Source: Sumerlaeia bacterium (GTDB taxonomy: Bacteria > Sumerlaeota > Sumerlaeia > SLMS01 > JAHLLQ01). Taken from it: 50,841 bases of DNA. The position numbers and the translations under genes were made by a program. Shown piece after piece: positions 1 through 50,841 of this stretch. The DNA lies in contig JAVJSW010000072.1 of assembly GCA_040219255.1 (NCBI GenBank), positions 1-50,841 on the forward strand. Reading direction: 5' to 3'. The stretch's first letter is position 1, and every line of letters begins with the position of its first letter. Under the pieces are notes generated by a model. The model saw only the letters and a program-made list of their open reading frames with translations. It was not told where the DNA came from and ran no database searches.

Positions 1-1
1 G

Positions 2-145
2 GATGTCGAGAAGCCCCGGCTGGACGCTCTCGACATCCTGCTCTGCACCTGCGCATCGGAAACGCTGCTTCGCGCCGCTGCCGACGCTAACACCGACACG
101 GTCCACGATGTGGCCGATTATATCCGCCTGGAGGTCGATGACTGA
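2..145 (+). CDS. 3' end of a gene entering the window; C-terminus carries a dockerin/EF-hand-like loop
   Basis: Frame from nt 2 reads DVEKPRLDALDILLCTCASETLLRAAADANTDTVHDVADYIRLEVDD* with GC-rich third positions; ADANTDTVHDVAD fits DxNxDxxxDxxD. Not in the ORF track because it lacks a start. Confidence 0.65.
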   Translation, partial: DVEKPRLDALDILLCTCASETLLRAAADANTDTVHDVADYIRLEVDD

Positions 146-156
146 GTGGAGAAGGG

Positions 157-729
157 TTAGGGGGCGAGGCGGACCTCGAGCGTGCGCCGAGCGGTGCGGG
201 CGGCGGAGGGGTCGTTGGTGATGAGGAACCAGGCCAGGGCGCCGTGGTAGAGGACTGCGATTTCCTCGCCGAGGGCGTCGGGATCGGGCACGGCGGCTTC
301 GCGGCAGAGGCCGGTGAAGTAGGCCATCATGCGGCGTTTGCGGTCCTCGACGAGGGCGCGGACGGGATGGGCCGGGTCGGGGAATTCGACGGCGGCGTTG
401 AGCAACGGGCAACCGCGTTTCATGGGGCCGGGGAGCCATTCGGCGAGCACATCGAAGATGGCCAGGAGGCGCTCGCGCGGGTCGTCGGCGCGAGCGGCGA
501 CGGCTTGCGCGAAGGCGCCGCAGAAGGCATCGTTGGCGGTGGCGATGACTTCGGCGATCAGCCCCTCCTTGTTCTGGAACTGATTGTAGAGCGTCATCTT
601 CGCCGTGCCCGCCTCGGCCAGGACGCGGTCGATGCCGGTGGCGTGATAGCCTTCTTCGTAGAACAAACGGGTGGCGGTTTCGAGCAAGCGCTGGCGGGCT
701 TCGGCGGTACGTTTGGTGGTCTTGGCCAT
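157..729 (-). CDS. TetR/AcrR family transcriptional regulator
   Basis: N-terminal HTH (RLLETATRLFYEEGYHATGIDRVLAEAGTAKMTLYNQFQNKEGL) and RGCPLLNAAVEF motif; divergent from the 922-2021 operon. Confidence 0.95.
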   Translation of the reverse strand: MAKTTKRTAEARQRLLETATRLFYEEGYHATGIDRVLAEAGTAKMTLYNQFQNKEGLIAEVIATANDAFCGAFAQAVAARADDPRERLLAIFDVLAEWLPGPMKRGCPLLNAAVEFPDPAHPVRALVEDRKRRMMAYFTGLCREAAVPDPDALGEEIAVLYHGALAWFLITNDPSAARTARRTLEVRLAP

Positions 730-802
730 GGCGCGGGCGGTCCTTTCCCGGGGGCTGATGGAGCGGGATTCTGAGCGGGGGGCGGTGGCTTTTCAAGGAA
801 AA

Positions 803-861
803 TAGACAGACCTGTCTTTTTGCACTTGACGGCCGGGGGCATTTAGTAGACAGGTCTGTCT
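803..861. promoter_or_regulatory. Pair of palindromic TetR operators flanking a TTGACG -35-like hexamer
   Basis: AGACAGACCTGTCT (804-817) and its exact reverse complement AGACAGGTCTGTCT (848-861), each preceded by T; TTGACG at 826-831 lies between them. Confidence 0.8.
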
Positions 862-921
862 GTCTTGTTTGGGGAGTGCGCTCACCGGGACCCATCTCCA
901 TCGCCGGAAAGGACCGCGATC

Positions 922-1545
922 ATGCCGGCTTTCGCTCAATTGGCTTTCACTCCCGAGGTCCAGGAGGCTCAGGCGTCGGCCTATGGCATGGCCTGGGACC
1001 CGGGCTCGGAGGGGGATTTCTCGCCGGACCGCCTGGGTCCGGCCGAGGCTCAGTTCATCGCGGCCCGCGACACGTTCTTCATGGCGACGGTGGGCAGCGG
1101 GGGCTGGCCGTATGTGCAGCACCGGGGCGGGCCTGCGGGCTTCGTGCGGGTGCTGGACGAGGCGACGCTGGCGTTCGCCGATTTCCGGGGGAACCGCCAG
1201 CTCATCTCGACGGGGAACCTGGCGGGCGGCGAGGGCCGGGTGGCGCTGATCTTCGTGGATTTCGCCCGGCGGCGCCGGCTGAAAGTGCTGGCCACGGCTC
1301 GCGTGGTGACGGCGTCGGAGGACCCGGATCTGATCGCCCGCATCGCGCCCGAGGGCACGGCGGCGCGGGTCGAGCGGGCGTTCGTGCTGACGGTGCGGGC
1401 GCTCGACTGGAACTGTCCGCAACACATCGTTCCCCGCTATACGGAACGGGAAATCGAGGCGGCCATCGTGGCGCCTCTAAAGGAAGAAATCGCCCGCCTG
1501 CGGGCCACCCTCGACCAACTGCGGAAGGAGACCGCGCAACCATGA
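922..1545 (+). CDS. Pyridoxamine 5'-phosphate oxidase-like FMN-binding protein
   Basis: GWPYVQHRGGPAGF, ADFRGNRQLISTGNL and DWNCPQHIVPRY motifs; GAAAGGA RBS before ATG 922. Confidence 0.9.
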   Translation: MPAFAQLAFTPEVQEAQASAYGMAWDPGSEGDFSPDRLGPAEAQFIAARDTFFMATVGSGGWPYVQHRGGPAGFVRVLDEATLAFADFRGNRQLISTGNLAGGEGRVALIFVDFARRRRLKVLATARVVTASEDPDLIARIAPEGTAARVERAFVLTVRALDWNCPQHIVPRYTEREIEAAIVAPLKEEIARLRATLDQLRKETAQP

Positions 1546-2021
1546 CTCGATCGAACCCCACCCCCACCCTGAGCCTCGGTCACATCGGCCTGAATGTGAC
1601 AAACTTGCAGAACTCGCTGAAGTTCTACAGCCAAACCCTGGGACTGGAAATCTACCACGTCGTCGACGAACCGGGCCAGCATTTCGCCTTTCTCGGCACC
1701 GGCGGCCAGGTGCGTGTGACGCTGTGGGAGCAGAGCGAAGGGCGCTTCGACGCGGCCCGGCCGGGGCTGCACCACCTCGCGTTCCAGGTGCCGTCGGTCG
1801 CGGACGTGGCGGCCTTCCAGGCGCGCCTGAAAGCCGCCGACGCCGAGATGATCTATGACCGCATCGTGTCGCACGACGAAGGCGCGAGTTCGGGCGGGAT
1901 ATTCTTCCGCGATCCGGATGGCAACCGGCTGGAAATCTACGTCGCCGACGGCGTCCACAGTCACGCCCCGGCCACGGCGGCTGCGCCGAGCTGCGGGTTC
2001 TTCGCGCCGAGCACGGCGTAG
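1542..2021 (+). CDS. VOC (glyoxalase/extradiol dioxygenase fold) family protein
   Basis: LGHIGLNV, GLHHLAF and FFRDPDGNRLEI metal-ligand motifs; ATGA overlap with the upstream gene; AAGGAG RBS. Confidence 0.9.
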   Translation: MTRSNPTPTLSLGHIGLNVTNLQNSLKFYSQTLGLEIYHVVDEPGQHFAFLGTGGQVRVTLWEQSEGRFDAARPGLHHLAFQVPSVADVAAFQARLKAADAEMIYDRIVSHDEGASSGGIFFRDPDGNRLEIYVADGVHSHAPATAAAPSCGFFAPSTA

Positions 2022-2030
2022 TTTTCGATC

Positions 2031-2062
2031 CCCCTGGAGACAGACCCATCTGTCTCCAGGGG
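2031..2062. terminator. Perfect 14-bp-stem hairpin after the VOC gene
   Basis: CCCCTGGAGACAGA-ccca-TCTGTCTCCAGGGG; weak U tract. Confidence 0.55.
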
Positions 2063-2141
2063 CTTCCCACAAATTGGCTCGACGCAGGCGCAGCTCTTGC
2101 ACACCGTTGCGTCAGCTTGACTTTGCCGAGGAATGCCGCCG

Positions 2142-2624
2142 ATGCCGCCCAAGGAAATCAATGGACATCTGACCGCCGATGGAATGCGGTTCGCCATCGT
2201 GGTGAGCCGCTACAACAGCCTTGTGACGGAGGAACTGCTCAAGGGGGCGCTGGACACGCTCGAGCGCCACGGCGCCAACCTCGACGAGCAGATCGTCGTC
2301 CGCGCGCCCGGCGGCTGGGAACTGGTCCTGACCACCCAGAAGGTGCTGGAGCAAAACGCCGCCATCGGCAAAATCGACGGCGTCATCGCCTTGGGCTGCG
2401 TGATGAAGGGCGGCACGGACCACAACACCTACATCGCCAACGAAGTGACCAAAGGCCTGGCGCAGCTTTCCATGAAGACCGCTCTGCCGGTGTCCTTCGG
2501 CGTGCTGACCCCCAACACCACCGAACAGGCGCTCGAGCGCTCGGGCCTGAAAATGGGAAACAAAGGCGCGGAAGCGGCCTTGGCGGCGATCGAGATGGCG
2601 AACCTGATCAAGCGGCTGGCTTGA
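2142..2624 (+). CDS. ribH: 6,7-dimethyl-8-ribityllumazine synthase
   Basis: RFAIVVSRYNSLVTEELLKGA, PGGWEL, IALGCVMKGGTDH and QALERSGLKMGNKG motifs; GAGGA spacing favours ATG 2142 over 2133. Confidence 0.96.
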   Translation: MPPKEINGHLTADGMRFAIVVSRYNSLVTEELLKGALDTLERHGANLDEQIVVRAPGGWELVLTTQKVLEQNAAIGKIDGVIALGCVMKGGTDHNTYIANEVTKGLAQLSMKTALPVSFGVLTPNTTEQALERSGLKMGNKGAEAALAAIEMANLIKRLA

Positions 2625-2943
2625 GCGGGATGGGGTTGGGGCCCGGGGATTCATAATTTGCCTCAGATGGCGTAGAAGCCGCAGATGCTTTCCGCATATT
2701 GGCCGGGAAAGAACAGGAGAACTCGCTGGCGAGTTGTTCCCCGATAAGCAAGTGCATCCCCAACATTGAGTCGCTCATGTATTTTCTTGCTGTCTCACGG
2801 CCGCGCTCGCCCGTCGCCTGTGCACCATCCGCGTTCATCTGTGGCTAAATCCCCCCTGAACTCCCCTTGCCTGGCGCGGCGCTTGCCGTTTTCCTTGTCG
2901 CGCGGCTCAAAAGGCCGCAACCGACCGCGAGGAGCTTTCTTGA

Positions 2944-3891
2944 GTGGCTGTAATCGTCAACCCGCCCCCCATGCCCCCGGCGCCTGATCCGGTGACGGGC
3001 TATCATCCCGGCAGCATGACCCCCGATGAACTGGCCAAGTCGGGCCGGCGCCTGCCTCCGTGGATTCGCGCCCGCGCCGCCGGAGGCGCCGGGTACAAGA
3101 AGGTCCGCGAACTGGTCGATGACAAGCGCCTCCACACCGTTTGCGAGGAAGCGCAGTGCCCCAACCTGGGCGAGTGCTGGACCCGCGGCACCGCCACCTT
3201 CATGATCCTCGGCGATACTTGCACGCGCTCCTGCGGATTCTGCGCGGTGAAGACCGGCCGGCCCCAGGAACTCGACCTGGACGAACCGCGCCGCGTGGCG
3301 GAGAGCATTTCCAGTATGGGTCTGACTCACGCGGTCATCACGAGCGTGAACCGTGACGAACTGTGGGACGGCGGCGCGGCGATTTTCGCCGATACGATCC
3401 GCCACACGCGGGCGCTCTCGCCGAAGACGCGCGTCGAGGTCCTGACGCCGGATTTCGAGGGACGCAAGGAAGCGCTGGACGCGCTCTTCGCGGCGCGGCC
3501 GGATATTTTCAATCACAACCTGGAGACGGTGCCGCGGCTCTATTCCACCGTGCGGCCCCAGGCGAATTATGCCCGCTCGCTGCAAGTCCTGGACCGGGGC
3601 AAGCGCGCGGGCCTGACGACGAAAACCGGCGTCATGGTGGGTCTCGGCGAGACCCTCGACGAGGTGCGCGACATTATGCGCGATCTCGTGGCGATCGGCT
3701 GCGATATCTTCACCATCGGCCAGTACCTGCGCCCCGCGCCCCGTTACCTGCCCATCGCCCGTTTCGTCCACCCGGATGAATTCCGCCAGCTCAAAGAAGA
3801 AGGCGAAGCCATGGGCATCCCCCACGTCGAAAGCGGCCCCATGGTGCGCAGCAGCTATCACGCGGACGAGCAGAGCGAGAAGTTCGGCTAG
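2944..3891 (+). CDS. lipA: Lipoyl synthase
   Basis: [20 protein letters not shown] radical-SAM motif and C-terminal RSSY; GGAG RBS before GTG. Confidence 0.97.
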
Positions 3892-3907
3892 TGGGTTGAG
3901 AATAATC

Positions 3908-3938
3908 AAATCACCACAGAGTCACAGAGGACACAGAG
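3908..3938 (+). repeat. 31-bp dispersed CACAGAG repeat, copy 1
   Basis: AAATCACCACAGAGTCACAGAGGACACAGAG; 29/31 identical to the copies at 27970 and 48151. Confidence 0.85.
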
Positions 3939-4070
3939 ATGGTTGGTCTTGTTGGATTTGAGGGTGTTGATTGGGAAATCCGATAAAAAAGGAAATTCCA
4001 TCCTGCCGCCCAAAACCTCATTCTCTTGACCCTATCATATCCATTTGAAACTCTTCGTTTCCACCTTTGA

Positions 4071-4112
4071 CCATCTCTGTGAAACCTCTGTCCTCTGAGC
4101 CCTCTGTGGTTT
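4071..4112 (-). repeat. Inverted partner of the CACAGAG repeat
   Basis: Reverse complement AAACCACAGAGGGCTCAGAGGACAGAGGTTTCACAGAGATGG; ends in CACAGAGATGG like copy 1 with its flank. Confidence 0.75.
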
Positions 4113-4203
4113 TCCAAGGAATCCCGCAGCCCCACCCCGCGCTGGACGGACTCTTGCAACCCTTCGGCGTTTTCATCCCTGATTGCCGAAAGTTTGCTCC
4201 CCT

Positions 4204-5673
4204 ATGTCCGGTCCAAAGCCCTCCCTCGTCTGGTTTCGCCGGGATTTCCGCCTGACCGACAACCCCGCTCTGCGAGCCGCCGCCGACCGCGGTGGCCCGG
4301 TCGTGCCGGTGTTCGTGTGGTCGCCCGGGGAAGACGGCGACTGGCCCATCGGCGCCGCCAGCAAGGTGTACCTGCACCACGCGCTGCTGGCGCTGGCCGA
4401 GGCTCTGGAGAAAGCCGGTTCGCCGCTCGTGATCCGCGTGGGCGATTCGGCGGCGGGGGAGTTGGCCAGAGTCGCTCGCGCGGTGGGGGCCGAGTCGATT
4501 TGCTACAACCGCCTCTACGAACCGCAAATGATCGCCCAATCCGCAGCGGTCAAGGAGGCCTTGCGCGACGAAGGCGTCGAGGTGAAGGGCTTTGACGGCA
4601 ATATCCTGATGCCGCCATGGGAGTTGAAAACCGGTGCGGGCACGCCCTACTCGGTTTACACGCCTTACTGGAAATCGATGCGGAAGGCGGCCTGCATACC
4701 AGAACCGCTCCCTGCCGTCGGCAAACTCGGCAAATCTTCGAAATCCCCCGCCAGCAAAACCGTCGAGGACCTGGACCTGCTGCCGTCCATCCCGTGGGAC
4801 GAGAGCATTCTGGCCTACTGGAAACCCTACATCGGCGAGAAGAACGCCTGGAGCCAGTTCGAGCGGTACCTATCCGGCGACGCGGCGGAATACAGCGACC
4901 TGCGCAACCTGCCCGCCCGCGACGCCACCAGCCACATGTCGCCAGCGCTGCATTGGGGCGAGGTGTCGCCGCGCCAACTCTTTCACGCCATCGAGGAAAA
5001 GAAGAAAGGCACCACCTCCGACTCGATAAGGAAAAGCTACGAGACCTATCAGTCGGAAATCGCGTGGCGGGATTTTTCCGCCTATGTGATGTTCCACTTC
5101 CCCCACACCAGCACCGACCCGTTGAAGCCCGAGTTCGACGCCTTTCCCTGGAACGAGGTGACGGAGGAGAACTTTGGCCGGTGGCGGCGGGGCCAGACGG
5201 GCTATCCCATCGTGGACGCGGCGATGCGCCAGCTCTGGGCCATCGGCTGGATGCACAACCGCTGCCGCATGATCGTGGCGAGTTTCCTGTGCAAAGACCT
5301 GCGGCTGCACTGGATCGAGGGCGCCAAGTGGTTCTACGACACGCTGGTCGATGCGGACCTTTGCAGCAACAACATGGGCTGGCAATGGAGCGCCGGCTGC
5401 GGCGCCGACGCCCAGCCGTTCTTTCGCATCTTCAACCCTATCGGCCAGGGCGAGAAGTTCGACCCGGACGGGGCCTACATCAAGCAATGGTGCCCGGAAC
5501 TGTCGAACGTGCCGCCGAAATTCATCCACAAACCCTGGGAGATGAACCGGGGGGAACTCGAACTTTGCGGCGTCCTCCTGGGTCGGGATTATCCCGAACC
5601 GATGGTGGATCACAAGACCGAGCGGCAAAAGGCATTGGACGGCTATGAGAAGGTGAAGGAGGCAAAGAGATAG
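4204..5673 (+). CDS. phr: Deoxyribodipyrimidine (CPD) photolyase
   Basis: LVWFRRDFRLTDNPAL, TSHMSPALHWGEVS, GQTGYPIVDAAMRQL, WMHNRCRMIVASFL and FFRIFNP motifs. Confidence 0.95.
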   Translation: MSGPKPSLVWFRRDFRLTDNPALRAAADRGGPVVPVFVWSPGEDGDWPIGAASKVYLHHALLALAEALEKAGSPLVIRVGDSAAGELARVARAVGAESICYNRLYEPQMIAQSAAVKEALRDEGVEVKGFDGNILMPPWELKTGAGTPYSVYTPYWKSMRKAACIPEPLPAVGKLGKSSKSPASKTVEDLDLLPSIPWDESILAYWKPYIGEKNAWSQFERYLSGDAAEYSDLRNLPARDATSHMSPALHWGEVSPRQLFHAIEEKKKGTTSDSIRKSYETYQSEIAWRDFSAYVMFHFPHTSTDPLKPEFDAFPWNEVTEENFGRWRRGQTGYPIVDAAMRQLWAIGWMHNRCRMIVASFLCKDLRLHWIEGAKWFYDTLVDADLCSNNMGWQWSAGCGADAQPFFRIFNPIGQGEKFDPDGAYIKQWCPELSNVPPKFIHKPWEMNRGELELCGVLLGRDYPEPMVDHKTERQKALDGYEKVKEAKR

Positions 5674-5688
5674 TTGAGCACGGCCCGG

Positions 5689-6798
5689 CTAGCCGCCTTG
5701 AGCCAGCCGCCACAGAATCCGCGCGGCGCGCGCGTGGCCGTCGAGAGGCAGCTTGATCGCCTGCGCGTTCTTCCAGAAACGGTCGTAGCGGTCGAGGATG
5801 CGCCGCACGGCTTCGCCCGCCCGCTCCGGGTGGCGCTCCAGAAGACCGCCGCCGAGGCGTTCGACGAACGCACCGTTGCACCACTGCTCGGCGTGGTTGC
5901 GCACGGGGATGACAACGGTGGGGACGTGGAGGGCGAGGGCTTCGCTGACGCTGCTGAAGCCGCCCTGAATGACCAACACCTTCGCCCGGCGAAGGTGTTC
6001 CGCCACGTCCAGCGTAAAGCCCACATTCACAGCGTCCGCGGGGGCACCGCCGATTTTCGATCCGACGATGCGGACCTTCTCACCCTCCAGATGGCTGAGG
6101 TCGATAGCCGCCGCGTCGATGCCAGACCCGCCCGTGACGACGACGATTTCCTCGCCGGGTGTCTCCATTGGCCGGATACCGGGACGGACGAAGGGGGGCA
6201 GTTGGATGATTTTTTCCGGCAGGATGCGGCGCCGCAGGGGCTGGAGCACGGGGCTCAGCACGTGGTGCGGGTAACGCCTTTGCAGCCAGGCATCGACGCG
6301 CTCGATTCCGTGAAAGGAAAAGCCGCAATCGGCTGGCGGGCCGCCGAGGCGCCGTATGGCCTCGACGGTCCACGGCGAGTTGTTGATGGCCGCCAGGCGA
6401 AACCCGAGTTTCCGCGCAGGCCTCAGGCAGTAGAAGTCCGAGTCGGCGACCACCAGATGGGGTTTGTATTCTTGCAGAATCTCGGCGATGCGGCGCTCGT
6501 TGTCGAGGAAGCGGCGCGGAAAGTTCAGGTTGCTGCGGACAATCTGAAGCGCGTTGAAACGCGCCTCGCGCTCGGTCTTCGGCGAGGTCCCATCGGCGCC
6601 CGTGTAGCTGACGGTCTTGAGGGCGTAAGTCTTGTAGCGGTCCTGCAGCAGTTCGCGGGCTCGGCCCTGGGCGGCGAGGCGGATCTCGCAATCGCCCATC
6701 GCGGCGAGGCGTTCGAGAATGGCCAGGTTGCGGGTCGTATTGCCCGCCCCCACGCCGACAATACAGATGAGAAAACGCAGTCGTTCCGAGGTCGCCAT
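5689..6798 (-). CDS. GT-B glycosyltransferase (GT28/MJ1255-like)
   Basis: GVGAGNTTR N-terminal motif and QGGFSSVSEALALHVPTVVIPVRNHAEQWCNG C-terminal signature; start inferred at MATSERL. Confidence 0.85.
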   Translation of the reverse strand: MATSERLRFLICIVGVGAGNTTRNLAILERLAAMGDCEIRLAAQGRARELLQDRYKTYALKTVSYTGADGTSPKTEREARFNALQIVRSNLNFPRRFLDNERRIAEILQEYKPHLVVADSDFYCLRPARKLGFRLAAINNSPWTVEAIRRLGGPPADCGFSFHGIERVDAWLQRRYPHHVLSPVLQPLRRRILPEKIIQLPPFVRPGIRPMETPGEEIVVVTGGSGIDAAAIDLSHLEGEKVRIVGSKIGGAPADAVNVGFTLDVAEHLRRAKVLVIQGGFSSVSEALALHVPTVVIPVRNHAEQWCNGAFVERLGGGLLERHPERAGEAVRRILDRYDRFWKNAQAIKLPLDGHARAARILWRLAQGG

Positions 6799-6832
6799 AG
6801 TCACCCCATGGGTGGCGATTCGCGGCGGCGGG

Positions 6833-7438
6833 TCAACGGGAGTCGGCGCCCCGTTCGAGCCGCACGACGTGGTTGAAGCCGACGGCGCTCCATTCCGCCA
6901 CGCGCAGACCGCACGCCCCGGCGGCGGACCGGAGCCGGGATTGCGAAAAGAGTTGGATCCCAACCCCGTGGCGCCGGTGAAACGCCCGGTACCCCAACCC
7001 CAGCCAGGACGGCGCCGGTAGCATCAGGACCAGGCGGGCGTGAGCCTCCGGCTTCAGGCCCACAGCCAGGTTCGCGATGGCGGTCTCGGGGTCGGCGCAG
7101 AATTCCAGCGCCCCCGCGCACAGCACCGCGTCGAAGGCTGGCTGAAGCCCGACGGCCTGCAAGTCCGCCACGAAAACCGGCAGTCCGAGGCGGGCGTGGA
7201 CCTCGGCGGCCATGGCGGGGACGTAGTCGCAGGCGATGACCTGGGCGCCGGATTGGATGAGACTTCGCGAGTAGTACCCGGCGCCCGATCCCGCATCCAG
7301 AACGCGCTCGCCCGCAGCGGGGCGCAGGAGCCTCCAGATGGCACTCCGCTCGCGTCCCCGCCACCAACTCCAGAGGCCCCGGTCGCTGCGGCCGGCGTAG
7401 TCGCTGGCCTCGGTCGCGAAATGGTCGCCAGCGCTCAC
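6833..7438 (-). CDS. Class I SAM-dependent methyltransferase
   Basis: VLDAGSGAG motif I and FDAVLCAGALEF; GTG start overlaps the HxlR stop (GTGA at 7435-7438). Confidence 0.85.
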   Translation of the reverse strand: MSAGDHFATEASDYAGRSDRGLWSWWRGRERSAIWRLLRPAAGERVLDAGSGAGYYSRSLIQSGAQVIACDYVPAMAAEVHARLGLPVFVADLQAVGLQPAFDAVLCAGALEFCADPETAIANLAVGLKPEAHARLVLMLPAPSWLGLGYRAFHRRHGVGIQLFSQSRLRSAAGACGLRVAEWSAVGFNHVVRLERGADSR

Positions 7439-7800
7439 CGGGCCGGAGGCTCCGAATCGAGTTCGCCCTGCAGCGCGGCGATGCCTTCCAGAATCCCCAG
7501 GAATTTCCGGCCAAAGGGCGTCAGTTCGTACTCCACCCGTGGCGGAGACTCGGGATAGATGACCTTGCTGAGGATGCCGAAGCGTTGCATTTTCACGAGC
7601 CGCTCGTTGAGCACCTTCGTCGTCAAACCCTCCACCGCCCGCACCATGGCGCCGGGGCGATTCTGACCCGCCTTCACCAGGTCCAGGACCGTCAGGGACC
7701 ATTTGCAACCGACGATGCTTTCAACCATCCGGGCCACGGGAATGGAGGCATCGGGAGCTATGACACCTTTTGCGGAGTGTTCGGTTTCTTGATCTTGCAC
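7435..7800 (-). CDS. HxlR/DUF24 family winged-helix regulator
   Basis: IVGCKWSLTVL, GLTTKVLNERL and ESPPRVEYELTPFG motifs; AGGAAGG RBS before GTG 7800. Confidence 0.9.
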   Translation of the reverse strand: MQDQETEHSAKGVIAPDASIPVARMVESIVGCKWSLTVLDLVKAGQNRPGAMVRAVEGLTTKVLNERLVKMQRFGILSKVIYPESPPRVEYELTPFGRKFLGILEGIAALQGELDSEPPAR

Positions 7801-7947
7801 TGGATTGTGCCTTCCTGACCGTTTTGTGCGGACTCGACAATGGGCCCCGCCGGGGCCATCGTCATGAGGCCTTTCCGAGAGGAAAGCAAGCCGAGCCCCC
7901 ACGGGCCGGCCCCAATCGAGTTTCTGTTTCTTTGGAGGAAACGCCCC

Positions 7948-8193
7948 ATGAAAACCAACGCCACCTTCTACCACGCCGGATGCCCCGTCTGCGTCAGTGC
8001 CGAGCAAGCCATCGCCCAATCCCTGGACCCCGCCAAGTACGACATCCAGATTGTCCACCTCGGCACAGAACCGGCGCGCATCGCCGAAGCGGAGCAGGCC
8101 GGTGTCGAATCGGTTCCCGCCCTTGTCATCGATGGCTCGACCTTCCACATCAACCACGGCGCGTCGTTGGCCGAGGTGAAGGCCTCCGTCTGA
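7948..8193 (+). CDS. Small thioredoxin/glutaredoxin-fold protein
   Basis: FYHAGCPVC active site and GVESVPALVIDG cis-Pro motif; GGAGG RBS. Confidence 0.9.
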   Translation: MKTNATFYHAGCPVCVSAEQAIAQSLDPAKYDIQIVHLGTEPARIAEAEQAGVESVPALVIDGSTFHINHGASLAEVKASV

Positions 8194-8213
8194 GAAGCGC
8201 AAACCCTCTCCGA

Positions 8214-8891
8214 TCAATCCTCCAGGTTGTGAACCAAGGCGCCGAAGCGGGCCGCCTTGCGCTTGACCACCTGGGGGTTTTTCGCGTTCGCCACGTTCTT
8301 GGCCAGATCGAGGACGAACTCGCGGTCGTGGTGGTAGGCGCGGACGCCTTTGCCGAACAGGCGCAGCCGCTCGCAGAGCCAGACCCGGTGTACGATCTCC
8401 GCGAAGGTTCCGTCGCGCTCCGAGTACGAGACGATGAAGCGGCGGTCTTTGAGCTTGTGGTAGAGCCGCCGATTCTCCTCCTCGTGCAGCCAATCCATCA
8501 GCCCCAGCCCCGTGACAAGCGTCGCGCCGGCGGGAATGTCGTACTCCAGCACGTTGCCCACGCTGAAAACGGCGCGGTCGGCGAAGCCCTTGGCCTTGGC
8601 CATGTCGTTGGCGAAGGCGATGCCCTGGTCGGCGAAATCGACGCCGTAGGCCTTGGCGCAGAGGCCCCGCTCCAGGGCCTCCACGACGAAGTGGCCGCTG
8701 CCGCAGCCCAAGTCCACGAGGACGCTATCCCTGGGGCAATGAGCGGCGATCAGTTCCAAGGCGGTTTCCTTGCGCGCATCGACGGACGTTCGCAGCTTGT
8801 CCAGGAAGCCTTTGCGTTCCGGGTCGTAAGACGACTTGGCCCAGTCTGTGATTTCCCGGTCCCAATAATCGCGGCGGACAGGTTCGGTCAT
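8214..8891 (-). CDS. Class I SAM-dependent methyltransferase
   Basis: LVDLGCGSG and AYGVDFA motifs. Confidence 0.85.
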   Translation of the reverse strand: MTEPVRRDYWDREITDWAKSSYDPERKGFLDKLRTSVDARKETALELIAAHCPRDSVLVDLGCGSGHFVVEALERGLCAKAYGVDFADQGIAFANDMAKAKGFADRAVFSVGNVLEYDIPAGATLVTGLGLMDWLHEEENRRLYHKLKDRRFIVSYSERDGTFAEIVHRVWLCERLRLFGKGVRAYHHDREFVLDLAKNVANAKNPQVVKRKAARFGALVHNLED

Positions 8892-8972
8892 GGGTGGCGG
8901 TCCTTCTGACGTGAGAATGATAATCGGAAGTAAATACCGCCCAGGGAGCCTGTCGCGTAAAGCGAAAGCGGC

Positions 8973-9016
8973 AAAAAAAACGAAGCCTCCCCAGACCGGG
9001 GTCCAGAGAGGCTTCG
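8973..9016 (-). terminator. Rho-independent terminator of sdhCAB
   Basis: CGAAGCCTC...GAGGCTTCG stem followed on the minus strand by T8. Confidence 0.8.
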
Positions 9017-9044
9017 CACGATCAATTGTCGATGAGGCTCCAGC

Positions 9045-9833
9045 TTAGAAGCGGAACATCTTCTTGAAGGCCGCCTTGGTCACCTGGCCGCCGATGGCGG
9101 CGATGGCGTCGGTCAGCGGGATGAACTTCGGGCAAACCTTCACGCAATTCTGCGCGTTCCCGCAATCCACCACGCCGCCCGGCCCCATCAACTCCTCCAG
9201 ACGGTCGTCCTTCAGGTGGGCGCCGATCGGGTTCTCGTTGAACAGGTAGGCCTGGCCAATGGCGTGGGCGCCGATAAAGGCGTTGTCCTCGTGGTATTGG
9301 GGGCAGGCTTCCAGGCAGCAACCGCAGGTCATGCACTGGGCGTAGGCGTACATGTCCTGCTGTTTTTCGGGGCTGATGCGGGGGCCCGCACCCATTTCGT
9401 AGGTTCCGTCCAGCGGCACCCAGGCCTTCACCCGCTTGAGCGCCTCGAACATCCGGGTGCGGTCCACGACCAGGTCGCGAATCACCGGGAACTTCGTGAA
9501 GGGCTTCAACTCGATCGGCTGCTCCAGGTGATCGACCAGCGTCACGCAGGCTTGCCGCGGCACGCCGTTGATGTTCATCGAGCAGACGCCACAGACGCAT
9601 TCCAGACAGCCCGATTCCCAGGAGGGAGGGGTGACCTTCTTGCCGGCGGAGTTGACCGGATTGAGGCGGATTTCCATCAGAACCGAGATGACGTTCATGT
9701 TGGGCTGGTAAGGCACCTCGAACTCGTCCCAGTAGGGCGCGTCGTCAGGCCCCTTCTGACGCATCACGCGAACGGAGATGGTATTTTTCTCTTTGCTGGC
9801 GAGGGCCGCCGGCTTTTCTTCTGTCTTAAACAT
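9045..9833 (-). CDS. sdhB: Succinate dehydrogenase/fumarate reductase iron-sulfur subunit
   Basis: CLECVCGVC, CMTCGCCLEAC and CGNAQNCVKVCP cluster motifs; AAGGA RBS. Confidence 0.96.
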   Translation of the reverse strand: MFKTEEKPAALASKEKNTISVRVMRQKGPDDAPYWDEFEVPYQPNMNVISVLMEIRLNPVNSAGKKVTPPSWESGCLECVCGVCSMNINGVPRQACVTLVDHLEQPIELKPFTKFPVIRDLVVDRTRMFEALKRVKAWVPLDGTYEMGAGPRISPEKQQDMYAYAQCMTCGCCLEACPQYHEDNAFIGAHAIGQAYLFNENPIGAHLKDDRLEELMGPGGVVDCGNAQNCVKVCPKFIPLTDAIAAIGGQVTKAAFKKMFRF

Positions 9834-9865
9834 TCGTGGCCAATCCTTTCGTGCCGTCCCGTGAA

Positions 9866-11923
9866 TTACTTGTAAATCCGCGGCCGCGGGGGTTCGAAGG
9901 TCATCACCACATCGCGGTACTCGATGTCGGGCATAGCGCCCGCCTTGTAGGTCGCGATGGAGGACTTGTTCCAGACGCGCTGCGTTTCGACCCACTTCTT
10001 CATGTAGGCCAGGAACTCGGGAGAGACAGCCGTGTACGTTTCCGGCGGCGCGACAGCGGTGCCGCCTCCGCTGCCGGAACCGGCCACCATTTCCTTGCGC
10101 TTCGCCAGGTTCTTGAAGAGCACCGGGTTGGGCTGCGACGCATGCTCCTTATAGGTGACACCCTGCTTCTCTTCCAACTCCGTCACGAACTCCAGGTAGA
10201 TGTCCGTGTCCGCCGGATCGCCCAGCTTCTCCTTCTCCGGCTTGTCGAAGAAGTGATCGGGCTTGTAGTGAGCGCCGCGCGACTCGTCGCGCAGACGGGC
10301 ACCCTTGGCGATCGGCTTGGCCAGCTGGATCATGTCGTACAGCGAGCGCGCCATCTGGAACGTCTGGTTCACCGAGGAAACCGTGTCGTTCAGATCGATC
10401 TTCTCGTAGCGCTCTTCCAACTCCGTGATCTTCTCGAGCAGCGAGTCGAGCTGGTCGTTCTTGCGAACCACCGTGCAGTAGCGGGTCATCCAATCGCCCA
10501 GTTCGTTGTGCAACGCGAAGACGTTCTCCGAGCCACCCTTCGAGTCCAGGAGGCGCTTGTTAATCTCGCGCTGGCGCTTGACTTCGCCTTCGTAAACGCT
10601 CTCGGGCGCGTCGGCGGGATTCGCCTTGGTGTATTCCACCATGCGGATGCCCGCTTCCAGACCGCCGTAAATGCACGAAAGCAGCGAATTGGCGCCCAGA
10701 CGATTCGAACCGTGGTATTGGAAATCGACCTCGCCCGCGGCGAAGCAGCCCGGGATGTTCGTCATCTGGAACAGTTCGGTGCCGTTGTCCTGGGGCGCGA
10801 CCCACAGGCCACCCATGGAATAGTGCATGCCGGGGAAAATCAGCATCGGTTCCTTGATCGGATCGACGCCGACGAACTGGCGGTAGATTTCGAACACGCC
10901 GCCCAGTTTCCGCTCGAGGATTTCCGCCTGCTGTCCGCTCTTGGCCGGCGTGATGTCCAGGTAAACCTGATTCTTGCCGCCAGCGCCCATGCCCTGGTTG
11001 ACGCAAATATCGAAGATTTCCCGCGTCGCCACGTCGCGAGGCACCAGGTTGCCGTACTTCGGATACTTGCGCTCCAGGAAGTAATCGCGATCGTTGTCGG
11101 GAATCTCGGTGGCCTTGCGCTTGTCGCCTTTGGTCTTCGGCACCCAGACACGTCCGCCTTCACCGCGGACCGATTCGCTGATCAGGCGCAGCTTGTCCGC
11201 CCCCGGGATCGAGGTCGGATGCACCTGAATGAACTCGCCGTTGCCGTACTTCACGCCCTGCTGGTAAACCCGGCTGGCGGCGGCGCCGGTGTTGATCACC
11301 GAGTTGGTGCTCTTACCGAACACCATGCCCGGGCCGCCCGTCGCCAGACACACCGCGCCCGCCTTGAAGACATGCACCGTGCGGTCCCAGACGTTCATCG
11401 CGGTGATGCCTTTGCACCGCCCCGCTTCGTCGATCACCAAGCTCAGGAATTCCCAATACTCGTACTTCTCCACCTTGCCTTCGTTCTCGAACCGGCGCAC
11501 TTGCTCGTCGAGCGCGTAGAGAAGCTGCTGGCCCGTGGTGGCGCCACTGTAAGCCGTGCGGTGATGCAGCGTTCCGCCGAAGCGGCGGAAGTCCAAAAAG
11601 CCTTCCAGCGTGCGGTTGAACGGAACGCCCATGCGGTCGAGCAGGTCGATGATGGCCGGCGCCTTATGCGCCATGCCCACCACGGGGGGCTGATCGTTGA
11701 GGTACTCGCCGCCGAACAGCGTGTCCGAGGCGTGGATGTCGGGGTGGTCGTTTTCCCCTTTCATATTCTTGGCGGCGTTGATGCCGCCCTGCGCGCAAAC
11801 CGAGTGGCTGCGCTTGACCGGAACGAGGCTGAAGAGATCGACCGGCAAACCGGCCTCGGCGATGCGAATGGCGGCTGCCAGACCTGCAAGTCCGCCTCCG
11901 ACGACAATGATTCGATTCGACAT
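9866..11923 (-). CDS. sdhA: Succinate dehydrogenase/fumarate reductase flavoprotein
   Basis: GGGLAG, RSHSVCAQGG covalent-FAD motif, HYSMGG, RLGANSL and ESRGAHY. Confidence 0.97.
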   Translation of the reverse strand: MSNRIIVVGGGLAGLAAAIRIAEAGLPVDLFSLVPVKRSHSVCAQGGINAAKNMKGENDHPDIHASDTLFGGEYLNDQPPVVGMAHKAPAIIDLLDRMGVPFNRTLEGFLDFRRFGGTLHHRTAYSGATTGQQLLYALDEQVRRFENEGKVEKYEYWEFLSLVIDEAGRCKGITAMNVWDRTVHVFKAGAVCLATGGPGMVFGKSTNSVINTGAAASRVYQQGVKYGNGEFIQVHPTSIPGADKLRLISESVRGEGGRVWVPKTKGDKRKATEIPDNDRDYFLERKYPKYGNLVPRDVATREIFDICVNQGMGAGGKNQVYLDITPAKSGQQAEILERKLGGVFEIYRQFVGVDPIKEPMLIFPGMHYSMGGLWVAPQDNGTELFQMTNIPGCFAAGEVDFQYHGSNRLGANSLLSCIYGGLEAGIRMVEYTKANPADAPESVYEGEVKRQREINKRLLDSKGGSENVFALHNELGDWMTRYCTVVRKNDQLDSLLEKITELEERYEKIDLNDTVSSVNQTFQMARSLYDMIQLAKPIAKGARLRDESRGAHYKPDHFFDKPEKEKLGDPADTDIYLEFVTELEEKQGVTYKEHASQPNPVLFKNLAKRKEMVAGSGSGGGTAVAPPETYTAVSPEFLAYMKKWVETQRVWNKSSIATYKAGAMPDIEYRDVVMTFEPPRPRIYK

Positions 11924-11962
11924 GATAAGAGAGGGCTCCTTCCCTGTGGGTGGCGGCTTTGC

Positions 11963-12694
11963 TTACTTCACAATCTGTTCGTTACCAGTTGGCGGAAAGC
12001 TTTCCAACTGACCGTGGTCCAAAACCACCACGTCCGCCGGGTGAATCAGGAAGCCCACGATCGACGCCACCAGCATCCCCGTCAGCATCAATCCAACCCC
12101 CAAAGCGATCCAAGCCATCACCTTCTGGCTCTTCGGCCCCACCGTCAGGCCCCACGTCATGCAGAACGTGCACAACCCGTTGGCGAAGTGGAAGATCACC
12201 GACAGGCCGCCCAGCAGGTACACCAGCACCCAGAAGACGCCCGTCAGGCCCCGGAACAGATCCGCCATGTACTGCCAGTAAACGCCCACCGACTCGATGT
12301 GCTCGTAGGCGCGGTGCGGAGCGTCCCACAACCGCAGCCAGCCGGCATGGTAGGCGATGAACAGGAGCGCGGCCCAACCGCTCCACCGCTGCGCCGTGTA
12401 GGCCCAGTTGCGCCCGTACTTCATTTCCGTGCTGAGGAGATTGTTACGGCTCTGCAGCGCGATGACGATGCCCAGGATGATGTGGAGGGAGAGGGGGATG
12501 AAGATGAGGAGCGCTTCCACGAAAGGAAGCAGCGGGCCCATGGAGTGGATCAGATTGACCTTCTCGATGAACGCCTCCTGGCCAAAAATGGCCATGGAGT
12601 TCGTCGTCAAGTGTCCGAAGAGAAACACCCCGAGGGGGATGACGCCGAGAAGCGAGTGCAGTCGGCGCAGGAGGAAATACTGTAGGGGATTCAT
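11963..12694 (-). CDS. sdhC: Succinate dehydrogenase cytochrome b558 subunit (single-subunit Bacillus type)
   Basis: LRRLHSLLGVIPLG, QRWSG and FHFANGL...WG motifs; about five hydrophobic segments; first gene of the operon. Confidence 0.93.
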   Translation of the reverse strand: MNPLQYFLLRRLHSLLGVIPLGVFLFGHLTTNSMAIFGQEAFIEKVNLIHSMGPLLPFVEALLIFIPLSLHIILGIVIALQSRNNLLSTEMKYGRNWAYTAQRWSGWAALLFIAYHAGWLRLWDAPHRAYEHIESVGVYWQYMADLFRGLTGVFWVLVYLLGGLSVIFHFANGLCTFCMTWGLTVGPKSQKVMAWIALGVGLMLTGMLVASIVGFLIHPADVVVLDHGQLESFPPTGNEQIVK

Positions 12695-12702
12695 GGAGAG
12701 AC

Positions 12703-12722
12703 TTTGTGAATCCTTTCACAAA
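12703..12722. promoter_or_regulatory. Rex-type operator
   Basis: TTTGTGAA-TCCT-TTCACAAA matches the Rex consensus TTGTGAA-N4-TTCACAA exactly, 8 nt upstream of the sdhC ATG. Confidence 0.8.
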
Positions 12723-13401
12723 CTCGTGGCTTGGAAGAGAGAGAGCGATGGGAAGTGGAAAGCTCCCGCCTCATGGTCAGGAAATCGAAATCGAATCGGC
12801 CGCTCTCTAACCGCGCGTCAGGGAAGCACTGGCGCCGGGAAATCGTCAAGCCTTTCGGCGGCGCTTGCGGGTCATTGCCAACCCCGGTCAAATCAGCGGA
12901 GTGGGCAGCGATCGGAAGAGTATCGGAGAATGCGGACTCGATATTCAAGGGCAACCGCGCGGGGCGGGGCGGCGGCACTTTCGGCGGGGGGAGACCCGGC
13001 GGCCATGACACGCTCCGTTCCCGGGACTTGGGCGCCCGGGTACGCTCTTCGCTTAACGGGGTTGTATGCACGGTGGAGCGGGAAAGAGAGCAGAAAACAC
13101 TTTCCCCCCTTAGCAAGGACTTTATCATTGGGGACCACGCAAAGCTGCCGTCGCGAGACGATTTGAATTGCGGCCCCATGCACTCGGAAAGGAGGAATCG
13201 CGACAAACGATCTGCCGCCTTCGTGCACAGGGCGTCAGTATCGCTGACTGAGCCGTTCCCCGTTGGGTTTGGCGAGGTTGTGCTATTCCGGCGGATTTCT
13301 GTTTCCGCCACCCTTTTTTATCTTGAACTGGTAGTAACAGAAGAGGTTTTCGTGGGGCGGTTCCCTCACGAGACCACTTCATCATCAAAAGGAGTTCCGT
13401 A

Positions 13402-15060
13402 ATGACTCACGCAAGGTTGACGCAAACCTTCTGTGCCCTTTTCCTCGGCGCGATCATCGGCTTGACCGGATGTAAATCGTCGGGTGTTGAGGCCGAAACA
13501 AATCCCCATCCCGAGGTGCCTCGCGCCTCACAGCCCGCTCCGACCGCCGCACCGGCCCCCACGACCGCTCCCTCCACGGGCGCGGGCGACCGCCGCATGC
13601 CCGCCGGAGAGCGCCCCATGGCGCGTCCCGCCGGCGCCGGTCAGCAGACCGTCTCCCTGGCTCTGCCCACGGGCGATCCTTCCACTGGTATCCTCCTCAT
13701 CGAGAAAACCGGCCCGACGCAAGTCATCGCCGGCGCTCCCTTTGAGTACACCATCACGGCCACCAACCTGACCAGCGACCTCGAGCTTCGTAACGTCGTC
13801 GTCCGCGACATCCTGCCGGGCAACGTCACCGTCAGCAGCGCCGCCGACGCCCGCGTCTCCGGTAACTCGCTTGAGTGGTCCGTCGGCACGCTGGCTCCCG
13901 GCGCCTCCGACTCCATCGTCGTCACCGGCACCGCTGCCGGTACCGGCACCGTCGTCATCTGCGCCACCGCCGAATACGACGTCTTCCTCTGCCTGACCTT
14001 CGAGACGGTCCAGCCTCAGCTGGTCCTGACCAAGGAAGCGCCCCGTGAAGTGCTCTCCTGCGATCCGATCGAGTACGTCCTGATCGTCGAGAACACCGGC
14101 AGCGGCACCGCCTCCAACGTGCGCATCACCGATCGTCTGCCCTCGGGCCTGACGACCGACGGTTCCACCACGTTCGACCTGGGCGATATCGCCCCCGGTC
14201 AGAGCGAGCGCGTGACGCTGACCGCCATGGCCAGCAACAAGGGCTCCTACACGAACAGCGCGACCGTGACGGCCGACGGCGGCCTTTCCGCCACCGCCGA
14301 AACGACCACCATCGTTCGTAAGCCTGATCTGGAAGTCACCAAGACAGCTCCGGGCCGCGCCTTCATCGACAGCCGCTTCAACTACCGCATCACCGTCCGT
14401 AACACGGGTGACGCTCCGGCCGCCGATACGGTCCTGCGCGACACCCTGCCAGCCGGCATGACCGCCGACAGCGCCAGCGACGGCGGCCAGATCTCTGGCA
14501 GCACCGTCACCTGGAACCTCGGCACGTTGAACCCCGGCGACTCGCGCGATGTCACCATCACGGTCCAGGGCGCCAACGCCGGCATGTACACCAACACCGC
14601 CGAAGTCACCGCCTACTGCGCCGAAGCCACCGACCGCACCCGCTCCTCCGCCGACACCGAACTGTTCGGCAAGGAAGCGATCCTGCTCGAAGTGGTCGAC
14701 ACGGATTACGATCCGGTTCTCGTGGGCCAGGAGGGCCGTTACATCATCACGGTCACCAACCAGGGCTCGAAGACCGACACGAACATCCGCATCGTCGCCA
14801 CCCTTGACGGTATGGACTTCCTGCGCGCCGAAGGCCCCAGTGGCCAGCCGAGCGTGAGTGGCCGGACCATCACCTTCCCGCCGCTGGCCGAACTGGCTCC
14901 GGGTAACAAGGTCGTCTACACGGTCTTTGGCGAGGCTGTCGAAACCGGCGGCCGCCGCTTCCGGATCGAACTGACCTCCGCCGCGACCGGCTCCAACCCG
15001 GTTATCGAAACCGAATCCACGCACATCTACGACGAGTCGTCCTTCGGCGACTCCAAGTAA
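13402..15060 (+). CDS. DUF11-repeat lipoprotein, OmcB-like
   Basis: Lipobox LTGC, Pro/Ala linker, repeated YxIxVxNxG...V.DxLP Ig-like units, and LLEVVDTDYDPVLVG...YIITVTNQGS resembling the chlamydial OmcB C-terminal unit; AAGGAG RBS. Confidence 0.85.
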   Translation: MTHARLTQTFCALFLGAIIGLTGCKSSGVEAETNPHPEVPRASQPAPTAAPAPTTAPSTGAGDRRMPAGERPMARPAGAGQQTVSLALPTGDPSTGILLIEKTGPTQVIAGAPFEYTITATNLTSDLELRNVVVRDILPGNVTVSSAADARVSGNSLEWSVGTLAPGASDSIVVTGTAAGTGTVVICATAEYDVFLCLTFETVQPQLVLTKEAPREVLSCDPIEYVLIVENTGSGTASNVRITDRLPSGLTTDGSTTFDLGDIAPGQSERVTLTAMASNKGSYTNSATVTADGGLSATAETTTIVRKPDLEVTKTAPGRAFIDSRFNYRITVRNTGDAPAADTVLRDTLPAGMTADSASDGGQISGSTVTWNLGTLNPGDSRDVTITVQGANAGMYTNTAEVTAYCAEATDRTRSSADTELFGKEAILLEVVDTDYDPVLVGQEGRYIITVTNQGSKTDTNIRIVATLDGMDFLRAEGPSGQPSVSGRTITFPPLAELAPGNKVVYTVFGEAVETGGRRFRIELTSAATGSNPVIETESTHIYDESSFGDSK

Positions 15061-15120
15061 GTGACGCGAACCTCGTGAGGATTCGAACCCACCCGGTTCA
15101 GTCTTCGGGAAAACCCTAAC

Positions 15121-15165
15121 GGCACTGGCCCCCGGCGAATCGCTTCGCTGGGGGCCGTGTCGTTT
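15121..15165 (+). terminator. Probable terminator hairpin
   Basis: GGCCCCCGGCGAA-tcgc-TTCGCTGGGGGCC followed by GTGTCGTTT. Confidence 0.6.
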
Positions 15166-15189
15166 AAGCGCCGGAAAGGACATCCTCCC

Positions 15190-15702
15190 ATGCCGCCGGA
15201 AAGCGCCGGAGTGCTGATTGTTCGGCACCACCGGACTCGCCATGAGGTTCTTCTGGTGCATCCCGGAGGGCCCTTCTTTCGCAAGAGGGACCTCGGCGCC
15301 TGGACCATCCCAAAAGGGATGGTGGAGCCAAAGGAGTCTCCCGTGGAGACAGCCCGCCGCGAGCTGGCGGAGGAACTGGGATGGGCCATCCCACCGGCGC
15401 CGGAGCGCCTCATCGCCCTCGGCACCGTGCGTCAGAAGGGCGGCAAAATCGTTCACGGCTTCGCCATGGCGTGGGAGGGCGAGCCCATCGACCCGGAGCC
15501 GCGCGCCAACTCGGTGGAAATCGAATGGCCGCCGCGTTCGGGCAAACGACTGAGTTTTCCCGAAGTGGACCGGGCCGAGTTTTTCCCCCTGGCTGAAGCC
15601 AGCCAGAAAATCCTCGCGGCTCAGGTGGACTTCCTCGATCGGTTGGCGCAGATGCTGGAACGGCGGGCCATTCCTTCCCCCCCGGATTGTCCGCTTTATT
15701 GA
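15190..15702 (+). CDS. NUDIX hydrolase
   Basis: LLVHPGGPFF, the Nudix box in WTIPKGMVEPKESPVETARRELAEELG, and EWPPRSG...FPEVDRA. Confidence 0.92.
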   Translation: MPPESAGVLIVRHHRTRHEVLLVHPGGPFFRKRDLGAWTIPKGMVEPKESPVETARRELAEELGWAIPPAPERLIALGTVRQKGGKIVHGFAMAWEGEPIDPEPRANSVEIEWPPRSGKRLSFPEVDRAEFFPLAEASQKILAAQVDFLDRLAQMLERRAIPSPPDCPLY

Positions 15703-15806
15703 AATGTCGCCGCCCGCCGCCGGCTCCAGGGGGCTCCCGCCTTGACCTGCTCGCGGCGCGGCGCCAAGGATCGCCCCATTCTCAGCACTGGAGCCGACGT
15801 CCCGAC

Positions 15807-16991
15807 ATGCCGGAACTGATCGCTTGTGGCCTCCTCTTTACGTTCACCGCCCTGGTTGGCGCCCTCGCCACCTGGTTCGCCCGCGGCCTGAGCCACCGCA
15901 CGGGAATCCTGGATCACCCCGGCGAGCGCAAAGTCCACGTCAAGCCCATCGCCTACCTCGGCGGCCTCGGGATGGTTTTCGCCACCCTCCTCGGTCTGGC
16001 CCTGATGGTGGTCTTCGATCCCTTCGAGGTGGCCATCTCCGTGCCCCTTCTCACCGCTGTGGTGCTCGGCTTGCTCGCGATTTTCCTGGTCGGCCTCTGG
16101 GACGATGTCGTCGGCATGAAACCCTTGGTGAAGCTCGGCGCCCAGATTCTCGTGGCCCTCGGCCTCTGGATTGCCGGCGTGCGCATCGAACGCGTGGCGA
16201 TTTTCTCGACCCCGACGGAACTGATGGGCGGGGGTGAAGGCGACTTGATCGCCTTCGTTCTGGCCAGCCTTCCCAGCATTCTTCTCACCGTCGGCTGGTA
16301 TGCGGCCCTGATGAACGCGATCAATCTGATCGACGGCCTCGACGGCCTGGCGGGCGGCGTGTCGTTTATCGCCGCGCTGACGCTGGGGGCCGTGGCGCTG
16401 ATCGTGCCCCACAATGGCATGGCCCTCGGTGTGGCGCTGCCGTTCATCGCGGCGGGTGCGATCCTTGGGTTTCTGTTCCACAATTGGCATCCGGCCAAGA
16501 TCTTCATGGGCGACGCCGGATCGATGTCGCTCGGCTATCTGCTGGCCACGGCGGCGCTGGTGGGTTCGACGAAGTCCCCGGCCCTCTTGACCCTCCTGCT
16601 GCCCTTGGTGGCGCTGGGCCTGCCGCTTTTCGAGACCGCCTTCTCCTTCATCCGCCGCATCCTTACCGGCCAGAGCCCCTTCAAGGCCGACCGCCGCCAC
16701 CTGCACCATCGGTTGCTGGACGCGGGTCTGGATCAACAGCGCGTCGTCCTGGTTTTCCTCTACGTGACGCTTTTCCTGGGCTTGAACTCGATCCTGCTGG
16801 CCAAGGCCAACAGCGCCCTCCTGCTCCTCAACGTGATCTACCTGGGCGTGGGCATGCTGATGCTGATCGAGTACCTGGCCTTCACCGCCAAACGGCGCGA
16901 ATTGCGCGAGGCCGCCGAGCGCGAAAAATCCGCAAGCGCCGCACCGCCCGCTCCCGCCCAGCCGCTGACCGCCATCGAGAACTCCGCCTGA
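15807..16991 (+). CDS. Undecaprenyl-phosphate GlcNAc-1-phosphate transferase (WecA/TagO, MraY superfamily)
   Basis: RKVH...LGG, GLWDD, NAINLIDGLDGL, KIFMGDAG and DRRHLHHRL motifs. Confidence 0.92.
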   Translation: MPELIACGLLFTFTALVGALATWFARGLSHRTGILDHPGERKVHVKPIAYLGGLGMVFATLLGLALMVVFDPFEVAISVPLLTAVVLGLLAIFLVGLWDDVVGMKPLVKLGAQILVALGLWIAGVRIERVAIFSTPTELMGGGEGDLIAFVLASLPSILLTVGWYAALMNAINLIDGLDGLAGGVSFIAALTLGAVALIVPHNGMALGVALPFIAAGAILGFLFHNWHPAKIFMGDAGSMSLGYLLATAALVGSTKSPALLTLLLPLVALGLPLFETAFSFIRRILTGQSPFKADRRHLHHRLLDAGLDQQRVVLVFLYVTLFLGLNSILLAKANSALLLLNVIYLGVGMLMLIEYLAFTAKRRELREAAEREKSASAAPPAPAQPLTAIENSA

Positions 16992-17040
16992 CGCCTTCCC
17001 GCTTGTGCCCCGGCGCCGCCGCCCTCATGACCCGGTGCCG

Positions 17041-18957
17041 ATGTCCAAGCGTCCCATTCTTCCAAATCTCATCTCCGCCATCGTGCTGCCATCGCTCTTG
17101 GCGGTGGCGCTGACGGCGTTCTTCCATGGCATTCCATCCGGGCCAGGGGGAAATCTGCACGATGGCCTTCCCGCCTTGTTCCAACTTCAGGACGAGGCCC
17201 TCTTCCCCAACGACCCGTTTGTCGAGGCAACGCGGACGACGCCCACGGTCTTCTGGCATGCGATGGAGGCCCGGCTCCCGGCGGAGCCCTCGGCGGCCAT
17301 GCGAAGCGGCCTCTTTCGCTGGGGGGCTTTGCTGAGCCATTGGCTCTTCTTCCTGGGCGCCGGGGCTCTCGCCTGTGTCCTTGCGCCGGAAAGGCCGCTG
17401 GCCTGGGCCGGGGCCATCCTTCTACTGGCCGGCGAGGGGCTGACCCTTGCCGGAGCGAACGGCCTGCTGTCCGCCCAGTTTTCCCCCACGACTCTCGTCG
17501 CCGGGCCACTGCTCATCGCCTGGGCTGTGGCCTGGCGATGGCGCCATCGGCTTTGGGGTCCGCCGCTCGGTTTCGCCCTCGCCGGTGCCTGCGCCAATTT
17601 CCACCTTTTGAACGCTTTCTACGCCGGAACCCTGTTGTTCTGCGGACTGGCCGCTTGTGCCCGCAGCCGGGCCGAACGGTGGCGCCTCGCGCTCGCTCCC
17701 ATCGCGGGCGCCGCGGCTGCCGCGCCGGTGCTTTGGATGATCGCCACGGCGCCCGGAACCGGTCCTATTCCCGAAGGCTGGGCCGATGTGGTCCGCTCTG
17801 GCCATCGCATCCACTATTTCCTGTGGGATCAGCCCTGGCCGCTGCTGGTGCAGACCATCGCCGCACTGGTCCTGCTGGGCGCCTGGGTCAAGGAACGGTG
17901 GAGCGTCCGGCCTGCGGAGGCGCGCTTCGTCTTGGCCGTTGTGGCCGCCGTGGGCTTCGGTTTTCTCGGCCTCGGCAGTTTGCTCGCCGATGTTTTCGCA
18001 TGGCCCTTGGCGATTCGCCTCCAGCCCCTGCGCGCGGCGTCGTGGTTGCTGCCGCTGGCGAGTGTGGCGCTGGCCGAGCGGGTCTTCAATTCGCAGGAAA
18101 ACCCAGCCCGCCCGCTCTGGATCGGAGCCGCCGCCACGTTTTTCATCCTCCACGCCACCCGGCCTTTTCAGGCCCCGGCGGAGAGCTTCCTAACTCTTCA
18201 TCTGCTGGCGATGGCGCTGGGTCTCCTTGCCTGGGCCTCCAAGGCCTCGCTTCGGGCGGTGCCAGCGGCCTTAGCGGGCCTTGGCTTCTCGGGCGCCATT
18301 TGGTACTTGCTCGCGGTGGTGATCGTTTGGGTCGGCACAGCGGCAGGGACCGGCATCGCTGCGATCAGCCAAGGATGGTTCTTCGCCGCCGTCGTGTTCT
18401 CTTGCGCCGTCGCGGCCGGTGCGGCGAGCCGCCGAGGGTTCCTCTCGCGGCGTGCCAGACCCCCCGCCCTGGCTTGGATCGGACTCCTTTGGCTCGCGGT
18501 GGTGCTGGGCAGTCTACCCTCGCGCAAGTTTCTCGACCGCGAGACCCTCCTGTTCCAACCGCCTCGGGACCCCGCCCTCCGCGAAACGACCGCCTGGATC
18601 GCCGAGAACACCCCCGTGGACGCCGTGGTGCAATCGGTGCCGAGGCAGGGGGGGCTTAGGAGCGCCACGCGGCGCAGCGTGTACTTCAGCCAGGACGACG
18701 ACCACGCGCTCTACCTCGATCCGGCCCTTCTGCCTCTCCTCTCGCACCGCGCCGAAGCCCTCGGCGTCCCTCTCGCCAAGAGCTACGCGGGCCGCACGTG
18801 GGTCTTGGAAACGGTGCGTTGGGACGTCTTGCAGGCCGAGGGCGTGACGCACCTGCTTCTGCCCATCGTCCCTGGCCTGAGACGCCACGTGCCGGAGAGC
18901 TATGAGGTCGTGTTCGAGAACGGGCGCTACGCCGTCTTCGCGCGGCAGCCGGACTAA
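17041..18957 (+). CDS. Polytopic membrane protein, possibly GT-C fold
   Basis: Many hydrophobic segments; LFPNDPF early loop; soluble C-terminal domain (WIAENTPVDA...RSATRRS...GVTHLL); directly after the WecA-like gene. Confidence 0.65.
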   Translation: MSKRPILPNLISAIVLPSLLAVALTAFFHGIPSGPGGNLHDGLPALFQLQDEALFPNDPFVEATRTTPTVFWHAMEARLPAEPSAAMRSGLFRWGALLSHWLFFLGAGALACVLAPERPLAWAGAILLLAGEGLTLAGANGLLSAQFSPTTLVAGPLLIAWAVAWRWRHRLWGPPLGFALAGACANFHLLNAFYAGTLLFCGLAACARSRAERWRLALAPIAGAAAAAPVLWMIATAPGTGPIPEGWADVVRSGHRIHYFLWDQPWPLLVQTIAALVLLGAWVKERWSVRPAEARFVLAVVAAVGFGFLGLGSLLADVFAWPLAIRLQPLRAASWLLPLASVALAERVFNSQENPARPLWIGAAATFFILHATRPFQAPAESFLTLHLLAMALGLLAWASKASLRAVPAALAGLGFSGAIWYLLAVVIVWVGTAAGTGIAAISQGWFFAAVVFSCAVAAGAASRRGFLSRRARPPALAWIGLLWLAVVLGSLPSRKFLDRETLLFQPPRDPALRETTAWIAENTPVDAVVQSVPRQGGLRSATRRSVYFSQDDDHALYLDPALLPLLSHRAEALGVPLAKSYAGRTWVLETVRWDVLQAEGVTHLLLPIVPGLRRHVPESYEVVFENGRYAVFARQPD

Positions 18958-20588
18958 TCCGCCGCTTCGCCCTCGGCCCCCCGCACTAGCAGCGTGCAGA
19001 TCGCGTCCTGCGTGGCGTTCACCTCTTTTGTCGGCACCGAGTAGCGATTGCAGATCAGAGAGAAAACGTAGAGCTTCCCGTCGAGCGACTCGGCGTAGCC
19101 CGAAAGTCCACGCATATAGCCGATGTAGCCGGTCTTGGCGCGCACCAGGCTGCCGACCGCTTCGTCGCCGCCAAAGCGGTTGGAAAGCGTGCCGCTCTCG
19201 CCCCCGACCGGCAGCGAGTGGAAAAACTCCCAGCCACCCTGGCCCTTCGTCACCATGTGGCGCAGCGCCGCGGTGAAGTGGCGCGGCTGGACGTAATTCT
19301 TGCGCGAGAGGCCCGAGCCATCGCGCATGTTCAGGCTCTTCGGCGACTCCGCGCCGATCTGCCCCAGCCAATCCTCGACCACCTTGGCGCCTTCGCTGAA
19401 ACTGCCTTTCTCGCCCTGCACCGCCCCCAGAGTCCGCAGGATCTGATCGGCGAAAAAGTTGTGGCTCGGGACATTGACGACCTTCACCAACTCGCTCAGC
19501 GGCGGGCTCTCGGTAGCCGTCACAAAAAACTTTTCGCCCTCGTCGATGGCCGCGACGGTTTCCGGGTCCAGGGCGCGGATGTTCACCGCTTCGCCCGCCA
19601 CCGCGACGCCGGCCCGTTCGAGCGCTTCCTTAAACAGAAAGGCCGCGTAACGCTCGCCATCCAGAATAGAGCCCCGCTCCTTCACTTCGCCGTCCAGCGC
19701 CACCGTGCGCTCGTAGTGGAAGACATTGCCCGGATCCCGGGCCACGGCGTCGGCATTGTTCTTTCCGCCCGCCTCCGCGGTCTTCACCTTATTCAGGATC
19801 GTGACGTACCGGGTGTCGGGGGTGATCTTGTACTCGGCCGCATCGCCCACCTTCTCGCCGGGCGTGATGTGGATGCGGAACGCGTTCTCCTCCATCGCCA
19901 GGCCGCTACTGCCTGCCGCGTACCAGTACGGCAGGTCCCAGTGCTCCCAGTCGTCGTGCAGGTACTCCTCGGTAAAGAAGCGCCCGTCGCCGATGATGTG
20001 GCCGGCGATCCGCTCGACGCCTTTTTCCTTCAGCGCGGCCGTCCAGGCCTCCAGCACCTGGGCGCTGTTCTGCGACTCGTCCGGGTGCCAGGCGCCGAGG
20101 CTCGGGTCGCCGCTGCCCACGATCAGCACATCGCCCTCCAGAGTCCCGTCCTCGCCCACGCCGCCGATCAGGAACAGCCGCGTCGAGTACGTATATTCCG
20201 GCCCCAAGAGATCCAGCGCCGCCGCCGTCGTCAGCAACTTCATGTTCGACGCCGGGACGAAATTCTTGTCCCCCAGGCGATCGTAAAGCACGTGGCCCGC
20301 CGGAGTCTCGATCCGCACGCCCCAGAACGCGTCGGCGTACTTCGGATCGTCCAGCAGCGCATCGATCCGCGCCACGACCTCGGGGTCGAGCGCGGGCTCG
20401 GCTGGCTGGGTCGCCGGCGCGGCGGGGGCTTCGAGCAGGACTTCCTGCGCCGCGGCGGGGGAGAGCGCCGCCACACAAACGGCAAGCAGGCAAATGACAA
20501 GCGGGCAAATGACAAGCGGGCAAAAGGTTCGATTCAACAATGTCGTCACGTCGGCGGATGACCTTTCCGGAGCGGAGAGATTTGTCAT
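18954..20588 (-). CDS. dacB: D-Ala-D-Ala carboxypeptidase/endopeptidase PBP4 (peptidase S13)
   Basis: PASNMK (SxxK), SHN (SxN), GSGDPSL, DGSGLSR and AKTG motifs; the true start may be slightly downstream. Confidence 0.93.
   Translation of the reverse strand: MTNLSAPERSSADVTTLLNRTFCPLVICPLVICLLAVCVAALSPAAAQEVLLEAPAAPATQPAEPALDPEVVARIDALLDDPKYADAFWGVRIETPAGHVLYDRLGDKNFVPASNMKLLTTAAALDLLGPEYTYSTRLFLIGGVGEDGTLEGDVLIVGSGDPSLGAWHPDESQNSAQVLEAWTAALKEKGVERIAGHIIGDGRFFTEEYLHDDWEHWDLPYWYAAGSSGLAMEENAFRIHITPGEKVGDAAEYKITPDTRYVTILNKVKTAEAGGKNNADAVARDPGNVFHYERTVALDGEVKERGSILDGERYAAFLFKEALERAGVAVAGEAVNIRALDPETVAAIDEGEKFFVTATESPPLSELVKVVNVPSHNFFADQILRTLGAVQGEKGSFSEGAKVVEDWLGQIGAESPKSLNMRDGSGLSRKNYVQPRHFTAALRHMVTKGQGGWEFFHSLPVGGESGTLSNRFGGDEAVGSLVRAKTGYIGYMRGLSGYAESLDGKLYVFSLICNRYSVPTKEVNATQDAICTLLVRGAEGEAAD
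20483..20524. repeat. 15-bp tandem repeat (~2.8 units) in the dacB signal region
   Basis: CAAGCAGGCAAATGA CAAGCGGGCAAATGA CAAGCGGGCAAA; encodes CPLVI-CPLVI-CLL. Confidence 0.8.
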
Positions 20589-20593
20589 AACCT

Positions 20594-21625
20594 GTGCAAC
20601 GACTCGCCGGGGTGCAAGGAGGTTTGAAAGCCAAGCGCCCGCTTTGGAGCGGTCAGGGCGCGGGCCAGTGGGCCGTCTATTACCTGGTGCGCGATCACCT
20701 GGGGTCGGTGGTGGCTTTGGTTGACGAAGCGGGCGAGGTGGTGGAAAGCTACCAGTACGCTCCCTATGGGGCGCCTCAGGTCTTTGACAGCGCAGGAGTT
20801 ACCGCGAGCACGGTGTCGCCCCTGGGCAACCGCATGCTCTACACGGGCCGGGAATGGGAACCGGCGCTGGGGTTCTATCACTATCGCTACCGGACGTATT
20901 CGCCCGAGGACCGGCGGTTTATGCAGGGCGACCCGATTGGGTTGGATGCGGGGTGGAATTTTTATGCGTATGTCGGGGGGAATCCGGTTATGTTCTTGGA
21001 CGCAACAGGACTTGCGAGTTATGAATTCAGATATCAATCTGGTGACCCCGACAAAATGGGGCGTAAGGATCCTATGTTGAAGGACTTTGGTGGAAAAGAT
21101 CCAGATTTTGATGAACTCATTGATTTTTCTGAATCCAGAGGAGATCATTTCGACGTCTTTGACAAAGATAAGGGAAGGCAAATTGGTAGACTTCGAATAG
21201 CTGATGGAAAGTGGTTTCCGGAGAAAGGCGTAGATGTAACAGAGAAGCAAATACTTAAATCTTTTGCAAAAGATAAGAACATGCAGAGAAAGTTGCAAGA
21301 GACTCTTTCCAAATGGGTAGATGAGAGTGGGAAATATAAGAACCTGGAAAAAGAAATGCGTGACGAACTTAAAGAAAGGCTGGGTAAGCGGGCACTGAAA
21401 AAACTACCAATTCTAGCTCTGTTGTCGTTAGCTCAAGCAGCACATGCAAATGGATTGGATGGCATCAAAAGCGAATGCGAAGATCAGGTATTTGCAAAGG
21501 AAATCGCATTTATGGCTGATACAATTCGTGACGAGCTGGTGGATAAAGTCACCAATAGCAAATTCTACCAGTCTGCCTATCGCCATAATTCGAGGACAAG
21601 TTATGTTATGGATCAACTCCGGTAA
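20594..21625 (+). CDS. Orphan RHS-core protein with C-terminal toxin domain (5'-truncated)
   Basis: RDHLGSV, YAPYG, YTGRE, RFMQGDPIG and YAYVGGNPVMFLDATGL motifs; composition turns AT-rich right after DATGL (~21013); no YD-repeat body and no clear RBS. Confidence 0.88.
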   Translation: MQRLAGVQGGLKAKRPLWSGQGAGQWAVYYLVRDHLGSVVALVDEAGEVVESYQYAPYGAPQVFDSAGVTASTVSPLGNRMLYTGREWEPALGFYHYRYRTYSPEDRRFMQGDPIGLDAGWNFYAYVGGNPVMFLDATGLASYEFRYQSGDPDKMGRKDPMLKDFGGKDPDFDELIDFSESRGDHFDVFDKDKGRQIGRLRIADGKWFPEKGVDVTEKQILKSFAKDKNMQRKLQETLSKWVDESGKYKNLEKEMRDELKERLGKRALKKLPILALLSLAQAAHANGLDGIKSECEDQVFAKEIAFMADTIRDELVDKVTNSKFYQSAYRHNSRTSYVMDQLR

Positions 21626-21629
21626 TGAC

Positions 21630-22427
21630 ATGAAAATCCGTTGTATCGGAAATCGTGAGACCTATCTCTTGTCTCTTGATAGGAACCTCATTGGCTTCAG
21701 CTTTCGATCAAATGCAGGTCTGATTAGACAGTTAGGTCGCGCGCGTTTTAAAGATGATATTATAGATTATTCAAACGAAGTCACGATAATGGGGAGTGGG
21801 GACTGTATAAAGGTCCGCAGGGAGGCCGATGCGAAAGTGCTGTATGTAGCACAATTGTTGGATGCTTACGTATTTAATCACGAGTGTGTTTATGGGTTGA
21901 GGGGAGTTGAATTGGGTCTTTTTCAGCTAGTTACATACGACGGAATGGTAGAAAGAACAAGTTCCAGCGTAATTGCATTGGACTCATCGCACGCATATAT
22001 CAACTCAGTGGAAGATGAGAGTGTATTGCTTTCTACTCCCTTTGAAATGGGTGTATTCTCAGCGAAGCACTATAAATCGCTCTTTAGATGCTTGGATTTA
22101 AACTTGTCTCCTCATCCATCTATAGTAGGGCCAATACGGAAAGTGGGTCAGAAATACTATCTTTCAATCGAATGTGAAGGTCAATTGGCGGCAGTAAGCG
22201 TGGATAAGACAGGGGGCTATTCAGTGAGCAGTTTTTCCGAGGTTCCAATTAATGAGTATCCTATGGGTGTTTTTGACATCGAAGACAAGCTTGTAGTTAA
22301 ATCCTTTGATCCAGCAACGAATTCTACAATATATCGAGACGGCGATGGTTTTGAACAGACTAGGACGGGTTGCTTTCTCAGTTTTGAAAAAAGTGAGATG
22401 AGAGTCGATTTAATGTTTGGCAAATAG
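21630..22427 (+). CDS. Putative cognate immunity protein
   Basis: Low-GC 265-aa ORF starting 4 nt after the Rhs stop; no recognisable family. Confidence 0.65.
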   Translation: MKIRCIGNRETYLLSLDRNLIGFSFRSNAGLIRQLGRARFKDDIIDYSNEVTIMGSGDCIKVRREADAKVLYVAQLLDAYVFNHECVYGLRGVELGLFQLVTYDGMVERTSSSVIALDSSHAYINSVEDESVLLSTPFEMGVFSAKHYKSLFRCLDLNLSPHPSIVGPIRKVGQKYYLSIECEGQLAAVSVDKTGGYSVSSFSEVPINEYPMGVFDIEDKLVVKSFDPATNSTIYRDGDGFEQTRTGCFLSFEKSEMRVDLMFGK

Positions 22428-22993
22428 TGAAACCGAGAACGGGTCTTGATTTCAATCAGTTCTTGCCTGCATGCATTGCTAGTGCCGAGCACGGGCACTC
22501 ACAATCAGCTTCGGGGGCGGGCGCGGGATTTGGGGGCGTCGGTGCTGCCGACGACGATGACGCTGCCGTTGGCGGGGACGTTCACGCTCGACGAGATCGC
22601 CTATCCGGACTCGGTGTGGGTGACGGTGTCGGACGTGGACACGTCGGCGGTGCTGTGGTCGGGGGTGCCGGACTTCGGAGCCCAGGGGGCCGCGGGCCAG
22701 CACCGGGTGACTTGGTGATGGAGGCCCCGGCGAGCGACCCCCTCAATACTCCACGCGAAACGTCGGCCCCTCCTCGCGCCCATCGTTCATCCTGATGCTC
22801 GCGGGCGCTGCTTTCCGCCTTCACCCGCAGGGCGTTTTCATCACGCCCCCTTCCACGCCAGCCACCCCCCTTCGTCCCTCTGCTCCTTCGCCCCTAAATG
22901 TTCACCCACCGCCCCATCGGCGTTCCTCCGCGTCCTTCTCGCGGTTCCAAACTCCCTTATTATCCCCCGCCAACCAGCCCCCAAGCCCCCAAC

Positions 22994-23024
22994 CTCTGCG
23001 TCCGCTGCGCCTCAGCGGTGAATT
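22994..23024 (-). repeat. Diverged copy of the CACAGAG repeat
   Basis: Reverse complement AATTCACCGCTGAGGCGCAGCGGACGCAGAG; same length and register as the 38373 copy. Confidence 0.6.
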
Positions 23025-23115
23025 CCCTCACCACGTCCGCCACTCTCCGCCCCCAAACCCCTCCCTTCCCTCGACTTACCCGCCCCCGAAGCGCCACTTG
23101 TCCCTTTAGTCCCAC

Positions 23116-23186
23116 AAGTGTATCTTGTCTTTCTTGTCCCGTAAGCTCCACATGAGGGGACAAACCAAACGGCCTGTGCGAGCCTC
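23116..23186. repeat. ~70-bp noncoding repeat, copy 1
   Basis: First 48 nt match 44908-44955 at 44/48; similarity resumes at CGGCCTGTGCGAGCCTC. Confidence 0.85.
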
Positions 23187-23303
23187 CCCACCAGTTCGAT
23201 TCCGAATCCCGGGAGACCCCTCGCCATGACGCACCTTACCATCGCCCGCCGCCGCCGCCGCGCCGAACGGCCTTTTTTCGCCGATACCTGCAACCTGGAA
23301 CCC

Positions 23304-24958
<1,655 letters not shown>

Positions 24959-24962
<4 letters not shown>

Positions 24963-26740
24963 GACGGGTTACTCTCCGCGTCCGGATACGGCGATTGGCC
25001 GCTGTGGCCGTTATCCGTCTGGCCGCCGGTTCTTTGCAGGGGCAGGACAATGCGGAAGGTGCTGCCCTTGGCGGGCTCGCTCTTCACGCTCAGTTCGCCG
25101 CCATGGGACGTGATCATCTTGCGCGAGATGAACAGCCCCAGGCCCGTGCCTTCCTGGCGCGTCGTAAAGAATGGATCGAACAGCGAGGGGATGTTCTCTG
25201 GCGCGATCCCCACGCCCGAGTCCATTACCTCGATGGCCACCATGGGCAGCTGGTTCTCGTTTTCGAAGCGGCGCGTCGAAACGGCGAGGCGTCCGCCCTC
25301 GGGCATAGCCTGGATCGCGTTCATCATCAGGTTCAGGAGAACCTGCTGGATTTGCAGGCGGTCGGCGGGCAGGCTCGGCAAATCGCCGTCCAGTTCGGAA
25401 CAGCACTCGATGCTGCCCTTGGTCAGTTTGTGGCTCAGAAAAAGGAGCAAATCGCGCACGATGGCATTGAGGCAAACGGGTTCGAAGGAGGGTTCGCGGT
25501 TGCGGGCGATGTTGAGCGTTTGCTCCACGATGCGATTGATGCGGTCGAGTTTGTCCATCACGATCCGCAGATCGCCCGCCACCTGGGCGTTGCCTTCCGT
25601 TTCTTCGCTGATGCTGTGCAGGAGCAGATTGATGATCGTCACCGGATTGCGGATTTCGTGGGCGATTTCCGCCGCCAACGTCCCCAGCAACGAGAACCGT
25701 TCCGCCCGGTTCAGCGATTCTTCCATAACCAGCAGCCGCTCCTGGCGCCGGGCGTTTTCCTGTGCCACGGCGTATTGATTGGCCAGCAATTGCAGCAGAC
25801 TCGAATCCGAATCGATAAAGGTGCGCGCATGATGGAATCCCACCGCCAGAACCCCCGCCGGGGCGTCCTGATACGAAACCGGCACGGCCAGCAGGGAACG
25901 GGGAAACTTCCCCACCGGGGCGGGCGTTTCCGCCGTGTCTTGCAGCTTCTCCACCATCGTCACGATCTGGGCCCGGAAGGTCGAGTAGATCGGCCCGTGG
26001 AGCAGCGGGAAGCCCAGTTGCGACTCCCAGTGATCGGCCCCCTCCTGGGCCACGATCTCCAGCGTCTTGCCATCCTCGGCCACTTCATAGAGGGCGCAGG
26101 CGTTGCCTTCGAGAATGCGCATGCCTTCGCGGACGACGAGGGCGCGGATGCTCCAGACACTGGTGGAAATCGTGAGCTGGCGCCCGACGCCGAAGAGCGA
26201 CTCCATCTGGGCGTTGTGCCGCTTGAGCTGACTGTAGAGGCGGGCCATTTCGATAACGCGGGCACTTTGCTCGGCGATGGCCGTCAGCATCTTCTCGTCG
26301 TCTTCGGTGAAGGCGCTCTCTCGGACGCTGTCGACGTTGATGACGCCGAGGACGCGGTGGCCATGAAACATGGGCACCGCGAGTTCGCTGCGCACGTCGG
26401 GCTTGACCGCGATGTAGAGCGGGTTTGTGGCGACATCGTCAATGCGCAGCGGACAGCCATGGGCGGCGACCCAGCCGGTGACGCCGTGGCCGACTTCGAG
26501 CTTGAGATCGCGCCAGGCTTCCGGGGCGATGTTGATCGCCGTTTCGATGTTGAGGATCTCGCGGCTGTGGTCCACCATGGCGATACTGGCGGAGGACGCA
26601 CTGGTTACGCGGACCACTTCGCGCAGGACTTCTTCGAGCACCTGGGTCGGATCGAGCGTCGTATTGAGCAAGTTGGAAATCTTGTAGAGGACTTCCAAGC
26701 GCTCGAGGCGGCGTGGGATGGTATCTCCCTGGTCGGTCAC
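24959..26740 (-). CDS. Cytoplasmic GAF-GAF sensor histidine kinase
   Basis: Two GAF-like regions (GVTGWVA...RSELAVP; RSLLAVP), AHEIRNP H-box, NAIQA, DSGVGI, FDPFFTT and GTGLGL; 4-bp overlap with the regulator. Confidence 0.94.
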
Positions 26741-26868
26741 GGCGAAAAATTCCTACGGTCCACGAAAAATGGGGTTTGCAGCGCCAGGGGTACTGGTCGT
26801 TTCCTGCCCCACCGTGGGAGCCGGACCCCGCTCCTTCAATCCCAAACCTTCATTGTGACGCAAACGGC

Positions 26869-27948
26869 ATGAGCATCATCTACGATCCCTCCACAGACCC
26901 CGACGCCGGGCAGAAGCGGCGCCTTCTCCATCTGACGGAAGGCTGCCTGTCGCCCCGAAGCGCCAAGACCACCCGAGGCGTGCTCCTCTATTCCCACCAC
27001 GACAGCGTTGGCTGTGTGGACAGCGAGGCGGTGGGGGCTTCGACCGTCGAGCGCCTCGGCGCCCGGGAAGACATTCCCGTCAAGGCCACCGTCGGCGAGT
27101 TTCTGGACGGCAGCGTCGCGCGCCCGGACACCCTGGTGGTGGGCGCCACGCCCGTCGGCGGCAAACTTCCCGCCCCCATGCGCCAGGCCGTCAAGGACGC
27201 CCTCAAGGCCGGCATGGACGTCTGGAGCGGCATGCATGAATTCCTGGTGGACGACCCGGAGATGGTCACCCTCGCCAGGGAAACGGGTGCGAAAATCTGG
27301 GATGTGCGCAAACCCGGCAAAGATTTGCCCGTCGGTTCGGGCGCCTGCCTCGAAACGAAATGCCGCCGCATCCTCGCCGTCGGCACCGACTGCGCCATCG
27401 GCAAGATGACCGCCGCCCTGGAAATCCGCGCCGCCGCCCGCAAAGAAGGCATCCACGCCGCCTTTGTCGCCACCGGCCAGACCGGCATGATGATCGAGGG
27501 CTGGGGCAGCCCCATCGACGCCATCGCCGGCGATTTCATGGCCGGATGCGTCGAACGCGATGTCCTGCGCGTCGCCGAAGACAACGACTACGTCCTCATC
27601 GAAGGCCAAGGCTCGCTGCTGCACCCCGGCTACTCGCCGGTGACACTCGGTCTGCTACACGGCTGCATGCCCACGGATTTCCTGCTGTGCCATCAACTGG
27701 GCCGCACGGCGATCAGCAAGCGCGAACACATCGCCATCCCCTCGCTGAGCAAAATGCTCGAGTTCTACATGGACTCGGTGAAGCCCTTCGGCCTCGCCCC
27801 GCGGTGCATCGGCGTGGCGATCAACACCTGGGGCCATCCGGAAGACGCCGCCCGCTCGGCCTGCGAAGCGGCGGCGCAGGAACTCGGCCTCCCGGCCACG
27901 GACCCGTCGCGCTTCGGCAGCGCCGGGATTCTGGCGAACTGGGGGTAA
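26869..27948 (+). CDS. DUF1611 family P-loop protein (DgcN-like)
   Basis: SAKTTRG, GTDCAIGKMT, ATGQTG, IEGQGSLLHP and LGLLHG motifs. Confidence 0.88.
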   Translation: MSIIYDPSTDPDAGQKRRLLHLTEGCLSPRSAKTTRGVLLYSHHDSVGCVDSEAVGASTVERLGAREDIPVKATVGEFLDGSVARPDTLVVGATPVGGKLPAPMRQAVKDALKAGMDVWSGMHEFLVDDPEMVTLARETGAKIWDVRKPGKDLPVGSGACLETKCRRILAVGTDCAIGKMTAALEIRAAARKEGIHAAFVATGQTGMMIEGWGSPIDAIAGDFMAGCVERDVLRVAEDNDYVLIEGQGSLLHPGYSPVTLGLLHGCMPTDFLLCHQLGRTAISKREHIAIPSLSKMLEFYMDSVKPFGLAPRCIGVAINTWGHPEDAARSACEAAAQELGLPATDPSRFGSAGILANWG

Positions 27949-27969
27949 GGGAGGCCTTCGTTTTTGAAG

Positions 27970-28000
27970 AAATCACCTCAGAGTCACAGAGAACACAGAG
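27970..28000 (+). repeat. 31-bp CACAGAG repeat, copy 2
   Basis: AAATCACCTCAGAGTCACAGAGAACACAGAG; 29/31 identical to copy 1. Confidence 0.85.
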
Positions 28001-28177
28001 AATATTGGAGATAGAGGGGTTAGGTCGGGGGATTCGGGAGGGCCAATCATTGTCCCGGTGACAGGGGAATAGGGAAATCCTTGATCGCCGGAGGTGCGGT
28101 CAGGACAAGACGGCAAGATGTACGATCTGTTGTTTCGCTGATTTTTCACAGCTTAGCCAGTGATCTTGTGTCAGAGT

Positions 28178-28224
28178 TCTGTGAACCTTTGCGAGGCCTC
28201 CGTCCTCTGGGACCTCTGCGGTTC
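28178..28224 (-). repeat. Inverted partner of copy 2
   Basis: Reverse complement GAACCGCAGAGGTCCCAGAGGACGGAGG...TTCACAGA; resembles the 4071-4112 partner. Confidence 0.65.
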
Positions 28225-28259
28225 AGAACTCGAAGGGTGCGAAAACCGCACCAGCGCGC

Positions 28260-28288
28260 TTGACAGCGGGGGGCGCGGTGCCCACACT
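28260..28288 (+). promoter_or_regulatory. Sigma-70-type promoter of rpsO
   Basis: TTGACA-17 bp-CACACT, about 90 nt upstream of the rpsO ATG. Confidence 0.65.
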
Positions 28289-28380
28289 CCCGCGCTGTCC
28301 CACGCCTCGGGCGCGCGCTCCGGTTCTCTCCGGCGGCGTTCTGGGGTGCGGGCGAAAAGACCACTTTGGAGAGACAGACC

Positions 28381-28656
28381 ATGTCCGTCAAAAAAGACCG
28401 CAAAACGGAAATCATCCAGGAATACGGCTTGAAGGAAGGCGATACCGGTTCGCCCGAGGTTCAGGTGGCGGTGCTCAGCGAGCGCATCAACAACCTGACC
28501 GAGCACATGAAGATCAACAAGCACGACTACCACAGCCGGCGCGGCTTGCTGATGATGGTGGGCAAGCGCAAGCGTCTGCTGAAGTTCCTGCGCGACCGCG
28601 ACATCGAGCGCTACCGCGACCTGATCAAGCGCCTGGGCATCCGCGAAGTCCGCTAA
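28381..28656 (+). CDS. rpsO: 30S ribosomal protein S15
   Basis: [12 protein letters not shown] and [20 protein letters not shown] motifs; GGAGAG RBS; upstream of pnp. Confidence 0.98.
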
Positions 28657-28842
28657 GGCCGAGCCTGCGCGTTCCTTTGATAGATTTTCGCAAGGAACCG
28701 CGCTTTCCAGTTGCAATCGCTCCGGGCTTGCTTCACAGCTTCACCCGGATATGAGAGAAACACCCCTGCGAACGCTTCCCCTACGGACACTCGAAACCGC
28801 CACCCGGCGGCTTCCGTTCGTTCGAGTCTTCCCAGGCGTTTC

Positions 28843-28900
28843 GAAAACATAAGCCGTCCCTCGCCGCCAAACATTGGGCTGCGGGGGCGTTTTTGTTTTC
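28843..28900 (+). terminator. Long imperfect hairpin in the rpsO-pnp spacer
   Basis: GAAAACA...CGTCCCTCGC pairs with GCGGGGGCG...TGTTTTC; T-rich 3' arm. Confidence 0.5.
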
Positions 28901-29155
28901 TCCGGCGTAAAGAGTCCGGAATCTCATTTTCACAAGAATCGCGCGCCTGGCCGAAACCTGCGTGAGCCGAAGTCGGGATTTCCATGCGGCGCCAAGCCAA
29001 CCGCTTCCACCCCGGGAAGCCGTTTCGCTTGGCGCTGAATGCGAATCTCGATCGACCCAGTGGCTCCCCAATCGGCGGTGCGGAACCTCGCCGGAACGCA
29101 TCTCAAAGCGTTCCCGCATTCCCTGTCCACCCGATTGAGGAGACACCGATCACTT

Positions 29156-31864
29156 ATGGCTAGAAAACGTAGTAGCTCCAAGAAGGCGGCCACCGCCGCC
29201 ACCCCCGAAGCGCCGGAGACGACCGAAGCGCCCGCCGCCGAGAAGCCCGCGGCGAAGAAGGCGGCCCGCAAGTCCAGCGCCCGCAAGCCTGCGGCCACGC
29301 AGTCCGCGGCTCCCGCCGCCGCTGAAGCTCCGGCGGAGGCCCCGGCCGCGAAGAAAGCCTCCTCGCGCAGTCGCAAGTCCACCGGCCGCCAGGCCGCCAA
29401 GCCCGCCGCCTCACCCAAGGCCGGCGCCGTGACGGAAACCAAGGGACTGAATTTTACCGAATACGCCATCGAAGTGCCCTATGGCGACGGCAAGACGCTG
29501 GAGCTTAGCACCGGCAAACTGGCCAAGCAGGCCGGTGGCGCCGTGATGGCCAAGGTCGGCGGCACGGTCGTTCTGGCGGCCGTCGTCATGAGCGAGACGC
29601 CCAACGACCGCGATTTCCTGCCCCTGATGGTGGATTACCGCGAGAAGTTCTACTCCTCGGGCCGCATCCCCGGCAGCTTCTTCAAGCGCGAGTCGCGCCC
29701 CAGCGACATGGAAAGCCTGCGGGCCCGTCTGACGGACCGCACGCTGCGCCCGCTGTTCCCCAAGACGCTGCGCAACGAAATCATCGTGTCCATCACGGTG
29801 CTCTCGATGGATCTGGAGAACCCGGCGGAAGTCGTGGCCATGACGGCCGCCAGCGCCGCCCTCCACATTTCCAACATTCCCTTCAAGAAGCCCATCGCCG
29901 GTGTACGCGTCGGCCGCGTGGATGGCCAGTTCGTACTGAACCCGACCTTCCAGCAGATTGAAAACTGCGACATCAACCTGATCGTGTCCGGCCACGCCGA
30001 CGCGATCAACATGGTGGAAGCGGGTGCCCTGGAAGCCAGCGAGGCCGATATGGTCACGGGCCTGGAGATGGCGCACGACAATATCAAGCAGGTCACCGCG
30101 GGCATCGATTCGCTGCGCGCCGCCTGTGGCAAAGCCAAGGTGGTGCACACCGATCCGGAAGCGGACAAGGACCTGGTCAAGAAGGTCGAGAAGCTGTTCG
30201 CCCCGGCCCTGAAGGACATCCCTGGCATTCACAACAAGAAGGCCCGCGGCGTGCGTTTCAAAGAAGGCGTGGCCGCCGTGATGGAAGGCCTGGGCGAAGA
30301 GTACGCATCCCGCAAGGGCGAGGTCTCGGAAATCTGCCACGACCTCGACGAAGCGCAGATGCGCAAACTCGTCCTCACCAAGGGTCAGCGCGCCGACGGC
30401 CGCAAGCCCGACGAAATCCGCCCGATCTGGGGCGAGGTGGACGTTCTGCCGAGCGTTCACGGCTCCTCGGTCTTTACCCGTGGCGAGACGCAGGCCCTGG
30501 CCGTGACGACTCTCGGCACGCCGGAAGACAAGCAGATGGTGGACGACATCACCGGCGTCAGCCACAAGCGCTTCTTCCTGCACTATAACTTCCCCGGATT
30601 CAGCGTGGGCGAGGCCAAGCCCCCGCGCGGCCCAGGCCGGCGTGAAATCGGCCACGGCGCCCTCGCCGAGCGCGCCATCTCCGCCATTCTGCCCCCGCCC
30701 GACCAGTTCCCCTACACGATCCGCTCGGTGGTCGAGATTCTCGAGTCCAACGGCTCGTCGTCCATGGCGACGATCTGCTCGACGTCGATGGCTCTGATGG
30801 ACGCCGGCGTTCCGCTGGCGCGTCCCGTGGCCGGTATCGCGATGGGCTCGATCGTCAGCGAGGACGGCAAGAAAACCGCCATCCTGAGCGACATCCAGGG
30901 CATCGAGGACCACAGCGGCGACATGGACTTCAAGGTCGCCGGGTCCGAGAAGGGCATCACGGCCCTGCAGATGGACATCAAGATCGACGGCGTGACGAGC
31001 GACATGCTGGCCGCGGCGCTGAAGCAAGCGCGTGAAGGCCGCCTGCACATCCTGGGCGAAATGGCGAAGACGATCAACAAGACCCGCGTCGACATGAAGC
31101 CCCAGACGCCCCGCATGTCGATCATCCAGGTCCCCGTCGAACGCATCCGCGAAGTCATCGGCAGCGGCGGCAAAATCGTCCGCGGCATCCAGGAAGAAAC
31201 CGGCTGCAAAATCGAAATCGAGGACGATGGCAACATCTACCTCTCCGCCGCCAACGGCGAAGCGGTGGCCAAGGCCATCCAGATGGTGGACAACATCCTG
31301 CGCGTGCCCAAGGAAGGTGAAATCATCACCGGCCAGGTGGTGCGCACCATGGAGCATGGCGCCATCGTCAGCCTCTTCGGCAACACCGACGGCATGATCC
31401 ACATCAGCGAACTCGAACACCATCGCGTCGATACCGTGGAAGACGTCGTGAACGTCGGCGACACGGTGACCGTGAAGGTGCTGGAGATCGACAAGGAGCG
31501 CGGCCGCATCCGCCTGAGCCGCAAGGCTCTGCTGGAGAAATCCGGTGGTGGCGGCGGACGTGGTCCCTCGAGCCGCGACAACGACGACGTCCTTGACGCC
31601 GACCCGGAAGAGCCGGGCGACGACATCGGCAATCGCTCGGACAGCGGCGGTGGCCGTGGCCGCCGCAGCGGCGGCGGTGGTGGCCGAGGAGGCCGCGACC
31701 GTGGCGACCGCGGTGACCGTGGTGGCGATCGCGGAGACCGTGGTGGTGACCGCAGTGACCGTGGCGACCGTGGTGGCGACCGTGGTGGCGATCGTGCCGA
31801 ACGCGGTGAAGGTGGCGGAGGCCGCACCCGCCGTCCCCGCCCGCCGCGCCGCAAGAAGGACTAA
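29156..31864 (+). CDS. pnp: Polyribonucleotide nucleotidyltransferase with N- and C-terminal low-complexity extensions
   Basis: FLPLMVDYREK, FFKRE, RADGR, FTRGETQ, RREIGHG, ESNGSSSMA and GDMDFKVAG motifs, KH and S1 domains; GAGGAG RBS before MARKR. Confidence 0.97.
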   Translation: MARKRSSSKKAATAATPEAPETTEAPAAEKPAAKKAARKSSARKPAATQSAAPAAAEAPAEAPAAKKASSRSRKSTGRQAAKPAASPKAGAVTETKGLNFTEYAIEVPYGDGKTLELSTGKLAKQAGGAVMAKVGGTVVLAAVVMSETPNDRDFLPLMVDYREKFYSSGRIPGSFFKRESRPSDMESLRARLTDRTLRPLFPKTLRNEIIVSITVLSMDLENPAEVVAMTAASAALHISNIPFKKPIAGVRVGRVDGQFVLNPTFQQIENCDINLIVSGHADAINMVEAGALEASEADMVTGLEMAHDNIKQVTAGIDSLRAACGKAKVVHTDPEADKDLVKKVEKLFAPALKDIPGIHNKKARGVRFKEGVAAVMEGLGEEYASRKGEVSEICHDLDEAQMRKLVLTKGQRADGRKPDEIRPIWGEVDVLPSVHGSSVFTRGETQALAVTTLGTPEDKQMVDDITGVSHKRFFLHYNFPGFSVGEAKPPRGPGRREIGHGALAERAISAILPPPDQFPYTIRSVVEILESNGSSSMATICSTSMALMDAGVPLARPVAGIAMGSIVSEDGKKTAILSDIQGIEDHSGDMDFKVAGSEKGITALQMDIKIDGVTSDMLAAALKQAREGRLHILGEMAKTINKTRVDMKPQTPRMSIIQVPVERIREVIGSGGKIVRGIQEETGCKIEIEDDGNIYLSAANGEAVAKAIQMVDNILRVPKEGEIITGQVVRTMEHGAIVSLFGNTDGMIHISELEHHRVDTVEDVVNVGDTVTVKVLEIDKERGRIRLSRKALLEKSGGGGGRGPSSRDNDDVLDADPEEPGDDIGNRSDSGGGRGRRSGGGGGRGGRDRGDRGDRGGDRGDRGGDRSDRGDRGGDRGGDRAERGEGGGGRTRRPRPPRRKKD

Positions 31865-32145
31865 GCCGGAAGGGGCCTGACGGCCCTGGCTAAGTCTCCT
31901 GAAAGCAAAAGCTGAAGGATGGAACACCCCGCCGAGTGCGGGGTGTTTTTTTGTGTGCGCCCTTGGCGGAGTTTATCTTTTTCGGGAGCGTTGAACCGGA
32001 TCACGCGCCCCGGGTGTTGGCAGCGTTCCAGATCGAGGCCGTCGAAGCTCGGCCCTTCCATCAGGAAGCGAGGCAGCGGGCCAAAGGGAGATTCCGGTTC
32101 TGGCGTTTCGAACGTTGGTTGGGGTTCATCATTGGGATTCGCCAT
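31861..32145 (-). pseudogene. Small ORF, possible antitoxin remnant
   Basis: AGGAGA RBS before MANPNDE; FLMEGPSFDGLDLERCQHPGR resembles type II antitoxin tails; the frame runs through the pnp terminator. Confidence 0.25.
31923..31952 (+). terminator. Rho-independent terminator of pnp
   Basis: AACACCCCGC-cgagt-GCGGGGTGTT followed by a T run. Confidence 0.9.
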
Positions 32146-32236
32146 GTTCGTTCTCCTGAAAAACAAGATGGGCCCAAGAAGACCGATTTCGACCGACCGT
32201 CCACCGAAATGTGGCACGGGCACTCTTGCCCTTGTT

Positions 32237-32614
32237 CTACCACCCTTCGACTCCCCCTAAGGGAGCAAGTGACTCCAGCACCTCCTTCAGCACAACCGCG
32301 TGGCTGCGCCCCGGTTCCCGGGCGGCGGTCAGGAGCGTCAGCGTCCCCGCGCGCCCCTGCTCCGCCAGGTCCGCGAGGCGGTCGCCGTGGGCGTCCAGCT
32401 CTGCCCGGTAGCGGGCGCGGAACTCGGGCCAGCGTTCGTCGCGGCTGGCGTGAAACCATCGGCGCAGGTCGTGGCTGGGGGTGAGGTCCTTGAGCCAGCC
32501 GTCGAGCGCCGCCGCGTCGCGCTTGAGCCCGCGAGGCCAGAGGCGGTCGATGAGCAGCCGCGTGCCGTCGCGTTCGCTGGGCGGGTCGTAAACGCGTTTG
32601 ATCAGGATGGGCAT
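32237..32614 (-). CDS. DUF488/YeaO family protein
   Basis: IKRVYDPPSERDGTRLLIDRLWPRG, WLKDLTPSHDLRRWF and SHAVVL motifs. Confidence 0.92.
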   Translation of the reverse strand: MPILIKRVYDPPSERDGTRLLIDRLWPRGLKRDAAALDGWLKDLTPSHDLRRWFHASRDERWPEFRARYRAELDAHGDRLADLAEQGRAGTLTLLTAAREPGRSHAVVLKEVLESLAPLGGVEGW

Positions 32615-32705
32615 GAAAAAGCTCCGAAGGGGCGATTTCGAGCCACCTTCGGAGCTTGGCACTGGACTTCAACCGCTCGGATGCCGGTCCGGGCAATTGG
32701 TCACC

Positions 32706-35693
32706 TCATGGGGCGATGTGCAGAAAGGTCGTGTGATAGAGCAGGTCGTCGTTCGTGACGTCGGAAGACTGCGGCGGCACCCAGGTTCCGCCACGGAGTC
32801 GGACCCAGACGCGGTTTCCGGTGGTGTCCCGCCAGTAGGTTTCTCCCACCGATTCGATCACGGCCTCCAGGCTTGCGACTTCGCTATAGACGGTGAAGGC
32901 CCCGTTTCCCGGATAGCGCAGATAGACATTCGGGTCGATGGACCCATCGAATTGAACACCCACCACCACGGTGTCGTCTTCCGTCATCAGGTTCTCCACC
33001 GTCATGCGGACATTGGTGGGATGGGTGATGCCAAAGGGATCGCCGGGGAAATCGAGTTCGTAGAGACCGGTCGGATGGGCGGCGAAGTCGCGCATGTGCT
33101 GGAGGAACATGCCCGGTTGATCGCCCGCGCCGACGCGCCAAGTGGCCACTTCGTTCATGTCCAGGTCGAGCCGCCGCACCTCGATCGCCATCAGGTCGTC
33201 GAAGTCCATGTTCTGGGGCGGCGTCCCACCCTGACCGTGAAGAACGAAGCCATGGAAGCCATAGAAGGGGCCCGGCACGCTGACGCCGCCGGACTCGGCG
33301 GGCGTTGGCGCGACTTCCGTCACGGTCAGCCCATGGATCAGGAACGGCGTATTGTAAACGAACCATTGTCCCGCCGGCCCCCACTGGCCGTCCGGATCCC
33401 AGAGGGCACTGGCCAGTGTGTACCAACTGGCGAACTCCTGATAACTGAACTGATTGCTGAATCGGGCCGTCAGTTTGTATCCCGGATGGGAGTTATAAAC
33501 CACGTTGCCGATATTTCGGGTGGTGCCTTTCTCCACGGCACGGGTGTAGTAATCGTCCGTTGCGAAGACGCCGCTCCGCTTGCCCGTGACCAGCGGGAAA
33601 TTCAGCGCCAGGTTGTGCTGGATGTCGAAGGTGCTGTGGTACGTGGCGAAGGCTGAAATGGTCGGATCGCCAGCGTCGTTGGGGCGGAACCCGCCGCTGT
33701 CGTTCAAGCTGGTGCCGACCACGAGACAGCGCTGGATGATGCCGTCAATGCCGGAACCGGCGAAGAAGCGCTGGCAATTGTCGGCGGACACGCACTCGGT
33801 GTTGGTGGGCACGGTGGCGCGGTCCCAGATGCCGCTGTTGCCGCATTTCCAGACCTGATAGCGATTCAGGTGGAAGCGCTCGATCGCGGTAAACCCGATG
33901 CCGGATGGAGAATCGGTGGACCAGTACTGGAGCTGCTGGACCAGCCCGCCATGATCGCTGCCGGGGTCAAAGGCCACCTCCGGCCCATCGAGCATGATGC
34001 CCTCGTTTCGTGTCGTGTGGGCCGTGTTATCGTCGAACACACCAAAGGTCACGCGGTTGGGCACGACGGCGACTTCGTTGCAGAGGCCTTGGGGCGTCGG
34101 TGGAAAGGCCAGCCAATAACCAAAGGCCTGGCAATCGGCAGCGATATTGTTGGTCAGGACATTGTCCGGGTTGCTGATCCAGAACCCGCTCGACCCGGTG
34201 GCCAGGCCAAACAGGTCGTTTCGCTCGTGAATCCTCAGCGCATTGGCTGGCGTGGGGTTACGGACTTTCAGGACCACGTTGCCGTCGAAGGTGTTGCGGC
34301 GCTCGACGGCGTCCTCCGTGAACACGCCATGGCCGAGCACATCGAATACGATGTTGTCTTCGACGAGAAGCCCGTTCGTGCCGTGGATTACGAGGCCGCG
34401 GTTGGCGGATTGGTTGACGACGGAGCGGCGGATGTATTCGCCCGACAGATCCGCCAGCATGGACGGCCCGGAGCCGCTGTAGCTGCGCAGGTGCTGGTGA
34501 TAGGGATATCGCCCCAGGCGCCCGGCCTGGCCGGCGCGGCGGAATTCCACGCCGTCCACCGTGGCGAAGGATGTGGGTCCCATCACCATGACGTGGACGC
34601 CGTAGCCGCTGTTCTGCCACAGGGTGTCGTCGGGGGCCTGGATGACAATGTTGCGGGTCAGGTTCGCCACCACGGCGCGCTGGTCCAGCACCATCGGGGT
34701 ACCGGCCATTTCCGGGGTCAGGACGATGGACTCGTCGGGCGTCAGGCTCATGCCGGTGGCCGTGGGATATTGCAGAAGCCCCCAGCGGAAGGTCGCCAGC
34801 GTCTCGGCGGTCGTGATCTGCTGGCCCGCGACGGCGGTCAGGGTCAGGCGCTCGGTCTCGGAAACGCCGTAGAAGTCCGTCGGCGCGATGGCGATCTGAT
34901 CGCCGCTGGACCAGTCCGGGGTCTCGATCAGGTCAAAGGTGCTGGCGCCCGCGTTGGCGTGGGCTCCGATCTTGGTCCAGAGGACCTCCGGCGGCGCACC
35001 ATGCAGCGACAGCGTGCCGCCCATGACCATGATGCCGCGATTCACCGTTCCCATGCCCATGATGTTGGCGTCCGGGTTGTCGCCCGTAAGCGTCAGGACG
35101 GCGCTGTGGGTGAAGGGGTGGGCCTCCGTGCCGATTTGCAGCGTCCCGTGGAGCATGATCCAGTCGGCGGTAAGTTCGAGGTCCTGATCGTCGAAGACGA
35201 GCGAGCCCTCGATCATCAGCCCGTTGAGGTCCGGGGGCGATTCATCCAGCAGAACGTTCATCGCATGGCCGATGGTGACCACATCGCCGGCCTGCGGCTT
35301 GGTGCCGCCCCAGGTCGCCGGGTCGGACCAGAGCAGACACCCGGCGCAGGAGCCGTCGTCGGCGAGGACGCGGACCACCGCGTTCGGCAGGTGAATGCCG
35401 GGCAGGTCCTGGCTGATGTCCCAGACGATTTCCTTGCCGGTGCCGGGGGAAATGGCGGCGCCGATGTCGCCGCCGACGCTTTCCGGGATGATGGTGAAGG
35501 TGGCGCCACCATCGGCGGAGACTTCCAGCGAGACCTCGCAATCGCCCTGCGGCGAGGCAAGATCGTAGGTCACGACGACTTCGCTGCCGCCGGTTTCGGA
35601 GGGTTGCTGCGCGAATTGCACGTTGGAGACAACGGGCGCCGCCATCACCGCCGAGGCGGCGAGGGTGAGGAGGAACGCGAGAAGGGTTTTCAT
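32706..35693 (-). CDS. Secreted G8-domain beta-helix protein (TMEM2/fibrocystin-like) with N-terminal Ig-like module
   Basis: Signal peptide MKTLLAFLL...VMA; WSDPATWGG G8 start, LTRNIVIQ, GRLGRYPYHQH, RGLVIHGTN and FWISNPDN. Confidence 0.85.
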   Translation of the reverse strand: MKTLLAFLLTLAASAVMAAPVVSNVQFAQQPSETGGSEVVVTYDLASPQGDCEVSLEVSADGGATFTIIPESVGGDIGAAISPGTGKEIVWDISQDLPGIHLPNAVVRVLADDGSCAGCLLWSDPATWGGTKPQAGDVVTIGHAMNVLLDESPPDLNGLMIEGSLVFDDQDLELTADWIMLHGTLQIGTEAHPFTHSAVLTLTGDNPDANIMGMGTVNRGIMVMGGTLSLHGAPPEVLWTKIGAHANAGASTFDLIETPDWSSGDQIAIAPTDFYGVSETERLTLTAVAGQQITTAETLATFRWGLLQYPTATGMSLTPDESIVLTPEMAGTPMVLDQRAVVANLTRNIVIQAPDDTLWQNSGYGVHVMVMGPTSFATVDGVEFRRAGQAGRLGRYPYHQHLRSYSGSGPSMLADLSGEYIRRSVVNQSANRGLVIHGTNGLLVEDNIVFDVLGHGVFTEDAVERRNTFDGNVVLKVRNPTPANALRIHERNDLFGLATGSSGFWISNPDNVLTNNIAADCQAFGYWLAFPPTPQGLCNEVAVVPNRVTFGVFDDNTAHTTRNEGIMLDGPEVAFDPGSDHGGLVQQLQYWSTDSPSGIGFTAIERFHLNRYQVWKCGNSGIWDRATVPTNTECVSADNCQRFFAGSGIDGIIQRCLVVGTSLNDSGGFRPNDAGDPTISAFATYHSTFDIQHNLALNFPLVTGKRSGVFATDDYYTRAVEKGTTRNIGNVVYNSHPGYKLTARFSNQFSYQEFASWYTLASALWDPDGQWGPAGQWFVYNTPFLIHGLTVTEVAPTPAESGGVSVPGPFYGFHGFVLHGQGGTPPQNMDFDDLMAIEVRRLDLDMNEVATWRVGAGDQPGMFLQHMRDFAAHPTGLYELDFPGDPFGITHPTNVRMTVENLMTEDDTVVVGVQFDGSIDPNVYLRYPGNGAFTVYSEVASLEAVIESVGETYWRDTTGNRVWVRLRGGTWVPPQSSDVTNDDLLYHTTFLHIAP

Positions 35694-36169
35694 TCGAGGA
35701 CACTCCAATCCGCGACGGAGGCCCCGGCGGCAAAGGACACGGCGCCATCGCCGGTGCCCGCCATGCCCGAAGGCTCGGCGGAGCGGTTGCCGAGCAGATC
35801 GACGGCGACCAATTCGAAGTAATACATGCCGTGGTTGGCCGGTTCCGAGCCGGGGGGCGTGAAGGCGAACTGGCCGCCGCCGCCGGTTAGGAACAGCCCG
35901 GAATAGGTCCAGGGTTGCGAGTCGGTGCGGAACCACAGCTCGACCGCGCCAAGGCCTGTCAGCGGATCCGCCGCCCCGGAATAGGGCAGCAGGATGGGCG
36001 AGGCGGGAGCCGAGGGCGGAGTAGTCAGCGTGCCGGGTTCAGGCGCGAGCGTCTCGAGCGGACCAGCCGCCGAATCGCCCGAACCCACGGCGGCCAAAGC
36101 CGCCACGGCGGACGAGGCCACCAGGCCCCAAAGCGCCAACCGCAAGAGAGGGAAAGAAGATCGAATCAT
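35690..36169 (-). CDS. Small secreted Ig/FN3-like protein ending ASVADWSVLE
   Basis: Hydrophobic signal peptide; GLGAVELWFR and YYFELVAVDLLGN strand motifs; its TGA overlaps the ATG of the G8 gene. Confidence 0.75.
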   Translation of the reverse strand: MIRSSFPLLRLALWGLVASSAVAALAAVGSGDSAAGPLETLAPEPGTLTTPPSAPASPILLPYSGAADPLTGLGAVELWFRTDSQPWTYSGLFLTGGGGQFAFTPPGSEPANHGMYYFELVAVDLLGNRSAEPSGMAGTGDGAVSFAAGASVADWSVLE

Positions 36170-36388
36170 AGAAGCACCTGTATTATCGACCGGCCAAACG
36201 ATTATCGAGGGAGGGACCGGTCTAAGTATCGCCTGCAATCCTGAGGGCTCCCGCCGCTTTGCGCAACTGACCGAAAGGTCAGGTCGAAGCCGGGGACCTG
36301 ACCTTTCGGGTAGTTGTGCGCGCATCCGGCTCGATGCAACGTGGGTGATTATTCCGTTATTCTCTTCTAACAAAGGAACGATTCGCCA

Positions 36389-37351
36389 ATGAAGGTACCG
36401 TTTGTGCTCCCCATCCTTGCCGCCATGACCCTCGGGACGTCCGCCACACTGCTGGCGGCGGACCCGCTGCAAGCCCTGAACGATGAATTCGAGACCGATT
36501 CCCTCACCGATTGGTCGCGCGTCAAAGACGCGGAAATGTGGCCCAACGAGCAGTTGGAAGTCCTCGACATCGACGTCACGCGAGACGGTTGGATGACGAT
36601 GGTGCCGTACACGAACGGCTGGTACGAAGACTATCGCGGGCCCCTCGTCTTCAAGGAAGTGACAGGTGACTTCGTCGTCACGACCCGCGTCCAGGCAACG
36701 AACCGCGCTGGCACCGGCGCTCCGGAGCGCAGCTATTCCCTGGCCGGGCTCATGATCCGCGCCCCCCGGGCCATTACGCCCGCCACCTGGACAGCGGGGG
36801 GAGAGAAGTATTCCTTCCTCTCCATCGGATCGGCAAACACGCCGGGCACTTTCCAGTACGAAGTGAAGTCGACCTCCAACGAGGACGAACTCCCTGAATA
36901 CTCGCGCCTCGACATCAGCGCCAGCGATTGCTCCTGCGGCGATACGCTGCTGCAAACCGCCCGCCTCGGCCAGTATGTCATCCAGCTCGCCAAGACCGCG
37001 ACCGGCGACTGGCGTATTGTGAACCGCTATCGGCGGCCCGATCTGCCGGCCGTTCTCCAGGTCGGCTTCGTCACTTATACCGATTGGCCGAACGTGGAAA
37101 TCACCCCCGTCGAAACCCACAACACCACGACTCTGACCGAGGTCTTAGGTCAGCCCGGCGTACCCACCCAGCCTGACCTGCGCGCTCAGTTCGAGTACAT
37201 TCGCTTCCTGACGCCCGAAGTCCCTCCCGTCTTTGCGGGCCTGGACTTGGCCAACGCGGCGGAGGTCTCCGATGCGGAGTTGCTTTCCTTCCTCGGCGAA
37301 AACGCCGTGAGCGCCTTCGCTTCCGTGGGCGATTTCTGGATGGCGTTCTAG
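36389..37351 (+). CDS. Secreted protein, probable concanavalin-like beta-sandwich, ending ASVGDFWMAF
   Basis: Signal peptide; LNDEF, GPLVFKEVTGDF, AGLMIR and LQVG motifs typical of DUF1349/ConA-like domains. Confidence 0.7.
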   Translation: MKVPFVLPILAAMTLGTSATLLAADPLQALNDEFETDSLTDWSRVKDAEMWPNEQLEVLDIDVTRDGWMTMVPYTNGWYEDYRGPLVFKEVTGDFVVTTRVQATNRAGTGAPERSYSLAGLMIRAPRAITPATWTAGGEKYSFLSIGSANTPGTFQYEVKSTSNEDELPEYSRLDISASDCSCGDTLLQTARLGQYVIQLAKTATGDWRIVNRYRRPDLPAVLQVGFVTYTDWPNVEITPVETHNTTTLTEVLGQPGVPTQPDLRAQFEYIRFLTPEVPPVFAGLDLANAAEVSDAELLSFLGENAVSAFASVGDFWMAF

Positions 37352-37404
37352 GGGACGTTTGGGTCTTTTGGGAGAAGCTTCCCGGACAAGGACCCCGCCG
37401 CCCG

Positions 37405-38319
37405 ATGTCTTCCCAACGCGCCTGGATCGAATCGCTTGTCCGCTGCATCCCCTCTGGCCTCGTGTTCGTCCGGCGGGACGGCTGCATCCAGTGGTCGAAT
37501 GAGCACTTCGCCCTGATGGTGGGCGAACGGGGCGGGGTGAAGGGCCGGCTCTTCAGTGAGCTGGTTCCCGAATGGGAGGGGATGCCCGAGGACCTGCCCT
37601 ATACCCCGAAAATCGAGATGGTGTCGCCGAGGCGAGCGACGCTGACGGATCCCGAGGGTGAACCGTTCACCGTGACGCTTTGGATCTCGGCCTGCGCGAC
37701 TGGGGCCGGGGCCGACTGGGCGATTTTTGTGGAAGACCTGCGCACCGTGGATGGCCTGCGGCGCCAGCTCGAAGCCCGCGAGCAAAGCCATTCCTTCCTC
37801 AAAGCAAGCGCCTCCGACCTGATCCTGCGCACCGGCGCGGATTGGACCGTGACCTGGGGCAACGAGGCGGCGGAAGCCTACTTCAAAGCCGGCGACGCCC
37901 TGCCGGAAAGCCTCGCGCCGGCCTGTTGGGCTGAGCTGTCGGCTTGCCTGGAACGCCTGGCGGGGGGCGAGCGCCGCGCCGAAGTGGTTCTCGAAAGCGC
38001 CCCCGCCCGGACCCCGGCGTTTCTGCTGCGGGGCCTGATGCGGCGCGTGGCCGAGGACGACGGCGCGTTCGCCGGGGTCAGCCTGGTTCTGCGCGACGAC
38101 TCGGAAAAGCGCCGCCTCGCCGCCCTCGCCTCCCGCCTCGGCCTCAGCCCCCGCGAGGAGGAAGTCGCCGAGTATCTGCTGCAAGGCTACTCAAACCTCA
38201 ACATCGCCACGATCCTCGGTCTCAGCGAAAGTGGCGTCAAATTCCACATCCGCAACATCCTGAGCCGCGCCGGAGCGAACACACGGACGGAGTTGATGGC
38301 GATGGCGCTGAGCGAGTGA
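37405..38319 (+). CDS. PAS-domain LuxR-family transcriptional regulator
   Basis: Two PAS-like segments; C-terminal LSPREEEVAEYLLQGYSNLNIATILGLSESGVKFHIRNI HTH. Confidence 0.88.
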   Translation: MSSQRAWIESLVRCIPSGLVFVRRDGCIQWSNEHFALMVGERGGVKGRLFSELVPEWEGMPEDLPYTPKIEMVSPRRATLTDPEGEPFTVTLWISACATGAGADWAIFVEDLRTVDGLRRQLEAREQSHSFLKASASDLILRTGADWTVTWGNEAAEAYFKAGDALPESLAPACWAELSACLERLAGGERRAEVVLESAPARTPAFLLRGLMRRVAEDDGAFAGVSLVLRDDSEKRRLAALASRLGLSPREEEVAEYLLQGYSNLNIATILGLSESGVKFHIRNILSRAGANTRTELMAMALSE

Positions 38320-38372
38320 GGGGAGCGTGCGGTTCACAGCCAAAGCCACTCAACTTCAGTAAATACAATCCT

Positions 38373-38403
38373 CTCTGTGTCCTCAGTGCCTCGGTGGTGA
38401 ATT
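38373..38403 (-). repeat. 31-bp CACAGAG repeat, copy 3
   Basis: Reverse complement AATTCACCACCGAGGCACTGAGGACACAGAG; 27/31 identical to copy 1. Confidence 0.8.
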
Positions 38404-38421
38404 CTTGAAATGAATGCGCTT

Positions 38422-41400
38422 TCAGGGTCGCCTGTCGCCCTTCAGGCCTTCCGTGAAGAAACCCTCTCCCCGATCCCAGGGAACCGCGAGCCAGGTTCGG
38501 AGCACGGCGTCCTGGCCTGCTGTGATCAACGTCCGCCCATCGGCCATCAGGGCCAGGTCCAGCACGCCATAGCGATGATCCGCGAAGGTCAGCAGTTCGA
38601 CGCCGGTGTCGGCCTCGAAAACGCGCAGCAGCGAATCGGCGCAGGCGGTCAGCACCCGCGCGCCATCGGGTGTCAAGACGGCGGCGTTGACGGCCCCGGC
38701 GTGGGTGCCGCGATAGACGGTTACGCTTTCCGGGTTCGAGATGTTCCAGAGCCGGGCGGTTTCGTCGGCCGAAGCGCTGAGGAACCGGCGCTCCTTCGCG
38801 ACCCAGACGAGGTCGCGGATGGGGCCGCTGTGGCCCTCGAAGAGGCGCATGGGCTCGCTGCTTTCCACGTCGAGGAGCGTGATGGTGCCGTCCTCCGCCC
38901 CCGCGAGAAGCCTTGCGCCCGAGCCATCCAGCGCCAGCGCTGTCCATCGGCCCTTGGTCCTGGCCAGTTCGTTGTAAACGTTCGGCTCGAAGGCATCACC
39001 TCGCAGCAAACGGCCATCCTCTGTGGCGAACAGGAGGGCGAGGCCATCGGCGGACAGTTCGGTGGCGGTGAAGGGCGAATCGGTGCGCCAGGTTACGACC
39101 GATTCCGTGCGCGCCGGAAAGGTCCGGCAGTGGACCGCCGCGCCATCGCGGCGCAGCACCAGGGCGGTGCGTCCGTCCGCCGAGACTTTGACATCGATGG
39201 ACTTGCTCTCGACCCAGAACTGGCGCGGCTGGCCTGGAACCCCGCCCGTCATGTCCCAAAGTCCCGCGACGCCGCTCTGGTGGGCGGTAGCCAGAACGGG
39301 GGCGGCGGATGCCACATCGAGCCCGAAAATGCGATCCGGATAGCGGGGGAGCGCCACCTGATGCGCGGGCTGCCCCGGCGCCCAATAAGCCAGGCCACCG
39401 TCCGCGCCGCAGGCCAGAAAGCCCTCGCCCGCCAACGCGAACGCCGCCACGGCGCGGCTGTCCACGCCGATCGGGACGCGTTCCCAATCCATCCGCCAGT
39501 CGATGCGCTCGATCGCGTTGCGGGTTCGGGTATAGAGGAAGGCGCCGCCGGGCGAGAGTACCAGCTCGTTCACGATGCCCGCCGGGTGGGTGAAGCGCCG
39601 CGCCACTTCCCACGTGGCGGGATCGTAGAGGCGGATGGTGGTGCTGGCGGTGGTCAGAAGCAGCGTGCCGTCTTCGCGCCAGGCGGCCGCCGTGACGGCG
39701 AATTCGTCGGGCGTCAGGACGATTTCCGGCGCCGCCCCACCGGCGTGGTGGATGATCGCGCGGGGGTCGCGGGCGGCCTGCTGGATGCCCGGCTCCACGG
39801 CCCAGGTCACGAACCGAGCGCCATCGGGCGCCCAAGCGATGCCGCGCACGGGGGCGTCGTGGCGGTTGGGGCTTTCCAGGACTTCGCTGGACTCGGCGTG
39901 GCCTTGGAAAATGCGGCCGTCCTGGGTTCCGGCGGCGAAAAGATCCCCCTGCGCCCCCAGCGCCGTGATCGGCGAATCGGTCCGCAGGATTTCGCGAATG
40001 GCGGAACTGTCATGCGGGACGGCGTAAACGGCCCGTTCACTCGCCGCGAAGGGTGCCTCGCCCGACCCCGCCAGCCGCAGCAGCGGCTCCTGGGCGACGC
40101 GCACCTTCCAGGCGGGGGCCTTGGGGCCGAAGGCCGCCAGATACCCGGTGCCGCTCGCCGCGAGAACGGTTTCGCCGGGGCCGGCCATCACGGCGGTCCA
40201 GGCCCCCGCGTCCTCGGTCAGCACCTCGCCCGTCGCCGCGTCCAGGATCGCCAACCGCCCATCATCGGCCCCGATGGCGCCGATAATCCCGCCCGCTTCG
40301 GAGAGCGCGAAGGTCGCGTAGCGCTCGTCCCGCGGCCTCAGAAGCCGTTCCTCCGGCATGGCCGCGCTCGCCAGATAGCCCCACTCCCAGCCGCGCCGGG
40401 CCTGCGGCGTCTGGCGCAGGGCGTCGCGGGCGGCGGCGAAACGCTGGTTTTCGATGTGCGACTGGGCCGCTTGCAGGCTCGCGCGGGCCAGTTCCCGCTG
40501 CGCCTGATCCAGCGCCCGCTCGGTGTTGCGCCGCTCCGCCACGGCCGTTTCGAAGGCGATAAACAGTACCACCGACGCAACCGCCGCAACCGCCAGCAGC
40601 GACGCCAACGCCACCAGCGCGTAGCGCCGGGCGCGGACCCGCTCGCGTTCGCGGGCGGCGCGCTGGTCCTGGGCCTCGCGCAGGGCCGCCAGCAAGGCCT
40701 CGCGGCGTTCGTCCTGGGCGATGCGATGGGCGATCAACCCCGCCAGCTCCAGGTCCCCGGCGGCGATGGCGCGGGTACTGTGGGCCGCCAGCACGTCGTC
40801 GCGCAGCGCCATCAGGCCCTCGATCTCCGGGTCCAGGGCCCGCGCCCGATCCAGATCGCCCTCGATGGCCGCCAATTCCGCGTAGCCGCTCGCGGGCACG
40901 GCCGTGAAGCGCTCGCTGCATTCGGCCAGCAGGCGCTTCGCCTCCTGCGTCTGGCGCATCCCGCCGAGGAAGTCCTCGATGGCGAGGCGGAATTCCTCGG
41001 CCGAAGCGAACCGCGCCGGGGGAGCGGTGCTCAGCGCGCGGTCGATCAGGCGGCGCAGCGGCGCGGGGATGTCCGGCCCCAGCGGCCGGCGGCGGTTCTG
41101 GCGCGCGGCGTCCATCGATTGGGTGGGCGAGTCGCCCGGGTGCGGCGGCTGGCCCGTGGCGATGTGAAACGCCGTCGCGCCCAGCAGGTACACGTCCGTG
41201 GCGACACCGATGGCGGCGGCGTCGGCCAGCGCCTGCTCCGGCGCCATATAGCCCGGCGTGCCCAGGGGCCGGTCGATGTCGGCGACACAGCGCCCGCGCT
41301 CGCGATTGCCATCGAGCCGCGCCGCGATGCCCCAATCCATCAGGAACACCTCGCCGAAACCGCCCGCGATCACCTGTGAAGGCTTCAAATCCAGATGCAC

Positions 41401-41955
41401 GATCCCCCGCGCGTGCGCGTAGGCCACGGCCAGGCAGACGCTTCGCAGGATGCCCAGGTGCTTGCTCCAGTAGGCTTCCGCTGGCGGGACCTCGGCCGGG
41501 CGTTCCCGCGCGATCAGCACGTCCCACCGCTCGCCCGTCACCCGCTTCATGGCCATCACGGGGCGCTCGCCGTGGGGCGACAGCCCGGACCGGTGCAGCG
41601 TCCCCAAATCCAGAACCGGCACGATGTTCGGGTGGTCCAGCTCGCCGGTCAGGATCGCTTCCTTCAGGAAGGACTCGGCGGACCCGCGGCGGTGGATTTT
41701 GACGGCCACTTCGCGCCCGAGGGACGTCTGCCACGCCTCCCAGACTTCTCCCTGACCGCCCTCGCCGATGCGGTGTTTCAGCACATAGGGCCCGGCGGAA
41801 GCTGGCGGAGGCGTCCCCATCTTGGGAATCGCGTCCGCCGACCCGCCCGCGACCACCGTCGCGTCCAGAAACCCGAGGGAAAACCCCGCCCCTTCCTCCA
41901 CCCCGGAAGCCGGAGGCGGGGCGTCTTCAGGGTCCGGTGGAATCGGGGACGTCAT
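38422..41955 (-). CDS. Ser/Thr protein kinase with TM helix and WD40 repeats
   Basis: GEGGQGEV, VAVK, HLDLKPSQ, DWG and GTPGYMAPE; TM segment YALVALASLLAVAAVASVVLFIAF; GH...SASADETARLWN repeats. Confidence 0.9.
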   Translation of the reverse strand: MTSPIPPDPEDAPPPASGVEEGAGFSLGFLDATVVAGGSADAIPKMGTPPPASAGPYVLKHRIGEGGQGEVWEAWQTSLGREVAVKIHRRGSAESFLKEAILTGELDHPNIVPVLDLGTLHRSGLSPHGERPVMAMKRVTGERWDVLIARERPAEVPPAEAYWSKHLGILRSVCLAVAYAHARGIVHLDLKPSQVIAGGFGEVFLMDWGIAARLDGNRERGRCVADIDRPLGTPGYMAPEQALADAAAIGVATDVYLLGATAFHIATGQPPHPGDSPTQSMDAARQNRRRPLGPDIPAPLRRLIDRALSTAPPARFASAEEFRLAIEDFLGGMRQTQEAKRLLAECSERFTAVPASGYAELAAIEGDLDRARALDPEIEGLMALRDDVLAAHSTRAIAAGDLELAGLIAHRIAQDERREALLAALREAQDQRAARERERVRARRYALVALASLLAVAAVASVVLFIAFETAVAERRNTERALDQAQRELARASLQAAQSHIENQRFAAARDALRQTPQARRGWEWGYLASAAMPEERLLRPRDERYATFALSEAGGIIGAIGADDGRLAILDAATGEVLTEDAGAWTAVMAGPGETVLAASGTGYLAAFGPKAPAWKVRVAQEPLLRLAGSGEAPFAASERAVYAVPHDSSAIREILRTDSPITALGAQGDLFAAGTQDGRIFQGHAESSEVLESPNRHDAPVRGIAWAPDGARFVTWAVEPGIQQAARDPRAIIHHAGGAAPEIVLTPDEFAVTAAAWREDGTLLLTTASTTIRLYDPATWEVARRFTHPAGIVNELVLSPGGAFLYTRTRNAIERIDWRMDWERVPIGVDSRAVAAFALAGEGFLACGADGGLAYWAPGQPAHQVALPRYPDRIFGLDVASAAPVLATAHQSGVAGLWDMTGGVPGQPRQFWVESKSIDVKVSADGRTALVLRRDGAAVHCRTFPARTESVVTWRTDSPFTATELSADGLALLFATEDGRLLRGDAFEPNVYNELARTKGRWTALALDGSGARLLAGAEDGTITLLDVESSEPMRLFEGHSGPIRDLVWVAKERRFLSASADETARLWNISNPESVTVYRGTHAGAVNAAVLTPDGARVLTACADSLLRVFEADTGVELLTFADHRYGVLDLALMADGRTLITAGQDAVLRTWLAVPWDRGEGFFTEGLKGDRRP

Positions 41956-42046
41956 CGGTGGGGCGGCCGCTCAGTCTTGCGAGATGCCGAAGAATGAGAC
42001 TGGCGCGGCGGGGGAGGCAACTCATCTCGGCACGGAATCGGCCGCC

Positions 42047-44710
42047 CTAATTGGAGAAGAAGTCGGCGATATCGACCACGAAGTCCCCGTTGCGGTTGTC
42101 GGCGGGGGCGGCTGTCCGCAGGCCCAGGAGCACATCGACCACATTGGGGGTTGGGGTGGGCGTCGGTGTGGAGGTGGCCGTGGGCGATGGTGTCGGAGTT
42201 GGGGTTGCCGTCAGCGTTGGCGTGGGCGTGCCCGTAGGTGTCGCCGTTGGGGTCGTGGTGGGTGTTGCTGTCGGGGTCGCCGTTGGAGTGGGGGTGGGGG
42301 TCGCCGTCGGTGTTGGCGTGGGTGTTGGAGTCGCCGTAGCGGTCGGTGTGGCTGTGGGCGTCGGTGTCGGCGTAGGTGTCGTTGTCGCTGTCGGCGTAGG
42401 GGATGGAGTCGGAGTTGGCGAAGGAGTCGGCGTCGCCGTCACGTCCGGTATTACCTCTGTCTCGAAGCTGCCACGGTCCACGATGGTTCCGACGATCCGG
42501 GGGAATCCGGGACCGCGCTGATCGTCGAAGGGAGCGTTGATGTCATCGCTTCCGAAAGCGAAAAACTGGGCGACCAAAGCATTCGAGCCGCTGTTGATGG
42601 CCCGGCTCGTGTCGGCGAGGTTGTGGGTGGGGGTGAAGCCTCCGTTGTCGGCCAGCGGCAGGACGCCAGTGGGTTCGGGGAAAAACTCGGAGCCGACGAT
42701 GTCGTTGTTCTGGCCGGAGAGAAGTCCGCTGCTGCCGCCGGTGCGAACGATGTTATGCCCCAAGCTACTGATCGCGCCGTTCACATCTCCTAAGTTGGGG
42801 ATCGCTCCCGCCGTGTTGGAGGTAATGAGCGTATTGCCGATGCGCACCTGCGTGTCGGCCCCTTCGATGGAGATGCCGCCGCCGAAGGACAGCGCGGAAT
42901 TGAACGCCAGGGTGCAGTTGATGACGGTGACTTGGGCGCGGGATTCGACGGCCAGCGCGCCGCCGGAGTTGCCGGCACTGCCGTTGCCCGTCAGGGTGCT
43001 ATTGTTGAGGGTCAGCGAGGAATCGGGCCCGGCCCAGATGGCGCCCCCGGCGTCGTTGATGACGGAGAGGAAATCGCTGGTGTTCTCGGTGAATAAGCAG
43101 CTTTGGACAAGCGCGCTCGTGTGGTCCCGCAAGGCCAGCCCTCCGCCGAAATTGGCCACGCCGTCTCTCAGGTCACAGAGATTCAAAGCCAGCCGAGCAT
43201 TGTGGGCGCCGTGTTCGATGGCGCCTCCGTGCGTGACACCCGTTGTATTCGGTCGCAGTCGGAAGCCGACGAGGCTGCAATCGCCCCCGCGCATCAGGCG
43301 GCTGGTGACGAGGCGGGGGCCGTTGATGACGAGATCCTCTCCCATGCCGATAAACGGGCTGCGCAAGACAAGGGGCCGGCTGGGATCGAGGACGTGAGTT
43401 CCGCTTATGGTGACGAGAGTGGCTTGTGGCGCGTTCTCGAGCATCGCGCGCAGATTGTAGTCGCCCGCCAGCGCGTCCGCCAGGTCATCGCCCAAGGCGG
43501 TCAGCACGGGGTCCACGGCTTGACGTTCGTAGGCGCCGATATCCACCCGCTTGGACTCCCCCGACACGCGGTGAAATCCCCGGGCGTCCCCGGCCCCGAT
43601 ATTGGCGAAATCGGTGACGGAGAGCAGGCCGTTGTCTCCCGCGTCGATGGCGGGACTGGCGGGTGCGCCGGGATCAAGGGCGTGGGTGAAAACCTGGCCG
43701 CCGTTCTTGGCGAGAGGGACAAGGCCAGGATCGAGGGGGGATGCCACGGTTCCCACCTGGTCGCCGAGGACGCCGTCCGTGAAGGGCCCCGCCGGGTCGC
43801 CGATGCCGATGAGGTTGTGGCCAATGCTGATAAAGCCGGCTCCGGCGTTGGCGGCCGGGGGAACATCGGGATAATCCCCTGGCGACTGATTAGCCGCGAT
43901 GATCGTGTTGCCAATGCGTGCCATGGCATTACTCGTCAGCACCAGGGCCGAACCCAATTCCACGCTCGATTCGTTACCCGTCAACGTTCCGTTGATCAGA
44001 TCCATCGTCGCACCGTTGGCCAAACCCAAGATGAGCGCGCTGCCAGAGGCGGCCACATTGTCGGAGAAGGTGGTATTGATGATCCGTATGGGATGCACCG
44101 GGGCGTCCTGTCCGGCTAAGATGGCGATGGCGCCCCCGGAAGAGGAGCTGCGGTTGCTATGGAACGTCGAGCTTTCGATGGCGAGGGGCGCGACAATGTT
44201 GCTGAGGTAGAGGGCGCCACCTAGCTGTTCGGACGCATTGCCGGTGAACTCGCACCAGCGGATGGTGATCGGTTGGAAGACCGACTGGGCTGAGAGGACG
44301 CTGCCGATTCCGGCGTTGTCGAAATTGCGGAAGGTCACGCCTTCGAACAAAAGCGGGGCGTCGTTGAGGGACAAGACGTCGAACAGCAGGCCGGTAAAAC
44401 TGCCATCGACGATGGTCTGGCCAGCGCCGTTGCCCAGTAGAGAGATACCGTGGGGCAAGGGGATGGAGGCGGTGACGACGATGGGTTGAGCGTCGAGGTC
44501 CGGGTGGAACCGGATCGAATCGCCGGGCGAACTGGCGCCGATCGCTTCCCGCAGCGAAAAGCCGTTCTCCGCCCCGCCGTCGTCTTGGTCTTCGGTGGTG
44601 GTGACGGTGAAGGTGGCTGCGTGAGAGATAAGGGGACTGACGGCCATTAGGGCCAGCAGAAGGACGATCGTTCCCTTACGGAACGGATGGCGGTAAAATC
44701 GGGCTGTCAT
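42047..44710 (-). CDS. Large secreted beta-helix protein (CSLREA/choice-of-anchor Q-like) with PT linker and dockerin-like tail
   Basis: Signal ending [21 protein letters not shown]/FxxN repeats, two LAxNGG...AI..G...D.RG..R...VD.G..E modules, a (TP)n linker, and [14 protein letters not shown]. Confidence 0.85.
42146..42440 (-). repeat. Thr/Pro/Ala low-complexity linker (~98 codons)
   Basis: [12 protein letters not shown]... encoded with varied synonymous codons. Confidence 0.9.
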
Positions 44711-44907
44711 GGCAATCGGTCTCGTGAAGGGCTTTGACAGGACCGATTGGGGGCCGAGGCACGGGGCTGGGGCTGTCGATCTCTGCGCAGGAACGCATGC
44801 ACGATCAGGCGCTTCGGCAAAAACCTCAACCCAAAACGGACCCCACTTTCCGCCCCGCCGGCCATCGCGCCAGCGCAGGCCCGCGGGTGAAGGCCCCGTT
44901 GTCTGAT

Positions 44908-44978
44908 AAGTGTATTTTGTCTTTCTTGTTCCCGAAGCTCCACATGAGGGGACAACGGGGCGGCCCTGTGAGAGGCTC
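44908..44978. repeat. ~70-bp noncoding repeat, copy 2
   Basis: AAGTGTATTTTGTCTTTCTTGTTCCCGAAGCTCCACATGAGGGGACAA...CGGCCCTGTGAGAGGCTC. Confidence 0.85.
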
Positions 44979-45125
44979 TTTTTCGACGGCCACAAGAGCC
45001 GCGGCCAAAGGAGCCCCCGCCCCATGAACGCAACGATCCCCACCCTCACGAAATCGCCTCGCCGGGAGCGCCTTCCCTGCGCTCTGCACTTGAGACCGGC
45101 CCGGTCCCCATTCACAACCATCCCT

Positions 45126-46061
45126 GTGAGCACAGCCATCCCTCCCCACCAGGATCTGCTGACCTTCGCCGCCGCCGCCAGGGCCGGCGACATCGGGACG
45201 CTGCGCGCCCTGATCGCGCGAGGCATCGATCCCGCATGGCCGGAGGAATGGGCCCGTAAAGCCGATGGCCAATTCCCCCTGCACGAAGCCGCCTACGCGG
45301 GACAGGGTCTCGCGGTGGAGTATCTCCTACAGGCCGGCGCCGCCATCGACCGCCTGGATTTCTCCTGGTGGACGCCCTTGATGCACGCCGTCAAGGCGGG
45401 GCAGAAGGACATGGCGCGCCTGCTCCTCTCGCGCGGCGCCGACCCCTACCTCCGGCGCGAGGGCACTCTCTCGCCGCTCGCCATCGCCGTCGGCAAACGG
45501 GCGCCCAACCTCGTCCGGTTGCTGCTCGAACTGGGCGTCGATCCCAACGATGACATCTCGCCGGGGGAAGCCGCCCTTTCCGTACCGCCGTTGATTGTGG
45601 CGGCGCGGGCATTGCCCCACGCCACCGGGGTGGAAATCGCACAGGCGCTGATTCTGGCGGGGGCTGACCCCGAGCCCAACCGCTCGCTTTCGGCGCTGAC
45701 CGGCCGGCCGGACGCGGTGGCCCGGGAACCGGCCCTGATCGAAGTCTGCACGCAAGCCTCGGCGGCGCCCCGGGTCGCGTGGGAAGCCAAGATCCTGGCC
45801 GATGCGGCGGCGCTGCTGATCGAGTACGGAGCGGCCCCCGACCGCGTCGACCGCTTCGGATACAACGGGCTGTACCACGCGGCAAAGGGCGGCAACCTGG
45901 CCCTGGCTGAGGCTCTGGTCTCCGGCGGAGCGGCGCCCTATATACTCCGCCTTTCCCCCGACACCGGCCAGTCGGAACGGCTGCGGCCCGAATGGCGCAC
46001 GCGCCATCAGCGCCGGGTCCAGGCCTGGCTGGATGGAGTCGCCGCCGCGTCGCGCCCCTGA
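45126..46061 (+). CDS. Ankyrin repeat protein
   Basis: [29 protein letters not shown] and GLYHAAKGG repeats; start uncertain. Confidence 0.85.
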
Positions 46062-46166
46062 AACGCACCGTTCCGGGTATTTTCGCGCAATTTCATGCCC
46101 TTACCTATTGAATGACCACCCGCCCTTCTCGACCCTTCGATCCCATCCTCGGAAGTGACTGTCCCC

Positions 46167-47468
46167 ATGTCTTCGCCTCACGATGAAACCCTCCTCGACG
46201 AAAGCCTCGACCGCACGCTGCACACCGAGTGCGCGGGCGAGGTGGCGGCGTTCGCGCAGGCCCGAGGCCACGAGCCCCTGTCCTTTGAGGACAAAGCCGC
46301 CTGTCTCGCCCGCCGCGCTGGCTTCGAAGTCCTCGGCACGCTCGGCAAAGGCGGCATGGGCGCCGTGCTCAAAGCCCGCGACCGCGAGCTGGGGCGCACC
46401 GTGGCGCTCAAGCTGCTGATCAGCGAACGTTCCGGCGACGCGCAGGCCATGGCGCTCCTGAAACGCGAGGCGGAGCGGGCCAGCGCCCTGAACCACGAAA
46501 ACATCGTCCAGGTCTATTCCTGGCACACCGTCGGCGACCTGATGTTTTTCGCCATGGAATGGGTCGATGGCGAGTCCCTAGCCCAGTACGTGAACCGCCT
46601 CGGCCCGCTGGCGCCGAGGGAAGCGCTGCGGATCCTGTCGCAGGCCGCGGACGCTCTCGCCGCCGCCCACGGCGAGGGCCTCCTGCACCGCGACATCAAA
46701 CCGGCCAACATCATGATCACCCGCGCGGGCCGGGCCAAGCTCACCGACTTCGGCATCGCGTCCTCCTTGCGAGATGACCCCGGCGAAACCGAAGGCCGCA
46801 TCGAGGGAACCCTGTCCTACATGGCGCCGGAGCAGGGCCGGGGCGAAGCCCTGACCTACCGCAGCGACGTTTTCGCCTTGGCCGGGACGCTGTACTTCGC
46901 GCTGACAGGGCGGTCGCCAATGAGCAACCAGGGCGGGATCCTGGAGCGTCTGGAAAAAGTGCGCCGCGGCGAGACCGTCCCGATCGAGAAAGTCCGCGAG
47001 GACCTGCCGTCGAAACTGGTTCGTTTTGTCACGCGGAACCTGGACCCCGCGCCCGCCCACCGCGCCGCCGACGCCGGGGCCTTCAAGCGGGAAGCGGAGC
47101 GTCTGCTGCTGACGATTCATGACAAGCGCGGGGGGCGGAAAGCCCTCCTGCGGGCGCCCTCGTGGCTCGAGCTGGCGCTTGTCATTGCTGTGTTTATCGG
47201 CGGTTTGCTGGCCGGCGGGGCGGGGGTTCTGGCGTGGCAGGCGCGCGAGCCCCGGCCCACCAACGAACAGATGGCCTTCGCCTTGGCCCCGGAATTGCGC
47301 TCGGCGCAGCGGTGGTTGGCCAGCCAACCGCAAACCGACATCCAAATCGGGGTTCTCGCCGGGCAACTGCACGACGCCCAGCGGGACGGAGACTGGAATC
47401 AGGTGCTGAGGGCGCTCGATGAAATCCGCAAGGTCCGCGAGTCCCAGGCGCCAGGCCGCCAGCCATAA
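46167..47468 (+). CDS. Ser/Thr protein kinase with a single TM helix
   Basis: GKGGMGAV, VALK, HRDIKPAN, DFG and GTLSYMAPE; TM segment near the C-terminus. Confidence 0.93.
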   Translation: MSSPHDETLLDESLDRTLHTECAGEVAAFAQARGHEPLSFEDKAACLARRAGFEVLGTLGKGGMGAVLKARDRELGRTVALKLLISERSGDAQAMALLKREAERASALNHENIVQVYSWHTVGDLMFFAMEWVDGESLAQYVNRLGPLAPREALRILSQAADALAAAHGEGLLHRDIKPANIMITRAGRAKLTDFGIASSLRDDPGETEGRIEGTLSYMAPEQGRGEALTYRSDVFALAGTLYFALTGRSPMSNQGGILERLEKVRRGETVPIEKVREDLPSKLVRFVTRNLDPAPAHRAADAGAFKREAERLLLTIHDKRGGRKALLRAPSWLELALVIAVFIGGLLAGGAGVLAWQAREPRPTNEQMAFALAPELRSAQRWLASQPQTDIQIGVLAGQLHDAQRDGDWNQVLRALDEIRKVRESQAPGRQP

Positions 47469-47555
47469 ATCAGATTGCTTGAGTCCGATCTGTCCGTCAG
47501 CCTCTGGCAGACGTCAACAGCCTCGGAATGGAACGCTTGCCAAGGAACGGCCGCC

Positions 47556-48131
47556 ATGAAACGCAACGCCTTCACGCTCATCGAACTCCTCGTCGTGGTC
47601 GCCGTGATCACCATTCTGGCTGCCATCGCCGTCCCCAACTTCCTCGAGGCGCAGACCCGCTCGAAAGTCAGCAAGGCCCAGGAGCACCTGCGCATCGTCG
47701 CGCTGGGGCTGGCGGCGTATTCCGTGGACAACGGCCGCCTGCCCAGTCAGGGCAACGTCGTCGATCCCGCCGCGCGCCGCAACGCCCTCAACCCGCTGAC
47801 CACGCCCATTGCCTACATCTCGACGATGATCATGGATCCCTTCGCGCCCAAGGACGCGCCGATCACCGGCGATGTGTACTATGTGAACCTGAAGGAGGTG
47901 ACCGGCCTGGTGGATTTTGGACGGGAGTTCAACCTCTACGTCATCGGCAGCGTCGCCCCCGACGGCTCGGACAATTTCACGCAGGTGCTGACGGACCTGG
48001 CCGATCCCGCTACCCAAGGCATGATCAGCACCCGCGGCGTGTACGACCCCACCAACGGCACCGTCAGCCCCGGCGACCTCTGCCGAACGCGATGCGGGGT
48101 ATACGGGGGGTATTCGCAGGCGCAGTTTTAG
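47556..48131 (+). CDS. Prepilin-type N-terminal cleavage/methylation protein
   Basis: MKRNA|FTLIELLVVVAVITILAAIAVPNFLEAQTRSK; AAGGA RBS. Confidence 0.92.
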   Translation: MKRNAFTLIELLVVVAVITILAAIAVPNFLEAQTRSKVSKAQEHLRIVALGLAAYSVDNGRLPSQGNVVDPAARRNALNPLTTPIAYISTMIMDPFAPKDAPITGDVYYVNLKEVTGLVDFGREFNLYVIGSVAPDGSDNFTQVLTDLADPATQGMISTRGVYDPTNGTVSPGDLCRTRCGVYGGYSQAQF

Positions 48132-48150
48132 GGGGATGATGTTTCAAGGA

Positions 48151-48181
48151 AAATCACCACAGAGCCACAGAGGGCACAGAG
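48151..48181 (+). repeat. 31-bp CACAGAG repeat, copy 4
   Basis: AAATCACCACAGAGCCACAGAGGGCACAGAG; 29/31 identical to copy 1. Confidence 0.85.
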
Positions 48182-48328
48182 CATATTGAATTGAGTGGAG
48201 TTGGGTTAGATTCCGGCGGCGATCCGCTCTTGTCCAGGCTCTTGAGAGGGCGCCGTAGACCCTGTCTTTTCGGACGCGCGCCGTTCGCTCTCGACACGCC
48301 GGGCTGCTCCTGATGAGAAGAGAACACG

Positions 48329-50365
48329 ATGACCGTCTCTCTCGCTGTTTCCAGTTTCCGGCGCCGCCTGCCCACCTTTCTTGTCCTCAGCATCACCCTC
48401 CTCCTCGCCTGGCTCCAACTCGGCCCCCTCGTCCATAAGCAACCGGAGGATGGTGGCCCCTGGTTCCTCTATGGCCGCGACACCGTCAGCCACGACGCCG
48501 TGGTGCAGATCTGGGCCTGGGGCGAGGTGGTGGAGAGCGGCGGCACGTTGCCTCTCTGGATTCCAGAGCTTCAGGCCGGGCTGCCGACCCTTGGGTCGTG
48601 GTTGTGGACGCCGTTTCACCCGACGCTTTGGCTGCATGCGGTGTTGCCGTTCGCGTTGGCCCAGCGCGCGCAGTTCACGCTGGCGCTGTGGGTGGCGATG
48701 CTGGGCGGCTACTGGCTCGGGCGCGGGATGGGGCTGCGGCGGGGGAGCGCCCTGCTGCTCGGGGTCGGTTTCGGCCTCAGCGGTCATCTGGTGACGCTGA
48801 TCCATGCCGGGCATTTGCAGAAGGTGCTGGCGCTGGCGTGGCTGCCGTGGGTGGCGGGCGGGGCCGAGCGGGCCTTCGCGCGGGGCGCCAGTTGGCGAGA
48901 GGCCGCCCGGGGGGCGGCGGTGGCGGCGCTGGCGTGGGGGCTGATGTTCCTGAGCGGCCACCCGCAGATCGCCTACATCGGGCTCATGCTGGTGGTCGCG
49001 CGGGCGGCGGCGCTGCTGCGCCACGATTGGCGGCGGGCTGTCGCCGGAGCCGCCTTCATCGGAGCCATCGGCGGCTGCGTCGGCGCGGTGCAGTTGCTGC
49101 CGGGGCTGGAAATGGCGCCGCTTTCGAACCGCGCCGAAGGCGTCAGCTACGACGAGGCGGTCGAGACCAGCTACCCGTCGCTGGAATTGCTGGAGTTCGC
49201 CCTGCCGCGCTTTCTCGGCGACAGCTCCGCCGCCGGCCACGGCGTGTACGCCGGGCGTTGGGGTGAGCGGCTGGTGAGCGATTACCCGGGCGTCGCGGTG
49301 GTGCTGCTGGCGACACTCGCCTTCGCCGCGCGGTCGCGGCGGCGGATGGCGGGTTTCTGGACGGCGGTGCTCCTCGCGAGCCTGCTGGTCGGCATGGGGC
49401 GTTACACGCCGCTCTACCGCCTGCTGTACGAAGCGTGGCCTGGCATGAAGAGTTTCCGCAGTCCCGGGACGTTTTTCGCGGCGGCGGCCCTGGCGTGGCC
49501 GGTGCTGGCGGCGCTGGGGATCGAGGCCTGGCGCGACCGCATCGCCGCCGCTCCCGAGGGCAAGGGCAAGCTGCTGATCGCGGCGGTGGCGGCGCTGTGC
49601 GCGTTCGGGTTCGCGCTCTTGCTGGTGCCTCTGGCGCGGCGCATGGCCGACGATGGCGTTCCGGCGGCGCTCTTCGCGGTGGAGGCGGCGGCGCGGACGC
49701 TGGCCCTGGCGGCGGCGGTGCTGGGCGGGTTGATGCTGCTGAGGACGCAGGCCGGCACGGCGCGCGAGCGCTGGATCGCCGCAGGCCTCGTGGTGCTACT
49801 GGCGGCGGATTTGGCGTGGGCCAACAGGGCGTTCCTGATCGCCGAGGACTGGCGCCGCTACGACGCCTACCTCGCGCCCCGTCCCCTCGACAATTGGGCC
49901 GCTGCGAACCTGGATGAACCGCGCCGCGTCCTCGAACTCGGCCGCGAGCAATCCCTCACCCCCATCCTCCACGACCGCGACGCGCTCCTAGGCTATCACC
50001 CCGTCAGTTTCCGCACCTTCAGCGATACCTTGGATGTCGAAGGCGGCTACCTCTCGCCCGAATGGCGGGCCGCCTGGGGCGTGCGCCACATCGCCACGAC
50101 CCAGCTTCCAGAGCCGATGCCTGCGGGCTGGCGCATCGTGGCTCGGTTCCAGGACGGGGTGCATGTGCTGGAGGATCAGGGGACGCCGCTGTCGGACCGA
50201 ACGCTCGTCGGCGACCAGATCGCCCGGCGGCCGGGGAGTTACCGGGTGGGGTTGTTCTTGACGGTTGTGGGTGTTGGGGTGGTGGCGCTAATCTTGTTGG
50301 GTACCTATAGACCACGAGTTAATGGAATTAGCCGCGACGAGCGGACGGAAGCATCGCTTCCCTAA
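48329..50365 (+). CDS. YfhO-like polytopic membrane protein (GT-C fold candidate)
   Basis: GTLPLWIPELQAGLP, SGHPQIAY, GAVQLLPGLE...SNR, PGMKSFRSPG and ADLAWAN motifs; many TM segments. Confidence 0.75.
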   Translation: MTVSLAVSSFRRRLPTFLVLSITLLLAWLQLGPLVHKQPEDGGPWFLYGRDTVSHDAVVQIWAWGEVVESGGTLPLWIPELQAGLPTLGSWLWTPFHPTLWLHAVLPFALAQRAQFTLALWVAMLGGYWLGRGMGLRRGSALLLGVGFGLSGHLVTLIHAGHLQKVLALAWLPWVAGGAERAFARGASWREAARGAAVAALAWGLMFLSGHPQIAYIGLMLVVARAAALLRHDWRRAVAGAAFIGAIGGCVGAVQLLPGLEMAPLSNRAEGVSYDEAVETSYPSLELLEFALPRFLGDSSAAGHGVYAGRWGERLVSDYPGVAVVLLATLAFAARSRRRMAGFWTAVLLASLLVGMGRYTPLYRLLYEAWPGMKSFRSPGTFFAAAALAWPVLAALGIEAWRDRIAAAPEGKGKLLIAAVAALCAFGFALLLVPLARRMADDGVPAALFAVEAAARTLALAAAVLGGLMLLRTQAGTARERWIAAGLVVLLAADLAWANRAFLIAEDWRRYDAYLAPRPLDNWAAANLDEPRRVLELGREQSLTPILHDRDALLGYHPVSFRTFSDTLDVEGGYLSPEWRAAWGVRHIATTQLPEPMPAGWRIVARFQDGVHVLEDQGTPLSDRTLVGDQIARRPGSYRVGLFLTVVGVGVVALILLGTYRPRVNGISRDERTEASLP

Positions 50366-50660
50366 TACTCGTCAAACCCTGGTAAGACATCCTTTGTTCT
50401 GATGCCTTCCTTGCGCGCCACGGCATGGCAAAGGATCACTCGTTTTTCTTTGCAGTGAACGGAGAAGATCAGCCTCAGCCCTCCGCTCTTCCCGGCGCCT
50501 GGTAGCATCCACCGGACTTTCAAGAGTTTGCCACCGGACTTGGTCTTGCCCACGGGGGCAATGCTCTTGCCCAGCTTTTCCTGGCAATCGCCTGTGGAGA
50601 AGTAGGAGCAGAGAAATGTCTTAAGCGCTTTGACTTGGGTCTTGTATTGCTTGAAGCCTA
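50362..50660 (-). pseudogene. RelE/HigB-like toxin gene lacking its 5' end
   Basis: Frame ...FKQYKTQVKALKTFLCSYF...GGKLLKVRWMLPGAGKSGGLRLIF; GKSGGxR is typical of RelE/HigB-like proteins; the frame stays open up to the CTAG with no start codon upstream of 50553. Confidence 0.6.
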
Positions 50661-50841
50661 GGCTCTGTCCGATAAATCCAACTGGACATTGTTCAGGAGT
50701 CCTTGGCCCACTGACGGAAGCTCTCCTGTCGAGGAACTTCCATGGCCCGTTTCGAACTCACCGATGAAGAATACGAACTGCTCAAGCCCCACCTTCCCGC
50801 TGAACGGCCCAACAAAAAAGGGCGCCCATGGATGCCCCACC
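50658..50841 (+). mobile_element. IS5-family insertion sequence, left end (partial)
   Basis: CTAG at 50658-50661 followed by a candidate terminal sequence GCTCTGTCC and a transposase start ~80 nt inside; the exact end is inferred. Confidence 0.75.
50742..50841 (+). CDS. IS5-family transposase N-terminus (partial)
   Basis: MARFELTDEEYELLKPHLPAERPNKKGRPWMPH fits the LTDxxW...LP...GRP signature; GAGGA RBS; absent from the ORF track. Confidence 0.85.
   Translation, partial: MARFELTDEEYELLKPHLPAERPNKKGRPWMPH

Follow-up and report, generated by a model that had tools for sequence, protein, structure and literature searches.

The type A domain of the type IX secretion system (T9SS; TIGR04183/PF18962, also scored as FlgD_ig, PF13860) folds into an Ig-like unit of 70-100 residues that is read by PorV/SprA and removed by PorU, while the tripartite signals (LPXTG/sortase, PEP-CTERM/exosortase, IPTL-CTERM and GlyGly-CTERM/rhombosortase) place a membrane helix and then a basic end behind a short motif, and are served by a dedicated membrane transpeptidase or protease. 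Periplasmic PDZ domains have hydrophobic or aromatic C-termini as their classical ligands, and for type II secretion we know of no general linear signal. Type IVb pilus substrates such as TcpF of Vibrio cholerae and CofJ of ETEC carry N-terminal secretion signals; the peptide reportedly docks on a minor pilin, and the type-IV-filament machine carries the protein through the secretin (PMC9565799, PMC10120004).

The window analysed here (i.e. the whole stretch of 50,841 nucleotides, on contig JAVJSW010000072.1 of a Sumerlaeia bacterium) contains two divergently transcribed genes whose products, according to an initial annotation, share a C-terminal tag in spite of being unrelated. Both tails are present at the positions claimed: the gene for a 159-aa exported protein (35690-36169, minus strand) ends in ASVADWSVLE (35693-35722, minus strand; stop TGA at 35690-35692), and that for a 320-aa exported protein (36389-37351, plus strand) ends in ASVGDFWMAF (37319-37348, plus strand; stop TAG at 37349-37351). 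Both translated open reading frames start with a hydrophobic, signal-peptide-like N-terminus, and outside the tail the two proteins have no similarity to each other (BLASTP best E 0.92). A link of such tails to Sumerlaeota, made in the initial annotation, holds: the best named matches of the SdhA encoded in the window come only from Sumerlaeota/Sumerlaeia (64-69% identity, full length).

The 320-aa protein (no Pfam family) is a concanavalin-A-like (DUF1349-like) beta-sandwich, modelled by AF2 at a mean pLDDT of 90.9 (vs 53 for its last 10 residues), and the best Foldseek matches of the model are 3O12 and 3MEP, followed by legume lectins and GH43 C-terminal domains. The nearest of the 318 homologues found for it end in ...GDLWLTY, ...GDLWITY, ...PDLWRVH and DHWQVF, and since the first three place a tryptophan at the corresponding site, we take the W at -4 (W-M-A-F-end) as the anchor of the second tail, which thereby becomes a W-at-minus-4 variant with one extra residue (F) between D and W; the earlier reading of this F as the aromatic that follows D was off by one. 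The 159-aa protein, for which no Pfam or NCBIfam family was matched, carries behind its signal peptide a single Ig-like beta-sandwich (residues ~60-125), then a Gly/Thr linker that varies, and finally a canonical tail (AF2 pLDDT 73-86 for the strands at 60-125 and about 57-60 for the last 20 residues). Its relatives occur in 14 of the 25 genomes of the order, one of which (G052) has 7 copies or more. In an alignment of 12 sequences V153 and W156 never change and D155 and L159 are shared by at least 90%, as opposed to the variable linker ahead of the tail. In both window proteins the low-confidence ends of the AF2 models place the tail outside the predicted folds.

Across the genome, W-anchored tails (union of regex classes) were found in 98 of 3,817 called proteins (longer than 80 aa, from our own crude, ORF-based gene caller), as compared to approximately 10 expected. 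They follow the consensus [AS]-[SA]-V-x-[GDN]-W-x-[LV]-[YFL]-(E/D)-end, the conserved part of which spans 9-10 residues and which the first window tail fits perfectly (V at W-3, D at W-1, V at W+2, L at W+3 and a terminal E); the formula first proposed, ASV-x-D followed by an aromatic residue, was therefore too narrow. Tryptophan occupies position -4 in 94 proteins and position -5 in 87 (33-65 elsewhere between -1 and -12), and the individual classes exceed the expectation from internal frequency at the C-terminus (W..Phi[DEQN]$, 38 vs 3.0; W.Phi[YF]$, 29 vs 2.0; W.Phi[KRH]$, 16 vs 2.4), with a further pattern (V.[DENSQ]W plus 3-5 residues and the end) occurring 33 times. The enrichment proposed at the outset is borne out by [SA][SA]V.[DEN][WFY], which occurs 15 times within the C-terminal 20 residues, as compared to 21 times over 1.4 million positions inside proteins. 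Of the 88 tail proteins that are signal-peptide-like at any nearby start (see below), 47 have a tryptophan-to-end distance of 4 residues, 35 one of 5 and 6 one of 6, so that the length of exactly ten residues once emphasized has no special meaning; 30 of the 88 carry an extra terminal E or D, and 47 stop straight after the Y/F/L-type position. The two main classes differ chiefly by one terminal acidic residue (...DWSLFE vs ...DWSLF). The regex catalogue includes some cytoplasmic false positives (radical SAM, hydantoinase B, a GspG pseudopilin), and it overlooks some real tails (e.g. ...SVEGWKQF at locus L141).

Crude ORF-based calls, and GC-rich genomes with many spurious ORFs, could lend some credit to the explanation that the tail reflects chance, a GC-rich composition effect or a DNA cassette copied onto gene ends. 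The controls refute it and we assign it practically no weight: the excess over internal frequency is 10- to 15-fold and confined to positions -4 to -6, the same regexes return 0-9 hits once the last 8 to 40 residues are removed, a DNA pattern tallied over 75 genomes gives 128 matches (6 of which end in TGG instead of a stop) vs 16 for the reversed control pattern, and the tail is maintained in database homologues from other assemblies. Furthermore, synonymous codons vary among the tail copies, which counts against a copied cassette and, together with the invariance of V and W next to a drifting linker, points to selection on the peptide and not on the DNA. The tail genes do not cluster with one another (5 pairs within two genes vs 4.7 expected), which counts against the reading as a tag given next. 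In the literature that we searched no description of such a W tail was found. We regard it as rather probable that the two window tails represent local instances of a short C-terminal tag that lacks a membrane helix, and we would put similar, better-than-even trust in the tag being in use by part of the phylum Sumerlaeota.

Almost all carriers are predicted to be exported. By a signal-peptide rule that is also crude, 65 of the 98 tail proteins are signal-peptide-like at the called start (vs 27% of the proteome) and 88 of 98 at any nearby start (vs 42.5%; odds ratio 12.5, p 4e-23), and of the 10 that fail the latter test 4 visibly have a signal peptide; the anticipated enrichment for signal peptides is thus confirmed. 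The 98 proteins form 67 similarity components, and the Pfam families recovered among the 60 of them that were scanned comprise S8 proteases, alpha-amylase, GH3, endonuclease I, polysaccharide deacetylase, PhoD, FG-GAP, LTD, multihaem cytochromes and DUF4832/4874, with no family for 29 of the 60. Tail and lipobox are almost mutually exclusive, as the two coincide in 1 of 98 tail proteins (vs 91/963; p 0.002). A control of 40 random signal-peptide-like proteins without the tail held periplasmic housekeeping types (solute-binding protein, PPIase, amidase, thioredoxin-like) along with a serpin, an FG-GAP protein and enzymes of several kinds (two alpha-amylases, a GHL10 enzyme, esterase and GDSL enzymes); because many of the probable exoenzymes that this genome encodes end without the tail, it is no general requirement for export.

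Many tails follow Ig-like or Fn3-like modules (the 159-aa protein, a 115-aa module described below and FG-GAP proteins with ...AGNTE... domains), and small proteins built of signal peptide, module and tail occur in many copies, as in G052. Moreover, small tailed genes are coupled to large untailed ones: in the window the start codon of a gene for a 995-aa exported protein (32706-35693, minus strand), which contains G8 (PF10162, 4.6e-29) and CEMIP_beta-hel (PF24606, 1.6e-54) domains according to Pfam and ends in ...FLHIAP without a W tail, overlaps the stop of the 159-aa gene (ATGA). In two further genomes (G019 and G013) a different large gene comes after the ortholog of this small tailed gene, and its product ends in a presumably formylglycine-generating-enzyme (FGE)-like motif. 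Such arrangements would suit a self-association or strand-donation peptide that inserts into the Ig-like domain of a neighbour, giving surface arrays or piggy-back complexes without any sorting machine. We consider this explanation quite unlikely, since unrelated last domains (concanavalin-A-like, alpha-amylase C domain, S8 proteases) carry the tail too and AF2 left it unpacked against its own domain (in single-chain models).

The ends of homologous proteins offer a closer view of what the tail may stand for. The homologues of the 320-aa protein have a common core up to ...LLSFLG, after which they differ: some stop right there, others have a W tail (among them named proteins from Sumerlaeia and Sumerlaeaceae) or an F variant, and still others continue into an IPTL-like membrane anchor, a domain of FlgD_ig/T9SS type or a dockerin-like end. 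Similarly, a 115-aa C-terminal module common to 8 tail proteins is represented in 21,081 clusters, of which the best 150 include 92 with a W tail (a ranking that leans to tailed sequences because the profile contained the tail) and others in which a membrane helix with a basic end, a domain of T9SS type or a dockerin-like end is found instead. One tail comes after a weak match to choice-of-anchor D, which falls short of the cut-off of that model (NF012200, E 0.0011). These alignments support, for two protein families, the view that the tail takes the position held in relatives by known sorting or anchoring ends.

In line with the initial annotation, the tail fits none of PEP-CTERM, GlyGly-CTERM, LPXTG or the T9SS domains, being a helix-free peptide of nine to ten residues with no NCBIfam sorting hit (no match of the sorting-signal models at E<=1 within the last 60 aa of 30 tails) and no PF18962 or PF13860 in 60 whole tail proteins (Pfam at 1e-4). 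A signal of PEP-CTERM, IPTL or VPEP type was rejected as the proteins stop 3-5 residues past the tryptophan with no hydrophobic stretch behind the motif, and LPXTG or GlyGly-CTERM as such a motif or helix is absent from the tails listed; exosortase (PF09721) had 0 matches in this genome (92% complete), with the control matched in 1 genome. A type I (RTX-type) secretion signal, the substrates of which leave the cytoplasm in one step and have no N-terminal signal peptide, is at odds with the signal peptides of the carriers. The BAM beta-signal, the last strand of a transmembrane barrel, was likewise discarded, as the carriers have soluble-type domains (S8, amylase, GH3, FG-GAP, LTD) and, in the 320-aa sandwich, the tail lies outside the predicted fold. 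The T9SS-type domains found at the same position in homologues of other phyla would favour a drastically shortened T9SS domain, reduced to its last strand and still read by a type IX system; this explanation is close to refuted and, in our estimation, highly improbable, given that PorV (PF19572) was matched in 0 of the 75 genomes of the phylum (and in the control, Bacteroides thetaiotaomicron) and that TIGR04183 was found in 10 of 75, never more than once in a genome. The SprA models matched neither the genomes nor the controls.

No reader was found among the candidates considered (secretins, pilin-like genes, a PDZ peptidase and a second Omp85), none of which tracks the tail across the phylum. 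This genome encodes 2 Omp85 proteins, from which we deduce the presence of an outer membrane, together with 8 secretin and about 40 pilin-like genes; over the 75 genomes secretins number 2-14 and pilin-like genes 12 to at least 44, and the counts are high even in lineages with few tails, so that the proposed phylogenetic profiling yielded no secretin or pilin partner. Pilin-like genes adjoin a tail gene in 6 of 40 cases (vs 2.0 expected), and a tail gene is followed by a pilin gene on contigs of three genomes (C43 of this genome, G000; C47 of G020; C2 of G016). On C43 the tail gene and the pilin-like gene are followed by one for an exported 992-aa PD40-PA-M28-PDZ peptidase, which is present in 15 of 75 genomes and only in families with tails (f1, f2, f4, f10 and f11). 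This distribution, the affinity of periplasmic PDZ domains for such ends and the single acidic residue that separates the two main tail classes would agree with the tail being the site of a periplasmic C-terminal processing or quality-control enzyme (acting in maturation, trimming or turnover), e.g. a PDZ-bearing peptidase that, by trimming the final E/D, converts the W-x-x-Phi-E form into the W-x-Phi-Y/F form. The peptidase was, however, not found in three genomes rich in tails, namely G016 (9 strict hits) as well as G019 and G020 (5 each), the S41 tail-specific protease is present as a single gene (an ordinary number), and relatives tolerate residues beyond the core (...WELFGGE, ...WRLLGDE, ...WMVLDQ), a poor fit to reading of the carboxylate in a fixed register. 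As processing also leaves unexplained the anchors and sorting domains found at the same place in homologues, we judge this explanation to be fairly unlikely.

Taken together, the alignments and counts present the tag as clearly selected, lineage-restricted and apparently interchangeable with known anchors in homologues. What stands of the original proposal is that a C-terminal motif, confined to certain lineages, recurs on signal-peptide proteins whose folds are unrelated, while a role in secretion or surface sorting is something we infer from its position and the company it keeps; on this ground the W tail is probably a C-terminal sorting or docking tag free of a membrane anchor. The carriers, as their N-terminal signal peptides suggest, would be exported by Sec, with the tail predicted to remain a flexible peptide beyond the folded domains. 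The tryptophan and the hydrophobic pair two and three residues on may then be bound by a putative envelope receptor that would move the protein across the outer membrane or keep it on the cell surface, the tail substituting, as positional equivalence suggests, for the T9SS domains, IPTL/PEP-type anchors or dockerins of homologues elsewhere. That the receptor belongs to a type-IV-filament or type-II-secretion-like apparatus is a tentative guess, drawn from the precedent of the TcpF and CofJ terminal peptides, for which the gene context (pilin-like genes beside tail genes) speaks. Equally speculative, and on balance doubtful, is the wider idea that the W tail marks the substrates of a novel route by which folded, Sec-exported proteins leave the periplasm or stay on the surface (possibly via a secretin/pseudopilin machine and docking on a pilin-like protein) in diderms without T9SS or exosortase. 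If true, type-II-like secretion would gain its first general linear signal, and this would bear on how such systems, and candidate phyla without T9SS, pick the proteins that they release or display. The tag marks ~2.5% of the proteome, for the most part hydrolases and adhesin-like proteins, and outlines, from sequence, a candidate secretome/surfaceome of an uncultured chitin- and polymer-degrading phylum. Its uneven spread within the phylum lends itself to a phylogenetic-profile search for the reader, a synthetic tail peptide could serve as bait and, should the function be confirmed, the tag merits an annotation model, as the tails tested receive no sorting-signal name from NCBIfam or Pfam.

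In comparison with the described systems, the W tail resembles the T9SS type A domain in its location at the extreme C-terminus of Sec-exported enzymes and adhesins of unrelated folds, in marking a few per cent of the proteome and in occupying the same position in two protein families, and differs from it in being short and predicted to be flexible. With the tripartite signals it has in common a short C-terminal motif found on many unrelated exported proteins of one lineage, and IPTL-like or helix-plus-basic ends occur at the tail position in homologues, whereas the tail itself lacks the helix. An aromatic or hydrophobic residue within the last four positions and a free C-terminus are features that it shares with the BAM beta-signal and the PDZ ligands of DegS/DegP/Prc; the beta-signal is nevertheless a property of barrels, as opposed to the soluble carriers of the W tail, which also lacks the alternating hydrophobic pattern, and to our knowledge BAM-type signals have no extra terminal E or D of the kind seen in the tails. 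The signals of TcpF and CofJ are, reportedly, likewise short, flexible terminal peptides of Sec-exported proteins, but they are N-terminal and serve a single substrate each, encoded in the pilus operon, whereas the W tail is C-terminal and is carried by ~90 proteins.

The window carries two divergent genes, separated by a spacer of 219 bp, whose products both begin with signal-peptide-like N-termini and end in similar decapeptides: a small protein of 159 aa (35690-36169, minus strand) ending in ASVADWSVLE (35693-35722, with its TGA stop at 35690-35692), and a protein of 320 aa (36389-37351, plus strand) ending in ASVGDFWMAF (37319-37348, TAG stop at 37349-37351). Translation of each strand placed the tails where the initial annotation had them, and its description of the two proteins as unrelated and secreted agrees both with these N-termini and with a BLASTP comparison in which they proved dissimilar (best E 0.92). 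The common register proposed for the tails (ASVxD followed by an aromatic residue) held for the first, which fits the wider consensus perfectly, and failed for the second: the nearest homologues of the 320-aa protein end in ...GDLWLTY, ...GDLWITY, ...PDLWRVH and ...ADHWQVF, so that the anchor is the W at -4 and the preceding F an insertion. The link to Sumerlaeota was right, as the top named matches of the SdhA encoded in the window all come from Candidatus Sumerlaeota/Sumerlaeia (64-69% identity, full length), and the next-best group (Acidobacteriota and others) aligns over only ~80% of the query. The contig is one of 83 in an assembly of 5.35 Mb (63.6% G+C, 92% complete).

The stop codon of the small gene overlaps (ATGA) the start of a gene for an exported 995-aa protein with G8 and CEMIP-beta-helix domains (32706-35693), which lacks the tryptophan-anchored tail (hereafter W tail) and ends in ...FLHIAP. 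Proline is also the last residue in 137 of the 963 tail-less proteins of this genome with a signal-peptide-like start (a 2.4-fold enrichment), and among the homologues of the 320-aa protein in databases, many are likewise Pro-terminal, with the end ...FYRAxSP. Further along, an exported beta-helix/PMP-repeat protein of 887 aa (42047-44710, minus strand) has a dockerin- or EF-hand-like end, which is a C-terminal device differing from the W tail on a neighbouring secreted protein. A PAS and LuxR-type regulator (37405-38319, plus strand) adjoins the tailed genes, and a regulator whose C-terminus is almost the same adjoins a relative of the small protein in another genome (G053, locus L064, 349-1320, minus strand), which may reflect conserved local regulation.

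We evaluated the frequency of such ends across the whole genome, in which a simple codon log-odds model called 3,965 genes, accounting for 85% of the DNA; although this caller is crude, the stop codon fixes each C-terminus. Of the 3,817 proteins longer than 80 aa, 94 have tryptophan at -4 and 87 have it at -5 (33-65 elsewhere between -1 and -12), and this excess resides in proteins with signal-peptide-like starts (47 and 44, respectively, versus 9-26 elsewhere). Since the end-of-protein symbol dominated the scoring of a position-specific matrix, its first iteration drifted and was discarded in favor of fixed expressions with controls. The ends W..Phi[DEQN], W.Phi[YF] and W.Phi[KRH] occurred 38, 29 and 16 times, against 3.0, 2.0 and 2.4 expected from internal frequencies, and V.[DENSQ]W followed by 3-5 terminal residues occurred 33 times; the union of these classes comprises 98 proteins. 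Enrichment at the C-terminus above chance, on which the initial annotation had staked its proposal, is thus evident, and trimming the last 8-40 residues left only 0-9 matches. We therefore regard it as next to impossible that the W tail is a product of chance. Anchored on W, the 88 members that also have a signal-peptide-like N-terminus at any nearby start codon yield the consensus [AS]-[SA]-V-x-[GDN]-W-x-[LV]-[YFL]-(E/D)-end, with A (27) or S (18) at W-5, S (21) or A (10) at W-4, V (38) at W-3, G (26), D (17) or N (8) at W-1, L (28) or V (20) at W+2, Y (31), F (16) or L (12) at W+3, and a stop (47), E (23) or D (7) at W+4.

The association with export, suggested beforehand as a check, is pronounced: 65 of the 98 tail proteins are signal-peptide-like by their called start (27% of the proteome), and 88 when any nearby start codon is allowed (versus 42.5%, odds ratio 12.5). 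Ten fail the latter test; a signal peptide is nevertheless visible in four of them, and the other six, cytoplasmic-looking, are probably chance matches. The W tail and lipidation were almost mutually exclusive, a lipobox-like signal being found in one of the 98 versus 91 of 963 other signal-peptide-like proteins (p 0.002). The tail proteins fall into 67 similarity components by full length, and into 83 over their last 120 residues. A Pfam scan of 60 of them (up to 1,700 aa, strict-motif ones taken first) recovered subtilases, alpha-amylase, GH3, endonuclease I, polysaccharide deacetylase, PhoD, FG-GAP/VCBS, lamin-tail-domain, multihaem cytochromes and DUF4832/4874, assigned no family to 29, and exposed as false positives a radical-SAM protein, a hydantoinase B, a GspG pseudopilin and a TolB-like protein. 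For comparison, we drew 40 random proteins from the 587 signal-peptide-like, tail-less ones of 150-1,200 aa without a further membrane helix. These include periplasmic types (solute-binding protein, PPIase, amidase, NamZ, thioredoxin-like), none of which occurred among the 60 scanned tail proteins, together with two alpha-amylases, esterase and GDSL enzymes, a GHL10 enzyme, an FG-GAP protein and a serpin. The W tail is not a general export requirement, and the make-up of the control set indicates that its carriers are a subset of the enzymes and adhesins likely to act outside the cytoplasm. As one control protein (...SVEGWKQF) carries a tail missed by our expressions, the catalogue of 98 is not exhaustive.

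When 75 genomes of the phylum, this one included, were searched at the DNA level for V-x-[DN]-W-x-x-Phi-[DE]-stop, 128 matches turned up in 44 genomes versus 16 for a reversed control pattern (6 of the 128 end in TGG instead of a stop). The window's own order contributed 88 matches, with 23 of its 25 genomes positive (12 matches in the genome under study), and family f10 another 16 in 4/4 genomes; only 1/7 genomes of family f16 and 0/5 of families f6-f9 were positive. In a 400-kb sample of a complete f16 genome (G069; 214 called proteins) we found a single tail-like end, without a signal peptide, where ~5.5 would be expected at the rate of the window's genome, and no alternative shared end was evident in its 51 signal-peptide-like proteins. 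The tag is accordingly abundant in one part of the phylum and rare in others.

Relatives of the small protein occur in 14 of the 25 genomes of its order, one of which (G052) has at least 7 copies. An alignment of 12 family members shows V153 and W156 invariant and D155 and L159 in at least 90%, with a variable Gly/Thr linker before the tail; relatives in families f2 and f4 end in ...V-x-D-W-x-x-L-D-Q. The codons of the tail vary from copy to copy, which shows selection to act on the peptide. A second stretch, ALSGSGDSA.G.LDTVAP.PG, follows the signal peptide immediately and equals the tail in conservation. In AlphaFold2 models, the W tail lies outside the predicted folds: the 320-aa protein is modelled as a concanavalin-A-like sandwich (mean pLDDT 90.9; best fold matches 3O12, 3MEP and then legume lectins) whose last ten residues drop to pLDDT 53, and the small protein as an Ig-like sandwich (residues 60-125, pLDDT 73-86), its tail being of low confidence. 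That the W tail serves for strand donation or self-association we deem rather improbable.

The strongest functional clue, as read from two protein families, is positional equivalence with known anchors, with which the W tail is interchangeable among homologues. The common core of 318 homologues of the 320-aa protein ends in ...VSDAELLSFLG, and what follows differs between them: a W tail (some of its carriers being named proteins of Sumerlaeia and Sumerlaeaceae, with ...ASVGGWELFGGE and ...ARVREWKEY), its F variant (...VPVELSAFSLE), an IPTL-like motif ahead of a membrane helix and basic end, a domain of FlgD_ig/T9SS type (one example being a named protein of Eisenbacteria), a dockerin-like end, a domain of 80 aa that closes with ...FYRAxSP, or, in some, nothing. 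The family itself, present in 7 of the 75 genomes, is too patchy for a phylum-wide marker, and a search of genome contigs for loci related to the 320-aa protein yielded a single one, in a Bacteroidia MAG (40% identity), which was no help for taxonomy. The second case is a 115-aa C-terminal module (W.T..E.DN.GF.VYR ... Y.LEDVD.SG..T.HGP) common to 8 tail proteins of the genome (e.g. at loci L004, L021, L022 and L031-L033), in which 12-25 variable residues separate it from the W tail. It had no sequence match in Pfam, NCBIfam or PDB (0 at E<=1 in a PDB profile search), yet in a set of 1.84 billion proteins its profile recovered 21,081 representative clusters at E<=1e-3 and 5,748 at E<=1e-10. W tails end 92 of the best 150 of these clusters, a ranking biased towards tails because the profile contained the tail, and the other ends comprise a membrane helix with a basic end, a classical T9SS-type domain, and dockerin-like and short basic ends; members of 10 W-tailed clusters are named only 'Candidatus Sumerlaeota bacterium' and 'bacterium'. 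The module looks like a large 'pre-anchor' domain absent from the catalogues, with various anchors behind it. One further tail is preceded by a weak choice-of-anchor D match, below the cut-off.

Profiling of candidate genes for the reader (i.e. the putative receptor or enzyme recognising the W tail), as proposed beforehand, gave no lead: the counts of secretin and pilin-like genes and the occurrence of a second Omp85 do not track the tails over the 75 genomes. Secretin genes (2-14 per genome) and pilin-like genes (12 to at least 44 per genome) are numerous everywhere, the former also in tail-poor f16, and the latter are fewest in tail-rich f10; copy numbers of both were discarded as correlates. 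The expansion of pilin-like genes, together with secretins, is seen phylum-wide; the ~40 of the window's genome begin almost identically (FTLIELLIVVAIIAILAAIAVPNFLEAQ) and often end in ...DPTNGT.S.GD..R, one of them lying in the window (47556-48131, plus strand). The 98 tail genes are not clustered with one another, and among their neighbours only pilin-like genes recur, weakly: 9 of 40 are at most three genes away from one, and 6 of 40 are directly adjacent, versus 2.0 expected. A tail gene directly followed by a pilin-like gene, with gaps of ~38-39 nt, occurs on contig C43 of the window's genome, C47 of G020 and C2 of G016. A complex prediction pairing residues 32-197 of the pilin-like protein on C43 with the C-terminal 70 residues of the tail protein next to it, run without controls, scored 0.00, which counts neither for nor against docking.

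The same C43 locus (35260-40381; locus L072, 2952-8385) encodes, after the tail protein (...SAASVTHWELYQ) and the pilin-like gene (39-nt gap), an exported 992-aa PD40-PA-M28-PDZ peptidase. This enzyme, found in 15 of 75 genomes and only in tail-bearing families, would suit a W tail that acts as a processing or turnover signal for PDZ enzymes; its apparent absence from the tail-rich G016, G019 and G020 led us to reject it as a universal reader, and we consider such a signal unlikely, if somewhat less so than strand donation. Elsewhere (contig C33, 601-13587; locus L144), a tail protein is followed by a TPR protein, a TonB-dependent-receptor-like barrel, POTRA/Omp85, DUF3450, two ExbB-like genes, ExbD and TonB, the pairing of Omp85 with TonB being unusual. 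Clear orthologues of this second Omp85 occur in only 4 other genomes, at 45-52% identity, and 13/75 match at E<=1e-60; patchy and without link to the tail, it was likewise set aside as reader.

Taken together, these observations describe a conserved, strictly terminal and lineage-restricted peptide on ~90 signal-peptide proteins of unrelated folds. The lineage-specific sorting signal put forward in the initial annotation thus stands as regards its restriction and its unrelated secreted carriers, and as regards sorting we infer, as the probable reading, that the W tail is an address or docking label for an envelope protein. Full-text literature other than subscription journals and supplements gave no description of the W tail, searches on Sumerlaeota C-terminal sorting gave nothing, those on tryptophan C-terminal sorting signals of uncultured bacteria gave nothing relevant among the matches listed, and titles and abstracts on Sumerlaeota secretion systems made no mention of it. 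The genome encodes two Omp85 (and hence has an outer membrane), eight secretins and one S41 protease, and, as had been anticipated, the tail of this diderm fits no catalogued signal: the last 60 aa of 30 tails had no NCBIfam sorting-signal match at E<=1, and exosortase was not found in the genome. PorV was found in 0/75 genomes (a Bacteroides control was positive), and the T9SS-type CTD model had no more than one match in any genome and was seen in 10/75 (one TIGR04183 match in the window's genome); SprA models had no match in this genome, searches that are uninformative since control genomes were silent too. The PorV and CTD results led us to reject T9SS as reader, and a relic T9SS signal seems highly improbable. 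For a docking label, the reader could conceivably, though we hold this only tentatively, form part of a type-IV-filament or type-II-like machinery, for which TcpF/CofJ (PMC9565799, PMC10120004) offer a precedent by analogy.
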